This document shows, in pieces, positions 1 to 64,000 of a stretch of DNA of 64,000 nt. Below the pieces are notes generated by a model. That model searched no databases, was not told where the DNA came from, and worked only from the letters and a program-made list of their open reading frames with translations. The stretch lies in contig JABDND010000057.1 of assembly GCA_013001145.1 (NCBI GenBank), forward strand, positions 4,174-68,173. The letters run 5' to 3'. The DNA is from Croceitalea sp. GTDB lineage: Bacteria > Bacteroidota > Bacteroidia > Flavobacteriales > Flavobacteriaceae. Both the position numbers and the translations under genes were made by a program. Position 1 is the stretch's first letter, and the number at the start of each line of letters is the position of its first letter.

Positions 1-13
1 GTTCTGAAAAATT

Positions 14-52
14 TATACCTAAATTACTTATGCATAAGAAAATTATGCATAT
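14..52. promoter_or_regulatory. Probable PadR autoregulatory operator (palindromic TATGCATA units at a 15-bp period)
   Basis: Perfect palindrome CTTATGCATAAG at 27-38, second copy TTATGCATAT at 43-52 and degenerate TATACCTAA at 14-22, directly upstream of the PadR gene. Confidence 0.6.
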
Positions 53-106
53 ATTAGCTTAAACATAACACCAGAAAATTACATTACGCGACTAAGAAAG
101 TACCCA

Positions 107-445
107 ATGGCAAACGCGAAACTTTATAAGGGCAGTCTTAATACCATCATCTTAAAGTTACTGGATGAAGAGGGCAAAATGTATGGGTATGAGATTACGC
201 AAAAAGTGAAGCAGCTTACCAAAGGGGAACTACAAATTACCGAAGGGGCCCTTTATCCCGCCCTTCACAAATTAGAGGCAGAAGGCCTTTTGGATGTTGA
301 GGTTGCAAAAGTGGATAACCGCCTTCGCAAGTATTATAAATTAACAGACAGGGGCACAAAGGAAACTGTAAACCGCTTGGCCGAGTTGGAAGACTTCATA
401 AGAAGCATGCAGCAACTGATCAATCCTAAATGGAGTATTCAATAG
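107..445 (+). CDS. PadR family transcriptional regulator
   Basis: Winged-HTH motifs MYGYEI, EGALYPALHKLE and RKYYKLT; 112 aa. Confidence 0.95.
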   Translation: MANAKLYKGSLNTIILKLLDEEGKMYGYEITQKVKQLTKGELQITEGALYPALHKLEAEGLLDVEVAKVDNRLRKYYKLTDRGTKETVNRLAELEDFIRSMQQLINPKWSIQ

Positions 446-1102
446 ATGAAATTAACACAAGAAAACATTCAACAGCTTGATAAACGGCTACAGGTAAGTG
501 GCATTAAATATCTTGATGTGCGCGTTGAGCTCATTGACCATTTGGTTACTGAATATGAAGCGATGGATAATGCCCAAGATTGGAATCTTTTTGTAAAAAA
601 TCGACTTCCATGGTGCAAAAAAGTGATGAAAGATAAGAGCAAGACCACCCATTGGAGTTATCAGAGGAGTCTTTGGAAAACTTTTTTTGAGATTCTAAAA
701 GAAACAAGAGTGCTTTTTGGGATCATCTTTTTTATAGGCTTGATGTTTTTCATAAGACCTTGGTTGACCGATGGACAGTATTTTATGGCTTTAATTCTTC
801 CCATGCTGACTTTTTTGATTTGGCAGATCGCCTTGATGGTAAAAAATGGATTAGGAAAAGAGAAGCGAAATTCCTGTATATCAGCAAAATACTTATTCAA
901 TATTTTTGCCCTGCCCAACTTAATTCTTTATCTGTTGAACCTATTATTGCAATTGAATCGAGATTTGGTATTGAATCAATTCTTCATCATTCCATATGTG
1001 ATTTTTGGCAGTCTTTTAGGATTGGCGGCTATTCGGCTATTCAAGAAAAAGCGTGATGTGGTAATCGCGGAATACAACAAATTGGTGCAGTATAGCCTAT
1101 GA
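446..1102 (+). CDS. PadR-associated membrane protein (paralog 1), about 4 TM helices
   Basis: N-terminal MKLTQENI..YLDVRVELIDH domain followed by hydrophobic segments; ATG directly follows the padR stop. Confidence 0.85.
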   Translation: MKLTQENIQQLDKRLQVSGIKYLDVRVELIDHLVTEYEAMDNAQDWNLFVKNRLPWCKKVMKDKSKTTHWSYQRSLWKTFFEILKETRVLFGIIFFIGLMFFIRPWLTDGQYFMALILPMLTFLIWQIALMVKNGLGKEKRNSCISAKYLFNIFALPNLILYLLNLLLQLNRDLVLNQFFIIPYVIFGSLLGLAAIRLFKKKRDVVIAEYNKLVQYSL

Positions 1103-1746
1103 AATTGACCCAAGAACAAATACAATCCATAGACACCTATTTAAAAAATCATGACATTCAATTTATTGATGTTCGCGCTGAGCTGGTGGATCATATTGCC
1201 AGCGACGAGGAAAACCGTATGAACCAAAACAACCAAACCTTTTATAATGCTTTCAAAGATTATATGGTTGAAAATAAACGAACACTGCTCAAGCACTACG
1301 AATCACATAAAAAAAAGATGCTTTACAAGTCTTTGGGTGTCTATTGGAAATTTTTGAAAAAACCTAAACAAGTGTTGCTCTTCACGGCTATTTTTTTGTT
1401 TTTGACCTTTTTTGAAAAGTTTTTTGCCTTTTCTTTTCCCCATATCAAGTTTAGTTGGGCCCTAATTTTTGGCACAATGGCTTTTTACTTTTTCGCTACT
1501 TGGACCAAAGCCAAAAACCGTTATTCTGGTCTGGAGTCATTGCTATGGCCCTTGACCCTTTTGGGTTATGCAATGATTTTTCTTTTCAATATCACGGCCG
1601 ATAAGCCGATGTTCTATGAAACAGCACCAATGATAACGAATCTATTTACCAGTCTCATCATTAGTTTTAACCTCGTTTTTTGGCAGCTATTTATAACGAC
1701 GCGCAAAAAACTTAAAACACGCTTCTTTGACTATGCCCTTAAGTGA
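1099..1746 (+). CDS. PadR-associated membrane protein (paralog 2)
   Basis: MKLTQEQI..FIDVRAELVDH matches the N-terminus of 446..1102; ATGA overlap. Confidence 0.85.
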   Translation: MKLTQEQIQSIDTYLKNHDIQFIDVRAELVDHIASDEENRMNQNNQTFYNAFKDYMVENKRTLLKHYESHKKKMLYKSLGVYWKFLKKPKQVLLFTAIFLFLTFFEKFFAFSFPHIKFSWALIFGTMAFYFFATWTKAKNRYSGLESLLWPLTLLGYAMIFLFNITADKPMFYETAPMITNLFTSLIISFNLVFWQLFITTRKKLKTRFFDYALK

Positions 1747-1768
1747 ATAGAAAAGTGAGAAGTCATGA

Positions 1769-1888
1769 CTTATTTATAAGCTTTTCGTGACCACAATGGT
1801 GTTGTTTTCTTATGTGGTATTGAAAGTTTTGCCCGAAAAAGCCGAAGAACTTTTGGTGGAGACCTATCCAGAGTATAAATTGGCTTAA
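1769..1888 (+). pseudogene. Probable orphan C-terminal fragment of a further membrane-protein paralog
   Basis: Open frame LIYKLFVTTMVLFSYVVLKVLPEKAEELLVETYPEYKLA* (one TM helix plus tail), preceded by an in-frame TGA at 1766-1768. Confidence 0.55.
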
Positions 1889-1942
1889 AATTGTAACATT
1901 TTTCAATTTTTAGTCACTAATTCCTTAAAAATTGCACCATCC

Positions 1943-3412
1943 ATGTTCAAACATTTTATAAAACTTCAATGGAAGTCGTTCTTTAGATCTTCTTCTTTTG
2001 GCAAGAGCGTAGCTTTAAAGATCATCATGGCGTTTTTTGGCCTCTATATGTTGGCAACGCTCATCATGACCGGCGCTGGACTTTACTTTATTCTAAGAAA
2101 AATCTTTCCTGATCAAAGTCCCATGTGGACCTTGAGCCAATATTTTGTGTACTGGGTTTTGATTGAACTTTTTTTGAGATACTTCATGCAAAAGTTGCCG
2201 GTCATGGACATTAAACCGCTACTGACAACGCCTATTAAAAAAAGTGCCATCACCCATTTTATTTTGGGTAAATCGGCCCTTTCCTTTTATAATTTATTGG
2301 GCATTTTCTTTTTCGTGCCCTTTGCCGTGGTATTGCTCATTCATGATTACCCTACCCTAAATGTATTGCTTTGGTTGATAGGGATTTTTGCTGCAGTGCT
2401 TTGTATAAATTACGTGAATTTTATCATCAACAAGAGCGACAAAGCCTTAATCGCCATTGGCACACTCTTGGTTGGCCTTTATGCCCTTGATTATTTTGGG
2501 ATCTTTGAGGTCAAGGCGTTTTTTGGCCCCATTTTTCATGCCCTTTACGCTTATCCCATAGCTGTTTTGGCGCCGATTACATTGGCATTGCTCACCTATT
2601 ATATCAATTTTAAATTTTTAAGAAATAAGATTTTTCTTGATGCCTCTCTCAAGTCAAAGACCAAAGAGGCCACCGCTTCCGATTTGGCCTGGACCAAACG
2701 TTTTGGCGACATGGGCCCATTTTTGCAATTGGACCTTAAATTAATATGGCGCAATAAAAGAACCAAGGCGCAAGTCTTTATTTCACTGCTATTCGTATTC
2801 TATGGGCTTATTTTTTATACCCAAGATATTTACTCAACCTGGTATCCCATGTTTGCCTTTTTGGGCATATTTATGACAGGTATTTTCTTGAGCAACTTTG
2901 GGCAGTTCATCCCCGCTTGGGACAGCACCTATTACAGCATGATGATGGCTCAGAACATACCGCTTCGCAAATATTTAGAATCTAAAGCGACCCTTATTTC
3001 AGTAAGTGTGGTGGCCATGTTCTTATTGACCATACCCTATGTGTATTTTGGGTGGGAAGCGCTGGCGATAAACTTTGGTTCGGCAATCTATAATCTTGGG
3101 GTGAACATTCCGGTCATATTATATTTTGGGTCGTTCAATAAAAAGCGGATAGAACTGGATAAAAGTCCGTTGGGGAACATGCAGGGTACCAGTGCAACCC
3201 AATTTTTGATCATGCTCCCCGTATTGGTGGTGCCCATAATCATTTTTTCCATTTTTAACTACCTCATTTCTTTGGAGGTTGCCGTTTTTGTGCTCTCCAT
3301 AATGGGCATTATCGGTTTTGCATTTAAGAACTATTTTTTGAATAGAATTACCGAACAATATCGAAAAAAGAAATACGGTATGATTGCCGGCTTTAAAGAA
3401 AAAGACAATTAA
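1943..3412 (+). CDS. DUF5687-type multi-pass ABC exporter permease
   Basis: About 12 TM segments; LQWKSFFRS, QKLP and LDLKLIWRNKR motifs; next to an ABC ATPase. Confidence 0.8.
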   Translation: MFKHFIKLQWKSFFRSSSFGKSVALKIIMAFFGLYMLATLIMTGAGLYFILRKIFPDQSPMWTLSQYFVYWVLIELFLRYFMQKLPVMDIKPLLTTPIKKSAITHFILGKSALSFYNLLGIFFFVPFAVVLLIHDYPTLNVLLWLIGIFAAVLCINYVNFIINKSDKALIAIGTLLVGLYALDYFGIFEVKAFFGPIFHALYAYPIAVLAPITLALLTYYINFKFLRNKIFLDASLKSKTKEATASDLAWTKRFGDMGPFLQLDLKLIWRNKRTKAQVFISLLFVFYGLIFYTQDIYSTWYPMFAFLGIFMTGIFLSNFGQFIPAWDSTYYSMMMAQNIPLRKYLESKATLISVSVVAMFLLTIPYVYFGWEALAINFGSAIYNLGVNIPVILYFGSFNKKRIELDKSPLGNMQGTSATQFLIMLPVLVVPIIIFSIFNYLISLEVAVFVLSIMGIIGFAFKNYFLNRITEQYRKKKYGMIAGFKEKDN

Positions 3413-3451
3413 AAACTTGCTAACCCATTGAAAATTAATTAGCTATACCAA

Positions 3452-4147
3452 ATGATAACAGTACACAACCTTACAAAAAAATACGGTTCACAAACAGTCT
3501 TGAACATTGAAAACTTGGAAATACCCAAAGGTCAAAGCTTCGGCTTGGTCGGCAACAACGGAGCAGGAAAAACCACCTTGTTCAGTCTTTTATTGGATTT
3601 GATACAGCCCACTACGGGCCACATTATCAATAAGGAAATACAGGTCAATAAGAGCGAGGATTGGAAACCTTTCACCTCAGCTTTTATAGATGAATCTTTT
3701 TTGATAGGCTATTTGACCCCTGAAGAATATTTTTATTTCATAGGTGACCTGCGTGGCCGCAATAAAGCCGATGTTGATTCCCTTTTGGCCACCTTCGAAG
3801 ACTTTTTTCATGATGAGATCTTGGGTCAAAAGAAATACCTGCGCGATCTGTCAAAGGGAAACCAAAAAAAGGCAGGGATTGTGGCCAGTTTTATTGGCAA
3901 CCCTGAGGTAGTGGTCTTGGATGAACCCTTTGCCAATTTAGACCCCACCACACAAATTCGTTTAAAGGCGATTATTAAGGAATTGGCCGCGAAAGACGAT
4001 GTGACCGTCTTGGTTTCAAGCCATGATTTGATTCATGTGACCGAAGTCTGCGAGCGAATTGTTGTGCTCAATAAAGGTGAAATAGTAAAAGATATCCAGA
4101 CTTCAAAAGAGACTTTGAAGGAGCTGGAAACTTTCTTTGGCGGATAG
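3452..4147 (+). CDS. ABC transporter ATP-binding protein
   Basis: Walker A GNNGAGKTT, signature LSKGNQKK, Walker B VVLDEP, H-loop SSHD. Confidence 0.95.
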   Translation: MITVHNLTKKYGSQTVLNIENLEIPKGQSFGLVGNNGAGKTTLFSLLLDLIQPTTGHIINKEIQVNKSEDWKPFTSAFIDESFLIGYLTPEEYFYFIGDLRGRNKADVDSLLATFEDFFHDEILGQKKYLRDLSKGNQKKAGIVASFIGNPEVVVLDEPFANLDPTTQIRLKAIIKELAAKDDVTVLVSSHDLIHVTEVCERIVVLNKGEIVKDIQTSKETLKELETFFGG

Positions 4148-4176
4148 CCAATTAAAAATACCTGCATTTTGTCGAT

Positions 4177-4203
4177 AAAGCCCATACTAAACTGGGCTTT
4201 TTT
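4177..4203 (+). terminator. Rho-independent terminator after the ABC ATPase
   Basis: AAAGCCCA-8 nt-TGGGCTTT followed by a T-run. Confidence 0.7.
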
Positions 4204-4225
4204 CTGTTATGCATAGATAGGAATA

Positions 4226-6790
4226 ATGAAGATTTTGAAGCTTAAACACCAATTCACTTTTTCCGTTGCCTTATTGTGCTTGTTGATTTCGGCCTGTTCT
4301 ACCAAAAAAGACGCCTTTATCAACCGCAATTGGCATGCCTTAAATACCAAATACAACACCTTGTACAATGGCAATTTGGCCTTTGAACAGGGCCGTGAAG
4401 ATTTGCGAAATTCATATCGAGACGATTTTTGGGATGTGCTTCCTGTTGAAAGATTGGAGGTTACCGACCAAATTAAATTGGATTCTGAAAACAACAATCC
4501 AAACTTTGTCATTGCCGAAGAAAAGGCGACCAAGGCCATACAAAAACACAGTATGGACATCAAAGACGAAGAGCGCAACCCCCAGACCGATGAAGCTTTT
4601 CTACTGCTTGGCAAGGCCCGGTACTTTGATCAGCGTTACATTCCCGCCTTGGAATCGTTCAATTATATTTTGCGGAAATATGCCGAGAGCGATAAATTGA
4701 ATGAAGCGACCATCTGGAGGGAAAAAACCAATATGCGGTTGGATAATCCAGAATTGGCCATTAAGAACTTAAAGCGATTGTTGAAGTTTGAATCGCTGAA
4801 AGATCAAGAATATGCCGATGCCCATGCCGTGATTGCCCAATCTTATTTAGATTTAAAGGCACCGGATACCGCCATTCAAAAATTAAAGGTTGCACAGGCC
4901 TTTACCAAAAAGAATGAAGAAAGGGGTCGCTACCTTTTCATTATCGGCCAATTGTACAATCAGTTGGGTTTTAAGGATTGTGCCAATTATGCTTTTGACA
5001 AGGTTATTGCCCTTAACCGTAGATCCCCTAGGGTCTATATGATCAATGCCCACCTAAAAATCATTCAGAACACTGAGCTCACAGACACCAATCGCGATGC
5101 TATGTTTGAGTATTTGACCGAATTGGAGGAAAATCGCGAAAACCGGCCATTTTTAGATAAGATATACAGGCAATTGGCCCAGTATCATTTGACCCTTGGT
5201 TCCGATAGTACGGCAATCGCCTATTTCAACAAGTCATTGCGCGCAACGCAGGACGACCCCAAACTCAATGCTAGAAACTATGAGAATTTGGCCACCTATC
5301 ATTTTGACAAAAATGATTACAAAACTTCTGGCGCTTATTATGACAGCGTGCTCAATAACCTAGCAGAGAACACCAAAAAATATCGGAGCATCAAAAAGAA
5401 GTTTGACAACCTTGAAGATGTCATCAAATACGAAGACATTGTACAAAAAGCAGACAGTGTCATCACCGTTTTTGAGATGAGTGAAGAAGAACGTGTTGCC
5501 TATTATCAAAACTTCATTACAGAAATGAAGCTCAAAGAGGAAAAAGATGAGCAAGAAAAAGAAAAGAAGGCAAGCGCAGGCTTCGCTGCATTTGGCGAGA
5601 CACCTGGCGGCAAAGAAAACCAAGGCAAGTTTTATTTCTACAACATTGCAAGCTTGGGTTACGGTAAAACAGACTTTAAAACACGTTGGGGCGATCGAAC
5701 CCTCGATGATGATTGGCGCTGGAGCAATAAGGCAAAGGCCGCTCCGTCAGAAGCAACTGGGGAAGTAATAGCAGAATCAGAAAGTGAGAACATGCCGATT
5801 TCACCCGATGAAAAATATAATGTGCTTTATTACCTTGATCAAATTCCCACTTCCACCGCTACGATTGATAGTTTACGGGCCGATAGAAATTTTGCGAATT
5901 ATCAGTTGGGGCTTATTTACAAAGAGAAATTCAATGAAAATTTACTGGCGGCAGCAAAGCTTGAAGCCGTCTTGGCGGCCGATCCGGAAGAACGGTTGAT
6001 ATTACCTTCAAAGTACAACCTTTATAAAATATATGAAGAGGCACTAAGCCCATTGGCAGAAGATATGAAGCAGAACATTATCGCAAACCATGCAGATTCG
6101 CGTTATGCCGAAATACTGTTGAACCCGCAAGCCGTTCTGGCCGACAATGCCGATAGTCCCGATAAAAAATATGCCGAGGTCTTTGAGCTCTTTGAAGATC
6201 AACAGTTCTTGCAGGTGATCACCCAAACAGAACAGTACATCAATAAATTTACTGGAGACCCCATTGTGCCCAAGTTTGAAATGTTGAAGGCCAACGCCAT
6301 TGGTAGGCTACAAGGGTTTGAACCTTTTAAGGAAGCATTGAACTATGTGGCCCTTACCTATCCCAACAATCCCGAGGGAAAGAAAGCGGAGCAAATGGTA
6401 GCAGAACAATTGCCCAAATTGGAGGTCAAGGAGTTTTCACCGGAAACAGAATCGGAGGGTTCCGGAAATTGGAAGGTAGTTTTCCCATTTAAAATTAGGG
6501 ACAACGAAAAAGCGTTAAAACTCAAGAAACGATTAGAGGCCTCTATCAAAGATTTAAGGTATAAGAACGCTGTATCAAAAGATATTTATACCTTGGAGGA
6601 CCAATTCGTTGTAGTTCATGGCTTTAAATCAAAAGATTTTGCCCTGGGTTATGCCGAACTACTGAAAAATAACAAAGACTATCGTATTAAGGATGAGAAT
6701 TTTGTAATTTTGACGTCCAATTATAAAATTATTCTTGTACATAAAAATTTAGAAACCTATAAAGCAGACATATTAAACCCTAAACCTTGA
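4226..6790 (+). CDS. sprE: T9SS/gliding motility TPR lipoprotein SprE (PorW)
   Basis: Lipobox ISAC followed by STKKD..NRNWHALNTKYNTLYNG; TPR repeats; FYFYN..WGDRTLDDDWRWS; position upstream of the atp genes. Confidence 0.85.
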   Translation: MKILKLKHQFTFSVALLCLLISACSTKKDAFINRNWHALNTKYNTLYNGNLAFEQGREDLRNSYRDDFWDVLPVERLEVTDQIKLDSENNNPNFVIAEEKATKAIQKHSMDIKDEERNPQTDEAFLLLGKARYFDQRYIPALESFNYILRKYAESDKLNEATIWREKTNMRLDNPELAIKNLKRLLKFESLKDQEYADAHAVIAQSYLDLKAPDTAIQKLKVAQAFTKKNEERGRYLFIIGQLYNQLGFKDCANYAFDKVIALNRRSPRVYMINAHLKIIQNTELTDTNRDAMFEYLTELEENRENRPFLDKIYRQLAQYHLTLGSDSTAIAYFNKSLRATQDDPKLNARNYENLATYHFDKNDYKTSGAYYDSVLNNLAENTKKYRSIKKKFDNLEDVIKYEDIVQKADSVITVFEMSEEERVAYYQNFITEMKLKEEKDEQEKEKKASAGFAAFGETPGGKENQGKFYFYNIASLGYGKTDFKTRWGDRTLDDDWRWSNKAKAAPSEATGEVIAESESENMPISPDEKYNVLYYLDQIPTSTATIDSLRADRNFANYQLGLIYKEKFNENLLAAAKLEAVLAADPEERLILPSKYNLYKIYEEALSPLAEDMKQNIIANHADSRYAEILLNPQAVLADNADSPDKKYAEVFELFEDQQFLQVITQTEQYINKFTGDPIVPKFEMLKANAIGRLQGFEPFKEALNYVALTYPNNPEGKKAEQMVAEQLPKLEVKEFSPETESEGSGNWKVVFPFKIRDNEKALKLKKRLEASIKDLRYKNAVSKDIYTLEDQFVVVHGFKSKDFALGYAELLKNNKDYRIKDENFVILTSNYKIILVHKNLETYKADILNPKP

Positions 6791-6795
6791 ACAAA

Positions 6796-7215
6796 ATGTT
6801 TTCAGATAATAAAAAACCACCTATGGAATTTGGTGGCCAGCCCAATAGAATAGAAAAAAATACCGTCATTAAAGGTAATATTACTTCACAAGCCGATTTT
6901 CGCATAGATGGCAAGTTGGAGGGCAACGTAAAAACCTCAGGCAAAGTGGTCATCGGAAAAGATGGTTTGATCAAAGGCAAGGTTGAGTGTGTCAATGCCG
7001 ATATCGAAGGCAAATTCGATGGAGAACTATTCGTTTCTGAATTATTGTCACTCAAAAGTACCGCTACCATACAAGGTACGGTTAACGTAGCTAAATTGGC
7101 TGTTGAACCTGGAGCAACGTTTAATGCCGCATGTACCATGGGAAAGGGCGTTAGCGAAGGCGCAACCCATAAGTTACAGGCCACAAAGCCCAATGAGCCA
7201 GCCAAAGTCTCCTAA
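6796..7215 (+). CDS. Bactofilin (polymer-forming cytoskeletal protein)
   Basis: Beta-helix repeats IKGNI..FRIDGKLEGNV..IGKDGLIKGKV..LAVEPGATFNA; ATG at 6796, alternative TTG at 6787. Confidence 0.9.
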   Translation: MFSDNKKPPMEFGGQPNRIEKNTVIKGNITSQADFRIDGKLEGNVKTSGKVVIGKDGLIKGKVECVNADIEGKFDGELFVSELLSLKSTATIQGTVNVAKLAVEPGATFNAACTMGKGVSEGATHKLQATKPNEPAKVS

Positions 7216-7426
7216 AAAGAAGAATTCTTTTAACACCTATGCTAGATATTCTGGAATTGTCTTTCAGATGATAGCCATCATTGTTTTTGGCACTTTCATT
7301 GGTTCGAAGATTGATCAAAGATATCCGAACGACCAAAATTGGTACACCCTATCTTTTTCGCTCATGAGTGTAATCATTTCAATTGTTTTTGCAATTAGGA
7401 GAATAACCTCATCTTCAACGAAATAG
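7193..7426 (+). CDS. AtpZ/AtpI family ATP synthase accessory protein
   Basis: Two TM helices, RYSGIVFQM..G.KID motif; likely start MSQPK at 7193. Confidence 0.8.
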   Translation: MSQPKSPKKKNSFNTYARYSGIVFQMIAIIVFGTFIGSKIDQRYPNDQNWYTLSFSLMSVIISIVFAIRRITSSSTK

Positions 7427-7427
7427 C

Positions 7428-7826
7428 ATGATGCAGGCATTTTTTAAAAGACAGACCTCATTCTTGTTAAAACTGGGCTTGCTTGCATTGCTCTTATTTG
7501 CGGTTCATTGGTGGGTAATTTCGAATTTTTTCAATGCCGTTGAATTCTTCTTTCCGTTGTGGCAAATCTATGCCTTTCATTTTGTGACTGTTCTCATTTT
7601 GTTTACCATTATTAATTACAAATTCAGTCAGGGCGGGGGAGCCATTTTGAACTACTTTTTGGTGGCGACCATATTAAAAATGCTTTTGTGCATTGTTTTT
7701 CTGCTGCCACTTTTACTATCAGATTTTCAGGGCAAAAGGCCAGATGTCTTGAATTTTTTCTTCCCGTATTTTACCTTTCTATTTTTTGAAGTATTTAGTC
7801 TCAACTTACTTTTGACGAAAAAATAA
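7428..7826 (+). CDS. DUF6168-type 4-TM membrane protein (AtpI-like position)
   Basis: Hydrophobic; ..LKMLL..NFFFPYFTFLFFEV motif; directly upstream of atpB. Confidence 0.7.
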   Translation: MMQAFFKRQTSFLLKLGLLALLLFAVHWWVISNFFNAVEFFFPLWQIYAFHFVTVLILFTIINYKFSQGGGAILNYFLVATILKMLLCIVFLLPLLLSDFQGKRPDVLNFFFPYFTFLFFEVFSLNLLLTKK

Positions 7827-7878
7827 TCGGGGCCCTACGAATGGGATTTTTTGTACTAAAAAAATGGACATTATTTAG

Positions 7879-7909
7879 TTTGCGGATTGTGATAATGTGC
7901 GTACATTTG
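7879..7909 (+). promoter_or_regulatory. Bacteroidota primary-sigma promoter for atpB
   Basis: TTTG (7879-7882), 19-nt spacer, TACATTTG (7902-7909) matches the -33/-7 consensus. Confidence 0.75.
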
Positions 7910-7946
7910 CACGGAATTTTAAGAGCCTTATTTTAATCTGAGAAGA

Positions 7947-9062
7947 ATGAAATTAACCAACTGGCAAAACCTAGTAATAGGTTTTATTGTTTTTTTAATA
8001 TCCCTCCCCAGTTTTGCACTCCTCCAAGACCATAGTCAAGAAGAGAGCATTGTTCATGAAATTGAAGAAAAAGAAGAAGAATTTGACGCGCAATCCATGA
8101 TTGTGCATCATGTGCTTGATGCCCATGAGTTTCATATCATTGATTTTAATGGCCACCCTATTTCCATACCATTACCAGTTATTTTATGGACAGACAATGG
8201 ATTGACAACATTTATGTCGAGTAAATTTCACCATGATGATTCTGGTAAGACCGTTGTCGAAGAAAATGGCAGGCGCTTTGTCAAATTGCATGAAACAATT
8301 TATCAGCTAAATGAAGGTGAATCAGCTGTCGCCTTTGATGCAGAACACCATCCGACCAATGCCACCAAACCTTTGGATATATCGATAACCAGAAACGTGT
8401 TTATGATGTGGGTATCGGTCTTAGTACTCATGCTCATCTTTACAGCTGCTGCGCGACGCTATAAGAAATCAGATAATAATGTGCCAACTGGCATCGCTGG
8501 CTTTATTGAGCCCTTGGTGATTTTTGTTAGGGATGAGATTGGCATTCCAATGATTGGTGAGCACAAATATAAAAGGTACATGCCCTATTTGTTGACCATT
8601 TTCTTTTTCATATGGATCAACAACATTTTTGGATTGATTCCTATTTTAAATGGGGCCAATCTTAGTGGCAACATCGCTTTTACCATGACCCTTGCGGTAT
8701 TTACTTTTATCATCACCACATTCAGTGGCAATAAAAACTATTGGAAACATATATTTTGGATGCCGGGAGTACCCGTGCCCATGAAAATATTTTTGGCACC
8801 CATAGAAGTTATAGGAATGTTCGTTAAACCAATCTCATTAATGATTCGATTGTTTGCCAATATTACTGCGGGTCACATTATAGTTTTGGCATTGATGTCA
8901 TTGATATTCATATTTAAATCAATAGCGGTTGCGCCTGTTTCGATTGCATTTTCATTGTTCATAGGTGTGATTGAAATAATTGTTACAGCAATTCAAGCAT
9001 ATATTTTTACCGTATTATCGGCCCTCTATTTTGGAATGGCCACAGAAGAAGAGCATCATTAA
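7947..9062 (+). CDS. atpB: F0F1 ATP synthase subunit a
   Basis: KPISLMIRLFANITAGH and AIQAYIFTVLSALY; Bacteroidota N-terminal extension. Confidence 0.97.
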   Translation: MKLTNWQNLVIGFIVFLISLPSFALLQDHSQEESIVHEIEEKEEEFDAQSMIVHHVLDAHEFHIIDFNGHPISIPLPVILWTDNGLTTFMSSKFHHDDSGKTVVEENGRRFVKLHETIYQLNEGESAVAFDAEHHPTNATKPLDISITRNVFMMWVSVLVLMLIFTAAARRYKKSDNNVPTGIAGFIEPLVIFVRDEIGIPMIGEHKYKRYMPYLLTIFFFIWINNIFGLIPILNGANLSGNIAFTMTLAVFTFIITTFSGNKNYWKHIFWMPGVPVPMKIFLAPIEVIGMFVKPISLMIRLFANITAGHIIVLALMSLIFIFKSIAVAPVSIAFSLFIGVIEIIVTAIQAYIFTVLSALYFGMATEEEHH

Positions 9063-9066
9063 TTAA

Positions 9067-9327
<261 letters not shown>

Positions 9328-9331
9328 ATGG

Positions 9332-9366
9332 AATTAAGGTGCAACGGTTGGTTGCACCTTAATTTT
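9332..9366 (+). terminator. Intra-operon hairpin (partial terminator or mRNA stabiliser) between atpE and atpF
   Basis: Perfect 14-bp inverted repeat AATTAAGGTGCAAC-GGTTG-GTTGCACCTTAATT. Confidence 0.6.
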
Positions 9367-9391
9367 AATGATGTATTAAAATTTATCAAAA

Positions 9392-9895
9392 ATGGATAGT
9401 AGTCAATTTGTAACCCCAGGATTTGGTCTTGTCTTTTGGACAGCCATAACTTTTATTTTTCTTCTTTTGGTTCTCAGAAAATTTGCATGGAAACCTATAC
9501 TTGGCGCAGTGAGCGACCGCGAGGAATCCATTAAAAGTGCTCTTGAATCTGCCGAAGAAGCTAAAAAGGAGATGCAGAATCTTCAGGCCGACAACGAAAG
9601 AATTCTAAAAGAGGCCAGAGCTGAAAGAGACACGCTTCTTAAAGAAGCACGCGAATTGAAAGAAGGCATTATATCCGATGCTAAAGAACAGGCCAAAGTA
9701 GAAGGCGATAAAATGATTAAGCAGGCACAAGCGGCTATAGAAAGTGAAAAAAAGGCGGCTGTAGCCGACATTAAGGCTCAGGTAGCCAACCTTTCGGTCG
9801 AAATTGCCGAGAAAGTCATCAAAGAAGAATTGTCTGACAAAAAGAAGCAATTGAAACTGGTTGAAAATATGTTGGGCGACATCAAATTGAGTTAA
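9392..9895 (+). CDS. atpF: ATP synthase subunit b
   Basis: N-terminal TM helix, KFAWKPIL, coiled coil. Confidence 0.95.
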   Translation: MDSSQFVTPGFGLVFWTAITFIFLLLVLRKFAWKPILGAVSDREESIKSALESAEEAKKEMQNLQADNERILKEARAERDTLLKEARELKEGIISDAKEQAKVEGDKMIKQAQAAIESEKKAAVADIKAQVANLSVEIAEKVIKEELSDKKKQLKLVENMLGDIKLS

Positions 9896-9899
9896 AACA

Positions 9900-10439
9900 A
9901 TGAACGAATCCAGAGCAGCCATACGATATGCAAAAGCCACCCTTGATCTAGCCACTGAAAAAAAAGCGGCTGGCAAGGTTGAAAGCGATATGCGCCAAAT
10001 AGCTTCGGTCATCAACGAAAATGCTGAGTTGAGAAATGTATTGGCCAGCCCAGTTGTCAACAGTAAAGACAAAAAAGGAGCGTTGACCCAAATCTTTAAG
10101 GGCAGTCACCAGATCACTTTGGGTCTCATAGGGACATTGACGGACAACAAACGTATTGGAATGCTCAATGAAGTAGCGCTAAAGTATATCATTCTTCATG
10201 AAAAAATGAAAGGTGAAGACGTTGCCTTTGTAACCTCTGCAGTTCCATTGACAGAGGCCTTGGAGAATAAAATATTGAAATATGTTACCAATCTTACGGG
10301 CAACAAGGTCACCATTGAAAATAAAATTGACGAAAATATTTTGGGAGGCTTCATTTTACGAGTGGGCGACCTTCAATATGATGCCAGTGTGGCAAATAAA
10401 TTAAACGGATTAAAACGAGAATTTACAAATAGTCTATAA
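9900..10439 (+). CDS. atpH: ATP synthase subunit delta
   Basis: AIRYAKA and [16 protein letters not shown]. Confidence 0.95.
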
Positions 10440-10441
10440 AA

Positions 10442-12022
10442 ATGGCAGGAGTAAAAGCAGCTGAGGTTTCAGCAATATTGAAAAAGCAACTATCAGGTTT
10501 CGAAGCAACCGCAACCTTAGATGAAGTGGGCACCGTTCTTCAAGTAGGTGACGGTATTGCACGCGTTTATGGTTTGGCCAACGTACAATATGGAGAGCTG
10601 GTTGAATTTGAAGGAGGTATGCAGGGTATTGTTTTGAACCTGGAAGAAGATAACGTGGGTGTAGTATTGTTGGGCCCATCGAAAGAAATTAAAGAAGGTG
10701 CCACCGTAAAACGTACACAGCGCATTGCATCCATCAACGTGGGTGAGGGCATTGTAGGCCGTGTAGTGGACACTTTGGGCAACACCATAGATGGTAAAGG
10801 ACCAATTGCCGGTAAAACTTACGAAATGCCATTGGAGCGTAAAGCACCCGGGGTAATCTTTCGTCAGCCCGTAAACGAACCTTTGCAAACAGGGGTTAAA
10901 GCTATTGATGCGATGATTCCGATTGGTCGTGGGCAGCGTGAGTTGGTGATTGGAGATAGACAAACAGGAAAAACTACGGTTTGTATAGATACCATCTTGA
11001 ACCAAAAGGAATTTTATGATGCTGGCGAACCGGTATACTGTATCTATGTAGCCATAGGCCAAAAAGCTTCAACAGTTGCGGCCATTGCCAAAAACTTGGA
11101 AGACAAAGGTGCTTTGGCATACACGACCATTGTTGCTGCCAATGCTTCCGACCCTGCTCCTATGCAGGTTTATGCACCTTTTGCAGGGGCTGCCATCGGA
11201 GAATATTTTAGGGATACTGGGCGCCCTGCCTTGATCATCTACGATGATTTATCTAAACAGGCTGTAGCCTACCGCGAGGTATCTTTGTTATTAAGAAGAC
11301 CCCCGGGGCGTGAGGCATATCCTGGTGACGTTTTTTACTTGCACTCAAGATTGTTGGAACGCGCTGCCAAGGTCATCAATGATGATGGTATTGCCAAAGA
11401 AATGAACGACCTTCCAGATTCATTAAAGAAAATGGTCAAAGGCGGTGGATCATTAACAGCCTTGCCGATCATTGAAACCCAAGCCGGTGACGTTTCGGCC
11501 TATATTCCTACCAACGTAATTTCCATTACAGACGGACAGATATTTTTAGAACAAGATTTGTTCAACCAAGGGGTGCGTCCGGCAATCAACGTGGGTATTT
11601 CGGTATCGCGTGTTGGGGGTTCAGCCCAGATAAAATCAATGAAGAAAGTGGCGGGTACTCTTAAATTGGATCAAGCCCAGTTTCGTGAATTAGAGGCATT
11701 TGCCAAGTTTGGATCAGATTTGGATGCCGCTACCTTGAATGTCATTGAAAAGGGTCGTAGAAACGTTGAAATTTTGAAACAAGCTCAAAATGATCCATTT
11801 ACGGTTGAAGACCAAGTGGCCATCATTTTTGCGGGATCAAAGAATTTGTTGAGAGATGTTCCGGTGGATAAGGTTAAAGAGTTTGAGCGTGATTTTTTGG
11901 AATTTATGAATGCCAAACACAGAAATGTGCTTGATTTGTTAAAAGCTGGAAAATTGACCGATGAAGTTACCGAAACGTTGACCGCGGTTTGTAAAGACCT
12001 ATCAGGAAAGTATAGAGCATAA
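10442..12022 (+). CDS. atpA: ATP synthase subunit alpha
   Basis: GDRQTGKT P-loop, [21 protein letters not shown]. Confidence 0.99.
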
Positions 12023-12079
12023 GGTTTATAGTTGGACAATGGGCCAAGAGGCCATGTTCAATATTCAATTTAAAGTAGA

Positions 12080-12937
12080 ATGGCTAATCTTAAAGAAATA
12101 CGGAATAGAATAGCATCGGTATCTTCAACCATGCAGATCACAAGTGCCATGAAAATGGTATCTGCTGCAAAATTGAAGAAGGCTCAAGATGCCATTACAG
12201 CCATGCGACCTTATTCAGATAAACTTACCGAGTTGTTGCAAAGTCTGAGCGCTAGTTTAGATGGAGATGCGGGAAGCAAGTTTGCCGATAACCGCGAAGT
12301 AAAAAAGGTACTTGTAGTGGCCATCACCTCAAATAGAGGGTTATGTGGTGCATTTAATTCCAATATCATTAAACAATGTTTGACCTTACAAGAATCCTAT
12401 GCCGGTAAAGAGGTCGAATTTATGGCCATTGGTAAAAAAGGGAATGATATATTGAGAAAAAGAGCAAAGGTCATAGCAAACCATAGCAATGTTTATGATG
12501 ACCTTACCTTTGACAACGTTGCCGAAATTGCCGAAAATTTAATGGCACGTTTTACTGAAGGAGATTATGATAAAATTGAGTTGGTTTACAACAAATTTAA
12601 GAATGCCGCGACTCAGATAATTATGTCAGAACAATTTTTACCAATTGTTCCCATGGAAGGTGATACTTCAACCGCAGCCGATTATATTTATGAACCCTCT
12701 AAGGTCGAAATAGTGGAACAATTGATTCCTAAATCGTTGAAAACCCAGTTGTATAAAGGCATTCGTGATTCATTTGCAAGTGAGCACGGTGCTCGTATGA
12801 CGGCAATGCACAAAGCGACCGACAACGCCACAGAATTGCGCGACCAACTTAAACTTACGTATAACAAGGCAAGACAAGCCGCAATCACCAACGAAATTCT
12901 AGAGATTGTGGGAGGAGCAGAAGCACTTAACAATTAA
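12080..12937 (+). CDS. atpG: ATP synthase subunit gamma
   Basis: QITSAMKMVSAAK, RGLCGAFN, ARQAAITNEILEI. Confidence 0.98.
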   Translation: MANLKEIRNRIASVSSTMQITSAMKMVSAAKLKKAQDAITAMRPYSDKLTELLQSLSASLDGDAGSKFADNREVKKVLVVAITSNRGLCGAFNSNIIKQCLTLQESYAGKEVEFMAIGKKGNDILRKRAKVIANHSNVYDDLTFDNVAEIAENLMARFTEGDYDKIELVYNKFKNAATQIIMSEQFLPIVPMEGDTSTAADYIYEPSKVEIVEQLIPKSLKTQLYKGIRDSFASEHGARMTAMHKATDNATELRDQLKLTYNKARQAAITNEILEIVGGAEALNN

Positions 12938-12961
12938 GTTCTTTATAAAATCTTAATAATA

Positions 12962-12992
12962 AAAAGGCTCTTCACTAGAGCCTTTTCTTTTT
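12962..12992 (+). terminator. Terminator of the atp operon
   Basis: AAAAGGCTCT-TCACT-AGAGCCTTTT followed by a T-tract. Confidence 0.85.
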
Positions 12993-13034
12993 GGCACTAC
13001 TTTTGGTTTTATATCTTTATAACATTCAAAATAA

Positions 13035-13526
13035 ATGCTCATGCGCCTTACCACTTATGTTTTTGTTACAATACTATTTTCCTTATCCGCTTGTTCATCC
13101 CAGAAAAAATTAGCGAACGACCCCCCTTTTGAGGTAGGTAAAACAACATGTCAAAAGTGGGTAGGCGGCTTGGCCGAAAGTGGAACCGGAATGCTTTTGG
13201 AAATACCAATTTCAAATATGGCCACAGATGGTGTGGTCATGCACCAGGCCTATTTTAGGGGAATGGTCACCAATCTTAACCTTGAGAACCATGAGGGCCA
13301 AAAAATAGCGAAGGCCAATTTCATGAATAAAAAAAATCAAAAACCAGATATGATCATGAGCGGCAACAGTCTGGATGAAGTGGGCAATCAAGCTCCCAAA
13401 CAAAAAGAAAAATTTCCTTTCGACTTATCTCCGGACCAGTGCGTCATTAGTTATATGGAGGGCAATACGGTCAAGTATATCAAAATACAAGGTATTAAAG
13501 AAAAAAGACCGCTAATTTATCAATAG
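13035..13526 (+). CDS. Hypothetical lipoprotein
   Basis: Signal peptide with lipobox LSAC-SSQK; no recognised domain. Confidence 0.75.
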   Translation: MLMRLTTYVFVTILFSLSACSSQKKLANDPPFEVGKTTCQKWVGGLAESGTGMLLEIPISNMATDGVVMHQAYFRGMVTNLNLENHEGQKIAKANFMNKKNQKPDMIMSGNSLDEVGNQAPKQKEKFPFDLSPDQCVISYMEGNTVKYIKIQGIKEKRPLIYQ

Positions 13527-13589
13527 TAAGCGGCGATGGTGTCCAGCCTTTGTACAAAGGCGCTTTATGATTACTTTTATATAAAATTG

Positions 13590-13618
13590 GCCCCGAAGTT
13601 CAACTTCGGGGCTTCTCT
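13590..13618 (+). terminator. GC-rich hairpin (terminator or 5' stabiliser) before the flippase operon
   Basis: GCCCCGAAG-TTCAA-CTTCGGGGC followed by TTCTCT. Confidence 0.55.
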
Positions 13619-13636
13619 TAAAAGCACCATTGTCCA

Positions 13637-15094
13637 TTGAATCCGCTTAAGAAGCTTTTTAAACAGACATTCGTATATGGTTTGGCCACTGTATTGCCAA
13701 GGGTCATATCGGTGATTTTGTTGCCTTTATATACCAGCGTTTTAAAAAACGCTTCAGGTTATGGTGAATACATTAATATTTATGCATGGATCGCCATTTT
13801 TAATGTGTTTTTGGCCTATGGTATGGAAACCGCTTTTTTTAGATTTTACCATAGGCACAATGATAAGAAAGCCGTTGTCGCAACTTCTTTGATTTCTTTA
13901 ATGGGCACTTCAATATTGTTTTTGATAGTAGCCCTGATATTCAATGAAACGTTGGCGAACATTACCAATATCAATGTAGAATATATAAAATTTACCGCTT
14001 ATATATTGGTGTTGGATGCTTTGGTAATCATTCCATTTGCCATGTTAAGGGCCCAAGAAAAACCCTTAAAATATTCTTTGCTCAAAACTGCCAACGTACT
14101 TATTAATTTAGGTCTGAATGTTTTTTTTCTGTTATGGCTACCAAAAATCGCCGAAACTGGCTCAGATGACTTTTTTGCAAAAATGTATGTTGAAGGCAAT
14201 GAAATCAACTACATATTTATTTCGAATATGGTTGCCAGTGGCGCTACTTTGTTGATGTTGTTGCCATCATATTTGAAGAGCAATTATTCGTTTGACAGGC
14301 AATTATGGAAACAAATGTTAACCTATGCGTTCCCTGTTTTGATTGCGGGGATTGCTTTTACGATAAATGAAGTATTGGATAAGATATTATTGACCAAAAT
14401 GATTTCTGAATCGGTCGCTGGGGTCTATGGTGCCTGTTATAAATTGGCCCTGTTCATGACCCTCTTTGGCACAGCTTTTAGAATGGGAGTGGAGCCCTTC
14501 TTTTTTAGTCACTCCAAAACCAATGAACCCCAGAAGGCCTACGCCCAGATCACTAATTATTTTGTGATAATCGGAAGTTTTATTTTATTGACAGTGGTGG
14601 TGTTTATCGATTTCTTGGCACCGCTCTTAATACGAAGTGAGGCTTTGCGTGAAGCCCTGCATATAGTGCCCATTGTCTTATTGGCGAGTTTTTGTTTGGG
14701 CGTTTATCATAATTTATCGGTATGGTATAAAGTTACTGACCGCACTCGTTTTGGAGCCTTTATTTCTTCAGTAGGTGCCATAATGACCTTAATCATCAAT
14801 ATTTTGTTCATACCCAAAATCGGATATATGGCATCGGCCATTGCAACCCTTGTGGCCTATGGCAGCATGATGATGCTTTCGTACTATTTTGGCAGAAAGT
14901 ATTACCCCATTCCATATAACCTTCGAAAAATTTGTTTTTACGGGGGTATTTCGGTGTTATTTTCCATCATTTCATTTTATGTTTTTAACCGAAACTTAAT
15001 AGCGGGCACCACACTACTTTTAGTATTTTTGGGGCTTATTTATAAATTGGAAGGTAAACAGTTAAAAACCATATTTCTACAGCGTGAAAATTGA
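13637..15094 (+). CDS. Oligosaccharide flippase family (MOP/Wzx-like) protein
   Basis: 12-14 TM segments; KQTFVYGL..R and [10 protein letters not shown]; TTG start. Confidence 0.85.
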
Positions 15095-15518
15095 CATCAT
15101 CAATACCTCGGAACATCCTTTGCCACATTATGAAACCCATGCTTCGGCAGGGATGGACCTTAGAGCCAATATTTCGGAGCCTATTACGTTGAAACCACTA
15201 GAGCGTGCCATTGTAAAAACGGGACTGTATATAGCTTTACCTGTTGGCTTTGAAGCCCAGGTTAGGCCTAGAAGTGGCTTGGCAGCCAAGAAGGGAATCA
15301 CGGTACTTAATGCGCCAGGCACTATTGACGCAGATTATAGAGGTGAAATAGGGGTGATATTGGTCAATATTTCGAATGAAGACTTCGTTATTGAAAATGG
15401 GGAACGTATTGCACAGTTGATCATTGCTAAACATGAACGGGCCCAATGGATAGAGGTTGAAGAGCTGTCTCAAACAACAAGGGGCGAAGGAGGCTTTGGC
15501 AGCACTGGAGTAAAGTAA
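15084..15518 (+). CDS. dut: dUTP diphosphatase
   Basis: [33 protein letters not shown]. Confidence 0.98.
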
Positions 15519-15539
15519 ACATTGATATAAAATAATTAC

Positions 15540-16556
15540 ATGAAAATAATCGTACCTATGGCCGGTCGCGGCTCAAGATTAAGACCACATACATTAACAG
15601 TGCCAAAACCATTGATTCCCGTAGCGGGTAAACCCATTGTTCATCGTTTGGTGAGTGATATTGCCAAAGTCTTGGGCGAACCTATAGAAGAAGTAGCATT
15701 TATCTTGGGAGACCCTGCCTTTTTTGGCGATGATGTAGTTTCAAGCTTAAAAGAACTTACCAAAGAATTGGGTGCAAAGGCCTCGATTTATAGACAAGAC
15801 CAACCCTTGGGCACAGGGCATGCCATCATGAGCGCTAAAGAGTCATTAACCGGCCCAGCAGTCATTGCCTATGCCGATACACTGATTCGGGCAGAATTCA
15901 ATTTGGACAAGTCGGCCGATAGCGTTATCTGGGTCAAGCAAGTGGAGGACCCCCAAGCTTATGGCGTGGTAAAATTGAATGACAGCAATGAAATTGTAGA
16001 ATTGGCTGAAAAACCAAAGGACTTCATTTCTGACTTGGCCGTGATAGGAATTTACTATTTCAAAGACGTAGCCCAACTGAGAGACGAACTTCAATTTGTG
16101 TTGGATAATCAGATCATCAATGGGGGAGAATACCAGATCAATGATGGCATTAAGAGAATGATGCAAAAAGGCATGAAATTTGTACCTGGTAAAGTAGATG
16201 AGTGGATGGACTGCGGCAATAAAAATGTAACTGTTGAAACGAACCAACGTATGTTGCGCTTTTTGGAAAGCGATGGCGAACAGCTCATTTCAAATTCTGC
16301 CGAACAACATAATGCCAATATTGTTGAACCGTGTTTTATCGGGGACAATGTGGTATTAAAAAACTGTACAGTGGGTCCTTTTGTATCCGTTGGCGCAGAT
16401 ACGGTAATTGAAAACTCCACCATCAAAAACAGCCTTATTCAAAGTAACAGCAAAATCAGTAATGCCAATTTGGATAATGCCATGATTGGCAATCATGTGG
16501 TTTATGATGGTAATTTTGAAACCATCAGCATAGGGGATTACTCCGTTTTGGAGTAG
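15540..16556 (+). CDS. Sugar-phosphate nucleotidyltransferase with C-terminal left-handed beta-helix
   Basis: PMAGRGSRLRP..PKPL, QDQPLGTGHAI, EKP, hexapeptide tail. Confidence 0.9.
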   Translation: MKIIVPMAGRGSRLRPHTLTVPKPLIPVAGKPIVHRLVSDIAKVLGEPIEEVAFILGDPAFFGDDVVSSLKELTKELGAKASIYRQDQPLGTGHAIMSAKESLTGPAVIAYADTLIRAEFNLDKSADSVIWVKQVEDPQAYGVVKLNDSNEIVELAEKPKDFISDLAVIGIYYFKDVAQLRDELQFVLDNQIINGGEYQINDGIKRMMQKGMKFVPGKVDEWMDCGNKNVTVETNQRMLRFLESDGEQLISNSAEQHNANIVEPCFIGDNVVLKNCTVGPFVSVGADTVIENSTIKNSLIQSNSKISNANLDNAMIGNHVVYDGNFETISIGDYSVLE

Positions 16557-16593
16557 TTTAATGTTGATCGGGGCCAATTATTGACAAGAATAA

Positions 16594-17529
16594 ATGACTA
16601 TGTGCAGGAAAGTGTTATTGGCTTTTTGTTTTCTGGTGTTCGCTATGTGCACCAACCGCTCATATGCCCAAGAAGAAGAAATCAACGAAGAGCAAAGCGC
16701 TGAAGTATTCTTAGAAGAATATACCGATGAGTTTCAAGAGTTGTTCTTCGAGGCCCTTAAACAAAAAGGCATTCAAAACTATGATAGGGCCACCAATCTA
16801 TTATTAAAGTGTAGGCAATTGCAACCGGTGAATTCAGTAATTGATCACGAATTGGCGAAAACGTATGCTTTAGACAATAAACTGACGACAGCAGGGCAAT
16901 ATGCCTTGAATGCCATAAACTCAGAACCCGATAATTATTGGTATTTGAACACCTTGGTCTCCATACTTGGGCAACAGCGAAACACGATTGAAAGTGTAAA
17001 AGAAAAAATAGCCTTCGACAATTTGCAACTTAAGCGGAACTTGGCGCTCATTTACTTCAAAGACAATAAATTACAAGAGAGCCTTTCTGTACTAAAGACG
17101 TTGGATAATTCCAATTTTAAAGAAGTACTGACTTCGAAAATTAAAGATTCATTGTACAACAGGGGGGTAAGGGAAAAAGCGGTGGACACAACCCCTTTGG
17201 AACAAGAGCAAGGCCCACTTGGGCAGTTCAAAACACAAATAGCGGCCTTGATGGAAGAAGGTTCCTATATGTCCTTGGAAAAATTAAGCGCAGAGGCATT
17301 GGAAGCATACCCTTTACAACCTTACTTTTATTATGTAAATGGTTTGGCAAAACGCTACAACAACAAACCCAATGAAGCCATTGAGGTGTTACAGACCGCC
17401 TTGGATTATTTGATAGACGATAATGAATTGGCGAACAAGATTTACAGAGAACTAGCCGATGTCTACAAAGCATTGGGCAATACCTCAAAGGCAAATGAGT
17501 ACCTTAACAAAATAAAGCCAGGTTCCTAA
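16594..17529 (+). CDS. Exported TPR protein
   Basis: Signal peptide, FFEALKQKGIQNYD, TPR-like helices. Confidence 0.75.
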   Translation: MTMCRKVLLAFCFLVFAMCTNRSYAQEEEINEEQSAEVFLEEYTDEFQELFFEALKQKGIQNYDRATNLLLKCRQLQPVNSVIDHELAKTYALDNKLTTAGQYALNAINSEPDNYWYLNTLVSILGQQRNTIESVKEKIAFDNLQLKRNLALIYFKDNKLQESLSVLKTLDNSNFKEVLTSKIKDSLYNRGVREKAVDTTPLEQEQGPLGQFKTQIAALMEEGSYMSLEKLSAEALEAYPLQPYFYYVNGLAKRYNNKPNEAIEVLQTALDYLIDDNELANKIYRELADVYKALGNTSKANEYLNKIKPGS

Positions 17530-17530
17530 T

Positions 17531-18313
17531 ATGTGGTCACGTTTTTTGCATACCAAAATATACTTTTACACCTTGATGGCGCTGTTTTTATTGGCCTCAT
17601 GCAAGTCAAAAAAGGCAGTTGCAGATGGTAAGGTCAACACTGGCATTACTGCCCGGAAAATCATTGAAAACCACTATAAAAACCAACTCAGCTTCAATAC
17701 TTTGAGCGGCAGGTTGAAAATTGATTATTCCGATGGCTATACCAATCAAGGCTTTAATGTAAGTCTTCGAATGAAGAAAGACGAGGCAATTTGGATCAGT
17801 GCCCCCTTAGGAGTATTAAAGGCCTATATCACCCCAGATCGCGTTCAATTTTACAACAAACTTGAAGGTGAATATTTTGAAGGTGATTTTTCCTATTTAA
17901 GTGATTTATTGGGTACCGATCTTGACTTTAAAAAAGTTCAAAACCTCTTGATTGGCAATGCCGTGCTTGATTTGAGAGAGCAAAAATTTTCAACATCCAT
18001 CTTAGATGGCAAGTATGGTCTTAAACCCAAAGAACAAAATGAACTTTATAAGATATTGTTCTTTTTGGAGCCAAAGAATTTTAAAATTGCCAATCAGGAG
18101 ATTTCACAACCATGGAACAAACGCTTTCTGAGCATGCAATATTCCTATCAAAGAGTAAATGACCAGGTTTTGCCCAATAAAGTTACCATACAAGCCTTGA
18201 CAGAAGACGGGCAGAATAATATAGATTTGGATTACAAAAATGTTGAATTGAACCGAAACCTGAATTTTCCCTTTCGTATTCCAAAGGGTTATAAAGAAAT
18301 TGTTTTGAAGTAA
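17531..18313 (+). CDS. DUF4292 family lipoprotein
   Basis: Lipobox LASC-KSKK, RMKKDEAIWIS, FPFRIPKGY; position before envC. Confidence 0.8.
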   Translation: MWSRFLHTKIYFYTLMALFLLASCKSKKAVADGKVNTGITARKIIENHYKNQLSFNTLSGRLKIDYSDGYTNQGFNVSLRMKKDEAIWISAPLGVLKAYITPDRVQFYNKLEGEYFEGDFSYLSDLLGTDLDFKKVQNLLIGNAVLDLREQKFSTSILDGKYGLKPKEQNELYKILFFLEPKNFKIANQEISQPWNKRFLSMQYSYQRVNDQVLPNKVTIQALTEDGQNNIDLDYKNVELNRNLNFPFRIPKGYKEIVLK

Positions 18314-18314
18314 T

Positions 18315-19538
18315 ATGGCAAATCAAAAGGGATATCATACGCATTTGGCCCTGGTGATATTTTTTCTTTGCCAATTTATTGTTGCGCAGACCAGCGAACA
18401 AAAGGCACTTGAAGAAAAAAGGGCGAGAATACAGAATGAGATAAAGGAGATCAATAGGCTTCTTTTTGCTGAAAAACAAGAGAAAGGGAACGTTTTGGAA
18501 CAAATGGACGCCCTAGATTATAAAATAAATATCAGCCAAGAGTTGATAAGGGTTACCAACCAACAATCCAATTTATTGAATAGGCAGATCAATGCCAATA
18601 TTAGGGCTATTGATAAAATGCGCGAAGATTTAAAATTTTTAAAGGACGATTACGCCCAGCTCATTCGCAAATCATATGAAAATAAGGCGCAAGAAAATAG
18701 GTTGTTGTTCTTATTATCATCACAGAATTTTTTTCAAGCCTTCAAGCGAATCCAGTATTTAAAGCAATACAAAGAATTTAGAAGAAAACAGGGCCAAGAG
18801 ATTGTTGATAAGACCGAAGCACTTACCAAACTTAATAAAGAATTGGTAGAGCAGCGAAAGGCAAAAGATCAGCTAATTGCTGAAAATACCAAAATAAAGA
18901 ACCAACTTTCAAGAGAAATCAACAACCAAAAAGAGCTGTTACAGAGCATCCGACAAAACGAAAGTAAGTATAGGGTTGCTATAGACGATAGAAAGAAAGA
19001 AACTCGAAGGATTGACCGTGAAATAGAGAAACTCATCCGTTCTGCCATAACTAGCTCCAACAAAAAAGCCGGCAAAAGCAATTCAACTAAATTTGAATTG
19101 ACGCCGGAGGCTGAGTTGATCGCATCCAATTTCTCATCGAACAAGGGAAAATTGATTTGGCCAGTTCAAAAAGGAATAAAAAGCCAAGGTTTTGGGGTAT
19201 ATGCAGATAAAGTATACCCATCAATAAAACATGAGAACAGCGGTGTTACAATTACCACTGATCAAGGCGAAACGGCAAGAGCCATTTTTGAAGGAGAGGT
19301 AATTACCATTTTTACCAACAAAATGGGCGTTATGGGTGTATATCTAAGACATGGTAATTATATTAGTATGTACTATAATTTGTCCAAGACATTTGTTCAA
19401 AAAGGGGATAAGGTTTCTGCCAAAGATCCATTGGGCGAAATTTATACCAATCGGTTTAAAGGAGCAACCGAGCTTAAATTTTATTTATATCAAGACACGA
19501 ATAAATTAAATCCGGAAGATTGGATTTATCAACTATAG
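18315..19538 (+). CDS. envC: Murein hydrolase activator EnvC-like protein (coiled coil plus degenerate M23 domain)
   Basis: Long coiled coil, KGKLIWPV, M23 fold without the Zn-ligand motifs. Confidence 0.8.
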   Translation: MANQKGYHTHLALVIFFLCQFIVAQTSEQKALEEKRARIQNEIKEINRLLFAEKQEKGNVLEQMDALDYKINISQELIRVTNQQSNLLNRQINANIRAIDKMREDLKFLKDDYAQLIRKSYENKAQENRLLFLLSSQNFFQAFKRIQYLKQYKEFRRKQGQEIVDKTEALTKLNKELVEQRKAKDQLIAENTKIKNQLSREINNQKELLQSIRQNESKYRVAIDDRKKETRRIDREIEKLIRSAITSSNKKAGKSNSTKFELTPEAELIASNFSSNKGKLIWPVQKGIKSQGFGVYADKVYPSIKHENSGVTITTDQGETARAIFEGEVITIFTNKMGVMGVYLRHGNYISMYYNLSKTFVQKGDKVSAKDPLGEIYTNRFKGATELKFYLYQDTNKLNPEDWIYQL

Positions 19539-19542
19539 CAGA

Positions 19543-20379
19543 ATGAAAAATATCACCGATTTAAAAGGCACTTTCACCTTGAACAACGGCGTTAAGATGC
19601 CTTATTTTGGCTTGGGTGTCTATCTTTCCGAAGATGGCCAAGAAGTCATCAATGCCGTAAAGTGGGCGCTAGAGATGGGCTATAGGCATATTGACACGGC
19701 AGCGGTATACAAAAATGAAGAAGGTGTGGGTCAAGGTATAAAAGAGAGTCAAGTGCCACGGGAAGATATTTTTGTGGTAAGCAAGGTCTGGAACTCAGAT
19801 CAGGGCTATGAGAATACCTTAAGGGCATTTGATGCCAGTTTAGAACGTTTAGGCCTCGAGTATTTGGATCTTTACTTGATACACTGGCCCGTGGCGAACA
19901 AATATAAAGATACTTGGAGGGCCATGGAACGCCTTTATAATGAAAAAAGAATTAGGGCCATAGGGGTCAGTAATTTTATGCAGCATCATTTAGAAGATTT
20001 ATTGACCACTGCCAAAGTGGTGCCCGCTGTCAACCAAATGGAATTTCACCCGTATTTGGTACAGCAAGACTTATTGGATTTCTGTATAGCAAAGGGCATT
20101 CAATACGAAGCTTGGTCGCCCATGATGCAAGGTAAAATTTTCGATATGGAAGAATTTAAGACTTTGGCAAAAAAGTATAATAAATCCATAGCTCAAATAG
20201 TGCTCCGTTGGGATTTGCAAAAGGGTGTGATCACTATTCCCAAATCTTCCAAAAAAGAACGTATCAAATCGAACGCTGATATTTTTGATTTTGAATTATC
20301 AAAAGAAGATATTCATTTATTGGACCAAATGCATAAAGGGAGACGTTTTGGTCCCGATCCAGACAATTTTGATTTTTAG
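19543..20379 (+). CDS. Aldo/keto reductase (2,5-diketogluconate/methylglyoxal reductase-like)
   Basis: GYRHIDTAAVY, LDLYLIHWP, AIGVSNF, IPKS. Confidence 0.93.
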   Translation: MKNITDLKGTFTLNNGVKMPYFGLGVYLSEDGQEVINAVKWALEMGYRHIDTAAVYKNEEGVGQGIKESQVPREDIFVVSKVWNSDQGYENTLRAFDASLERLGLEYLDLYLIHWPVANKYKDTWRAMERLYNEKRIRAIGVSNFMQHHLEDLLTTAKVVPAVNQMEFHPYLVQQDLLDFCIAKGIQYEAWSPMMQGKIFDMEEFKTLAKKYNKSIAQIVLRWDLQKGVITIPKSSKKERIKSNADIFDFELSKEDIHLLDQMHKGRRFGPDPDNFDF

Positions 20380-20385
20380 GACTGT

Positions 20386-20907
20386 TTATTTTTGTGGACC
20401 CATAAAAAGCGCCCTTAATTCGGTAGCTTCTTGGGGTTTCATTTTACCGGCCAGGACCAAACTCAATTGTTTTCTGCGAAGTGCCCCAGCAAAACGTTCT
20501 TTTTCAAGTTCGGTTTCTGGTTGAATGGGCGGCACTTCGGTAGGTTTTCCTGTTTCATCAACGGCCACAAAAGTGTAAATGGCCTCATTGGCTTTCGTAC
20601 GTTCACCACTGAACCTATCTTCCATCCACACATCAATATAAACTTCCATAGAGGTGTTGAATGCCCTCGAAAGGGCGGCCTCGACAGTAACTACACTGCC
20701 CAAAGGCACTGAACGGTTAAATGCAACATGGTTAACGGAAGCGGTAACTGTAATTCTTCTACTATGTCTTCGGGCCGCAATACTGGCAGCCCGGTCCATT
20801 CGTGCCAAAAGTTCACCTCCGAATAAATTGTTCAAAGGATTGGTTTCACTTGGCAAGACCATATCGGTCATGATGGTTCTTGAATCATCTGGGCTCTTAG
20901 CACGCAT
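20386..20907 (-). CDS. Acyl-CoA thioesterase (hotdog fold, YciA-like)
   Basis: NNLFGGELLARMD, VTASVNHVAF, YTFVAVD. Confidence 0.92.
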   Translation of the reverse strand: MRAKSPDDSRTIMTDMVLPSETNPLNNLFGGELLARMDRAASIAARRHSRRITVTASVNHVAFNRSVPLGSVVTVEAALSRAFNTSMEVYIDVWMEDRFSGERTKANEAIYTFVAVDETGKPTEVPPIQPETELEKERFAGALRRKQLSLVLAGKMKPQEATELRALFMGPQK

Positions 20908-20969
20908 GCGGAATAGTTTTGTGCAAAGATATTGAAGTGTGAGGGTGAATTAAAAATCTTGTGTCGCAA

Positions 20970-21923
20970 TTATTTGATTGAAAGCATCCAAGCATCAGGG
21001 GTAACCGTTCTTTTGATGGTTCTTAGGTACTGGAGTGCTTCCCTTGAGTCTGAAAATGAAGCATATACCACTTGGTGTAAACCATATGCATTGGCGCCAA
21101 TATATTGAGCATTGTAACCTTGCGTTTTGAGCTGTTCCACCTTTTTGTCCGCATTCTCCTTTATGCGAAATGCACCTGCAATAATATGGTGCTGTGGCCC
21201 AGTTGGTTTTACAATTTTATCGATGTTTAATGTCAATGAAGGCAACTCCAATGGAATAGTATCAAAAAACGTAGCCTCTTGAATGTGTTTGGACACTTGT
21301 TCTTGTGCATTTTCAAGTGCGACCTGTTCCAACTTTATATTTTGCTGGTAAGACTGGTAGCCGGCCAACCCCGTTGCCAAGAGCAATAATGTAACAGCAG
21401 CATATTTGAGCAAGGGCCTTAGGGAAGCCGTTTCCCTTTTTTCTGGTGTAAAAGTTATGGGCGTGCGATCTTCTATGGCTGTAATCTCTTCTTTTAATTC
21501 TTCGCGTATGATGGGAGCCGCCGCAAAAGCCGATAGTCCAAAAGAGGAAGCCAAATAATTGATATTTTCTTCTGGTATGAATTCAATGTTACCATCACGG
21601 TTTAAGTTCAGATCACCAATTCCTTTAAGAGTTATTTGCTCCCCTTTGGCCAATTTGGTATGCCATAATTTTGAAGTTTCAAGAACCTCGTTCAAAATGT
21701 CTTCGTATGACAGTTTTTTGGCTTTCGCGATATGCGAAACCAAAAGACCATCATTTTTGGCAAGTTGCTGGTTAAACGAAATACTTTTGGCAGGTGGATG
21801 TATGGTATTGGAGGCAGCATCGATTCTTGCTGAAGTTCTTTGGGCCAAGAAAGCGCCAAATTCTGGCAATACCACACAATTGTATCGATACAGCAGCTCT
21901 TCTATATAGTGTTCAATGCGCAT
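20970..21923 (-). CDS. HU-CCDC81 domain plus TM plus SPOR domain protein
   Basis: N-terminal YNCVVLPEFGAF..ISFNQQL..NDGLL (HU-like), TM helix, C-terminal HIIAGAF..NA..AWML (SPOR). Confidence 0.85.
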   Translation of the reverse strand: MRIEHYIEELLYRYNCVVLPEFGAFLAQRTSARIDAASNTIHPPAKSISFNQQLAKNDGLLVSHIAKAKKLSYEDILNEVLETSKLWHTKLAKGEQITLKGIGDLNLNRDGNIEFIPEENINYLASSFGLSAFAAAPIIREELKEEITAIEDRTPITFTPEKRETASLRPLLKYAAVTLLLLATGLAGYQSYQQNIKLEQVALENAQEQVSKHIQEATFFDTIPLELPSLTLNIDKIVKPTGPQHHIIAGAFRIKENADKKVEQLKTQGYNAQYIGANAYGLHQVVYASFSDSREALQYLRTIKRTVTPDAWMLSIK

Positions 21924-22028
21924 AAAGGCAAATATTACAAAAAAAGGGGCAATACAAAATTAACCCCCTTACTTTTTATTAACATTCTAAATGCTGTATT
22001 TTGTGAATATTCTAAAGTATGCCATTCA

Positions 22029-23132
22029 ATGACTGACAACGAGCTTATTGCAATCTTGAGATTGCAGCGAATACCAAATATTGGTGATATCAATGCCAAA
22101 AAGCTTATTCAACGCTGTGGTAATGCGTTGGCCATTTTTGAATCTAAAAAAGAGCATTTGCTTAAAATTGAAGGTATTGGTACGGCCACGCTCAAGGGGC
22201 TTTATGATACCATCTATTTGGAAGAGGCCCAAGCTGAGTTGCGGTTTATCAAGGATAATGATATCGCTTTTGACTATTATCAGGATAATACTTACCCCAA
22301 GCATTTGAAGCATTGCATTGATGGCCCAATTTTGCTTTTCAAAACAGGAGCTATTGAATTGAATTCAAGAAGAATAATCAGTGTGGTCGGCACTCGAAAT
22401 ATTACCAGCTATGGTCAATCATTCTGTGATACTTTTATTGAAGAAATAGCACCCCTTGACCCCATAATTGTAAGCGGTTTTGCATATGGTGTAGACATTG
22501 CGATACAAAAAGCAGCTATGGAGAATGGTTTACAGACCATTGGTTGTTTGGCGCATGGATTGAACCAAATATACCCAAAGACCCACAAAAAGTATATGAA
22601 CAAAGTTGAAAGAAATGGTGGGTTTTATACTGAATTTTGGAGCACGAGCAATCCTGACCGAGAAAATTTTTTAAAACGCAACCGGATTATTTCAGGTATG
22701 AGTGAAGCAACCTTGGTCGTAGAATCTGCCGAAAAAGGCGGTAGTTTGGTTACGGCCGATATAGCAAACAGTTATAATCGTGATGTGTTTGCCGTTCCGG
22801 GCCGCAGTTCAGATAAATTTAGTGTAGGCTGTAATAACCTGATCAAACAGCAAAAAGCTCAAATGATCACTTCAGCTGCCGAACTGGTCTATTTGCTGGG
22901 CTGGCAATTGGAAGAAAAAACCAAGCCGGCTGTACAAAAACAATTGTTTATTGAATTGGACGACACCGAAAAAGTGATTTATACCTATTTGAACAGTAAG
23001 GGCAAACAATTATTGGATACAGTTGCTCTGGAATGTAAACTACCCATCTATAAGGTATCTTCCACACTTTTGAATATGGAGATGAAAGGGGTTGTAAGGC
23101 CTTTGCCGGGAAAACTGTTTGAGGTTATTTAA
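22029..23132 (+). CDS. dprA: DNA-processing protein DprA
   Basis: SVVGTR, IVSGFAYGVD, FLKRNRIISG, VVES..KGGSL; real start MTDNEL at 22029. Confidence 0.95.
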   Translation: MTDNELIAILRLQRIPNIGDINAKKLIQRCGNALAIFESKKEHLLKIEGIGTATLKGLYDTIYLEEAQAELRFIKDNDIAFDYYQDNTYPKHLKHCIDGPILLFKTGAIELNSRRIISVVGTRNITSYGQSFCDTFIEEIAPLDPIIVSGFAYGVDIAIQKAAMENGLQTIGCLAHGLNQIYPKTHKKYMNKVERNGGFYTEFWSTSNPDRENFLKRNRIISGMSEATLVVESAEKGGSLVTADIANSYNRDVFAVPGRSSDKFSVGCNNLIKQQKAQMITSAAELVYLLGWQLEEKTKPAVQKQLFIELDDTEKVIYTYLNSKGKQLLDTVALECKLPIYKVSSTLLNMEMKGVVRPLPGKLFEVI

Positions 23133-24097
23133 CAACCTACTTTAGTGCGCACTCTTTCCAATACCCCATTAGCCACTTTTTTGGCTTTTTCGGCACCGAT
23201 GGACAAGGCTTGGTCAATTTCTGCAAGGTTGTTCATGTAATATTCGAAACGTTCACGGGGCTCTTGAAATTTATCTACAATGAGTTCATACAAGGCTTGT
23301 TTGGCATGGCCGTAACCATAATTACCTGCCAAATAATTGGCGCTCATTGCTTCAATTTCCGGTTGGTCTGCCAATAATTTGAAAAGTGCAAATACATTGT
23401 CCTTGGCTGGGTCTTTGGGTTCCTCCATGGGGGTGCTATCGGTTACAATCCCCATTATTTGCTTTCTCAATTTTTTATCATCTTGAAAAATGTTGATTGT
23501 ATTGTTTTTGCTTTTGCTCATTTTTTCACCATCCGTGCCAGGCACATACATGGTATTTTCTTGAACTTTTGCTTCAGGCAATACAAAGGCCTCTCCAAAT
23601 TGATTGTGAAAACGCGAAGCTACATCGCGGGTCATTTCCAAATGCTGCAATTGATCTTTACCCACGGGCACAATCTCGGCATCATACAATAAAATATCGG
23701 CAGCCATTAACATCGGATAGCTAAAAAGACCTGCATTGACATCTTCCAAACGATCTGCTTTGTCTTTGAACGAGTGTGCCAAGGTCAAGCGCTGATAAGG
23801 GAATAAACAACTCAAATACCAAGCAAGCTCTGTTACTTGTGGCACATCGCTTTGGCGATAAAAAACCGTTTGTTCTATGTCTAAACCAAAAGCCAACCAA
23901 GTGGCCGCTGTGGCATAGGTATTGTAACGGAGGGTCTCACCATTTTTGATTTGGGTCAACGAATGCATATTGGCAATAAATAGAAAAGATTCGTTTTCAG
24001 GATTTTTTGCCATTGCCATAGCAGGCATAATTGCCCCTAAAATGTTACCTAAATGAGGGACCCCTGTACTTTGTATCCCAGTTAAAATTCGTGCCAT
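23129..24097 (-). CDS. trpS: Tryptophan--tRNA ligase
   Basis: TGIQ..HLGN, YPMLMAADILLY, VPVGKDQ, KMSKS. Confidence 0.98.
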   Translation of the reverse strand: MARILTGIQSTGVPHLGNILGAIMPAMAMAKNPENESFLFIANMHSLTQIKNGETLRYNTYATAATWLAFGLDIEQTVFYRQSDVPQVTELAWYLSCLFPYQRLTLAHSFKDKADRLEDVNAGLFSYPMLMAADILLYDAEIVPVGKDQLQHLEMTRDVASRFHNQFGEAFVLPEAKVQENTMYVPGTDGEKMSKSKNNTINIFQDDKKLRKQIMGIVTDSTPMEEPKDPAKDNVFALFKLLADQPEIEAMSANYLAGNYGYGHAKQALYELIVDKFQEPRERFEYYMNNLAEIDQALSIGAEKAKKVANGVLERVRTKVGC

Positions 24098-24194
24098 TTA
24101 ATTATATTAATGGCGTAAAAGTAAGAATCCATCAAGGATAAAAAAAGAAAGCTAAATTGATAGTGGAGTTTTTTGAAAATTCTACTTTTGAAAG

Positions 24195-24941
24195 GTGACC
24201 AAACTTTTAAAGAACATAGGCTTTGCCAGCTACCGTATTTGGTTCTACATATTGGTGGCGTTGCCCATCTTTATTTTCTTGCCATTTTTGATTTTGACAA
24301 CCTTGTCTGAAAAAACCTATAACCAATTTTTTTGGCTGGCCCGTAATCTTTGGGCCAAAACCATTTTATATGGTATGGGCTGTCCACCGCAAATACGTAC
24401 AGACCAAATCTTGGAAAAGGGAAAGAGTTATATGTTCGTGGCAAACCATACCAGCATGCTAGATATAATGTTGATGTTGGTAGCGGCAAAAAGGCCTTTT
24501 GTGTTTGTGGGGAAATATGAATTGGTCAAAATACCTGTTTTTGGCTTTTTTTATAAAAGGGTTTGCATTTTAGTAGATCGCGAAAATCCAAAAAGTAGAA
24601 CAGCAGTGTACCGCCGGGTACAAAGACGGCTAAAGCAAGGATTGAGCATTTGTATTTTTCCTGAAGGAGGCGTGCCCGAAGAAAGTGTATTACTTGACCG
24701 TTTCAAAGATGGAGCTTTTAGAATGGCCATTGCCCACAAAATTCCGGTTGTGCCCATGACATTTTTTGATTGCAAAAAACGGTTTTCCTGGACTTTTTTT
24801 AGTGGCGGCCCTGGCAAGTTGCGGGTACGCATCCACCCCTTTTTTGAAACTGGGATATTGGGTGTTGAAGATACCTCCACTTTAAGAGAGGAAGTAAGGG
24901 AAGAAATTTTAAATGATTTATTGTTGGATAATTCTAAGTGA
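24195..24941 (+). CDS. plsC: 1-acyl-sn-glycerol-3-phosphate acyltransferase family protein
   Basis: NHTSMLD (HX4D) and IFPEG; GTG start. Confidence 0.88.
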   Translation: MTKLLKNIGFASYRIWFYILVALPIFIFLPFLILTTLSEKTYNQFFWLARNLWAKTILYGMGCPPQIRTDQILEKGKSYMFVANHTSMLDIMLMLVAAKRPFVFVGKYELVKIPVFGFFYKRVCILVDRENPKSRTAVYRRVQRRLKQGLSICIFPEGGVPEESVLLDRFKDGAFRMAIAHKIPVVPMTFFDCKKRFSWTFFSGGPGKLRVRIHPFFETGILGVEDTSTLREEVREEILNDLLLDNSK

Positions 24942-24981
24942 ACTAAAAACATAGATAGCCCAACAGCCTCATCATTTGTAT

Positions 24982-26442
24982 CTAAAATTTATAACGTACA
25001 CCACTGTATACCCCAACGGAATAAGGTCTAAAATCACCAGCGGTCTCCGAGAAGGTGTTGAGTTGGTATTTGAAAATAGGCTCCATGCTCAGCTGTATTT
25101 TTGGTGTAAACTGATAATTTAGGCCTAATCCAATATTAGTGCTAAAATTTAAATTGTTCACATTATTGGCCTCGCCCATTTCGGTTATTAACCCATTTGA
25201 TTCCAGGGTAACGGCATTATCAACGAGAAACAGGGAGCTAACCCCACCTATTATGTTCAATCCGAATTTGGCATCTAAAATCGCATAATTTAATTCAAAC
25301 GGAACTTCAACGTACCCCAATTGTTGCACCATACGTCCATCCAAAGTTGGGTTTGTGGCCAAAACTTCTCTATTTGATAAATCGCTCGGCAAAGCATTGG
25401 TTTTGGCTTTGCTCTGAACAACCAGGTTTCTTGATGTTTGGGAATAGTTGATATTATCTATCAATTGATTGGTAGAGGCCAACAAAGAAGATGAGAACAG
25501 CACATCTTCCGTATCATAGCCATAATCAACTTTGTGAATTCCGGAGCGTACACTCAATTTATTACCCAATTGGTAAGAAACGGTCAAGCCATAACTTAGA
25601 TTGATATTACCAGATTTTGAATTACTTGAAAAATTGGAATGAATGGGAGACCCTTCGCCAATAGCTGCAAAATACACCGGGGCAACAGCAGGCCCCATGT
25701 TCCACTTGCCATTGTTTTGTTGATCCGCTACTATAGTTTCTGCGTTATCGGTATCTTGCTCATCAATGGCTTCAAAAATCGATTTTTTGTCATCTTCGGG
25801 CGTAGATTGTACAACAGACTCTGCTTCGGTTTTGTTTTTATTTATTATCGATTCATCTATTTCATCTTGCTGCTCTAGTATTGGTTTTTCATTTTGCTTT
25901 GCAGGTATTGTAGAGGCGAGCGCCTCCTTATTTGTAAAAGGCAATAGTTCGGAATTGTTGGTTTTTTGATCAGCTTTGGTTGTGTTGTCTTTTTTGACGG
26001 TACTCGTAGTGCCCGTGATTTTTGCAAACTTGTCAATCTTTTCACCCTTTGGTTTATTTAAATCTGAATTTGCTTTTATTTCTTTTGAATCTTCTGTCTT
26101 GTTTTCTTCCGCTACTTGTATTGAATTTTCAAAAGCATCTTTTTTGACATCTGTCTCTTTTCTCCTAAAATCTTCTCCGTTTGTTGGTAATGAGGTTTCA
26201 GACTGTTTTGTGTCCGTTACTGATGGTATTTCGACTTCGATTTTTTCAAAAGGATTTATTACATATAATAAGAGTACAAAAATTGCTGCTGCTCCACCCC
26301 AATACCACCAAAAGGGAACTACACGTTTCTTTCTTTTTTTCTCCAAAGAAGCCTCAATATCTTTCCAGACCCTTTCATCGGGTGATTCTTTAAAATCCTT
26401 TAAGCGTTCCTTGAACAGCTTGTCCATTTCGTTATTTTCCAT
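24982..26442 (-). CDS. Putative anti-sigma factor with C-terminal outer-membrane beta-barrel
   Basis: Short N-terminal DKLFKE.L....SP...VW..I domain, one TM helix, about 180-aa charged linker, beta-strands ending GVRYKF; directly after an ECF sigma. Confidence 0.75.
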   Translation of the reverse strand: MENNEMDKLFKERLKDFKESPDERVWKDIEASLEKKRKKRVVPFWWYWGGAAAIFVLLLYVINPFEKIEVEIPSVTDTKQSETSLPTNGEDFRRKETDVKKDAFENSIQVAEENKTEDSKEIKANSDLNKPKGEKIDKFAKITGTTSTVKKDNTTKADQKTNNSELLPFTNKEALASTIPAKQNEKPILEQQDEIDESIINKNKTEAESVVQSTPEDDKKSIFEAIDEQDTDNAETIVADQQNNGKWNMGPAVAPVYFAAIGEGSPIHSNFSSNSKSGNINLSYGLTVSYQLGNKLSVRSGIHKVDYGYDTEDVLFSSSLLASTNQLIDNINYSQTSRNLVVQSKAKTNALPSDLSNREVLATNPTLDGRMVQQLGYVEVPFELNYAILDAKFGLNIIGGVSSLFLVDNAVTLESNGLITEMGEANNVNNLNFSTNIGLGLNYQFTPKIQLSMEPIFKYQLNTFSETAGDFRPYSVGVYSGVRYKF

Positions 26443-26453
26443 ACTTAAAAAGT

Positions 26454-26984
26454 TTAAGCAATGTTTATTTTTTCTTTATCAATTTTTGCTTTCAAAATCA
26501 TTCTTGCCCTAGCCAAGTTTGATTTTGATGTTCCTGTAGAGGTGCCCAATAGCTTGCTTATTTCTTTATGGCTATAGCCATCCAACACGTACAAATTGAA
26601 AGTCAACCGATATTTATTGGGTAATTCTTGAATGTATCCCAATAGGGTTGCCAAATTAATTTCGGTTGCTTCGGTTTCAATCATGGGCTCATCGCCCAAA
26701 TTTTCAGAAACCACTTCCATATGGCGTTGTTTCCTATATTTCTGTAAAACGGTATTGACCGTTATTCTTTTCATCCAACCTTCAAAAGACCCTTTGTCTT
26801 TAAATTGACCTATTTTTTCATAAATGGTCATAAAGCTGTCATGCAGATTGTCTTCGGCCTCGGTTTTATTACGAGAATATTTAAGGCACATTCCAAAAAG
26901 AACGGCCGAATATCTACGGTACAATTCTTCTTGTGCCTTTCTATCGCTCTTTTTACACTTATCTATGAGCTCTTTTAGACTCAA
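26454..26984 (-). CDS. ECF RNA polymerase sigma factor
   Basis: AEDNLHDSF, SFEGWMKRITVN, GYSHKEIS..LG...GTSKSNLARAR. Confidence 0.95.
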   Translation of the reverse strand: MSLKELIDKCKKSDRKAQEELYRRYSAVLFGMCLKYSRNKTEAEDNLHDSFMTIYEKIGQFKDKGSFEGWMKRITVNTVLQKYRKQRHMEVVSENLGDEPMIETEATEINLATLLGYIQELPNKYRLTFNLYVLDGYSHKEISKLLGTSTGTSKSNLARARMILKAKIDKEKINIA

Positions 26985-27010
26985 AATTTTGGTCTGTTAG
27001 TTTTATAGTT

Positions 27011-27433
27011 TCAATTATTCATTGTCACGGGCACTTCATATTCCAAATAGGTTGGGTCGCCATTAAGGTCCTCGCCTGAATAAAAACGAAGGATGTACGT
27101 ACCTGAATATATTGCTTTCATAGTGTATATGGCTGTGATGGAATCATTGGTCGTTTCGCATGTTTGATCCGTAAGTTCAGATCCTATGGCCACTATATTG
27201 CGAACACCGTCATTTTCTGATATTACCTCAAAGCCTTGAAAATAGGTGCAATTATCAGGTCTTTCATAAGTGATTTGAATATTGTGCGTGCTGTTGAAGT
27301 CAAAACTTTCGGGGACTGCCGCCGAAGTAATCTTCAACGACACAAAATAGAAATTTTCACCAGTTTTAATGTCGCATCCATTAAAAATAAGCGTTACGCA
27401 CAATACACAAAGTATGCCCAGTTTGTTTTTCAT
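27011..27433 (-). CDS. Hypothetical lipoprotein, first gene of the ECF operon
   Basis: Lipobox FNGC, two further Cys in the mature part, beta-rich. Confidence 0.75.
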   Translation of the reverse strand: MKNKLGILCVLCVTLIFNGCDIKTGENFYFVSLKITSAAVPESFDFNSTHNIQITYERPDNCTYFQGFEVISENDGVRNIVAIGSELTDQTCETTNDSITAIYTMKAIYSGTYILRFYSGEDLNGDPTYLEYEVPVTMNN

Positions 27434-27453
27434 TACAACATCTAATGCCTTAG

Positions 27454-27480
27454 AAGATGCTTGTTAAATGCAAGGGTTGC
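27454..27480 (-). promoter_or_regulatory. ECF-type promoter of the lipoprotein-sigma-anti-sigma operon
   Basis: Minus strand GCAACC-N15-CATCTT, 20 nt before the ATG at 27433. Confidence 0.7.
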
Positions 27481-27518
27481 GTAATTATCGATAGTGGTAG
27501 GCGGTAATTGCTGTTCGC

Positions 27519-28526
27519 TTATGCCTTAACAGTATTGATGGCTTCTTTGATTTTGGCTTCGAGCTCTTCGGCCAATTCAGGATTGTCTTCCAACAAATTC
27601 TTAACGGCATCCCTGCCTTGACCCAATTTAGTCTCGCCATAGCTGAACCAAGATCCACTTTTCTTTATGATTTCATAGGCCACGCCCAAATCAAGAACTT
27701 CTCCTATTTTAGATATTCCCGCACCATACATAATATCAAATTCTGCGGTTTTGAAGGGTGGTGCAACTTTGTTTTTTACGACCTTTACCCTTGTTTTGTT
27801 GCCCAATACGGCACCATCGGTGTTTTTTATTTGTGTTGATCTTCTAATATCCAATCTAACCGAGGCATAAAACTTAAGCGCGTTGCCCCCAGTCGTAGTT
27901 TCTGGATTGCCGAACATCACTCCTATCTTTTCACGTAGTTGGTTGATAAATATGACCGTACAATTGGTCTTGCTTATGGTTGAGGTCAATTTTCGCAGGG
28001 CTTGTGACATCAATCTTGCATGTAGTCCCATTTTCGAGTCTCCCATTTCACCTTCAATTTCACTTTTTGGTGTTAAAGCAGCCACGGAATCAATGATGAC
28101 AATATCAATCGCACCCGATCTAATTAAATTTTCCGTTATCTCTAAAGCCTGTTCCCCGTGATCGGGTTGCGAGATAATTAAATTATCAATATCAACCCCT
28201 AAATTTTTAGCATAAAATCTGTCAAATGCATGTTCCGCATCTATAAAAGCGGCAATGCCACCATTTTTTTGAGCTTCGGCTATGGCATGCAATGTGAGCG
28301 TTGTCTTTCCCGATGATTCAGGACCGTAAATTTCAACAACTCGCCCTCTTGGGTACCCACCAACGCCCAAGGCGATGTCCAATCCCAATGAACCTGACGG
28401 AATCACTTCAACATCTTCAATGACACTATCCCCCATTTTCATTACGGCACCTTTTCCGTAGGTTTTATCCAGTTTATCCAGGGTAATTTTTAACGCTTTT
28501 AATTTTGCCTCGCTTTGATTGCTCAT
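27519..28526 (-). CDS. recA: Recombinase RecA
   Basis: [32 protein letters not shown]. Confidence 0.99.
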
Positions 28527-28582
28527 TTTTTAAAAAATTAGACGATAAAAATACCACTTCTTTGTCATTTCTGGAATGTTGC

Positions 28583-28609
28583 GCAACCTTTTTAAATCAA
28601 GTTCATCTT
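28583..28609 (+). promoter_or_regulatory. Second copy of the ECF-type promoter
   Basis: GCAACC-TTTTTAAATCAAGTT-CATCTT, same boxes and 15-nt spacer as 27454-27480. Confidence 0.65.
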
Positions 28610-28614
28610 TCAAT

Positions 28615-28737
28615 CAACCATTTTAAATAGAGATAGGCAGGTTTTTAAAGTATTATGACCACATTTTCAAAGTTTACCTATGAAAAAGAAAGGTAAGTGG
28701 TCAAAGGGCATCTTTTCCCAAGGATGCCCTTTTATTT
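28615..28737 (+). ncRNA. Candidate ECF-dependent small RNA (about 120 nt; 5' end approximate)
   Basis: Follows the ECF promoter; internal stems TGACCAC/GTGGTCA and TTACCT/AGGTAA; ends in a strong terminator; trhO has its own promoter further downstream. Confidence 0.5.
28703..28737 (+). terminator. Rho-independent terminator in the divergent recA-trhO spacer
   Basis: AAAGGGCATC..GATGCCCTTT followed by TATTT. Confidence 0.75.
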
Positions 28738-28801
28738 CTATTTCTTACTTTTGTGGGCTGAATACTCGCTTAACATTCTTTAACTTAAATATTGGTATAG
28801 C

Positions 28802-29851
28802 ATGCAACTGTACAATACATTAAGTGCAAAAGAGAGGGAAAAACTGATTGAGGAAGCCGGAAAAGAGCGGCTGACCATCTCTTTCTATAAATATGCACAA
28901 ATAGGAAATCCTAAAATTTTTAGGAATCATCTTTTTGTTCACTGGGACACTTTGGAAGTACTAGGAAGAATTTATGTCGCCAAAGAAGGGATCAATGCCC
29001 AACTTTCTGTTCCTGCCGACAATTTTGAGGCCTTCAAAGCCCATTTGGACAGCATTTCTTTTTTAAACAATGTTCGCTTGAACATTGCCATTGAACAAGA
29101 CAATAAATCGTTTTTAAAACTCAAGATCAAGGTTCGGCATAAAATAGTTGCCGATGGTCTAAATGACGGGACTTTTGATGTAACCAAAAAAGGGGTTCAT
29201 GTAGATGCCAAAAAATTCAATGAACTCATTGAAGACCCGCAAAGTATAGTGGTTGATATGCGTAACCATTATGAAAGTGAAATAGGCCATTTTGAAAGAG
29301 CCATCACCCCCGATGTAGACACCTTTAGGGATTCTCTAGATATTATTGAGGAACAACTGGCAGCACATAAAGAAGACAAGAAACTGGTTATGTATTGTAC
29401 AGGGGGCATTCGCTGTGAAAAGGCCAGCGCTTACTATAAGCATAAGGGGTTTAAGAATGTGTACCAATTGGAAGGGGGAATCATCGAATACACCCGTCAA
29501 GTTCGAGATGAAGGATTGGAAAACAAATTCAAGGGAAAAAACTTTGTGTTTGACCATCGTCGCGGGGAGCGTATCTCTGAAGATGTCATTGCCCAATGCC
29601 ATCAATGTGGCCAGCCCTGTGATACCCATGTAAACTGCGCCAATGAAGCATGCCACTTGCTGTTCATTCAATGTGAAAATTGCGCTCAAGCCATGGACGA
29701 ATGTTGTTCGGATTCTTGTAAAGAAATCCATGCACTGCCCTTTGAAGAACAGAAAAAACTGCGAAAGGGCAAACATGCCAGTAATAAAATATTCAAAAAG
29801 GGACGTTCCGAAGTGCTAAAGTTTAAAAAGCAATCCCAATACCCTACTTAA
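28802..29851 (+). CDS. trhO: tRNA U34 hydroxylase TrhO (YceA/UPF0176, rhodanese domain)
   Basis: GRIYVAKEGINAQ, DMRNHYE, YCTGGIRCEKA, Cys-rich C-terminus; TACTTTTG promoter at 28746-28753. Confidence 0.92.
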   Translation: MQLYNTLSAKEREKLIEEAGKERLTISFYKYAQIGNPKIFRNHLFVHWDTLEVLGRIYVAKEGINAQLSVPADNFEAFKAHLDSISFLNNVRLNIAIEQDNKSFLKLKIKVRHKIVADGLNDGTFDVTKKGVHVDAKKFNELIEDPQSIVVDMRNHYESEIGHFERAITPDVDTFRDSLDIIEEQLAAHKEDKKLVMYCTGGIRCEKASAYYKHKGFKNVYQLEGGIIEYTRQVRDEGLENKFKGKNFVFDHRRGERISEDVIAQCHQCGQPCDTHVNCANEACHLLFIQCENCAQAMDECCSDSCKEIHALPFEEQKKLRKGKHASNKIFKKGRSEVLKFKKQSQYPT

Positions 29852-29933
29852 ATTGTGCTATATTTACGTTTAGTTAATTTATGAACCCTTTTTAAGGAAA
29901 TAGAAGTTATTTTCTTAAGTCAACATAAGCAAT

Positions 29934-31100
29934 ATGGGATGTAGCAGTTGTTCAACCAGCAAGGATGGACAGCCGCGGGGATGCAAGAACAATGGTACTT
30001 GTGGCACTGATGGTTGTAATAAACTTACCGTTTTTGATTGGCTGTCAAATATGTCGTTGCCTAACGGACAAAAACCCTTTGATTGCGTAGAGGTCCGTTT
30101 TAAAAATAGCCGTAAAGAGTTTTTTAGAAATGAAGAGGGCATTCCTCTCGCTATTGGCGATATTGTGGCCACGCAGGCCAAATCGGGCCACGATGTGGGC
30201 ATGGTTACCCTCACCGGTGAATTGGTCAAGGTGCAAATGAAGCGCAAAAAAGTTGCCCTCGACGATAAAACGCTCAATAAAATTTACCGCAAGGCCTCAC
30301 AGCGCGATATTGATATTTGGCAAAAATGCAGGGACAAAGAAGAAGAAATCAAAAAACGGTCCCGTGAAATTGCCATTGCCCTTAAATTGGAAATGAAATT
30401 AAGTGACGTTGAATTTCAAGGAGACGGCTCAAAGGCCACCTTTTATTACACCGCCGAAGACCGTGTAGATTTTAGGCAACTGATTAAGGATATGGCAAAG
30501 GCCTTCAATATTCGCATTGAAATGCGCCAAATAGGCTACAGGCAAGAGGCACAGCGTTTAGGAGGTATTGGCTCGTGCGGCCGCGAACTATGTTGTTCTA
30601 CCTGGCTGACAGATTTTAGATCGGTGAGCACCGCTTCTGCACGGTACCAACAGTTGGCGCTTAATCCGCAAAAATTGGCGGGCCAATGCGGCAAGTTAAA
30701 ATGTTGTCTTAATTATGAACTCGATATGTACCTTGATGCCCTTAAGGATTTTCCTTCCCAGGACAGCAAACTTCATACCGAAAAAGGAATTGCCTTTTGT
30801 CAAAAAGCAGATATTTTTAAAGAAATGCTCTGGTTCTCTTACAAAGATGAACCTGCTAATTGGCATGCACTTCGCAAAGAGCAGGTACAAGAAATATTGG
30901 ACTTGAACAAAGCCAGTAAAAAGATTCAAAGTTTGGAAGAATACGCAGTTGAATTTGAAGCCAATGATAAATTGGTTTTTGAAAATGTAGTAGGTCAAGA
31001 CAGCTTAAATCGCTTTGACAAACAGAATTCAAGAAGAAAGCGTAAATCGAACAAAAAAAGGAGGCCCAATAAAAATAGAAGAGCAGCTAAAAATGGTTAG
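29934..31100 (+). CDS. ricT: PSP1-domain Fe-S protein RicT/YaaT
   Basis: RVDFRQLIK, GGIGSCGRELCC, AGQCGKLKCCLNYE. Confidence 0.9.
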   Translation: MGCSSCSTSKDGQPRGCKNNGTCGTDGCNKLTVFDWLSNMSLPNGQKPFDCVEVRFKNSRKEFFRNEEGIPLAIGDIVATQAKSGHDVGMVTLTGELVKVQMKRKKVALDDKTLNKIYRKASQRDIDIWQKCRDKEEEIKKRSREIAIALKLEMKLSDVEFQGDGSKATFYYTAEDRVDFRQLIKDMAKAFNIRIEMRQIGYRQEAQRLGGIGSCGRELCCSTWLTDFRSVSTASARYQQLALNPQKLAGQCGKLKCCLNYELDMYLDALKDFPSQDSKLHTEKGIAFCQKADIFKEMLWFSYKDEPANWHALRKEQVQEILDLNKASKKIQSLEEYAVEFEANDKLVFENVVGQDSLNRFDKQNSRRKRKSNKKRRPNKNRRAAKNG

Positions 31101-31575
31101 AAAATTTTTGCTTATTGTGTTGGTTTTGACCTCGCTTTCTTGCAAAGAAAATTTGGTCTACTCGGACTTTGAAATCTTGAATAATGGTAGCTGGGCCATT
31201 AAAGATACCGTTCGGTTTAAAATAATCGAGCCAGATACCACGGCTCGCCATAATATGTTCATAACCGTTAGAAATGACAATACTTTTCGGTTCAGCAATC
31301 TATTTTTGATAACCCAACTGGCTTTTCCCAATGGTCAAATTCAGGTAGATACCTTGGAATATGAAATGGCCTCCCCAGACGGAACTTGGTTGGGTAAAGG
31401 AATGGGAAGCGTAAAAGAGAACAAGCTTTGGTTTAAAGAAAACATCGTTTTTCCCAATAATGGCGTATATACCTTTAAGGTTATACATGCCATGCGTGCC
31501 AACGGGCAGGTTGAAGGTATTGAAACCCTGCAGGGCATTACAGATATTGGCCTTCAGATTGAAAAAAGTAATTGA
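31093..31575 (+). CDS. gldH: Gliding motility lipoprotein GldH
   Basis: Lipobox SLSC, RNDN.F.FSNLFLI, DTLEYEM..PDG.WLG.G, HAMR; start at 31093. Confidence 0.9.
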   Translation: MVRKFLLIVLVLTSLSCKENLVYSDFEILNNGSWAIKDTVRFKIIEPDTTARHNMFITVRNDNTFRFSNLFLITQLAFPNGQIQVDTLEYEMASPDGTWLGKGMGSVKENKLWFKENIVFPNNGVYTFKVIHAMRANGQVEGIETLQGITDIGLQIEKSN

Positions 31576-31580
31576 TTATC

Positions 31581-33917
31581 ATGGCAAAAACCGCACAAAA
31601 AAATAACAATCAGTTTATAAAATACGTCAAATGGTTCTGGATTTTATTCATTTCAGGAATTTCAATGATTGCCTTGATATTTTTGTTGGCCTCATGGGGC
31701 GCCCTGGGCGAAATGCCTACATTTGAACGTTTGGAAAATCCTCAAACCAATTTAGCCACAGAATTTATTTCTTCAGACGGCGAGACTTTGGGTAAATTGT
31801 ACTTAGATGATAATAGAACTCCAATTGCATTCAATGATTTGCCCGATCATTTGGTAGAGGCGCTTATAGCAACAGAAGATGCCCGTTTTTACGAGCATGC
31901 CGGCATTGATGCAAGGAGTACCCTTAGAGCATTTTTCTTCTTAGGCTCTAAAGGTGGGGCCAGTACCATTTCGCAACAGCTTTCGCGGCAACTTTTTGTT
32001 GGGGTACGCTCCAAAAACAAGTTACAGGCCATCAAACAAAAAATTAAAGAGTGGGTTTTGGCAATACGCCTTGAACGGCAGTATACAAAAGAAGAAATTA
32101 TTACATGGTACTTTAACATCTATGATTTTGGTAATAATGCCGACGGCATTAGATCAGCATCAAGAATTTATTTTGGCAAAGAGCCCATGCAGTTAAAAAT
32201 TGAAGAAGCCGCCATGTTGGTAGGTATGTTCAAGAACTCGTCATTATACAATCCAAGGCCCCATAGAAATCCTGTAGGAACAAAGAATAGACGTAACGTG
32301 GTGCTAAGTCAAATGGCCAAGTACGGTTATATTTCATCAAAAGAAAAAGATTCACTTCAGAATTTAGAAATGAATTTAAATTACAATCCAGAATCACATC
32401 GTGAAGGCTTGGCTACTTATTTTAGAATGTACATGCAACGCTGGTTGAACCGTTGGGTGGAAGACCATCCAAAACCAAATGGCGAAAAGTACAATATCTA
32501 TCTTGATGGTCTTAAAGTATACACTACCATTGATTCAAGAATGCAAAAAAATGCCGAAGATGCCGTTGAGCAACATATGGCACGCCTGCAAGCAGAATTT
32601 TTTGTTCAAAATACACCGGAGCGCAACCCAACAACGCCTTTTTTGGAATTGGAACCGGAAGAGATAACCTCCATCATGGAGCGCGCCATGAAAAGTTCAT
32701 CTCGTTGGCGATCGATGAAAGCTGAAGGCAAAAACGAAAACGAAATCAGGGCTTCATTTAAAGAAAAGACCGAGATGACCGTCTTTGACTGGAACAGTGA
32801 TTCCTTTGAAAAAGATACCATCATGACCCCTATGGATTCCATAAGGTACTACAAGACATTTTTACGTACCGCTATGATGTCAATGGAACCCCAAACAGGT
32901 CATGTAAAAGCCTGGGTAGGCGGTGTGGATTACAAGCATTTTCAATATGACAATGTCATTCAAGGCGCACGACAAGCGGGATCTACTTTTAAACCTTTTG
33001 TCTATGCCGCTGCCATTGACCAGTTGAGACTATCGCCCTGTGATTCATTGCCCGACACCCAATACTGTATTGAACCCTTAAAACACGGCAATCCCGAAGC
33101 TTGGTGCCCTAAAAATTCCGATGGAAAATACTCAGGCAAAAAGCGAACCCTAAAAAATGCTTTGGCTAATTCTGTCAATACCATAACGGCCCAATTAATT
33201 GATAAGGTGGGGCCTGGATCTGTGGTCTCCATTGCCAGAAATATGGGCCTAACAAAAGAAATTTTAGAAGTGCCCGCAATAGCCTTGGGCACCCCAGATA
33301 TGAATGTTTATGAAATGGTGGGGGCATATGGCACTTTTGCCAATCAAGGCGTGTACGTAAAGCCCGTAATGATTACGAGCATCGAAGATAAAAATGGCAC
33401 GGTCTTATATGAGTATATTCCCGAAACCAAAGATGTACTTAGCAAAGATGTGGCCTATGCCATGGTCAATTTAATGGAAGGCGTAACACAGGCAGGATCG
33501 GGCACAAGATTAAGAACGCAAGGATACGATAAATGGCGCACAGAATACAGAGAGATTGTTACTGGTTATCCCTATCAATTCACAAACCCAATTGCGGGTA
33601 AAACGGGTACAACCCAAAATCAAAGTGATGGCTGGTTTATGGGCATGGTTCCCAACTTGGTTACCGGAGTTTGGGTAGGCGGTGAAGAGCGTGCAACCCA
33701 TTTTCGCACCTTAAAATATGGACAGGGTGCATCAATGGCCCTACCAATTTGGGCCTTATATATGAAGGCCAATTACGCAAATGAAGAACTAGGGATTTCA
33801 CAAGATGAATTTGAAGAACCTGAAAATTTGTCCATCAATATAGATTGTACCAAGATTCTTGAAGAAATTAAAGATGATCTTGATACAGAAGACGATTTAG
33901 ATGACTTAGACTTTTAA
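31581..33917 (+). CDS. mrcA: Penicillin-binding protein 1A (transglycosylase/transpeptidase)
   Basis: ATEDARF, GGASTISQQL, GSTFKP (SxxK), SVN, GKTGTT. Confidence 0.92.
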   Translation: MAKTAQKNNNQFIKYVKWFWILFISGISMIALIFLLASWGALGEMPTFERLENPQTNLATEFISSDGETLGKLYLDDNRTPIAFNDLPDHLVEALIATEDARFYEHAGIDARSTLRAFFFLGSKGGASTISQQLSRQLFVGVRSKNKLQAIKQKIKEWVLAIRLERQYTKEEIITWYFNIYDFGNNADGIRSASRIYFGKEPMQLKIEEAAMLVGMFKNSSLYNPRPHRNPVGTKNRRNVVLSQMAKYGYISSKEKDSLQNLEMNLNYNPESHREGLATYFRMYMQRWLNRWVEDHPKPNGEKYNIYLDGLKVYTTIDSRMQKNAEDAVEQHMARLQAEFFVQNTPERNPTTPFLELEPEEITSIMERAMKSSSRWRSMKAEGKNENEIRASFKEKTEMTVFDWNSDSFEKDTIMTPMDSIRYYKTFLRTAMMSMEPQTGHVKAWVGGVDYKHFQYDNVIQGARQAGSTFKPFVYAAAIDQLRLSPCDSLPDTQYCIEPLKHGNPEAWCPKNSDGKYSGKKRTLKNALANSVNTITAQLIDKVGPGSVVSIARNMGLTKEILEVPAIALGTPDMNVYEMVGAYGTFANQGVYVKPVMITSIEDKNGTVLYEYIPETKDVLSKDVAYAMVNLMEGVTQAGSGTRLRTQGYDKWRTEYREIVTGYPYQFTNPIAGKTGTTQNQSDGWFMGMVPNLVTGVWVGGEERATHFRTLKYGQGASMALPIWALYMKANYANEELGISQDEFEEPENLSINIDCTKILEEIKDDLDTEDDLDDLDF

Positions 33918-33926
33918 AGTTAACCT

Positions 33927-34628
33927 ATGATCAATAAAAAAGTAAAAGGAGTTATTGAAGCCTTGGAAGGGGTGCAAAACGGCATGACCTTTATGTTGGG
34001 GGGTTTTGGACTGTGTGGCATACCTGAAAATGCAATAGTAGAATTGGTTCGTTTGGGAATAAAGGATATCACTTGTATTTCCAATAACGCAGGAGTCGAT
34101 GATTTTGGCCTTGGATTATTATTGCAAAAGCATCAGATAAAAAAAATGATATCATCCTACGTGGGTGAAAACGATGAGTTTGAAAGGCAAATGTTGAGTG
34201 GGGAACTTGAAGTGGAGTTGACTCCCCAAGGTACGCTGGCCGAAAAGTGTCGTGCGGCACAAGCAGGCTTTCCAGCATTTTATACACCGGCTGGCTTTGG
34301 TACCGAGGTTGCCGAAGGCAAAGAGACCCGTGAGTTTGATGGTAAAATGTATGTACTCGAAAATGCCTACAGGGCCGATTTTGCTTTCGTAAAAGCTTGG
34401 AAAGGTGATGAAGCTGGCAATCTGATTTTTAAAGGAACGGCCCGTAATTTTAATCCATGTATGTGTGGGGCGGCAACGATCACAGTTGCCGAAGTGGAGC
34501 AATTAATGCCAGCCGGGAGTTTAGACCCCAATGAAATACACATTCCCGGAATATTTGTGCAGCGCATTTTTGAAGGGAAAAAGTATGAGAAAAGAATTGA
34601 ACAACGAACCGTAAGAACCAGAAACTGA
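33927..34628 (+). CDS. scoA: 3-oxoacid CoA-transferase subunit A
   Basis: [22 protein letters not shown]. Confidence 0.93.
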
Positions 34629-35281
34629 TGTTGGATAAAAACGGAATCGCGAAACGAATTGCACAAGAGGTTCAAGATGGCTATTATGTGAATCTGGGCA
34701 TAGGCATACCAACTTTGGTGGCCAATTTTGTGCGCAATGACATTAGTGTTGAATTTCAAAGTGAAAATGGTGTTTTGGGGATGGGACCTTTTCCCTTTGA
34801 TGGAGAAGAAGATGCCGATATTATTAATGCCGGCAAACAAACAATAACTACCTTACCGGGAGCCTCATTTTTTGACTCGGCCCTAAGCTTTTCGATGATT
34901 CGAGGTAAGCATGTCGACCTTACAATTTTAGGCGCTATGGAGGTGGCCGAAAATGGCGACATAGCCAATTGGAAAATTCCCGGTAAAATGGTCAAAGGAA
35001 TGGGCGGTGCCATGGATTTGGTGGCCTCTGCTGAGAACATTATTGTGGCTATGATGCACACCAATAAGGCAGGTGAATCAAAGCTTTTGAAAAACTGTAC
35101 TCTTCCGTTAACTGGTGTGGGCTGTGTAAAAAAAATAGTGACCAATTTGGCTGTGATCGAAGTTAAAAATGATGGTTTCCATCTGCTGGAACGCGCCCCT
35201 GGGGTATCTGTAGATCAAATAAAAAAAGCGACTGAAGGCAAGCTCTTTGTTGATGGTGAAGTGCCCGAAATGAACATTTGA
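34628..35281 (+). CDS. scoB: 3-oxoacid CoA-transferase subunit B
   Basis: VNLGIGIPT, catalytic QSENG, GMGGAMDL. Confidence 0.93.
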   Translation: MLDKNGIAKRIAQEVQDGYYVNLGIGIPTLVANFVRNDISVEFQSENGVLGMGPFPFDGEEDADIINAGKQTITTLPGASFFDSALSFSMIRGKHVDLTILGAMEVAENGDIANWKIPGKMVKGMGGAMDLVASAENIIVAMMHTNKAGESKLLKNCTLPLTGVGCVKKIVTNLAVIEVKNDGFHLLERAPGVSVDQIKKATEGKLFVDGEVPEMNI

Positions 35282-35322
35282 TTTTTAGTTGAGTTTCTTC
35301 AAAACGGGAATTTAATTTGTTG

Positions 35323-35385
35323 ACAACAAAGTTTGATTGCTTCACAACAAAAACTTTTGACTAGGAGATTGTTTGAATACATTTG
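35323..35385 (+). promoter_or_regulatory. Promoter with 21-bp-spaced direct repeats upstream of a small ORF
   Basis: ACAACAAA at 35323 and 35344, TTTG at 35356-35359, TACATTTG at 35378-35385. Confidence 0.6.
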
Positions 35386-35433
35386 GGGGAGAACGAAAAG
35401 TCACCAAGTTAACCTACTTTAATCCTCAGTTCA

Positions 35434-35541
35434 ATGATTACTAATTTTAACCGTAAACCTGTTGAAGAAGAGATACAGGTGTACCGCAATGATTTTTATA
35501 GCGGTTTTATGAGATTGGTCAAAAAACTATTTATGTTTTAA
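35434..35541 (+). CDS. Unannotated 35-aa small protein with an amphipathic C-terminal helix
   Basis: MITNFNRKPVEEEIQVYRNDFYSGFMRLVKKLFMF*; flanked by its own promoter and terminator. Confidence 0.6.
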   Translation: MITNFNRKPVEEEIQVYRNDFYSGFMRLVKKLFMF

Positions 35542-35564
35542 AGACCTAAGTACTCAAAAAGAAT

Positions 35565-35597
35565 AAAGAGTTAGATTTACGTCTAGCTCTTTTTTTA
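35565..35597 (+). terminator. Terminator after the 35-aa ORF
   Basis: AAAGAGTTAGA-TTTACG-TCTAGCTCTTT followed by a T-tract. Confidence 0.8.
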
Positions 35598-35619
35598 TTT
35601 TTAGAGCTCAAACACTGCT

Positions 35620-36135
35620 ATGGATATTCAATTTAAATTATGCACGCTTTCCGATTTAATTAGTTTGGCTCAATTGGCAAAAAGCACATTTGTTGAAGCA
35701 TTTGAAAAAGATAACGACCCTAAAGATTTTCAGACCTATTTGAAGAAAGCTTTTTCAGAGCAACAGGTGGAACAAGAACTCAAAAATGAAAACTCATTTT
35801 TCTACTTCGCATTTTTAGATCATGAATTGGTGGGCTATTTTAAATTGAACCAATCAAATGCCCAGACCGATGTTTATGCTGATAATACCATGGAACTGGA
35901 GCGTATTTATGTTGTGCCTGAACATCAGAACAAAAAGATTGGGACTATCTTATTAAATAGAGCCATTGCCATAGCCAAAGAAAAGCAGAAACAATATATT
36001 TGGTTGGGCGTTTGGCAAAAAAATGTACGCGCCATTGATTTTTATGAAAAGCACGACTTCAAAAAATTTGATACGCATCCCTATTTTATTGGTAGCGATG
36101 TACAAACCGATTGGTTGATGCGTAAAGAACTATAA
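35620..36135 (+). CDS. GNAT N-acetyltransferase (PaiA-like)
   Basis: ELERIYV..HQNKKIG, IWLGVW..N..AIDFYEK. Confidence 0.9.
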   Translation: MDIQFKLCTLSDLISLAQLAKSTFVEAFEKDNDPKDFQTYLKKAFSEQQVEQELKNENSFFYFAFLDHELVGYFKLNQSNAQTDVYADNTMELERIYVVPEHQNKKIGTILLNRAIAIAKEKQKQYIWLGVWQKNVRAIDFYEKHDFKKFDTHPYFIGSDVQTDWLMRKEL

Positions 36136-36137
36136 TT

Positions 36138-37292
36138 ATGCACATGAAACGAATAAATATGCTGTTGGCCCTATTATTAACGGGCATGGTTTGGGCACAA
36201 GAACCGTATTTTCCGGAACGTAATGCCATTTGGGAGCAGGCTGGAATAAGCTCGAAAGTAGTCAATGAAGCTAAGCTTAACGAGGCCGTACAATTTGCTT
36301 TGGACAATGAATATTCGGGCTCTAGAGATCTGCGTATTGCTATTTTAAAAGGATTTGAGAGGGAACCCTACCACCAAATTTTGGGGCCTACTAAAAAAAG
36401 GGGAGGACCAGCTGGAATGATTCTTAAAAACGGTAAAATTTTAAAACAATGGGGCGATACCAAACGGGTTGATATGACCTTTAGTGTCACCAAAAGTTTT
36501 TTGTCGACCGTGGCAGGATTGGCCTACGACCAACAATTGATTGCAGATGTCAATGACAAAGTGGTGGATTATGTTTGGGACGGCACTTTTGATGGCCAGC
36601 ACAACGGTAAAATTACATGGGAGCATTTGTTGCAACAAAACTCCGACTGGTCCGGTGAATTATGGGGTGGTAAAGATTGGGCCGATCGGCCCCCAAAAGT
36701 TGGTGGAGTAGATGATTGGAAGTTTCGCAAACTAAATGAACCCGGCACAGTGATGGAATATAATGATGTACGGGTAAATGTCTTGGCCTATTCCCTTACA
36801 CATGTATGGCGCAAGCCTTTGCCCGTTGTACTCAAGGAACGTATTATGGACAAGATAGGTGCATCAACCACTTGGCGTTGGCATGGGTATGAGCACGCTT
36901 GGACAGAAATTGATGGTTTAAAAATGAAATCGGTGACGGGCGGAGGTCATTCTGGGGCCGGTTTGTTCATCAATACAGAAGATATGGCCCGTTTTGGTTT
37001 ACTTTTCTTAAATAATGGCCAATGGAAAACAGAACAAGTGATAAGTAAAAAATGGCTATCAATGGCCATGCAGGAATCTGGTCCAAACCCAAATTATGGG
37101 TATATGTGGTGGTTGAATAAAAAGGGATCACGACATTGGGAAGGCTTGTCAGAAGACATCTATTATGCCGCTGGCTTCGGAGGCAACTTTATTGTTATTG
37201 ATCAAGAAAAACAATTGGTTGTAGTGACCCGTTGGCTGGAACCCAATAAAATAGGAGACTTCATGAAATTGGTAGACCAAGCAGTCAATTAG
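36138..37292 (+). CDS. Exported serine hydrolase, beta-lactamase/NylB-like fold
   Basis: Signal peptide, SVTK (SxxK), YND, YYAAGFGGN. Confidence 0.88.
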   Translation: MHMKRINMLLALLLTGMVWAQEPYFPERNAIWEQAGISSKVVNEAKLNEAVQFALDNEYSGSRDLRIAILKGFEREPYHQILGPTKKRGGPAGMILKNGKILKQWGDTKRVDMTFSVTKSFLSTVAGLAYDQQLIADVNDKVVDYVWDGTFDGQHNGKITWEHLLQQNSDWSGELWGGKDWADRPPKVGGVDDWKFRKLNEPGTVMEYNDVRVNVLAYSLTHVWRKPLPVVLKERIMDKIGASTTWRWHGYEHAWTEIDGLKMKSVTGGGHSGAGLFINTEDMARFGLLFLNNGQWKTEQVISKKWLSMAMQESGPNPNYGYMWWLNKKGSRHWEGLSEDIYYAAGFGGNFIVIDQEKQLVVVTRWLEPNKIGDFMKLVDQAVN

Positions 37293-37293
37293 T

Positions 37294-38439
37294 CTAGATC
37301 TTATTCAAAATATCTGCTGCCCTTGATAGGGTGTCTTCCGTTTTGGCAAAACAGAAACGCAACTGTTTATTGTCTGCATTGTTCAAGTTAAATATCGAAG
37401 TGGGTATGCTGGCCACTTTATGTGTTTTGATCAGTTGTTTTGAAAACTCGATATCACTTAAATCGGTTATACTGGAATAATCCAAGAGTTGAAAATAGGT
37501 GCCTTTACTTGGTAAAAACTTAAATCGGGAATTGCCAATTGCACTTAAAAATAAATTGCGTTTTTTTTCATAAAAGTTTGAAAGTGACAAATAGGTATTG
37601 GCATCTTGAAGGTATTTGGCAATTCCTATCTGAATGGGATGGTTTACGCTGAACACATTGTATTGATGTATTTTTTGAAATTCGATCATAAGGTTTTTAG
37701 GAGCTAAACAATAGCCCACTTTCCAACCCGTTACATGAAAGGTTTTTCCGAAAGATGCGCAAATAAGACTTCTTGTAGCCAGATCTGCGTATTTGGCGGC
37801 ACTTTCATGGTGGAGACCATCAAAGATTATATGTTCGTATACCTCATCACTCAATAAAATGATATCTGTATTCTTAAGTAACTTCTGAAGCTGTAGCATA
37901 TCGCTTTCCAACAATATCGATCCCGATGGATTGTGTGGCGTATTGATAATGACCATTTTGGTTTGGGCTGTGAGTTTTTTTTTGAATTCGTCCCAATCAA
38001 TTTTGAAACCTTCTCCTTTTAACTGAATGGGCACCACGCGACCTCCATATAATTGAATGGCTGGTTCATAACAATCATAAGCAGGTTTGAATACGATTAC
38101 CTCATCATCTTGTTTAACAAAGGCAGCTATGGCCGTAAATATGGCTTGGGTGGCACCAGCCGTAATGGTTATTTCATTTTCAGGATGATAGGTACGCCCA
38201 TAAGCAGCGGCAATTTTTTCACTAATGGCCTCACGCAATGAATAAATACCTGGCATTGGTGCGTACTGATTGTTTTGCTCGTTGATGGCCGTATTGACCA
38301 AGGCCAATAAATCGTTATCAGCTCCAAAATTTGGAAAACCCTGTGATAGATTGATTGCACCTTCTTCATGGGCCAATTTAGACATGACCGAAAAAATGGA
38401 TGTTTTTACATCGGGTAATTTAGAAGAAGGAAATCTCAT
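37294..38439 (-). CDS. PLP-dependent methionine aminotransferase (YbdL-like, class I)
   Basis: AINLSQGFP, NTPHNPSG, SDEVYEH, SFGKTFHVTGWKVGY, LRFCFAK; start at 38439 overlaps the vsr stop. Confidence 0.9.
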   Translation of the reverse strand: MRFPSSKLPDVKTSIFSVMSKLAHEEGAINLSQGFPNFGADNDLLALVNTAINEQNNQYAPMPGIYSLREAISEKIAAAYGRTYHPENEITITAGATQAIFTAIAAFVKQDDEVIVFKPAYDCYEPAIQLYGGRVVPIQLKGEGFKIDWDEFKKKLTAQTKMVIINTPHNPSGSILLESDMLQLQKLLKNTDIILLSDEVYEHIIFDGLHHESAAKYADLATRSLICASFGKTFHVTGWKVGYCLAPKNLMIEFQKIHQYNVFSVNHPIQIGIAKYLQDANTYLSLSNFYEKKRNLFLSAIGNSRFKFLPSKGTYFQLLDYSSITDLSDIEFSKQLIKTHKVASIPTSIFNLNNADNKQLRFCFAKTEDTLSRAADILNKI

Positions 38440-38906
38440 GAAAATTGTTGTAAATGCCTTAATACCGAAGTTAAGCATTCATCAAGATTTTTGACGACTT
38501 CCTTTTCCCAAAATCTAAAGACAGTATAGCCCATTTCTTTTAAATTTTGGTTTACTTCTTGATCTCGCTGAATATTGCGCTCTATTTTTGGAATCCAAAA
38601 TTCACGATTGGATTTAATCTTGTGTTTTCGTTCAATCCAATTGTATCCATGCCAAAACTCACCATCAATAAAAATAACCGTCTTGTACTTATTTAAGGCA
38701 ATATCTGGTTTGCCAATAAGTTTCTTGTAATCTATGCGATATCTGTATCCAGCTGCCCACAAAGATTTCCGAAAGGCCAGTTCGGGCTTGGTATTTTTAC
38801 CCCTTATTTTGCTCATTATCTTTGAACGTTCAGGGGTCGTATAAAATCCGGAAGCTTCGTTGAATCGAGGGACTTTAATTTTTATTTCACTATAGCTTTT
38901 GGCCAT
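38436..38906 (-). CDS. vsr: Very short patch repair endonuclease
   Basis: RSKIMSKIRGKNTKPE, GKPDI, IFIDGEFWHG, FW..KIERN..RD, RFWE. Confidence 0.92.
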   Translation of the reverse strand: MAKSYSEIKIKVPRFNEASGFYTTPERSKIMSKIRGKNTKPELAFRKSLWAAGYRYRIDYKKLIGKPDIALNKYKTVIFIDGEFWHGYNWIERKHKIKSNREFWIPKIERNIQRDQEVNQNLKEMGYTVFRFWEKEVVKNLDECLTSVLRHLQQFS

Positions 38907-38919
38907 AAGGTAAGATAAC

Positions 38920-38953
38920 AAAAAACCCAAACTCCTTTCAAGGAATTTGGGTT
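38920..38953 (-). terminator. Terminator of sdhCAB
   Basis: Near-perfect inverted repeat AACCCAAACTCCTT/AAGGAATTTGGGTT with a U-run on the minus strand. Confidence 0.75.
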
Positions 38954-38974
38954 CTTCAATTTTAAAAAGTTGGT

Positions 38975-39721
38975 TTATCCTTTGATACTGGCAGATAAAT
39001 ACTCTCTATTCATACGGGCAATGTTCTCAAGCGAGATACCCTTTGGGCACTCCACTTCGCAAGCACCGGTATTGGTGCAATTGCCAAAGCCTTCCAAATC
39101 CATTTGGCGCACCATGTTCATCACGCGATCGGCCGCTTCTACCTGACCTTGCGGCAATAAGGCAAATTGCGAAACTTTGGCTGAGGTAAATAGCATGGCA
39201 CTGGCATTTTTACAAGCCGCAACACAGGCACCACAACCAATGCAGGTAGCGGCATTAAATGATTTATCGGCCATCTCTTTTTCGATGGGGATGGCGTTGG
39301 CATCTACTGGTCGCCCCGATGTATTTACCGAAATGAACCCACCTGCTTGCTGAATGCGGTCAAATGAGCTTCGATCTACAACAAGGTCCTTAATTACCGG
39401 AAATGCTTTTGCCCGCCAAGGTTCTATTACAATGGTATCTCCATCATTAAAACTGCGCATGTGCAATTGACAAACGGTTATTCTAGAATCCGGGCCATGG
39501 GGCCTTCCGTTGATCATCAACGAACAGGTACCGCATATGCCTTCTCTGCAATCGTGATCAAATTCAATAGGCACTTCACCCTTGGCAATCAGTTCTTCGT
39601 TTAAAATATCGAGCATCTCTAAAAAAGACATGTCGCTTTCAACGCCATCCAAGGTATAATCGACCATTTTTCCTTTGGTGTTGCCATCCTTTTGGCGCCA
39701 AATTTTCAAAAATAATTTCAT
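38975..39721 (-). CDS. sdhB: Succinate dehydrogenase/fumarate reductase Fe-S subunit
   Basis: [32 protein letters not shown]. Confidence 0.97.
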
Positions 39722-39816
39722 CTGTAATTTTTTTAGTTTTAAATATGTCAGATGTAATTCGCCAAGTACCTAAGTCAATAATTCCGAACTAAGGTGTGGC
39801 TCCTTTCATAGCAATA

Positions 39817-41820
39817 TTATTTGTATGATCTTGTTTTTACTTCAATATTTTCATACTTCAAATCTTCTTTGTGTAATTTGGCATCCTTGGGTTCTCCTTT
39901 ATACTCCCAGGCCGACACAAATTTGAAGTTTTTATCATCTCGTAAAGCTTCTCCTTCAGGCGTTTGGTATTCTTCCCTAAAGTGGCCGCCACAAGATTCG
40001 TTTCGTTCCAAGGCATCTTTGGCAAAAAGCTCACCCAATTCCAAGAAATCGGCCACACGGCCCGCTTTCTCCAATTCTTGGTTTTTTGATTCTGCTTCCC
40101 CGGGTACTTTAACGTTTTCCCAAAAGTCTTTGCGAAGGGCGGCAATCTCGTTAATGGCTTCTTTTAAATCTTTTGCATTTCTTGACATACCACATTTGTT
40201 CCACATGATCTTGCCCAAGATTTTATGGTAATAATCCACAGAGTGGGTGCCTGCTCCAGACATTAATTTGTTGATTCGATCGTGAACATTTTGCTCTGCT
40301 TCGTCAAACTCTTTGCTGTCTGTAGGAATGGGACCCGTTCTAATATCACTGGCCAATTGATCACCAATGGTGTATGGTAGCACAAAATAACCATCTGCCA
40401 GTCCTTGCATTAAGGCCGAAGCCCCAAGGCGGTTGGCTCCATGGTCACTGAAATTGGCCTCGCCAGCGGCATAGCAATTGGGTATGGTGGTTTGAAGATT
40501 ATAATCAACCCATAGACCTCCCATGGTATAATGAACCGCAGGATAAATCATCATTGGAGTTTTGTAAGGATTCTGATCTACGATTTTTTCGTACATCTGA
40601 AACAGGTTACCGTATTTGGCCTCGACAACTTCTTCACCTAATTTTCTTACCGTGGCCTCATCGGGATTTTTTAGACCAGAGGTCAAGGCTTTTTCACGAC
40701 CATAACGCATAATGGCCGCACTAAAGTCCAAGTAAACGGCCTCACCTGTTTTGTTTACACCATAACCAGCATCACAGCGTTCTTTTGCTGCCCTTGACGC
40801 TACATCACGCGGCACCAAGTTTCCAAAAGCTGGGTAACGACGCTCTAAATAGTAATCCCTATCCTCTTCCTTGAGTTCTGTTGGTTTCAGTTTGCCTTGC
40901 TGAATGGCTTTGGCGTCTTCTAATTTTTTGGGCACCCAAATACGACCATCATTTCGCAACGACTCAGACATCAAGGTCAATTTAGACTGATGGTCCCCAG
41001 AGACCGGAATACAGGTAGGGTGTATTTGAGTAAAACAAGGATTCGCGAAAAAAGCGCCTCGTTTGTGTGCTTTCCAAGCTGCCATGACATTGGCTCCCAT
41101 ACAATAGGTAGAGAGGTAAAAAAGATTTCCATAGCCTCCCGATGCAATAACAACAGCATGGGCAGAATGTCTTTCAATTTCACCGGTAACCAAATTTCTG
41201 GCGATTATTCCTCTTGCTTTCCCATCGACCAGGACCAAATCCAACATCTCATGACGTGTATGCGATTTGATTTTGCCGCGGTGTATTTGACGGTTCATGG
41301 CAGCGTAAGCCCCCAATAACAATTGTTGGCCTGTTTGCCCTTTGGCATAAAACGTTCTGGAAACCAAAACACCACCAAATGAGCGATTGTCCAAAAGGCC
41401 TCCATATTCACGTGCGAAGGGCACACCTTGCGCCACGCATTGGTCAATGATATTTGTTGAAACTTCGGCCAAACGATACACGTTGCCTTCTCTAGATCGG
41501 TAGTCACCCCCTTTTATGGTATCATAGAATAAACGATATACACTATCACCATCACCTTGATAGTTTTTTGCTGCATTGATTCCGCCTTGGGCAGCGATTG
41601 AGTGTGCGCGCCTTGGGGAATCTTGATAGCAAAAAGTTTTTACGTTGTAGCCCAATTCGGCCAAGGTGGCCGCTGCCGAACCTCCTGCAAGGCCAGTACC
41701 TACCACAATGACGTCGATATTACGTTTATTGGCAGGGTTGACAAGGTCAATGTCATTTTTATGTTTGGTCCATTTATCGGCCAATGGGCCAGCAGGTACT
41801 TTTGAATCCAATATTCCCAT
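39817..41820 (-). CDS. sdhA: Succinate dehydrogenase flavoprotein subunit
   Basis: [39 protein letters not shown]. Confidence 0.97.
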
Positions 41821-41822
41821 AA

Positions 41823-42491
41823 TTAATGTGTAATTGGGTTAAGATGGTGGTAGATCGCGATAAAAGCAAAAGCCAAAGGCACTACCACCGAAAATAATTT
41901 TGTAAATGATTTTATGGCTGGGGTATACTTGTTGTTGACGCCCATGGTTTGAAACGATGAGGCAAAGCCATGCCATAAATGTAGGCTTAGCAGTACAAAT
42001 GAGACAACATAAAGTACTGTTCGCCACATTGGCGCAAATTTTTCTACTGTTTCCGCATAATACCGTGTTGGGTCTTCCGGGTTTGCTTCGACATATTTAT
42101 AGGCCATCTCATGAATCCAAAAATCATAAAAATGCAAGCCCAAGAAGGCAAGAACAACGAGACCCGAATAAATCATGTTCCTTGAAACCCATGGAGCGTT
42201 CGCTCCCCCGTTGAATTTGGCATAACGTACATTACGTGCGGCCCGGTTTTGAAATTCAAGCACAAAGCCCATTACGAAATGAACAATCACACCAGCAATC
42301 AATATAGGCTGCATTAAAAATTGCACTATGGGATTATAGCCCATAAAATGGGAAGCTTCATTAAAAAACTCTGGCGATATGACCGATGCAAGGTTGATGG
42401 TGACGTGTAGCACAAGAAAAATCACTAAAAAAAGACCCGAAAGCGCCATCACAACTTTTCGTGCCAGTGAAGATTTTATCAATCCACTCAT
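41823..42491 (-). CDS. sdhC: Succinate dehydrogenase cytochrome b subunit
   Basis: About 5 TM helices with heme His residues, [14 protein letters not shown]. Confidence 0.93.
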
Positions 42492-42751
42492 TAGGTATTG
42501 GTTTTAATAGCAAAGTTACTGCACGGGCTAGTTTTTAACAAACTTTCAACAGCGCAATACCTTTAATTTAGAAACATTTTAAGAAAGGTAATCAAACGTT
42601 TGAGTTCTTCATCAAAATTTGATGTTTTTCGCCCAGAAACTTCAACAAAATATCGGCAGTTATGTTTAAAATAAAAATATACAGGGGTATTAGTACAGTT
42701 CTATTTTTTGAACGATATTGAATTGAATTAAGACCACCGACCGACCAGACC

Positions 42752-43639
42752 ATGGATATTGCCCTATTATCAATTAGTTTAAATGTACATTCGACCAGAA
42801 GAATAGCAGAAGAGGCGCAAAACATGGGCCATTATGTAGAGCTTATCGATCATACAAAATGCTCTGTGAAATTAGGAACGGGCAAACCTAAGATTTTCTT
42901 AGGGGAAGAAGATGTGACCGACGAGTTTGATGCCATCATACCCCGAATTGGCGCGAAAGTTACCCGCCATGGCGCGGCCATCGTCAAACAGTTTGAGATG
43001 AATGGCACATTTAGCACGGCCCGCTCCCTTGGCATAACAAGGGCACGAAACAAAGTGCGTACCATGCAAATAATGGCCCGAAAGGGCATTCCCATACCTG
43101 AGACGCTTTTTTCAATTAATCCTGACAATATAGAAGCACAGATAAAATTATTGGGGGGGCCTCCGGTAATCATCAAACTTCAAGAAGGCACCCAGGGATT
43201 GGGGGTTATTTTGGCCGAAAGCAAAAAATCGGCAAAATCAATCATCGATACTTTTTACAAAATGGATACCAGCATTTTACTGCAAGAGTTTATTGAAGAA
43301 GCCAACGGTGAGGACGTACGTATTTTTGTTGTTGGAGATAAAGTCGTTGCCAGCATGAAGCGTATCAGTGAAATAGATGAATTTCGTTCCAATGTGCACC
43401 GAGGTGGCGCAACCTTGGCCATCAACCCTACTTCAAAGGAAAAAGAAATAGCTCTAAATGCGGTCAAATATTTAGGCTTGGGTGTAGCAGGAGTTGATTT
43501 GATGCGATCTAAAAGAGGACCCTTATTAATTGAAGTAAACGCCTCGCCAGGCTTAAAGGGGATTGAGAGTGCAACGGGCATCAATATTGCCGAACATATC
43601 ATAAAATACGTTGAAAAAAATGGGCGGAGAAAGAGATAA
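42752..43639 (+). CDS. rimK: RimK family ATP-grasp alpha-L-glutamate ligase
   Basis: IIPRIG, EGTQG.GV, QEFIEEA.G.D.R, FRSNVHRGG, EVNASPG. Confidence 0.88.
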   Translation: MDIALLSISLNVHSTRRIAEEAQNMGHYVELIDHTKCSVKLGTGKPKIFLGEEDVTDEFDAIIPRIGAKVTRHGAAIVKQFEMNGTFSTARSLGITRARNKVRTMQIMARKGIPIPETLFSINPDNIEAQIKLLGGPPVIIKLQEGTQGLGVILAESKKSAKSIIDTFYKMDTSILLQEFIEEANGEDVRIFVVGDKVVASMKRISEIDEFRSNVHRGGATLAINPTSKEKEIALNAVKYLGLGVAGVDLMRSKRGPLLIEVNASPGLKGIESATGINIAEHIIKYVEKNGRRKR

Positions 43640-44579
43640 TAAAACCATTAGCATCAATGGCCATGAAGTGCTGCCAGGCACCACTAAATTGGTCAGTATC
43701 GAAATTGCCCGATTGCCAACGGGCACTTTGATTGACATTCCCGTACATGTGTTCAATTCAAAAAAAGAAGGTCCAACGGTGCTCGTACAGGCTGGACTAC
43801 ATGGTGATGAAATCAATGGGATAGAAACCTTAAGGCGCATGTTGCAGCTTGGTGAATTTACGACAAATAGAGGCGCGGTCATTGTAGTGCCCATTTTGAA
43901 CGTTTTCGGATTTATACATTTTTCAAGGGACGTTCCCGATGGTAAAGATGTCAATCGTAGTTTTCCTGGTAGCCGTTTGGGATCTTTGGCCAGCCGAATG
44001 GCCTACCACTTTACCAATGAAATATTGCCCCAAATAGATTTTGGCATCGATTTACATACAGGGGGAGCTCAGCGAAGCAATTATCCCCAGGTTCGATATA
44101 CCGAAGGCGATGAGACAAGTGAGAAAATGGCATTGCAATTTAATGCGCCGTTCTACTTTTCATCACGATTGATAACAGGGTCATTCAGAAAAGCGGCCCA
44201 CAAATTGGGTAAGCCGATCATTGTTTATGAAGCGGGTGAGAGCATGCGCTTTGATGAAATGGCCATAACTACTGCCATTCAAGGCATTCGTAATGTATTT
44301 GCCGGTTTGGATATGTCAAAGGAAGAAGACAAATCCAATACCAAGTCGTCCATACACCTGCAAAACACTAAATGGGTAAGAGCTTCACGCGCTGGAATGT
44401 TTATTCCAGAGGTTAAAAACGGAGCACTTATACAAAAAGGGCAGGTATTGGGTAAGGTCACAGATATTTTTGCCAAAAAAAGCAAAGAAATCAAATCGCC
44501 CATGGAAGGGTATGTGATATGCTTAAATCATCAGGCCGTGGTCAATCAAGGTGATGCACTTTTTCATGTGGGCAAATAA
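43620..44579 (+). CDS. Succinylglutamate desuccinylase/aspartoacylase (M14-like) family protein
   Basis: HGDEING, DVNRSFPG, DLHTG, YEAGE, C-terminal biotinyl-like domain. Confidence 0.9.
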   Translation: MGGERDNKTISINGHEVLPGTTKLVSIEIARLPTGTLIDIPVHVFNSKKEGPTVLVQAGLHGDEINGIETLRRMLQLGEFTTNRGAVIVVPILNVFGFIHFSRDVPDGKDVNRSFPGSRLGSLASRMAYHFTNEILPQIDFGIDLHTGGAQRSNYPQVRYTEGDETSEKMALQFNAPFYFSSRLITGSFRKAAHKLGKPIIVYEAGESMRFDEMAITTAIQGIRNVFAGLDMSKEEDKSNTKSSIHLQNTKWVRASRAGMFIPEVKNGALIQKGQVLGKVTDIFAKKSKEIKSPMEGYVICLNHQAVVNQGDALFHVGK

Positions 44580-44596
44580 AAGACCGACCCTGGTTT

Positions 44597-45025
44597 TTAT
44601 GCAGATGCTTTACGGGATTTGATATTGGAAAGGCTCCAAGTAATTGCTTCTTCCAAGTCTGAGAACTGGCGGATACCATACTGGAAGAATAGCCGTTCAA
44701 GTACGAGACTGGCAAAGCTACCTTGAGTATTGCCAACCACTGAATAAAAATCCAATTGGTGCCTATTATGATAAAATTTGGACCAATCTTTGGCCACCAC
44801 TTGGTAGCTGTTTACCCTATTGGAGATGTATGCAACGGGATTGTCCTTTCCGAAAATTTCGTGGGCGGCTTCAATTGCTCTTTTGCCCATTTGCCAACTA
44901 AAAGTGACGCCCTCATGAATTTCAGAAATGACAAGACCTTCAAAATAATAAAAGAATCCAAACTCGAATTCTCGAACCTCCCTTATTTTTTTTACAAAAA
45001 AATCAGTGTCTTTAACCCTTTTCAT
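44597..45025 (-). CDS. Hypothetical protein (STAS/SEC14-like small domain)
   Basis: EIHEGV..YISNRVNSY motif recalled from a Flavobacteria family; 142 aa. Confidence 0.65.
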   Translation of the reverse strand: MKRVKDTDFFVKKIREVREFEFGFFYYFEGLVISEIHEGVTFSWQMGKRAIEAAHEIFGKDNPVAYISNRVNSYQVVAKDWSKFYHNRHQLDFYSVVGNTQGSFASLVLERLFFQYGIRQFSDLEEAITWSLSNIKSRKASA

Positions 45026-45107
45026 GAATCAAACCTCCTTTAAACAGTAAGTTCTAAGATAATGAATTTATGGAAATCGTTTGTAAGCATGCTATTTTTG
45101 GAGGTTC

Positions 45108-45497
45108 TCAATTTTCCATACTTTTCAATTGAATGCCCAATGCCTTGGTTGATAATTGTACTTCAATCAGCGAAAGCAATAGCGAAACCATTAAAAAAAC
45201 GAGACTTATGCCAAATACGATATTGGCGAATATGGGCATTTCAACATAGATCAAAAACATGGTTACTGCCGATAATAAAAAACTGATTATGGCCGTAGCC
45301 TGCATATTTTTAATAATGCCCAAACGTTTTCGCAGTTGGTTTATTTGTTTTTTTAGGGGCGATGAGGATTGTTCTTCAAATTGCTTGTGCAACTGTCGAA
45401 TCAATGCCGCTATGGCCAAATAACGGGCATTATACGCAAGCATTGTCAACGAAATGGCCGGGAAAAGTAAAGCTGGTATACTAAGTGTCAATTGCAT
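45108..45497 (-). CDS. DUF2721 family membrane protein
   Basis: PALLFPAISL.MLAY.ARYL..A.LIR, EVQLST.AL. Confidence 0.85.
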   Translation of the reverse strand: MQLTLSIPALLFPAISLTMLAYNARYLAIAALIRQLHKQFEEQSSSPLKKQINQLRKRLGIIKNMQATAIISFLLSAVTMFLIYVEMPIFANIVFGISLVFLMVSLLLSLIEVQLSTKALGIQLKSMEN

Positions 45498-48347
45498 TTA
45501 TTCTATTTCAAATTGAATTTTTTCAACAGTGCCGTTTAACGCAAGCTCCACCTCGTATTTACCTTTGGGCAAATATGTTTTTCCATTTTTAGCTTCGGTT
45601 AGCTTCATTTTGTTTTTCTTTAAAAAATCACTCTTTCCTTTTTTGGTAAAAGCAACATCATAAGCCAACACATTTAAGCCTTTGTCCGCTTTCAAGTTTG
45701 TAGCGCTAACTTCAATACCATCCATAGTTTTCACTGTTGCGGTACAATCACCGCTCTGGCTGCTATAAAAATGAACGTCAAGGCCAGGGGTTCTTGGTGT
45801 GCCCCATTGGCCCCAGCTATTGCCCCAATTATTGGAATGCCTGATGTTCTCAACTTTGAATAAGACAAGGGATTTTGCCATTTTTTGGGCATCCAAGGCT
45901 TGCAATGTGGCTATATCGGCCTTGTAAATGCTTCTACCGTGGGTGCCGACCAATAAGTGTTGTGCTTCGGGTTGAATAACCAGATCGTGCACCGCTACAT
46001 TTGGCATTCCATTTTGGAAAATTTCCCACGAAGCACCTTGATCAAATGAGGCGTATAAACCATTGTCCGTTCCTACAAAGAGTAGGTTTTCGTTAACCGG
46101 ATCTTCGACCAAAGCATTCACGGGTGAAGTTGGTATGTTGCCCGTTATATTTTTCCAAGTTTTGCCGTAGTCATCACTCATGAACACATAGGGGGTAAAA
46201 TCATCCCATCGGTACCCGTTCAAGGTGGCGTAGACTCTTTCTTTTTTATGTTTGGAAGCTGCCACTTCACTAACCCAAAAATCCTTGGGCAGACCGTTGG
46301 ATATATTTGTCCAGCTGCCTCCGCCATTTTGCGAAACATGGATCAATCCATCATCACTGCCTGCATAAAGCAACCCAAATTTAAATGGTGATTCAGTAAT
46401 GCTGGTCAAGGTGCCATAGGCTACATTACCAGAACGCCCACCTTGGGTCAAATCGTCGGAAATGGCTTCCCAATCATCACCTTGATTGAGCGAGCGGTGC
46501 AATTTGTTGCCTCCCAAGTACAAAATATCTTGGTTATGGGGCGACAATAAAATGGGTGTTTGCCAATTAAAGCGATAGGGAGCTTCTCCTAATTCATGTT
46601 TGGGTTGAATACGTTGATTTTTTTTGTTGGCAAGATCTAATCGAAAGTAATTACCAAACTGAAATCCAGTATAGACAATGTTAGAGTTGCGGTTGTCTAT
46701 TTGTACTTGCATACCATCGCCGCCCATAATCGAATGCCATGGATTTTGACCTGTTGAATGCCATCTGCGATTTTCATCGTTATTGTGGGCCCCCATCCAA
46801 ACCCCATTGTCTTGAAGGCCCCCGTATACATTGTAAGGTTTTTCATTGTCTACATTAATGGCATAAAACTGACCAACAGTGGGTGAGTTGTTCTTCATCC
46901 AATTTTCACCATCATCATAACTTATATTGACGCCACCATCGTTGCCGTTGATCAAATGACCTGGTTTTTTCGGATTGATCCAAAGTGCGTGATGATCTGA
47001 ATGCACGTTTTCCTTACCAATGGAAGTAAATGTATTTCCACCATCTTCAGACATGACCAAAGGGACCCCGGCAAGATATATTTTGTCTTTGTTATTTGGG
47101 TCTACCCTAATTTGGGCAAAGTAGTAACCATAACTATAAAAAAGGTCATCAATATAATCTTGGTTCATTTTTTTCCAAGTTTTACCGGCATCGTCACTGC
47201 GATAGACTTCGGCACCTATAACTGGGGTATCAAACAATAAAGAATTTGCACTCTCAAGATATTTAGCCAAGTCGGCGGGTTGCACGGCACCATCGCGAAC
47301 CATGTTCTTGACATTTTCAGCGCGGTATTTTTCTTGAAAGCCATTATTTTTCAAGAAGTCATTTAATTTTTTATCGTCCAAGGCCAAAAAAGTGGCTTTG
47401 CCCATGGTAGTAAAATCATCCTTTTCCAAATCTTCAGATGATTCTTTTTCGTCAAATCTTTTATCTCGTCTGTATTGATTGTCATGCACCGCATAAACCG
47501 TATTCTCATCAAAAACGGCAAGGCCAATTCGGCCGACCCCTTCACCCGTGGGAAAACCACTCTCTGGGGTGGTTGCCAATTGCCAAGTTGCCCCGGCATC
47601 GGTACTTTTATAAATGGCCGAACCATTGCCATTGCCTTTAAAGTCCCAGGCTTTTCTATCTTTTTGCCAAGCGGCTGCATATTGTATGTTGAAATTGCTG
47701 GGAGCGTGGGCGACATCGATAATGCCTGTTTCATCATTAATGAACAAGGTTCTATTCCAAGTTTTACCACCATCAGTGGTTTTGTAGACACCCCGTTCTT
47801 CATTGGGTGAATAAAGATGGCCCGTAACCCCAACAATTACTTCGTTGGGGTTTGAGGGGTTGATTATAATTCGCCCGATATGGTGTGAATCTTCCAAACC
47901 CATATTCTTCCAAGTTTTGCCCATATCGGTAGATTTGAGCACGCCGATTCCGGCATATGAAGAACGTGATGCATTGTTCTCGCCCGTGCCAACCCAAATG
48001 GTTCCTGAGTTCCAATCAACGGTCACCTCACCCACATTTTGTGTATCGGTATCATCCAAGACCGGTGCAAACGCTATACCGTTGCTTTTTGTATGCCATA
48101 GACCTGCTGAGGCATAAGCCACAAAAAACTCATTGGGGTCTTCAGGATTTACATCTAGATCAACCACGCGACCGCTCATTACTGACGGCCCAATATTTAC
48201 CAAGGGGACATTTTTTAAAATGGAAGATTCGGCCATGGCATTCTTGGTCTGTAATGCACTCAAAACTTCGGCCTTACTGGTCGCTGCTTGTTGGGCACTT
48301 GCCAACTGAAAAAACAAAAGGCCCAAGGATATTATTAAGTATCTCAT
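45498..48347 (-). CDS. Exported VPS10/BNR (Asp-box) beta-propeller glycosyl-hydrolase-like protein
   Basis: Signal peptide from MRYLIIS (48347); many S/TxDxGxTW Asp-boxes; GPSVMSGRV; YGGLQDNG. Confidence 0.88.
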   Translation of the reverse strand: MRYLIISLGLLFFQLASAQQAATSKAEVLSALQTKNAMAESSILKNVPLVNIGPSVMSGRVVDLDVNPEDPNEFFVAYASAGLWHTKSNGIAFAPVLDDTDTQNVGEVTVDWNSGTIWVGTGENNASRSSYAGIGVLKSTDMGKTWKNMGLEDSHHIGRIIINPSNPNEVIVGVTGHLYSPNEERGVYKTTDGGKTWNRTLFINDETGIIDVAHAPSNFNIQYAAAWQKDRKAWDFKGNGNGSAIYKSTDAGATWQLATTPESGFPTGEGVGRIGLAVFDENTVYAVHDNQYRRDKRFDEKESSEDLEKDDFTTMGKATFLALDDKKLNDFLKNNGFQEKYRAENVKNMVRDGAVQPADLAKYLESANSLLFDTPVIGAEVYRSDDAGKTWKKMNQDYIDDLFYSYGYYFAQIRVDPNNKDKIYLAGVPLVMSEDGGNTFTSIGKENVHSDHHALWINPKKPGHLINGNDGGVNISYDDGENWMKNNSPTVGQFYAINVDNEKPYNVYGGLQDNGVWMGAHNNDENRRWHSTGQNPWHSIMGGDGMQVQIDNRNSNIVYTGFQFGNYFRLDLANKKNQRIQPKHELGEAPYRFNWQTPILLSPHNQDILYLGGNKLHRSLNQGDDWEAISDDLTQGGRSGNVAYGTLTSITESPFKFGLLYAGSDDGLIHVSQNGGGSWTNISNGLPKDFWVSEVAASKHKKERVYATLNGYRWDDFTPYVFMSDDYGKTWKNITGNIPTSPVNALVEDPVNENLLFVGTDNGLYASFDQGASWEIFQNGMPNVAVHDLVIQPEAQHLLVGTHGRSIYKADIATLQALDAQKMAKSLVLFKVENIRHSNNWGNSWGQWGTPRTPGLDVHFYSSQSGDCTATVKTMDGIEVSATNLKADKGLNVLAYDVAFTKKGKSDFLKKNKMKLTEAKNGKTYLPKGKYEVELALNGTVEKIQFEIE

Positions 48348-48431
48348 TTGTGGTTGAATTTTAATGATGCGGAAGTTATGAATTTGTCTTGGGTAAACCA
48401 ATTGACTACATTTGATTAAATAGTTTTTCAA

Positions 48432-49721
48432 ATGAAATACGAACAAATAAACAAGCAGCTTTTTATAAAAAACCGTCAGAAATTTACGGCTCAAATGAAG
48501 CCTAAAAGCGTCGCCGTTTTCAACTCCAATGATATTTATCCGATCAGTGCCGACAGCACCATGCCCTTTGAACAGCACAGCGACATCTTTTATTTAAGTG
48601 GCGCCGATCAAGAGGAAACCATTTTGGTTTTGTTTCCTGATGCTCTCAGTGCCAAACATCGCGAAATCTTGTTCGTGCGCGAGACCAATGAACACATTGC
48701 GGTTTGGGAGGGCGAAAAATTGACCAAAGAAAGGGCGACCCAAGTATCGGGCATTAAGACTATTTACTGGTTGTCTGAATTTGACAAGATATTCTTTGAT
48801 TTGATGACCGAGGCGGACACCATTTATTTCAACACCAATGAACATTATCGGCAAGCGGTAGAAACACAAACACGTGAAGACCGTTTCATCATCAAGTGCA
48901 AACAAGATTTCCCGGCCCATCAGTGGGCGAAGAGCAATCCCATTTTGCAAGAAATAAGAGGGATCAAAGAAGTCGAAGAAATTGCCTTGATGCAAAAGGC
49001 CTGTGATATAACCGAGAAGGGTTTCCGTAGAATTTTAAAATACACCAAGCCTGGCATTTGGGAGTATGAATTGGAGGCCGAATTTATACATGAATTAATT
49101 AGAAATCGTTCCAAGGGATTTGCCTATACACCTATCATCGCCTCGGGCAACAACGCCAATGTCTTGCACTACATAGAAAACAATCAAAAATGCCTAAGTG
49201 GTGATTTGATTTTGATGGACGTGGGGGCCGAGTATGCCAATTACTCAAGTGATATGACGCGAACCATACCTGTAAACGGCATATTTACCAAGCGCCAAAA
49301 AGAAGTGTACAATGCCGTATTACGGGTAAAGAACGAAGCCACCAAACTTTTGGTGCCCGGCACGCTATGGGCCGATTATCACAAAGAAGTAGGTAAGATT
49401 ATGACCTCAGAATTACTTGGTCTTGGATTGTTGGACAAGGCCGATGTCAAGAATGAAAAGAAAGACTGGCCCGCTTACAAAAAATACTTTATGCACGGCA
49501 CCAGCCACCATATTGGGTTGGACACTCATGACTATGGCGCTTTGAAAACACCCATGAAGGCCAATATGGTCTTTACTGTGGAACCCGGTATTTATATTCC
49601 GGCAGAAAAAATGGGAATACGTTTGGAAGATGACGTGGTCATTCAGACAAATGGAGCCCCCTTTAATTTGATGCGCAACATACCCATAGAGGCCGACGAG
49701 ATTGAAAATTTGATGAACTAA
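48432..49721 (+). CDS. pepP: Xaa-Pro aminopeptidase (M24B)
   Basis: LMDVGAEY..YSSDMTRT, HGTSHHIGLDTHD, TVEPGIY, RLEDD. Confidence 0.93.
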   Translation: MKYEQINKQLFIKNRQKFTAQMKPKSVAVFNSNDIYPISADSTMPFEQHSDIFYLSGADQEETILVLFPDALSAKHREILFVRETNEHIAVWEGEKLTKERATQVSGIKTIYWLSEFDKIFFDLMTEADTIYFNTNEHYRQAVETQTREDRFIIKCKQDFPAHQWAKSNPILQEIRGIKEVEEIALMQKACDITEKGFRRILKYTKPGIWEYELEAEFIHELIRNRSKGFAYTPIIASGNNANVLHYIENNQKCLSGDLILMDVGAEYANYSSDMTRTIPVNGIFTKRQKEVYNAVLRVKNEATKLLVPGTLWADYHKEVGKIMTSELLGLGLLDKADVKNEKKDWPAYKKYFMHGTSHHIGLDTHDYGALKTPMKANMVFTVEPGIYIPAEKMGIRLEDDVVIQTNGAPFNLMRNIPIEADEIENLMN

Positions 49722-49770
49722 ATACTTTAAGAAACCTTCAATAATTGATAGAATTGACAATTAATAAAAC

Positions 49771-49947
49771 ATGTATTTCATCGCATCATTCATTCAAGTA
49801 GCAGAGATTGAAAAGAAAATGGAAGAAGCGCCAGATAGTGCCTATGAAATTGGGGTGGTTATCGGTACTTATTTGCCGTTTGTGGTCTTGGTGGTGATTG
49901 CCTATACCATATATTATTATTCCAAAAAGCGGAAAGATTTGGAGTAA
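49771..49947 (+). CDS. 58-aa single-pass membrane protein below the ORF-track cutoff
   Basis: MYFIASFIQVAEIEKKMEEAPDSAYEIGVVIGTYLPFVVLVVIAYTIYYYSKKRKDLE*; A-rich context before the ATG; TM helix followed by a basic tail. Confidence 0.75.
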   Translation: MYFIASFIQVAEIEKKMEEAPDSAYEIGVVIGTYLPFVVLVVIAYTIYYYSKKRKDLE

Positions 49948-49951
49948 CCAA

Positions 49952-51226
49952 TCATTTCGTTGGATTATTGACCGTATTTGAAATGACAAAAACCACCAAA
50001 GAAGGCAGCACCCAACCCAATTGAAACTGGCTTAGTGGAATCCATGTAGACATATCTCCCAAGGCGTCTCCCCAACCTGCACTTCCCATAAAATCAGGAA
50101 TACTAAAAAGGATGGTTGTCAATACCACCCAACGAAACACCCTTGGCGTCGCAAATTTATCTGGCAATACATTAAGTAGGATCAAGACAATGGTGATAGG
50201 ATAAATAAACATTAGTGCTGGTAGCGCCACTGCGATGATATAGCCCACATTAAATTGCCCCATGACAATCCCTAGCAAGCAACCTAAAATTGCGGTAACC
50301 AAATAGGCGGTCTGGGAATTTTTGAATTGGCTTTTTACAAAATCTGCCGTGCCGGTCACAATACCCACTGCCGTTGTAAAACAAGCCAAACTTACTAAAA
50401 TGGCCAACAACAGATTGGCTGTACTTCCTAAGGTGACAAGACTAATGCCGCTCAAGAGGGCCGTTCTTGAACTATCGGCATCAAATTCGTTATGCACCAA
50501 AGCACCAGTAATAATCAATCCAGCATAAATTAAAAACAGGCCAAGACCCGCGAACCAGCCTGCCTTTGCGATCAGTTGTTTTTTTAATGTGTAGGTTGCT
50601 TCTTTTTCCTTTAAATTGATGGATATGATGATCACTCCGCCCACTACAATCGCCCCTATGGCGTCAAAGGTTTGGTAACCCTCTAAAATACCATGGGTAA
50701 AGGGGCTCTCAAAAGTGGTGGTGCCGAAATTAAAATCGAAATCGAAGAATGCCACTCCTATGATTCCCAATAAAATAAGGATGATTGCTGGCGTGAGCAA
50801 TTTTCCAATGATGTCCAAAATTTTGGAACGGTTCATCACAAAAAGAAATACCAAAATAAAATAGACAATGCTAGTGGTCAAAGCAGACGAATCAAACAAT
50901 GGGGCTATACCCATTTCGTGTGTCACTGAAGCTGTTCTGGGCGATGGCAGGCTTATGGAAATAGCATAAACCAAAAAACAGTAAACCAAGCTAAACTTTG
51001 GCGACACTTTTTTTGCAAAATCAAAAATAGTACCCTGCAATTTGGCGTGCGCCAAGATGCCCAAAATCGGAATTATTACAGCCGATAAGCAAAATCCGAA
51101 GGTTACCCAGAACCAGGCATCACCCGCTTTAAAACCCAGTTGGGGCGGCAAAATAAGGTTGCCGGCACCAAAAAAAAGGGAGAAAAGGGCAAAAGAGACC
51201 AAAAGAACCGTTTTTTTGCTATTCAT
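49952..51226 (-). CDS. brnQ: Branched-chain amino acid:cation symporter
   Basis: FSLFFGAGNLILPP, EGYQTFDAIGA, LACFTTAVG. Confidence 0.93.
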   Translation of the reverse strand: MNSKKTVLLVSFALFSLFFGAGNLILPPQLGFKAGDAWFWVTFGFCLSAVIIPILGILAHAKLQGTIFDFAKKVSPKFSLVYCFLVYAISISLPSPRTASVTHEMGIAPLFDSSALTTSIVYFILVFLFVMNRSKILDIIGKLLTPAIILILLGIIGVAFFDFDFNFGTTTFESPFTHGILEGYQTFDAIGAIVVGGVIIISINLKEKEATYTLKKQLIAKAGWFAGLGLFLIYAGLIITGALVHNEFDADSSRTALLSGISLVTLGSTANLLLAILVSLACFTTAVGIVTGTADFVKSQFKNSQTAYLVTAILGCLLGIVMGQFNVGYIIAVALPALMFIYPITIVLILLNVLPDKFATPRVFRWVVLTTILFSIPDFMGSAGWGDALGDMSTWIPLSQFQLGWVLPSLVVFVISNTVNNPTK

Positions 51227-51479
51227 TGCCTTAAATATTTTTGGAAATATAGGTCAATTTTGTATATTGAATCCTTGGTTTTTATATACTTAATGAAGAA
51301 TGTACACCGTTCATCGAAAAAACATAAAAAACCGTTGGGCTATAAAAATAAAAGAGCTGTAAGAATCGTTCGTCATTAGATAGACCAAAACTATTTTTTT
51401 AAACATTTAAAACTAAACTGACTACGGCATTTATCGGTCCCCAAATCGAAACTATGCAACAACCACAAAGACTAGGCTT

Positions 51480-51749
51480 ATGAAAAAAACCCTAACCCCC
51501 GACGGCAATAAACTCACCGGAATTTTTTGCAATTTTTTTGGTCATCACTTTGTGGTGTCTAAAAAAGTAACCCAACACATCAAAGAATACCGCTGTTTAC
51601 ATTGCCAAAAACAAGTGTCTACCGATGAGCGAGGCAAGCTCTCTGCCTTAACCCCCCAAATGCAAGAAATCAACAATACGCTTGAAGATATGTACCAAAA
51701 ACGCAATCGAAAAAGTGTTAAGAAAACAGGCCGCAAGCATGTAGCCTAA
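51480..51749 (+). CDS. Small basic Cys/His protein (C-x3-GH ... CxxC, DUF1660-like)
   Basis: FCNFFGHHF..YRCLHC; 89 aa. Confidence 0.65.
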   Translation: MKKTLTPDGNKLTGIFCNFFGHHFVVSKKVTQHIKEYRCLHCQKQVSTDERGKLSALTPQMQEINNTLEDMYQKRNRKSVKKTGRKHVA

Positions 51750-51758
51750 ATTGTCGTT

Positions 51759-52799
51759 TTAAAAAGAATTCCAACCTTGGGCTTTTAAAGGTATTTTGGT
51801 TCCATCCCTGGCAATCAAATGGGCGCCCATATTTTTTTCAGTCATGTGACCCAAAACCGTAAGATTGGGATTGCCCTTGATTTTAGGAAATTCCTTTTGG
51901 TCAATGGTGAACAATAATTCATAATCTTCCCCTCCACTAAGGGCAATCATAGTGCTGTCCATTTTAAACTCTTCGGTGGTTGATATAACCGTTGGGTCCA
52001 ACGGAATTTTATCCTCATAAAGATGACAGCCCACATTGCTCTGTTCACACAAATGCAAGATTTCAGATGAAAGACCATCACTAATGTCAATCATTGCAGT
52101 TGGGTGAACCTCCAATTTTTTCAATAACTCTACAATGTCTTTGCGAGCTTCAGGTTTTAATTGACGCTCCACAATGTAGCTGTACGGTTCTAAATCGGGT
52201 TGGTTTTGTGGGTTTACTTTGAAGACCTCTTTCTCCCGCTCCAATACTTGAAGCCCCATATAGGCCCCTCCCAAATCACCGGTAACCACCAACAAATCAT
52301 TTTCTTTGGCACCGGAACGGTAGACCAAGTCATTCTCATTGGCCTCACCAATTGCGGTAATACTAATGAGCATGCCCTTGGTGGACGAAGTGGTATCGCC
52401 ACCTACTAAATCAACGCCGTAGAGTTCACAAGCCGCCGCAACCCCGGCGTAAAAATCCTCGAGGGCTTCCAAAGGAAATCTATTGGAAACCGCTAATGAA
52501 ACAGTCACTTGAGTGGCCATGGCATTCATGGCATAAATATCGGACAGGTTCACGACAACTGATTTGTACCCTAAATGCTTTAAGGGCATATAACTTAAAT
52601 CAAAGTGCACCCCCTCAATCAATAGGTCGGTTGAAATCACCGCTTTCTTTCCATTAAAGTCCAATACGGCAGCATCGTCGCCAATACCCTTAATGGATGA
52701 TTTTTGTTTAAGACCAAAGTTCTTGGTCAAATGTTTGATGAGCCCAATTTCACCCAATTTTTCCAGTGCTGTCCTTGCTTGATTTTTATCTTCCAACAT
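51759..52799 (-). CDS. thiL: Thiamine-phosphate kinase
   Basis: GIGDDAA, NLSDIYAM, GGDT, IDISDGL, GGEDYELLFT. Confidence 0.96.
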   Translation of the reverse strand: MLEDKNQARTALEKLGEIGLIKHLTKNFGLKQKSSIKGIGDDAAVLDFNGKKAVISTDLLIEGVHFDLSYMPLKHLGYKSVVVNLSDIYAMNAMATQVTVSLAVSNRFPLEALEDFYAGVAAACELYGVDLVGGDTTSSTKGMLISITAIGEANENDLVYRSGAKENDLLVVTGDLGGAYMGLQVLEREKEVFKVNPQNQPDLEPYSYIVERQLKPEARKDIVELLKKLEVHPTAMIDISDGLSSEILHLCEQSNVGCHLYEDKIPLDPTVISTTEEFKMDSTMIALSGGEDYELLFTIDQKEFPKIKGNPNLTVLGHMTEKNMGAHLIARDGTKIPLKAQGWNSF

Positions 52800-52859
52800 G
52801 GCGCAAAAATAAGCCCAATTATTTTAAATTGTATCTTTACATGTCACCAATGCAGCGCT

Positions 52860-54125
52860 ATGAAAAAAATGTTTGTGTCCCTCATTTGTTGTGTCTTAAT
52901 GGGCCTTATTTCTTGTAGTTCAGATAATAACCCTATCACAGGTCCAATTACAATAACAGATGATGACCCCGTAATTATTACGGATGATGAAGTACCCACT
53001 TCAAACTTTGTTCCTTGTGAGAATGGCATGGTCAATGATTATCCATGCAACGGGTTTGATTTGGTCGGACAAATAACTTTGCCTCAATTTTCGGCATCTT
53101 CGGCCAATGATATTTGGGGATGGACAGATACTGTCTCAGGCAATGAATACGCCTTGATAGGCCTTAATAATGGCACTGCCTTTGTCGACATTACCGATGG
53201 TGAGAACTTGGTCTACTTGGGCAAATTGCCCACGGCGACAGGCTCCAGTACCTGGCGAGACATCAAGATTTACCAAGATTTCGCTTTCATTGTTTCAGAA
53301 GCTTCGGGGCATGGAATGCAAGTTTTTGATTTATCAAAATTGAGAAACGTTAGTAACCCACCTCAAGAGTTTTCCGCGGACACAAGGTATACTGGTATTG
53401 GTAACGCCCATAATGTGGTCATCAATGAAAATTCTGGTTTTGCTTACCCCGTGGGAACTGCAAGGGTTGACGCCTTTGGAGGTGGAGTTCATTTTATAGA
53501 TATACAAGATCCGCTCAATCCCCTCGGCGTCGGAGGTTATGGTGCGAACGGCTATACTCACGATGCTCAGGTCATAACTTATTCCGGGCCTGATACTGAC
53601 TATTCAGGCAAAGAAATATTCATCGGGTCAAATGAAGATCAAATTGCCATTGTTGATATTACCGATAAGGGAAATCCAGTGGAGATTGCCGCTTTGAATT
53701 ATAGTAATTTGGGCTATACCCACCAAGGTTGGTTTACGGAAGACCAGCGCTATTTTTTATTGGGTGATGAACTCGACGAAATTCAATTTGGTTTTGATTC
53801 GCGAACATTGGTCTTCGATTTACAAGATCTTGACAGTCCTGTTCTACATACCAGTTATTCTGGGCCTACGGCAGCCATTGACCATAATGGGTATGTTTTG
53901 GGTGATGAATTTTATTTGGCCAACTATACGGCTGGGGTGCGGCTACTAGACATCTCTGACATTGAAAACAGAAACATTTCTGAAATTGCTTTTTTTGACA
54001 CTTATCCTACTGATGACAACGCTTCTTTCAACGGGGTCTGGAGTGTTTATCCCTACTTTTCCAGCGGTAAAATATTGGTCAGCGACATCAATTCGGGCCT
54101 AATAGTGATTCAAAAATCAAATTAA
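52860..54125 (+). CDS. Choice-of-anchor B family (LVIVD-like propeller) lipoprotein
   Basis: Lipobox LISC, DIWGWTD, WRDIK, YTHDAQ, YTHQGW, DHN, GVWSVYPY. Confidence 0.85.
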   Translation: MKKMFVSLICCVLMGLISCSSDNNPITGPITITDDDPVIITDDEVPTSNFVPCENGMVNDYPCNGFDLVGQITLPQFSASSANDIWGWTDTVSGNEYALIGLNNGTAFVDITDGENLVYLGKLPTATGSSTWRDIKIYQDFAFIVSEASGHGMQVFDLSKLRNVSNPPQEFSADTRYTGIGNAHNVVINENSGFAYPVGTARVDAFGGGVHFIDIQDPLNPLGVGGYGANGYTHDAQVITYSGPDTDYSGKEIFIGSNEDQIAIVDITDKGNPVEIAALNYSNLGYTHQGWFTEDQRYFLLGDELDEIQFGFDSRTLVFDLQDLDSPVLHTSYSGPTAAIDHNGYVLGDEFYLANYTAGVRLLDISDIENRNISEIAFFDTYPTDDNASFNGVWSVYPYFSSGKILVSDINSGLIVIQKSN

Positions 54126-54145
54126 ATTTATTATCTCAAAGCGCT

Positions 54146-55495
54146 ATGAGGTCACCTTTCTTTTTAAGCCTTTTATTGCTCATGTCATGCTCCCAAAATG
54201 ATGATGTGAACCCCTTGGATTCCGAACAAGACGATAATCCTAATGCGTTTAAAGAATTGGTTTGGTTCAAGACCATAGGAGGCTCCGGGGAAGATACAGC
54301 GCAGGCCATCATACAAACTTCAGATGGCGGCCTTGCGATTTTGGGCCACACCAATAGTATCGACGGCGACATTGTTGATAAATCGTTGGAGGTCAATGAT
54401 TATTGGTTGATTAAGATGAATGTTGATGGCAATCTACAATGGAACAAGACCTATGGAGGCAGTAAAGATGATCGCGGCCAACAGCTTATAGAAACTGATG
54501 ACGGTGGCTTTGCGATTGTAGGGTATTCTATGAGTGACGATAGGGACGCCAGCAATAATGAGGGCTTTCATGATAATTGGATTCTTAGACTCGATGCTTC
54601 GGGCACTATCTTATGGGAGCGAAGCTTTGGTTTTTCTGGCCATGACCATTCTTATGATGTGCTGCAAACAAGTGATGGGGGCTTCTTTTTTTCCGGTTTT
54701 CTAGATGTGACCCAATCACAGGGCGAAGGCAACTTTGGTAAAGGTGAATACTTGACCCGCCATGGTGTGGGTGAATTTTGGGGCACTAAATTGGACGCGG
54801 ACGGCAATCTACAATGGCGCAGATATTTTGGGGGCACCAATAATGATCGTGCACACGGAGTGGTGCAAGCCAATGATGGCGGCTTCGTAATGGCGGGATT
54901 CTCAGAAAGTGATGATTTTGATATTTCAAACTCCAAGGGCAGTTATGACTTTTGGGTAGTCAAGATAGATAAGAACGGGAATATGATTTGGGAAAAATCG
55001 TTTGGTGGCTCAGGCATTGAAATCGCTTATGATATAACTAAAAATGGCGAAGGCGGCTACAGTATTGTGGGCAATACCTTTAGTACCGATACCGATGTAA
55101 GCAAAAACAACGGTGAGTCGGATGTTTGGTTGATCAACATTGATGATAATGGCAATCTACTTTGGGAAAAGACCTATGGTGGCAGCGCGTTTGATGCTGC
55201 ACAAGGGATAAGCCTTGCCGCAAATGGAGGCTTTGTAATGGCAGGCAATACCAAGAGTATGGACGGAGATGTTCAAGAAAATTTGGGCGAAAATGATATT
55301 TGGCTCATAACAACCAAACGCAATGGAGAGTTGCTTTATCAAAAAACATTTGGTGGTCTGGGCTTGGATTATGGCTTTGATGCCATACAGACCAATGACG
55401 GAAGTCTTGTCATTGTCGGTGAAACAGCGAGCACCAACATCTTTAACACTCAAATTAAGGGGCCTAAAGATGCACTGGTCATCAAGGTGCGGTAA
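54146..55495 (+). CDS. Lipoprotein with seven W-x-K-T/S-Y/F-GGS repeats (predicted beta-propeller)
   Basis: Lipobox LMSC; repeats of about 60 aa such as WFKTIGGS, WNKTYGGS, WEKSFGGS, WEKTYGGS. Confidence 0.8.
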   Translation: MRSPFFLSLLLLMSCSQNDDVNPLDSEQDDNPNAFKELVWFKTIGGSGEDTAQAIIQTSDGGLAILGHTNSIDGDIVDKSLEVNDYWLIKMNVDGNLQWNKTYGGSKDDRGQQLIETDDGGFAIVGYSMSDDRDASNNEGFHDNWILRLDASGTILWERSFGFSGHDHSYDVLQTSDGGFFFSGFLDVTQSQGEGNFGKGEYLTRHGVGEFWGTKLDADGNLQWRRYFGGTNNDRAHGVVQANDGGFVMAGFSESDDFDISNSKGSYDFWVVKIDKNGNMIWEKSFGGSGIEIAYDITKNGEGGYSIVGNTFSTDTDVSKNNGESDVWLINIDDNGNLLWEKTYGGSAFDAAQGISLAANGGFVMAGNTKSMDGDVQENLGENDIWLITTKRNGELLYQKTFGGLGLDYGFDAIQTNDGSLVIVGETASTNIFNTQIKGPKDALVIKVR

Positions 55496-55612
55496 ATTGC
55501 CATAACTTTTCGGCCTACGTCAAGTATTACAGGGGATACTACCATAGATAGACCCTATAGATCAATACGTTATTATAATGTTAGGAAACAAGGTAAAAAC
55601 CTACTTATATCC

Positions 55613-55647
55613 TATATTTGTAAGCTATTTAGAATTAATCCAATTTA
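55613..55647 (+). promoter_or_regulatory. suf promoter -7 element plus a candidate iron-responsive operator
   Basis: TATATTTG at 55613-55620 followed by the imperfect palindrome TATTTAGAATTAATCCAATTTA. Confidence 0.5.
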
Positions 55648-55649
55648 GA

Positions 55650-55979
55650 ATGATAAAAGTATCTGAAATCGCCAAACAAAAAGTGGTCTCATTGATGACC
55701 GAAGGCGGATATGATTCATCCACCGATTATGTTCGGGTTGGGGTTAAAAGTGGGGGCTGCAGTGGCTTGTCATACGAACTTGATTTTGATAAAAAAATCG
55801 AAGAAACAGACAAAGTTTTTGAAGACAACTCCATTCGTATAGTGGTCGATAAAAAAAGCTTCCTATACTTGGTTGGCACTACGCTGGAATATTCAGGGGG
55901 ATTGAATGGCAAAGGATTTGTATTTAATAACCCTAATGCCCAACGTACCTGTGGTTGTGGCGAAAGTTTTTCACTCTAA
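55650..55979 (+). CDS. sufA: HesB/IscA/SufA A-type Fe-S carrier
   Basis: GGCSGLSY, CGCGESF; start MIKVSE at 55650. Confidence 0.92.
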   Translation: MIKVSEIAKQKVVSLMTEGGYDSSTDYVRVGVKSGGCSGLSYELDFDKKIEETDKVFEDNSIRIVVDKKSFLYLVGTTLEYSGGLNGKGFVFNNPNAQRTCGCGESFSL

Positions 55980-56020
55980 ATTGTTTGATTGCAAATTATC
56001 AATAGTCTTATTGAAAAATT

Positions 56021-57466
56021 ATGGCATATACTGAAGAAGAATTAAAAAAAGAACTGGAAACCAAAGAATACGAATATGGTTTCTATACCGATATAAAATC
56101 TGACACCTTCCCAAAAGGCTTGAGTGAAGACATTGTGATTGCCATATCACAAAAAAAGCAAGAGCCCGAGTGGATGACGCAATGGCGTCTTGACTCTTAC
56201 CGTCATTGGAAAGAGATGTTAGAACCCGAGTGGGCCAACATCAAATATAAAAAACCTGATTTTCAAGCGATTTCATACTATTCAGCACCCAATAGCAAGC
56301 CTAAGTATGACAGTCTTGATGAGGTGGACCCGGAATTGTTGGAGACCTTCAAAAAACTTGGTATTTCACTCGACGAGCAGAAAAAATTGGCCGGGGTGGC
56401 CGTTGATATCGTGATGGACTCTGTCTCCGTAGCCACCACATTTAAAAAGACTTTGGCAGAAAAGGGCATTATATTTTGCTCTATTTCTGAAGCCATAAAA
56501 GAACATCCTGAACTGGTTAAAAAATACATAGGTTCCGTTGTGCCCCAACGAGACAATTTTTACGCAGCTTTAAATTCGGCGGTATTCTCTGATGGCAGTT
56601 TCTGCTATATACCCAAAGGCGTTCGCTGCCCCATGGAGCTGTCCACCTATTTTCGAATTAACCAAGCCGGTACCGGACAATTTGAACGTACCTTGGTCAT
56701 TGCCGATGAAGGCAGTTACGTGAGTTACTTAGAGGGCTGTACCGCGCCATCACGAGATGAGAACCAGTTGCATGCAGCTGTTGTAGAGCTAATCGCATTG
56801 GACAATGCCGAAATCAAATATTCCACCGTTCAAAATTGGTACCCCGGCGATAAGGAAGGCAAAGGCGGAGTTTACAATTTTGTAACCAAAAGGGGCATCT
56901 GCGAGAAGAATGCAAAAATATCTTGGACACAGGTAGAAACTGGTTCGGCGATAACTTGGAAATACCCATCATGCATATTGAAGGGCGATAATTCTATTGG
57001 TGAATTCTATTCCATTGCCGTCACCAATAACCACCAACAGGCCGATACGGGCACAAAAATGGTTCATTTGGGCAAAAACACGAAAAGCACGATTATTTCA
57101 AAAGGAATATCTGCTGGGCACTCCCAAAACAGTTACCGCGGCCTAGTGCAGGTCAATAGTAGGGCCGAGAATGCCCGTAACTTTTCGCAGTGCGATTCGC
57201 TTTTAATGGGCAATCAATGCGGCGCTCATACTTTTCCATATATAGAGGCCAAAAACAAAACCGCCCAAATTGAACATGAGGCCACCACCAGTAAAATTGG
57301 GGAAGACCAAATCTTTTATTGCAATCAACGGGGAATAGACACTGAAAAGGCCATCGCACTGATTGTAAATGGTTTCAGCAAAGAGGTTTTGAACAAGTTG
57401 CCTATGGAATTTGCCGTTGAAGCTCAAAAATTATTGGAAATAAGCCTAGAGGGCTCAGTTGGATAA
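56021..57466 (+). CDS. sufB: Fe-S cluster assembly protein SufB
   Basis: [40 protein letters not shown]. Confidence 0.98.
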
Positions 57467-57479
57467 AATTAATCGTCAG

Positions 57480-58355
57480 ATGAAAAAAATATTATTTATA
57501 AGTTTCATTTTAATGCTTGCCAGCTGCAAGCAAGCTTCGAAAGAGGTGGCACAATCAGCTAATAGTGAGTCTCAACTAAAAGCAGAACCCCTGCGATTGT
57601 ACACCTTTGATGGCGGTACTGTTCAAGTGAATCAATTGGAACTGTTTTCTCAAGATACCACCTATGAAGGGGAAACCAAGCAATTTGCCGATGCCTTTTA
57701 TGTGATTGTGCACCCAAAAGGCACCTTGATGTGGGATGCCGGTTTACCAGAGAGTTTAGTGGGCATGCCCGAGCCTTATACAGACCCAAGTGGCGCTTTT
57801 ACGGTATCAAGAAAGGACTCTGTGGTCAATCAACTGGCATCCATTGGAATGAAGCCATCAGATATTGACTTTTTGGCACTATCACACACCCATTTTGATC
57901 ATAGTGGACATGCCAGTACTTTTAAAGAGGCTACCTGGTTGGTTCAAGAAAAAGAATATGAATGGGTAACAAGTGAAGAAATGCAAAATAGCAATGCCGA
58001 TGTATATAATGCAATCAAAGATTTAACAAACATCAAAAAATTAAATGGCGACTACGATGTCTTTGGAGACGGTTCTGTGGTCATGAAGTTTATGCCGGGT
58101 CATACGCCAGGTCACCAAGTCTTGTTCTTGAATCTTGCAGAGCATGGACCATTATTGTTATCAGGAGATTTATATCATTTTTATGAGAATAGGGAATATA
58201 AACGAATCCCAATTTTTAATTACGACGTAAAAGAAACCATGAAGAGCATGGAGGCATTTGAAATTTTTGCGGTAGAAAAAGGAGCTCAGGTGTACTTGCA
58301 GCATCAACCGGATGATTTTGAAAAAATGCCCAAGGCACCCAAGTATTTAAAATAA
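57480..58355 (+). CDS. momL: N-acyl homoserine lactonase, metallo-beta-lactamase fold (MomL/AiiA-like) lipoprotein
   Basis: HTHFDH (HxHxDH), GHTPGHQ, SGDLYH; lipobox LASC; ELFSQDTTY..ADAFYVIVHPKGTLMWDAGLPE matches my recollection of Muricauda MomL. Confidence 0.8.
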   Translation: MKKILFISFILMLASCKQASKEVAQSANSESQLKAEPLRLYTFDGGTVQVNQLELFSQDTTYEGETKQFADAFYVIVHPKGTLMWDAGLPESLVGMPEPYTDPSGAFTVSRKDSVVNQLASIGMKPSDIDFLALSHTHFDHSGHASTFKEATWLVQEKEYEWVTSEEMQNSNADVYNAIKDLTNIKKLNGDYDVFGDGSVVMKFMPGHTPGHQVLFLNLAEHGPLLLSGDLYHFYENREYKRIPIFNYDVKETMKSMEAFEIFAVEKGAQVYLQHQPDDFEKMPKAPKYLK

Positions 58356-58372
58356 AATTGAAAGTATAAGCA

Positions 58373-59125
58373 ATGTTAGAGATTAAGAATTTACACGCAA
58401 GTGTTGAAGATAAAGAAATACTAAAAGGCATCAACCTTAAGGTCAATGCAGGCGAGGTACATGCCATTATGGGACCCAATGGTTCGGGTAAAAGTACTTT
58501 GGCGGCAGTAATCGCAGGAAAAGAAGAATTTGAAGTTGATAAGGGTACTATTGCCCTAGATGGAGAAGACTTGGAAGAACTGGCGCCTGAAGAAAGAGCC
58601 CATAAGGGAATATTTCTTTCCTTTCAATATCCGGTTGAAATACCGGGGGTTTCGGTGACCAATTTTATGAAAACGGCCATCAATGAATCCAGAAAGGCCA
58701 AAGGATTGGAAGACATGCCTGCGAATCAAATGTTGAAGTTGATTCGAGAAAAAGCCGAGATGCTCGAAATTGACCGCAAGTTTTTGTCACGTTCGCTCAA
58801 CGAAGGTTTTTCTGGAGGCGAGAAAAAAAGAAATGAAATATTTCAGTTGGCCATGTTGGAACCCAAATTGGCCATTTTGGATGAAACCGACTCGGGCTTG
58901 GATATTGACGCCCTGCGCATAGTGGCCAACGGTGTCAATAAATTGAAAGGCAAAGACAATGCAATCATAGTCATAACGCACTACCAGCGGTTGTTGGAAT
59001 ACATAGTGCCCGATTTTGTGCACGTCTTGCATGATGGTAAAATTGTCAAATCAGGAGGTAAAGAGTTGGCACTTGAACTCGAAGACAAAGGGTACGACTG
59101 GATCAAACAAGAAGCAACCGTATAA
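58373..59125 (+). CDS. sufC: Fe-S cluster assembly ATPase SufC
   Basis: GPNGSGKST, FSGGEKKRNE, LDETDSGLDIDAL. Confidence 0.98.
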   Translation: MLEIKNLHASVEDKEILKGINLKVNAGEVHAIMGPNGSGKSTLAAVIAGKEEFEVDKGTIALDGEDLEELAPEERAHKGIFLSFQYPVEIPGVSVTNFMKTAINESRKAKGLEDMPANQMLKLIREKAEMLEIDRKFLSRSLNEGFSGGEKKRNEIFQLAMLEPKLAILDETDSGLDIDALRIVANGVNKLKGKDNAIIVITHYQRLLEYIVPDFVHVLHDGKIVKSGGKELALELEDKGYDWIKQEATV

Positions 59126-59136
59126 TATTGATTGCT

Positions 59137-60453
59137 ATGGATTTAAAAGAAAAATTGGTTTCATCCTTTTTGGCCTTTGAGAATTCGGTTGACTTAGACA
59201 ATCCGGTTCACGATGTTCGCTCAGAAGCCATCAAGAACTTTGAAGCAAAAGGGTTTCCCACCAAGAAGCAAGAAGCTTGGAAGTATACTTCTTTGAATAA
59301 CTTGTTGCGTACAGATTTCAGTATATTTCCGAGAGAGGATAACGCACTTGAATACAAAGACGTTAAAAAATATTTTCTACATGAGGTGGATACCTATAAA
59401 ATAGTATTTATTGATGGTGTGTACAGTTCATATCTTTCAGAGACCACCCATGATGGCGTCGATGTTTGTTTAATGAGTTCTGCATTTACGAAACCCATGT
59501 ATCGCGCCACCATTGAAAAATACTTTAACAAGGCCGCTTCAAAAGACGAGTCATTGACCACTTTGAATACGGCATTTTGTAAAGAAGGGGCATATATCAA
59601 TATCCCCAAAGGAAAGGCGCCCAGAAAACCGATTCAAATTCTCCATTTTGCTACAGGTAACGAGGCTTCGTTGATGCTACAGCCAAGAAATTTGATTATT
59701 GTTGAAGAAAATGCTGAGGTACAAATCATAGAACGGCATCAAAGTTTGACCTCCAACGAGGTGTTTACGAATGCCGTCACCGAAATTTTCGCAGCCAAAA
59801 GTGCTAGGGTGGACTATTATAAGGTTCAGAACGACACGAATGTGGCCTCGCTTATTGATAACACCTATATTGATCAAAAAGGGAAAAGCCATGTTAGCGT
59901 GCACACCTTTTCCTTTGGAGGAAAATTAATTCGAAACAACCTCAATTATTTCCAAGACGGCGAATATATTGATTCAACCCTTAAAGGGGTGTCCATATTG
60001 GGAGAAAAGCAACATGTTGACCACCATACTTTGGTGCACCATGCCCAACCCAATTGCGAAAGCCATCAAGATTATAAAGGTATATATGGCGAAAATTCAA
60101 CGGGGGTTTTCAATGGGAAGATCATTGTTGACAAAATCGCCCAAAAAACAAATGCCTTTCAGCAGAACAATAATATTTTGATCAGCGACAAGGCGACCAT
60201 AAATACAAAGCCACAGCTTGAGATATTTGCTGATGATGTCAAATGTTCCCATGGTTGTACCATTGGCCAATTGGATGAAGATGCTTTGTTTTATTTGCAA
60301 TCACGGGGCATTCCCAAAAAGGAGGCCACTGCACTATTGATGTATGCCTTTGCCAACAATGTGTTGGAAAGTGTTCGCCTACCTGAATTAAAAATTAGAA
60401 TCAATAAGCTCATCGCCAACAAATTGGGTGTGCGTGTTGGTTTTGAACTCTAA
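59137..60453 (+). CDS. sufD: Fe-S cluster assembly protein SufD
   Basis: EAWKYT, KPQLEIFADDVKCSHG, FYLQSRGI. Confidence 0.97.
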   Translation: MDLKEKLVSSFLAFENSVDLDNPVHDVRSEAIKNFEAKGFPTKKQEAWKYTSLNNLLRTDFSIFPREDNALEYKDVKKYFLHEVDTYKIVFIDGVYSSYLSETTHDGVDVCLMSSAFTKPMYRATIEKYFNKAASKDESLTTLNTAFCKEGAYINIPKGKAPRKPIQILHFATGNEASLMLQPRNLIIVEENAEVQIIERHQSLTSNEVFTNAVTEIFAAKSARVDYYKVQNDTNVASLIDNTYIDQKGKSHVSVHTFSFGGKLIRNNLNYFQDGEYIDSTLKGVSILGEKQHVDHHTLVHHAQPNCESHQDYKGIYGENSTGVFNGKIIVDKIAQKTNAFQQNNNILISDKATINTKPQLEIFADDVKCSHGCTIGQLDEDALFYLQSRGIPKKEATALLMYAFANNVLESVRLPELKIRINKLIANKLGVRVGFEL

Positions 60454-60464
60454 AAGCCAATCAA

Positions 60465-61691
60465 ATGATCAAAGTAGGGCTTGATGTGGCAAAAATTAGA
60501 GAGGATTTCCCTATTCTAAAAAGAAAGGTCAATGGCCATAACTTGGTCTATTTAGATAATGCCGCTACCTCACAAACCCCTCGACAGGTCATTGATGTTA
60601 TCGTTGATTATTACCAAAGGCTAAATGCCAACATTCATAGGGGCGTACACACTCTTTCACAAGAAGCTACAGATGCCTATGAACAGGCACGTATAAAAAT
60701 TCAGAAACATTTCAACATTGCTAAAAACCACGAGGTAATATTGACTTCGGGCACAACACATAGCATTAATATAGTGGCCAATGGTTTTACTTCACTTTTG
60801 CAAAAAGGTGATGAGCTTTTGGTATCTGCCATGGAACACCACTCCAATATAGTACCCTGGCAAATGCTTTGCGAACGCACGGGAGCAGTACTAAAGGTAA
60901 TCCCCATGAACAATGAAGGCGATTTGGTAATGGGCGAATATCACAAACTGCTTTCCCACAATACCAAGTTGGTATTCTGCAACCATGTATCCAATGCCCT
61001 TGGGACTATAAATCCTATAAAGGAGATTATTGAAGCTGCCCACCAAAAAGGGGCTGCAGTTTTAATTGATGGGGCCCAGGCGGCCCCACATATAAAAGCA
61101 GATTTACAATCGCTCGATGTTGATTTTTATACCATTTCGGCTCATAAAGTTTGTGGTCCAACAGGGATTGGTATGTTATATGGTAAAGAATCTTGGTTGA
61201 ATAAGCTACCCCCATATCAAGGAGGAGGGGAAATGATTGCTGAAGTGACTTTTGAAAAAACCACTTATGCAGATTTGCCCCATAAATTTGAAGCCGGAAC
61301 CCCCAATATTTGCGGCGGGATCACTTTTGGCGCCGCTTTGGATTATATGAATGCCATTGGTTTTGAAGAAATTGCAGCTTATGAGCACGAACTGTTGCAC
61401 TACGCGACGTCTGAATTGTTAAAAATAGAAGGACTTAAAATTTACGGCACCGCTAAAAACAAAACATCAGTGATATCATTTAATATAGAGGGCATACACC
61501 CTTATGATATGGGCACTATTTTAGATAAACTGGGCATTGCGGTCCGCACAGGGCACCATTGTGCACAACCCATAATGGATTTTTACAAAATTCCAGGTAC
61601 GGTAAGGGCCAGTTTTTGCTTTTATAATACCCAAGAGGAAGTTGATGTGTTGGTGACAGCTGTTAAACGGGCAAAAAACATGTTGTTGTAA
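60465..61691 (+). CDS. sufS: Cysteine desulfurase SufS
   Basis: YLDNAATSQ, SAHKVCGPTG, RTGHHCAQP. Confidence 0.96.
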   Translation: MIKVGLDVAKIREDFPILKRKVNGHNLVYLDNAATSQTPRQVIDVIVDYYQRLNANIHRGVHTLSQEATDAYEQARIKIQKHFNIAKNHEVILTSGTTHSINIVANGFTSLLQKGDELLVSAMEHHSNIVPWQMLCERTGAVLKVIPMNNEGDLVMGEYHKLLSHNTKLVFCNHVSNALGTINPIKEIIEAAHQKGAAVLIDGAQAAPHIKADLQSLDVDFYTISAHKVCGPTGIGMLYGKESWLNKLPPYQGGGEMIAEVTFEKTTYADLPHKFEAGTPNICGGITFGAALDYMNAIGFEEIAAYEHELLHYATSELLKIEGLKIYGTAKNKTSVISFNIEGIHPYDMGTILDKLGIAVRTGHHCAQPIMDFYKIPGTVRASFCFYNTQEEVDVLVTAVKRAKNMLL

Positions 61692-61753
61692 TTACCCTGA
61701 AATTAGTATTCATGTATTGACCAAAACGTCGATACGTATTTTTAACCAAAAGA

Positions 61754-62176
61754 ATGACAATAAAAGCTATACAAGAAGAAATCGTAGATGAGTTTTCAAT
61801 GTTTGAAGATTGGATGCAACGCTATGAATATATGATTGAGCTGGGCAAATCATTGCCTTTGATAGATGAACAATATAAAACCGATGATAATATCATTAAA
61901 GGTTGCCAAAGCAAGGTATGGGTCCATGCCGAACTGGATGACGACAAATTGGTTTTTACGGCAGACAGTGATGCCGTCATCACCAAAGGTATCATTGCCA
62001 TTTTGATCAGGGCCTTCAGTAATCAGAAACCCCAAGACATTATTGATGCCAATACCGATTTTATCGATGAAATAGGTTTGAAAGAACATTTATCGCCCAC
62101 AAGGGCCAACGGTTTGGTCTCCATGATCAAACAACTTAAATTATATGCCGTTGCATACCAAACACAATTGAACTAA
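61754..62176 (+). CDS. sufE: SufE sulfur acceptor
   Basis: IKGCQSKVW, ADSDA, LSPTRANGL. Confidence 0.95.
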   Translation: MTIKAIQEEIVDEFSMFEDWMQRYEYMIELGKSLPLIDEQYKTDDNIIKGCQSKVWVHAELDDDKLVFTADSDAVITKGIIAILIRAFSNQKPQDIIDANTDFIDEIGLKEHLSPTRANGLVSMIKQLKLYAVAYQTQLN

Positions 62177-62177
62177 A

Positions 62178-62507
62178 ATGAGCGAAGAAACAACAATAAA
62201 TACTGCCGAGTTGGGCGAAAAAATAGTCAGGGTTCTAAAAACAATTTATGATCCAGAAATTCCTGTGGATATATATGAATTGGGTCTGATCTACGACGTT
62301 TTTGTCAATGAAGACAATGATGTAAAAATCTTGATGACTTTAACATCACCTAATTGTCCGGTAGCTGAAACATTGCCAGTTGAAGTAGAAGAAAAGGTCA
62401 AATCACTGGATGCAGTCAAAGATGCTGAGGTTGAAATCACTTTTGACCCACCTTGGACACAAGAGTTGATGAGTGAAGAGGCAAAGCTCGAACTGGGACT
62501 GTTATAA
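62178..62507 (+). CDS. sufT: DUF59 / SufT Fe-S maturation protein
   Basis: DPEIPVDIYELGL, TLTSPNCP, FDPPW. Confidence 0.9.
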   Translation: MSEETTINTAELGEKIVRVLKTIYDPEIPVDIYELGLIYDVFVNEDNDVKILMTLTSPNCPVAETLPVEVEEKVKSLDAVKDAEVEITFDPPWTQELMSEEAKLELGLL

Positions 62508-62516
62508 ATATTGAGC

Positions 62517-63020
62517 ATGTCTGAAATTGTAAACAGAGTGGCGCAGAGCAACCTGGTCACCTTTGATCTTGAAGACCTTTATCCTCAGGGGGAGCGCTTT
62601 CTCTTTGATATCAAAGACTGGCTTTTTGAAGGTCTTATTTTGCGTGAAAAAGAATTTCGCATCCAGATTGAACAAAAAGATTGGTCTCAATTCAAAGACG
62701 CCTATGTGGCTCTTACGTGTTCTACCGATGCCATTGTTCCAGGTTGGGCATATATGTTGGTTACTTCAAGACTATGTCCCTATGCCAAAAAGGTCATAGT
62801 GGGCGACTTAGAACAATTGGAATCATCCATATATCAACCCATACTTGAAAAACTTGATGTTTCAATATATAAAGACAAGCCTGTCATAATTAAAGGTTGT
62901 TCCCATAAACCGGTACCTCAAAATGCGTATTTAATGGCCATGGCAAAAATACAACCGGTCGCCAAAAGTGTCATGTACGGCGAAGCCTGCTCTGCTGTGC
63001 CACTTTTTAAAAGAAAGTAA
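62517..63020 (+). CDS. DUF2480 family protein
   Basis: EIVNRVA.S.L.TFDLED, CSTDAIVPGWAYML, MYGEACSAVP. Confidence 0.85.
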   Translation: MSEIVNRVAQSNLVTFDLEDLYPQGERFLFDIKDWLFEGLILREKEFRIQIEQKDWSQFKDAYVALTCSTDAIVPGWAYMLVTSRLCPYAKKVIVGDLEQLESSIYQPILEKLDVSIYKDKPVIIKGCSHKPVPQNAYLMAMAKIQPVAKSVMYGEACSAVPLFKRK

Positions 63021-63089
63021 AAGTCTTTTTAATAAATAAGTGACTATTCTTATTTTTGCGGGTCTAAAACACTAAACATTACAAAAATC

Positions 63090-64000
63090 ATGAAGAAAAC
63101 CATTGTAGCAGTAGCCTTTTTGTTTACTGCAGTAACCTTAACAGCGCAGACCGAAGAGGAATTAAAATCCACATTGGGCGCTAAGAAAGATTCGATAGCG
63201 GCCATTCAGGGCCGTGCCGATGCCATTCAGGCACAAATTGACGCCTTGCCAGGCTGGAAAAAAGGCGCCTTCGGAACCATTGGAGGCAGTTTATCCAATT
63301 TTAATAATTGGTACTCCCAAGGTACCCCTAACAACTCAGCTGGTAACATAGGTATCACCATCAACGCTTTCGCCAACTTAACAGAAGATAAATTCTTTTG
63401 GAGAAATGCTTTGACCACTAATTTAAATTGGGTCAAATTGGACGATCAAGATGATCCCACAGATAGTGATAAATTCCGTCAGGCAACCGATGTGTTCAAC
63501 ATCTCATCACTTTACGGACAAAAATTAAGTGAAAAGTTTGCCATTTCGGGCTTAGGTGAATATCGTACCACCATCCTAAGTAATTTCAATGACCCAGGTT
63601 ATTTGGATTTAGGTGTTGGGGGTACATGGACACCTATTACCAATCTTGTAGTGGTGATTCACCCATTGAACTACAACTTTGTGTTTTCAAATGAAGATAC
63701 AATTTTCAATTCTTCGTTGGGTGCTAAAATATTGGCTGATTATACGCGTCAAATTGGTGCTGTTGCCTTTAAAACCAACCTCTCATTGTTTCAGAGTTAT
63801 GAATCTGGTGATTTAAGCAACTGGACATGGACCAACTCTTTCTCTTATACCCTGTGGAAAATGATTGGGGTAGGATTTGATTTCGGTTTAAGAAACAATA
63901 AGCAAGAAGCATTAAACTATTCCAATAATGTATTGGGTAATACCGACACTTTTGATACTGTGGACAACGATCTACAAAGTTATTGGACCTTAGGCTTGAG
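63090..64000 (+). CDS. DUF3078-type exported beta-barrel-like protein, truncated at the window end
   Basis: MKKTIVAVAFLFTAVTLTAQ signal peptide, GWKKG..SNFNNW; frame appears open to the end (..QSYWTLGL); TATTTTTG promoter upstream. Confidence 0.75.
   Translation, partial: MKKTIVAVAFLFTAVTLTAQTEEELKSTLGAKKDSIAAIQGRADAIQAQIDALPGWKKGAFGTIGGSLSNFNNWYSQGTPNNSAGNIGITINAFANLTEDKFFWRNALTTNLNWVKLDDQDDPTDSDKFRQATDVFNISSLYGQKLSEKFAISGLGEYRTTILSNFNDPGYLDLGVGGTWTPITNLVVVIHPLNYNFVFSNEDTIFNSSLGAKILADYTRQIGAVAFKTNLSLFQSYESGDLSNWTWTNSFSYTLWKMIGVGFDFGLRNNKQEALNYSNNVLGNTDTFDTVDNDLQSYWTLGL

What the first reader, a model, noticed from the sequence alone, without database searches (positions are those of the whole stretch)
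28583..28737. Candidate ECF-sigma-dependent structured sRNA between recA and trhO
Seen: the 275-bp divergent spacer holds GCAACC-N15-CATCTT (28583-28609, + strand). Both boxes and the spacer length are identical to the promoter before the ECF operon (27454-27480, - strand). Downstream lies a bulged hairpin (TGACCAC 28656-62 with GTGGTCA 28697-703; TTACCT 28674-79 with AGGTAA 28691-96), then a strong intrinsic terminator (28703-37). trhO has its own TACTTTTG promoter after the terminator, so no annotated gene explains this terminator. Known: ECF sigmas usually autoregulate, and enterobacterial sigmaE uses the sRNAs MicA and RybB to repress outer-membrane protein mRNAs. Inference: this is an unannotated ~120-nt RNA acting as the repressive arm of a Flavobacteriaceae envelope-stress ECF, in a phylum without canonical Hfq. 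A 13-codon ORF (28655-28696, MTTFSKFTYEKER) lies inside it and is an alternative product.
Basis: partly seen in the sequence, partly recalled or inferred. Interest (0 to 1): 0.8.

Follow-up and report, generated by a model that had tools for sequence, protein, structure and literature searches.

The report
ECF-sigma-linked small RNA beside recA
Between recA and trhO this Croceitalea genome carries a likely ~120-nt non-coding RNA gene whose promoter matches that of the neighbouring stress sigma-factor (ECF) operon, and the locus recurs in over 40 Flavobacteriaceae genera, which would make it the first such sigma-linked RNA proposed in this phylum.

Summary
GCAACC-N15-CATCTT occurs exactly twice in the 2.64-Mb genome. 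One copy lies before the lipoprotein/ECF sigma/anti-sigma operon. The other points away from recA towards a hairpin and a strong terminator.

Comparative data make this more than chance:
- All 15 Croceitalea genomes keep the sRNA-side promoter, and all 14 with the flank assembled keep the operon promoter, while the promoter spacers diverge.
- The locus recurs in Flagellimonas, Croceivirga, Arenibacter and 40 or more further Flavobacteriaceae genera.
- The recA-side promoter was found in 0 of 7 genomes that lack the ECF operon beside recA.
- The central hairpin shows compensatory changes at family level. Its purine-rich loop (YUAUGAAAAAGAAA) is almost invariant.
- No ORF is conserved, and there is no Rfam match.
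- trhO has its own promoter. Insertions, and in four genera a whole gene, separate it from the terminator, so this is not a trhO leader.

The ECF-dependent small-RNA reading is well supported by sequence. Expression, sigma dependence, targets and a repressive role on outer-membrane protein mRNAs remain untested, and my target scans found nothing.

In distant genera the same promoter drives a different transcript, which often holds a conserved 30-aa ORF ending in DGG.

The scan index held no earlier report of this RNA on other DNA.

The parts
24982..26442 (-). 486-aa putative anti-sigma factor with a C-terminal outer-membrane beta-barrel domain; last gene of the ECF operon
   Evidence: Pfam OMP_b-brl_2. 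It follows the ECF sigma gene in all relatives examined.
26454..26984 (-). ECF-type sigma-70 factor (176 aa)
   Evidence: Pfam Sigma70_r2, Sigma70_r4_2 and Sigma70_ECF; NCBIfam TIGR02937 sigma70-ECF above its cut-off.
27011..27433 (-). 140-aa lipoprotein-like first gene of the ECF operon
   Evidence: ORF starts MKNKLGILCVLCVTLIFNGC. No Pfam or NCBIfam match. Homologues found in 104 of 151 Flavobacteriaceae genera.
27454..27480 (-). ECF-type promoter of the operon (GCAACC-N15-CATCTT)
   Evidence: Conserved as ACGCAACC-N15-CATCT at this position in 14 Croceitalea genomes and in dozens of genera, while the spacer diverges.
27519..28526 (-). recA, transcribed away from the RNA gene
   Evidence: Pfam RecA, E = 2e-140.
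28581..28609 (+). ECF-type promoter of the small RNA: -35 GCGCAACC 28581-28588, 15-nt spacer, -10 CATCT(T) 28604-28609
   Evidence: CGCAACC and ATC are invariant in alignment A1 of 15 Croceitalea spacers. Conserved in 40 or more genera.
28616..28737 (+). Predicted small RNA, about 120 nt. The start is inferred at about 7 nt after the -10 box. The 3' end lies in the U-tract.
   Evidence: Covariance models R1 and R2 match 28615-28736 at 101.8 and 79.9 bits. Fold. No experimental 5' or 3' ends are available.
28628..28647 (+). P0: weak, sequence-variable 5' hairpin
   Evidence: A hairpin at the equivalent place has a different sequence in nearly every genus. This was judged by eye and is not statistically tested.
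28656..28703 (+). P1: central hairpin with outer stem TGACCAC/GTGGTCA and inner stem TTACCT/AGGTAA
   Evidence: The outer stem shows AU<->GC and CG<->UA exchanges across 32 sequences. One-sided changes give G-U, which fits only the + strand.
28678..28691 (+). Invariant purine-rich apical motif CUAUGAAAAAGAAA; candidate contact surface
   Evidence: TATGAAAA.G is invariant in A1. TGAA and G are invariant across 32 sequences of many genera. The AUG is not always kept (AUUG in L086, GUG in L078).
28703..28737 (+). Intrinsic terminator: 13-pair stem-loop plus TTTTATTT
   Evidence: 9 of 10 stem pairs show compensatory changes across genera. The U-tract lies on the + strand only.
28746..28753 (+). 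trhO's own sigma-A type -7 box (TACTTTTG)
   Evidence: TAnnTTTG is invariant at a fixed distance from trhO in A1. Insertions in G004, G014 and G015 fall between the terminator and this box.
28802..29851 (+). trhO (oxygen-dependent tRNA U34 hydroxylase); the downstream neighbour, not part of the RNA unit
   Evidence: NCBIfam NF001133 TrhO, 266 bits against a cut-off of 170.

Best explanation
An independent small non-coding RNA gene of about 120 nt (28616-28737, + strand) that belongs to the regulon of the adjacent ECF sigma factor (26454-26984).

Proposed sequence of events:
1. When the membrane-spanning anti-sigma (24982-26442) releases the sigma factor, RNA polymerase with this sigma starts at two ACGCAACC-N15-CATCT promoters that flank recA. 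One drives the lipoprotein/sigma/anti-sigma operon (autoregulation). The other, divergent from recA, drives the RNA.
2. Transcription stops at the intrinsic terminator, before trhO's own promoter.
3. The RNA has a short 5' single strand, a variable hairpin P0, a conserved hairpin P1 that displays the invariant purine-rich loop CUAUGAAAAAGAAA, and the terminator hairpin.
4. I propose that it acts in trans without Hfq, through that loop, most likely by pairing with U/C-rich stretches of target mRNAs.

Shown here by sequence comparison: the promoter pair, the terminator, the P1 covariation, the non-coding nature, the linkage to the ECF operon and the independence from trhO. Inferred: transcription itself, sigma dependence, the trans-acting mode, and everything about targets.
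For: - The exact motif occurs only twice in the genome, on either side of recA.
- The sRNA-side promoter is kept in all 15 Croceitalea genomes and the operon-side promoter in all 14 with the flank assembled, while the 15-nt spacers diverge.
- The same two-promoter locus is found in Flagellimonas/Allomuricauda, Croceivirga, Arenibacter and a MAG, in 22 of 24 assessable further genera and in 17 of 19 more distant ones.
- The -35 variant AAGCAACC appears in both promoters of the same genomes (L083, L085, L092, L094).
- The same motif, with the same geometry, precedes a third unit, a 131-aa lipoprotein gene, in G000 and in 8 of 10 other Croceitalea genomes that have it. The motif therefore behaves as a regulon promoter.
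- Co-occurrence: 0 of 7 genomes without an ECF operon beside recA have the divergent promoter. Where recA and trhO are still adjacent in those genomes, the spacer is only 123-145 nt.
- Family-level covariance model R2 gives 62 bits or more in 24 of 151 genera, always at this locus, with a clear gap to the noise at 43 bits or less.
- P1 and the terminator: 90.9% of cells are paired against 77.1% in shuffles; 16 of 19 pairs show double changes; slid-register controls collapse to 34-58%.
- No conserved ORF. The reading frame from the loop AUG runs 5-47 aa with no similarity beyond MKK, and the AUG is replaced in two genera.
- The RNA is independent of trhO. A conserved TAnnTTTG box lies after the terminator, insertions fall between them, and a whole U32-peptidase gene lies between them in 4 genera.
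Against: - There are no transcript data for any genome that carries the locus. The only flavobacterial TSS atlas I could read (F. psychrophilum, PMC9723704) lacks this arrangement.
- The body of the RNA is only weakly structured (mean z -1.3), and the + strand is favoured in only 17 of 22 full-length folds.
- No target was found. Complementarity scans of G000 start regions and of the neighbouring recA, trhO and lipoprotein leaders did not exceed shuffled controls.
- A purine-rich loop cannot pair with the A-rich translation-initiation regions typical of Bacteroidota.
- The 5' motif CUAACUCAA, conserved in other genera, is degraded in this window.
- 5 of 7 genera with an ECF operon that lacks the lipoprotein gene have no recA-side promoter.
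- In distant genera the same promoter drives a different body, often with a real 30-aa ORF. The ancestral product may therefore have been a protein.
Confidence: 0.68

Rival explanations
1. An ECF-inducible leader or attenuator. The promoter is a second, stress-responsive promoter for trhO (and for the U32/TrhP-like gene where present). The hairpin and terminator form a conditional attenuator, so the short RNA is only the terminated by-product.
For: The element is on the same strand as trhO and directly upstream of it in most genera. Where another gene intervenes, it is a U32-family protein whose best match is TrhP, the alternative tRNA U34 hydroxylase, followed by trhO. The neighbourhood therefore stays linked to tRNA hydroxylation.
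Against: - A conserved sigma-A box (TAnnTTTG) sits between the terminator and trhO at a fixed distance from the start codon. Insertions of 30-150 nt (G004, G014, G015) and spacers over 500 nt (L118, L124-L126) fall upstream of it.
- The terminator is strong (13 pairs, long U-tract).
- No conserved sequence can pair with the terminator's 5' arm as an anti-terminator. The terminator stems change freely while P1 stays constant.
- recA and trhO are adjacent without the element in genomes that lack the ECF operon.
Confidence: 0.12
2. A decaying relic of an ECF-controlled small-protein gene. The ancestral product was the 30-aa protein seen in distant genera. In the Croceitalea clade the ORF was lost, and the leftover transcript has little or no function of its own.
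For: Fourteen loci from distant genera (13 genera; L098 and L109 are the same genome) carry a 21-32 aa ORF ending in DGG at the same promoter and position. Seven of them are exactly 30 codons long. Their variation by codon position is 196/126/298, a coding pattern. The P0, GATGG, P1, terminator layout is shared. The window's 5' motif is degraded.
Against: The non-coding form is under clear purifying selection. The loop motif is invariant, P1 is maintained by compensatory changes, and both promoter and terminator are intact over at least 24 genera. A relic would not keep these features.
Confidence: 0.08
3. A tiny translated ORF is the product: either the loop ORF (MKKK...) or the window-specific 13-aa ORF 28655-28696.
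For: AUGAAAAAGAAA is almost invariant and reads Met-Lys-Lys-Lys. The 13-codon ORF exists in the window.
Against: - The loop ORF runs 5-47 aa with unrelated sequences and runs through the terminator in several species.
- The AUG is AUUG in L086 and GUG in L078.
- Position -3 is U, not the A favoured in flavobacterial start contexts. This last point is my recollection of Baez et al. 2019 and was not checked here.
- The 13-aa ORF has no start codon in any other Croceitalea genome.
Confidence: 0.04
4. A DNA-level element rather than an RNA, for example operator sites that regulate recA or trhO. In this reading the inverted repeats would be protein-binding sites.
For: The element lies in a divergent promoter region. 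GACCAC and GTGGTC form an inverted repeat.
Against: The stem tolerates A-to-G and C-to-U changes that keep G-U pairs on the + strand only and shows compensatory double changes. The bipartite AAC...ATC motif with fixed 15-nt spacing also sits before two protein-coding units at a promoter-like distance. A canonical terminator follows.
Confidence: 0.03

Closest known systems
Enterobacterial and Vibrio sigma-E-dependent sRNAs (MicA, RybB, MicL; VrrA, MicV)
   Same: A small non-coding RNA with its own ECF-type promoter (AAC-containing -35 box, short C/T-rich -10 box) and an intrinsic terminator. It belongs to the same regulon as the autoregulated sigma/anti-sigma operon.
   Different: There is no sequence or Rfam relationship, and no Hfq in this genome. 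No OMP target is identified. The conserved surface is a purine-rich hairpin loop rather than a 5'-terminal seed. The gene is physically linked to the sigma operon, with recA between them.
Fusobacterium nucleatum sigma-E-dependent sRNAs FoxI and FoxJ (PMC11005410; title and abstract only)
   Same: An ECF sigma plus sRNA arrangement outside the Proteobacteria, in a lineage without Hfq or ProQ. This shows that the logic is not restricted to Proteobacteria.
   Different: It is a different phylum with no detectable homology. FoxI and FoxJ are validated experimentally, whereas this RNA is only predicted.
Bacteroides thetaiotaomicron and Flavobacterium psychrophilum sRNA catalogues (GibS, MasB, Rfp1-88; PMC7366714, PMC9723704)
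   Same: Hfq-independent, AT-rich sRNAs of Bacteroidota. Two F. psychrophilum sRNAs (Rfp31, Rfp74) are listed as transcribed from ECF-type SM6 promoters.
   Different: None lies at a recA/ECF locus. F. psychrophilum recA has a different neighbourhood. The SM6 motif (GTAAC...CGT) differs from ACGCAACC-N15-CATCT. None of the Rfam Bacteroides sRNA families matches (BTnc231, 12 bits on the terminator only).
Bacteroides fragilis EcfO/Reo system (Ndamukong et al. 2013; paper not held; recalled from memory and from the scan note e1-5462642)
   Same: A Bacteroidota ECF sigma co-transcribed with its anti-sigma, reported to control lipoprotein genes. Here the motif also precedes two lipoprotein genes.
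   Different: Orthology was not tested. I am not aware of any sRNA described in the EcfO regulon. The EcfO recognition motif could not be compared.

Membership tests
ECF-sigma-dependent trans-acting sRNA (functional class) | Promoter of the type recognised by an ECF sigma and shared with that sigma's autoregulated operon | tested here: met
   The same ACGCAACC-N15-CATCT motif lies before the operon, the RNA and a third lipoprotein unit. It is conserved and co-varies across genera. Recognition by this particular sigma is inferred, not shown.
ECF-sigma-dependent trans-acting sRNA (functional class) | A discrete short transcript that ends at an intrinsic terminator and is not co-transcribed with a neighbouring gene | tested here: inconclusive
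   A strong terminator with compensatory changes, trhO's own promoter, and insertions downstream. The transcript itself cannot be observed with these tools.
ECF-sigma-dependent trans-acting sRNA (functional class) | Non-coding: no conserved reading frame | tested here: met
ECF-sigma-dependent trans-acting sRNA (functional class) | A conserved seed complementary to target mRNAs (OMP or envelope genes in the enterobacterial paradigm) | tested here: inconclusive
   A conserved single-stranded motif exists, but no target exceeded shuffled controls.
Enterobacterial MicA/RybB/MicL families (Rfam) | Match to the family covariance model; Hfq-dependent | tested here: not met
   No Rfam match at gathering scores in the window or in 13 relatives. 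Only chance-level matches at E up to 10. Hfq (PF17209) was not found in G000, which is 88% complete.
Transcription attenuator or leader of the downstream gene | No promoter between the element and the regulated gene, and constant juxtaposition to it | tested here: not met
   A conserved TAnnTTTG box lies after the terminator, with variable insertions and a whole U32 gene in between.
Transcription attenuator or leader of the downstream gene | A mutually exclusive anti-terminator structure | tested here: inconclusive
   None was seen in the consensus folds. No dedicated search for alternative folds was made.
DGG small-protein gene found at the same promoter in distant genera | ORF of about 30 codons, M(K/R)FF...(C[KR]A or L)DGG-stop | tested here: not met
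   No such ORF in the window's spacer or anywhere in G000 (regex over six frames). None in the 24-genus non-coding clade.

The most novel reading that the evidence does not exclude
The locus is one evolving ECF-controlled 'riboregulator or micro-protein' gene. In some Flavobacteriaceae the ECF promoter drives an mRNA for a 30-aa protein ending in DGG. In others it drives a short RNA, and in the Croceitalea/Flagellimonas clade a purely non-coding RNA. The motifs GCUAUGAAA and CUAACUCAA are kept throughout but in different arrangements.

In the non-coding form, the invariant loop AUGAAAAAGAAA resembles the start of a typical secreted-protein mRNA (Met-Lys-Lys-Lys). It might therefore act as a decoy for a factor that binds such initiation regions, rather than as an antisense seed. 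That would give the envelope-stress sigma a way to damp synthesis of exported proteins in a phylum that lacks Shine-Dalgarno-based initiation and Hfq.
Probability: 0.15. Interest if true: 0.85.

Novelty: new member of a known kind. Interest (0 to 1): 0.62.

Why it matters
Post-transcriptional arms of ECF sigma regulons are textbook in Proteobacteria and were recently found in Fusobacteria. I found none described for Bacteroidota, a phylum with dozens of ECF sigmas per genome, no Hfq or ProQ, and non-canonical translation initiation.

This locus offers a well-defined entry point that is widespread (40 or more genera) and, in cultured strains, open to genetic testing. It provides:
- a promoter motif that can be assigned to one specific ECF sigma;
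- a very small predicted regulon of two lipoprotein units plus one RNA;
- an RNA family not in Rfam.

The change between coding and non-coding bodies behind the same promoter is also a rare natural series for studying how sRNAs and micro-protein genes turn into one another.

Tried and rejected
- Rfam. Gathering thresholds on the whole window and on 13 related loci, and E up to 10 on 28400-28900, gave nothing beyond chance hits to the terminator.
- Small ORFs. The loop ORF MKKK... varies from 5 to 47 aa. The 47-aa ORF 28680-28823 runs through the terminator and is not conserved.
- Genus-level model R1 found the RNA in only 3 genera. This was a sensitivity limit, corrected with the family-level alignment A4 and model R2.
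- Target prediction gave no signal above shuffles. I tried RNAduplex of the 5' region and the P1 loop against about 2,270 crude start regions of G000, a search for complements of the loop motif, and sRNA versus the recA, trhO and lipoprotein leaders in 21 genera (one search timed out). duplexfold on long inputs gives loopy, uninformative duplexes. Gene starts were called crudely as the first ATG.
- Strand and structure test by MFE was only weakly discriminating.
- Experimental support. The F. psychrophilum atlas has no equivalent locus. The EcfO paper is not held, and a search for 'EcfO' was swamped by unrelated acronyms.
- The earlier-findings index held nothing on this RNA by sequence or by words.
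- The small DGG proteins have no Pfam or NCBIfam family.
- I considered a LexA/SOS operator or another DNA site and rejected it because of the strand-specific G-U changes and the promoter-like geometry.

Full report
**1. The observation**

- GCAACC (28583-88), a 15-nt spacer and CATCTT (28604-09) on the + strand.
- The same boxes and spacing at 27454-27480 on the - strand.
- The bulged hairpin 28656-28703.
- A 13-pair terminator 28703-28732 followed by TTTTATTT.
- The 13-codon ORF 28655-28696.

Pfam and NCBIfam confirm the neighbours. recA lies at 27519-28526 on the - strand and trhO at 28802-29851 on the + strand. A three-gene operon lies on the - strand: a 140-aa lipoprotein-like protein, an ECF sigma factor, and a 486-aa protein with an outer-membrane beta-barrel domain.

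The exact bipartite pattern occurs only twice in the 2.64-Mb assembly, both copies flanking recA. I estimate about 0.25 copies expected from composition. Within the window alone the statistic is weak, so the case rests on comparison with other genomes.

**2. Conservation within the genus**

Record titles identify the genus as Croceitalea. The recA-trhO spacer is recognisable at about 70% identity in 14 of 15 congeners.

In the alignment (A1) the following are conserved:
- the -35 block CGCAACC, which is invariant;
- the -10 core ATC, which is invariant;
- the hairpin arms: GTGG and parts of the 5' arm are invariant, the rest nearly so;
- the loop TATGAAAA.G, which is invariant;
- the trhO -7 box (TA.TTTTG; its third position varies).

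The promoter spacer, the 5' part of the RNA and the terminator stem vary, and the terminator varies with compensatory changes. Three genomes have insertions between the terminator and the trhO promoter.

Every Croceitalea genome with enough flank also keeps ACGCAACC-N15-CATCT before the lipoprotein/ECF/anti-sigma operon on the other side of recA.

**3. Conservation beyond the genus**

- A pattern scan of about 186,000 species genomes found the promoter-plus-loop combination, again between recA and trhO and beside the ECF operon, in Flagellimonas/Allomuricauda, Croceivirga, Arenibacter and an unnamed MAG. About 9 obviously random hits also appeared.
- I sampled one genome per genus of the family through the lipoprotein gene, which is present in 104 of 151 genera. 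The two-promoter arrangement was found in 22 of 24 assessable genera. It was also found in 17 of 19 more distant ones.
- In four genera the -35 block reads AAGCAACC in both promoters. This parallel change is what one expects if a single sigma reads both promoters, although the four genera may represent a single event.
- The motif also precedes a 131-aa lipoprotein gene at the same distance from the start codon (about -46). This holds in G000 (contig C172) and in 8 of 10 other Croceitalea genomes that have that gene. The motif therefore behaves as the promoter of a small regulon.

**4. Linkage to the ECF system**

I examined 14 genera that lack the lipoprotein gene.
- Seven have no ECF operon beside recA, and none of them has the divergent promoter. 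In three of these, recA and trhO are still neighbours, and the spacer is only 123-145 nt.
- Seven have the sigma/anti-sigma pair without the lipoprotein gene, and two of them have the promoter.

The RNA-side promoter was therefore never seen without the ECF operon, but the operon can exist without it. These genera are related to one another, so the counts are descriptive and do not amount to a statistical test.

**5. The RNA**

A family-level alignment of 32 sequences (A4) and RNAalifold give two helices.
- P1, the central hairpin, shows AU/GC/GU at one pair (12/12/5 sequences), CG/UG/UA at another (21/6/4) and CG/UA at a third (26/3).
- In the terminator, 9 of 10 pairs show double changes.
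- Overall, 90.9% of cells pair, against 77.1% in column shuffles and 34-58% when the register is slid.
- Within the genus, the one-sided changes in P1 are A-to-G or C-to-U. These keep G-U pairs on the + strand and would be A-C mismatches on the - strand.

A hairpin P0 precedes P1 in nearly all sequences but has unrelated sequences. I judged it by eye only.

The apical motif YUAUGAAAAAGAAA is the most conserved part of the RNA. A second motif, CUAACUCAA(U/A)AU, lies near the 5' end in many genera but is degraded in this window.

The body without the terminator is only modestly more stable than shuffles (mean z -1.3).

Model R2 scores 62 bits or more in 24 of 151 genera, always at this locus, with nothing between 62 and 43 bits. 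No Rfam family matches here or in 13 relatives.

**6. Coding or not**

The frame opened by the loop AUG is 5-47 codons long with unrelated sequences. The AUG itself is AUUG or GUG in two genera. In this clade the product is an RNA.

**7. Not a trhO leader**

trhO keeps its own TAnnTTTG box after the terminator. Insertions always fall upstream of that box, and some spacers exceed 500 nt. In four genera a complete U32-family gene with its own promoter lies between the RNA and trhO, or replaces trhO. Its best match is TrhP, below the family cut-off. This neighbour again concerns tRNA U34 hydroxylation, which is worth noting. I therefore keep the leader model as the main rival, at about 0.12.

**8. 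Distant relatives change the picture**

In more distant genera the same promoter at the same place drives bodies that R2 does not recognise.
- The 'short' form has UUUUGCUAUGAAA near the 5' end and GACUAACUCAAA just before the terminator.
- The 'long' form contains an ORF of 21-32 codons ending in DGG-stop, found at 14 loci from 13 genera (L098 and L109 are the same genome).

Seven of these ORFs are exactly 30 codons long, without indels. Their differences by codon position are 196/126/298, a coding signature. They match no Pfam or NCBIfam family. G000 has no such ORF.

The locus thus looks like an ECF-controlled gene whose product switched between a micro-protein and a non-coding RNA. The direction of the switch is unknown.

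**9. Mechanism**

Inferred with good support: release of the ECF sigma activates the operon, the RNA and the C172 lipoprotein gene together.

Inferred with weak support: the RNA acts in trans through its purine-rich loop.

I could not find targets. The loop cannot pair with the A-rich initiation regions typical of this phylum. Hfq was not found in this 88%-complete assembly.

**10. Comparison and novelty**

The logic is that of the sigma-E-dependent sRNAs of Proteobacteria (MicA, RybB, MicL, VrrA, MicV) and of Fusobacterium (FoxI, FoxJ; PMC11005410). Sequence, structure and lineage are unrelated to those.

I found no report of an ECF-dependent sRNA at a recA locus in Bacteroidota. I checked papers by full-text search and the B. 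thetaiotaomicron and F. psychrophilum atlases.

I class it as a new member of a known kind, and as a new RNA family.

**Verdict**

The 'ECF-dependent small RNA' reading is well supported by comparative genomics (0.68). Its function and targets remain open.

Noticed in passing
Related loci: L148:1389-1481:+, L159:1331-1423:+, L155:624-716:-, L157:1380-1472:+, L146:754-846:-, L145:719-811:-, L142:694-786:-, and also L099, L140, L151, L161, L098/L109, L106: A conserved micro-protein ORF of 21-32 aa, M(K/R)FF...(C[KR]A or L)DGG-stop, lies behind the same ECF-type promoter beside recA in distant Flavobacteriaceae genera. Seven copies are exactly 30 codons long, with third-position-biased variation (196/126/298). 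No Pfam or NCBIfam family matches. Absent from the window's genome.
   Followed up: partly
G000 contig C172:12606-12631 (outside the window; locus L178/L179): A third copy of the promoter motif (TGCAACC-N15-CATCT) lies 19 nt before a 131-aa lipoprotein gene (MLKQYFFLAAIFVVYGC...). The motif is kept about 44-47 nt before the start codon (116 nt in two genomes) in 8 of 10 other Croceitalea genomes that have a homologue. This gene is a probable further member of the ECF regulon.
   Followed up: yes
L113:150-1391:- (G087), L127 (G030), L134 (G169), L143 (G153): In four genera a U32-family peptidase gene lies between the RNA and trhO, or replaces trhO as in G153. Its best NCBIfam match is the prephenate-dependent tRNA U34 hydroxylase TrhP (191 bits, below the cut-off). 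Two alternative tRNA-U34 hydroxylase genes therefore share this neighbourhood. G000 has no U32 homologue.
   Followed up: partly
window 28770-28805: The 30 nt before the trhO start (..CTTTAACTTAAA.TATTGGTATAGC-ATG) are nearly invariant across the whole family. In F. psychrophilum, the supplementary TSS table of PMC9723704 lists an ECF-type (SM6) TSS 2 nt before the yceA/trhO ATG. The block may therefore be a second promoter that gives a leaderless trhO mRNA.
   Followed up: partly
L009:1239-1713:- (G004); L157 (G032) spacer: Insertions between the RNA terminator and the trhO promoter. G004 has a ~150-nt element with long inverted repeats (GGTGGTTTCGAGTGCCTCAACCACC...). G032 has about 300 nt of CTGCCAACTGAATA-like tandem repeats.
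   Followed up: no
L165, L167, L168, L169, L172, L173, L174 (genera g7, g17, g77, g58, g11, g82, g49): A variant ECF operon beside recA lacks the leading lipoprotein gene but keeps ACGCAACC-N15-(C/T)ATCT directly before the sigma gene. Only 2 of these 7 also have the RNA-side promoter.
   Followed up: no
L083, L085, L092, L094 (and, in one promoter only, L086 and L161): The -35 block reads AAGCAACC instead of ACGCAACC, and in four genera the change is present in both the operon and the RNA promoters. This is a possible co-evolution signal with the sigma's region 4.
   Followed up: partly
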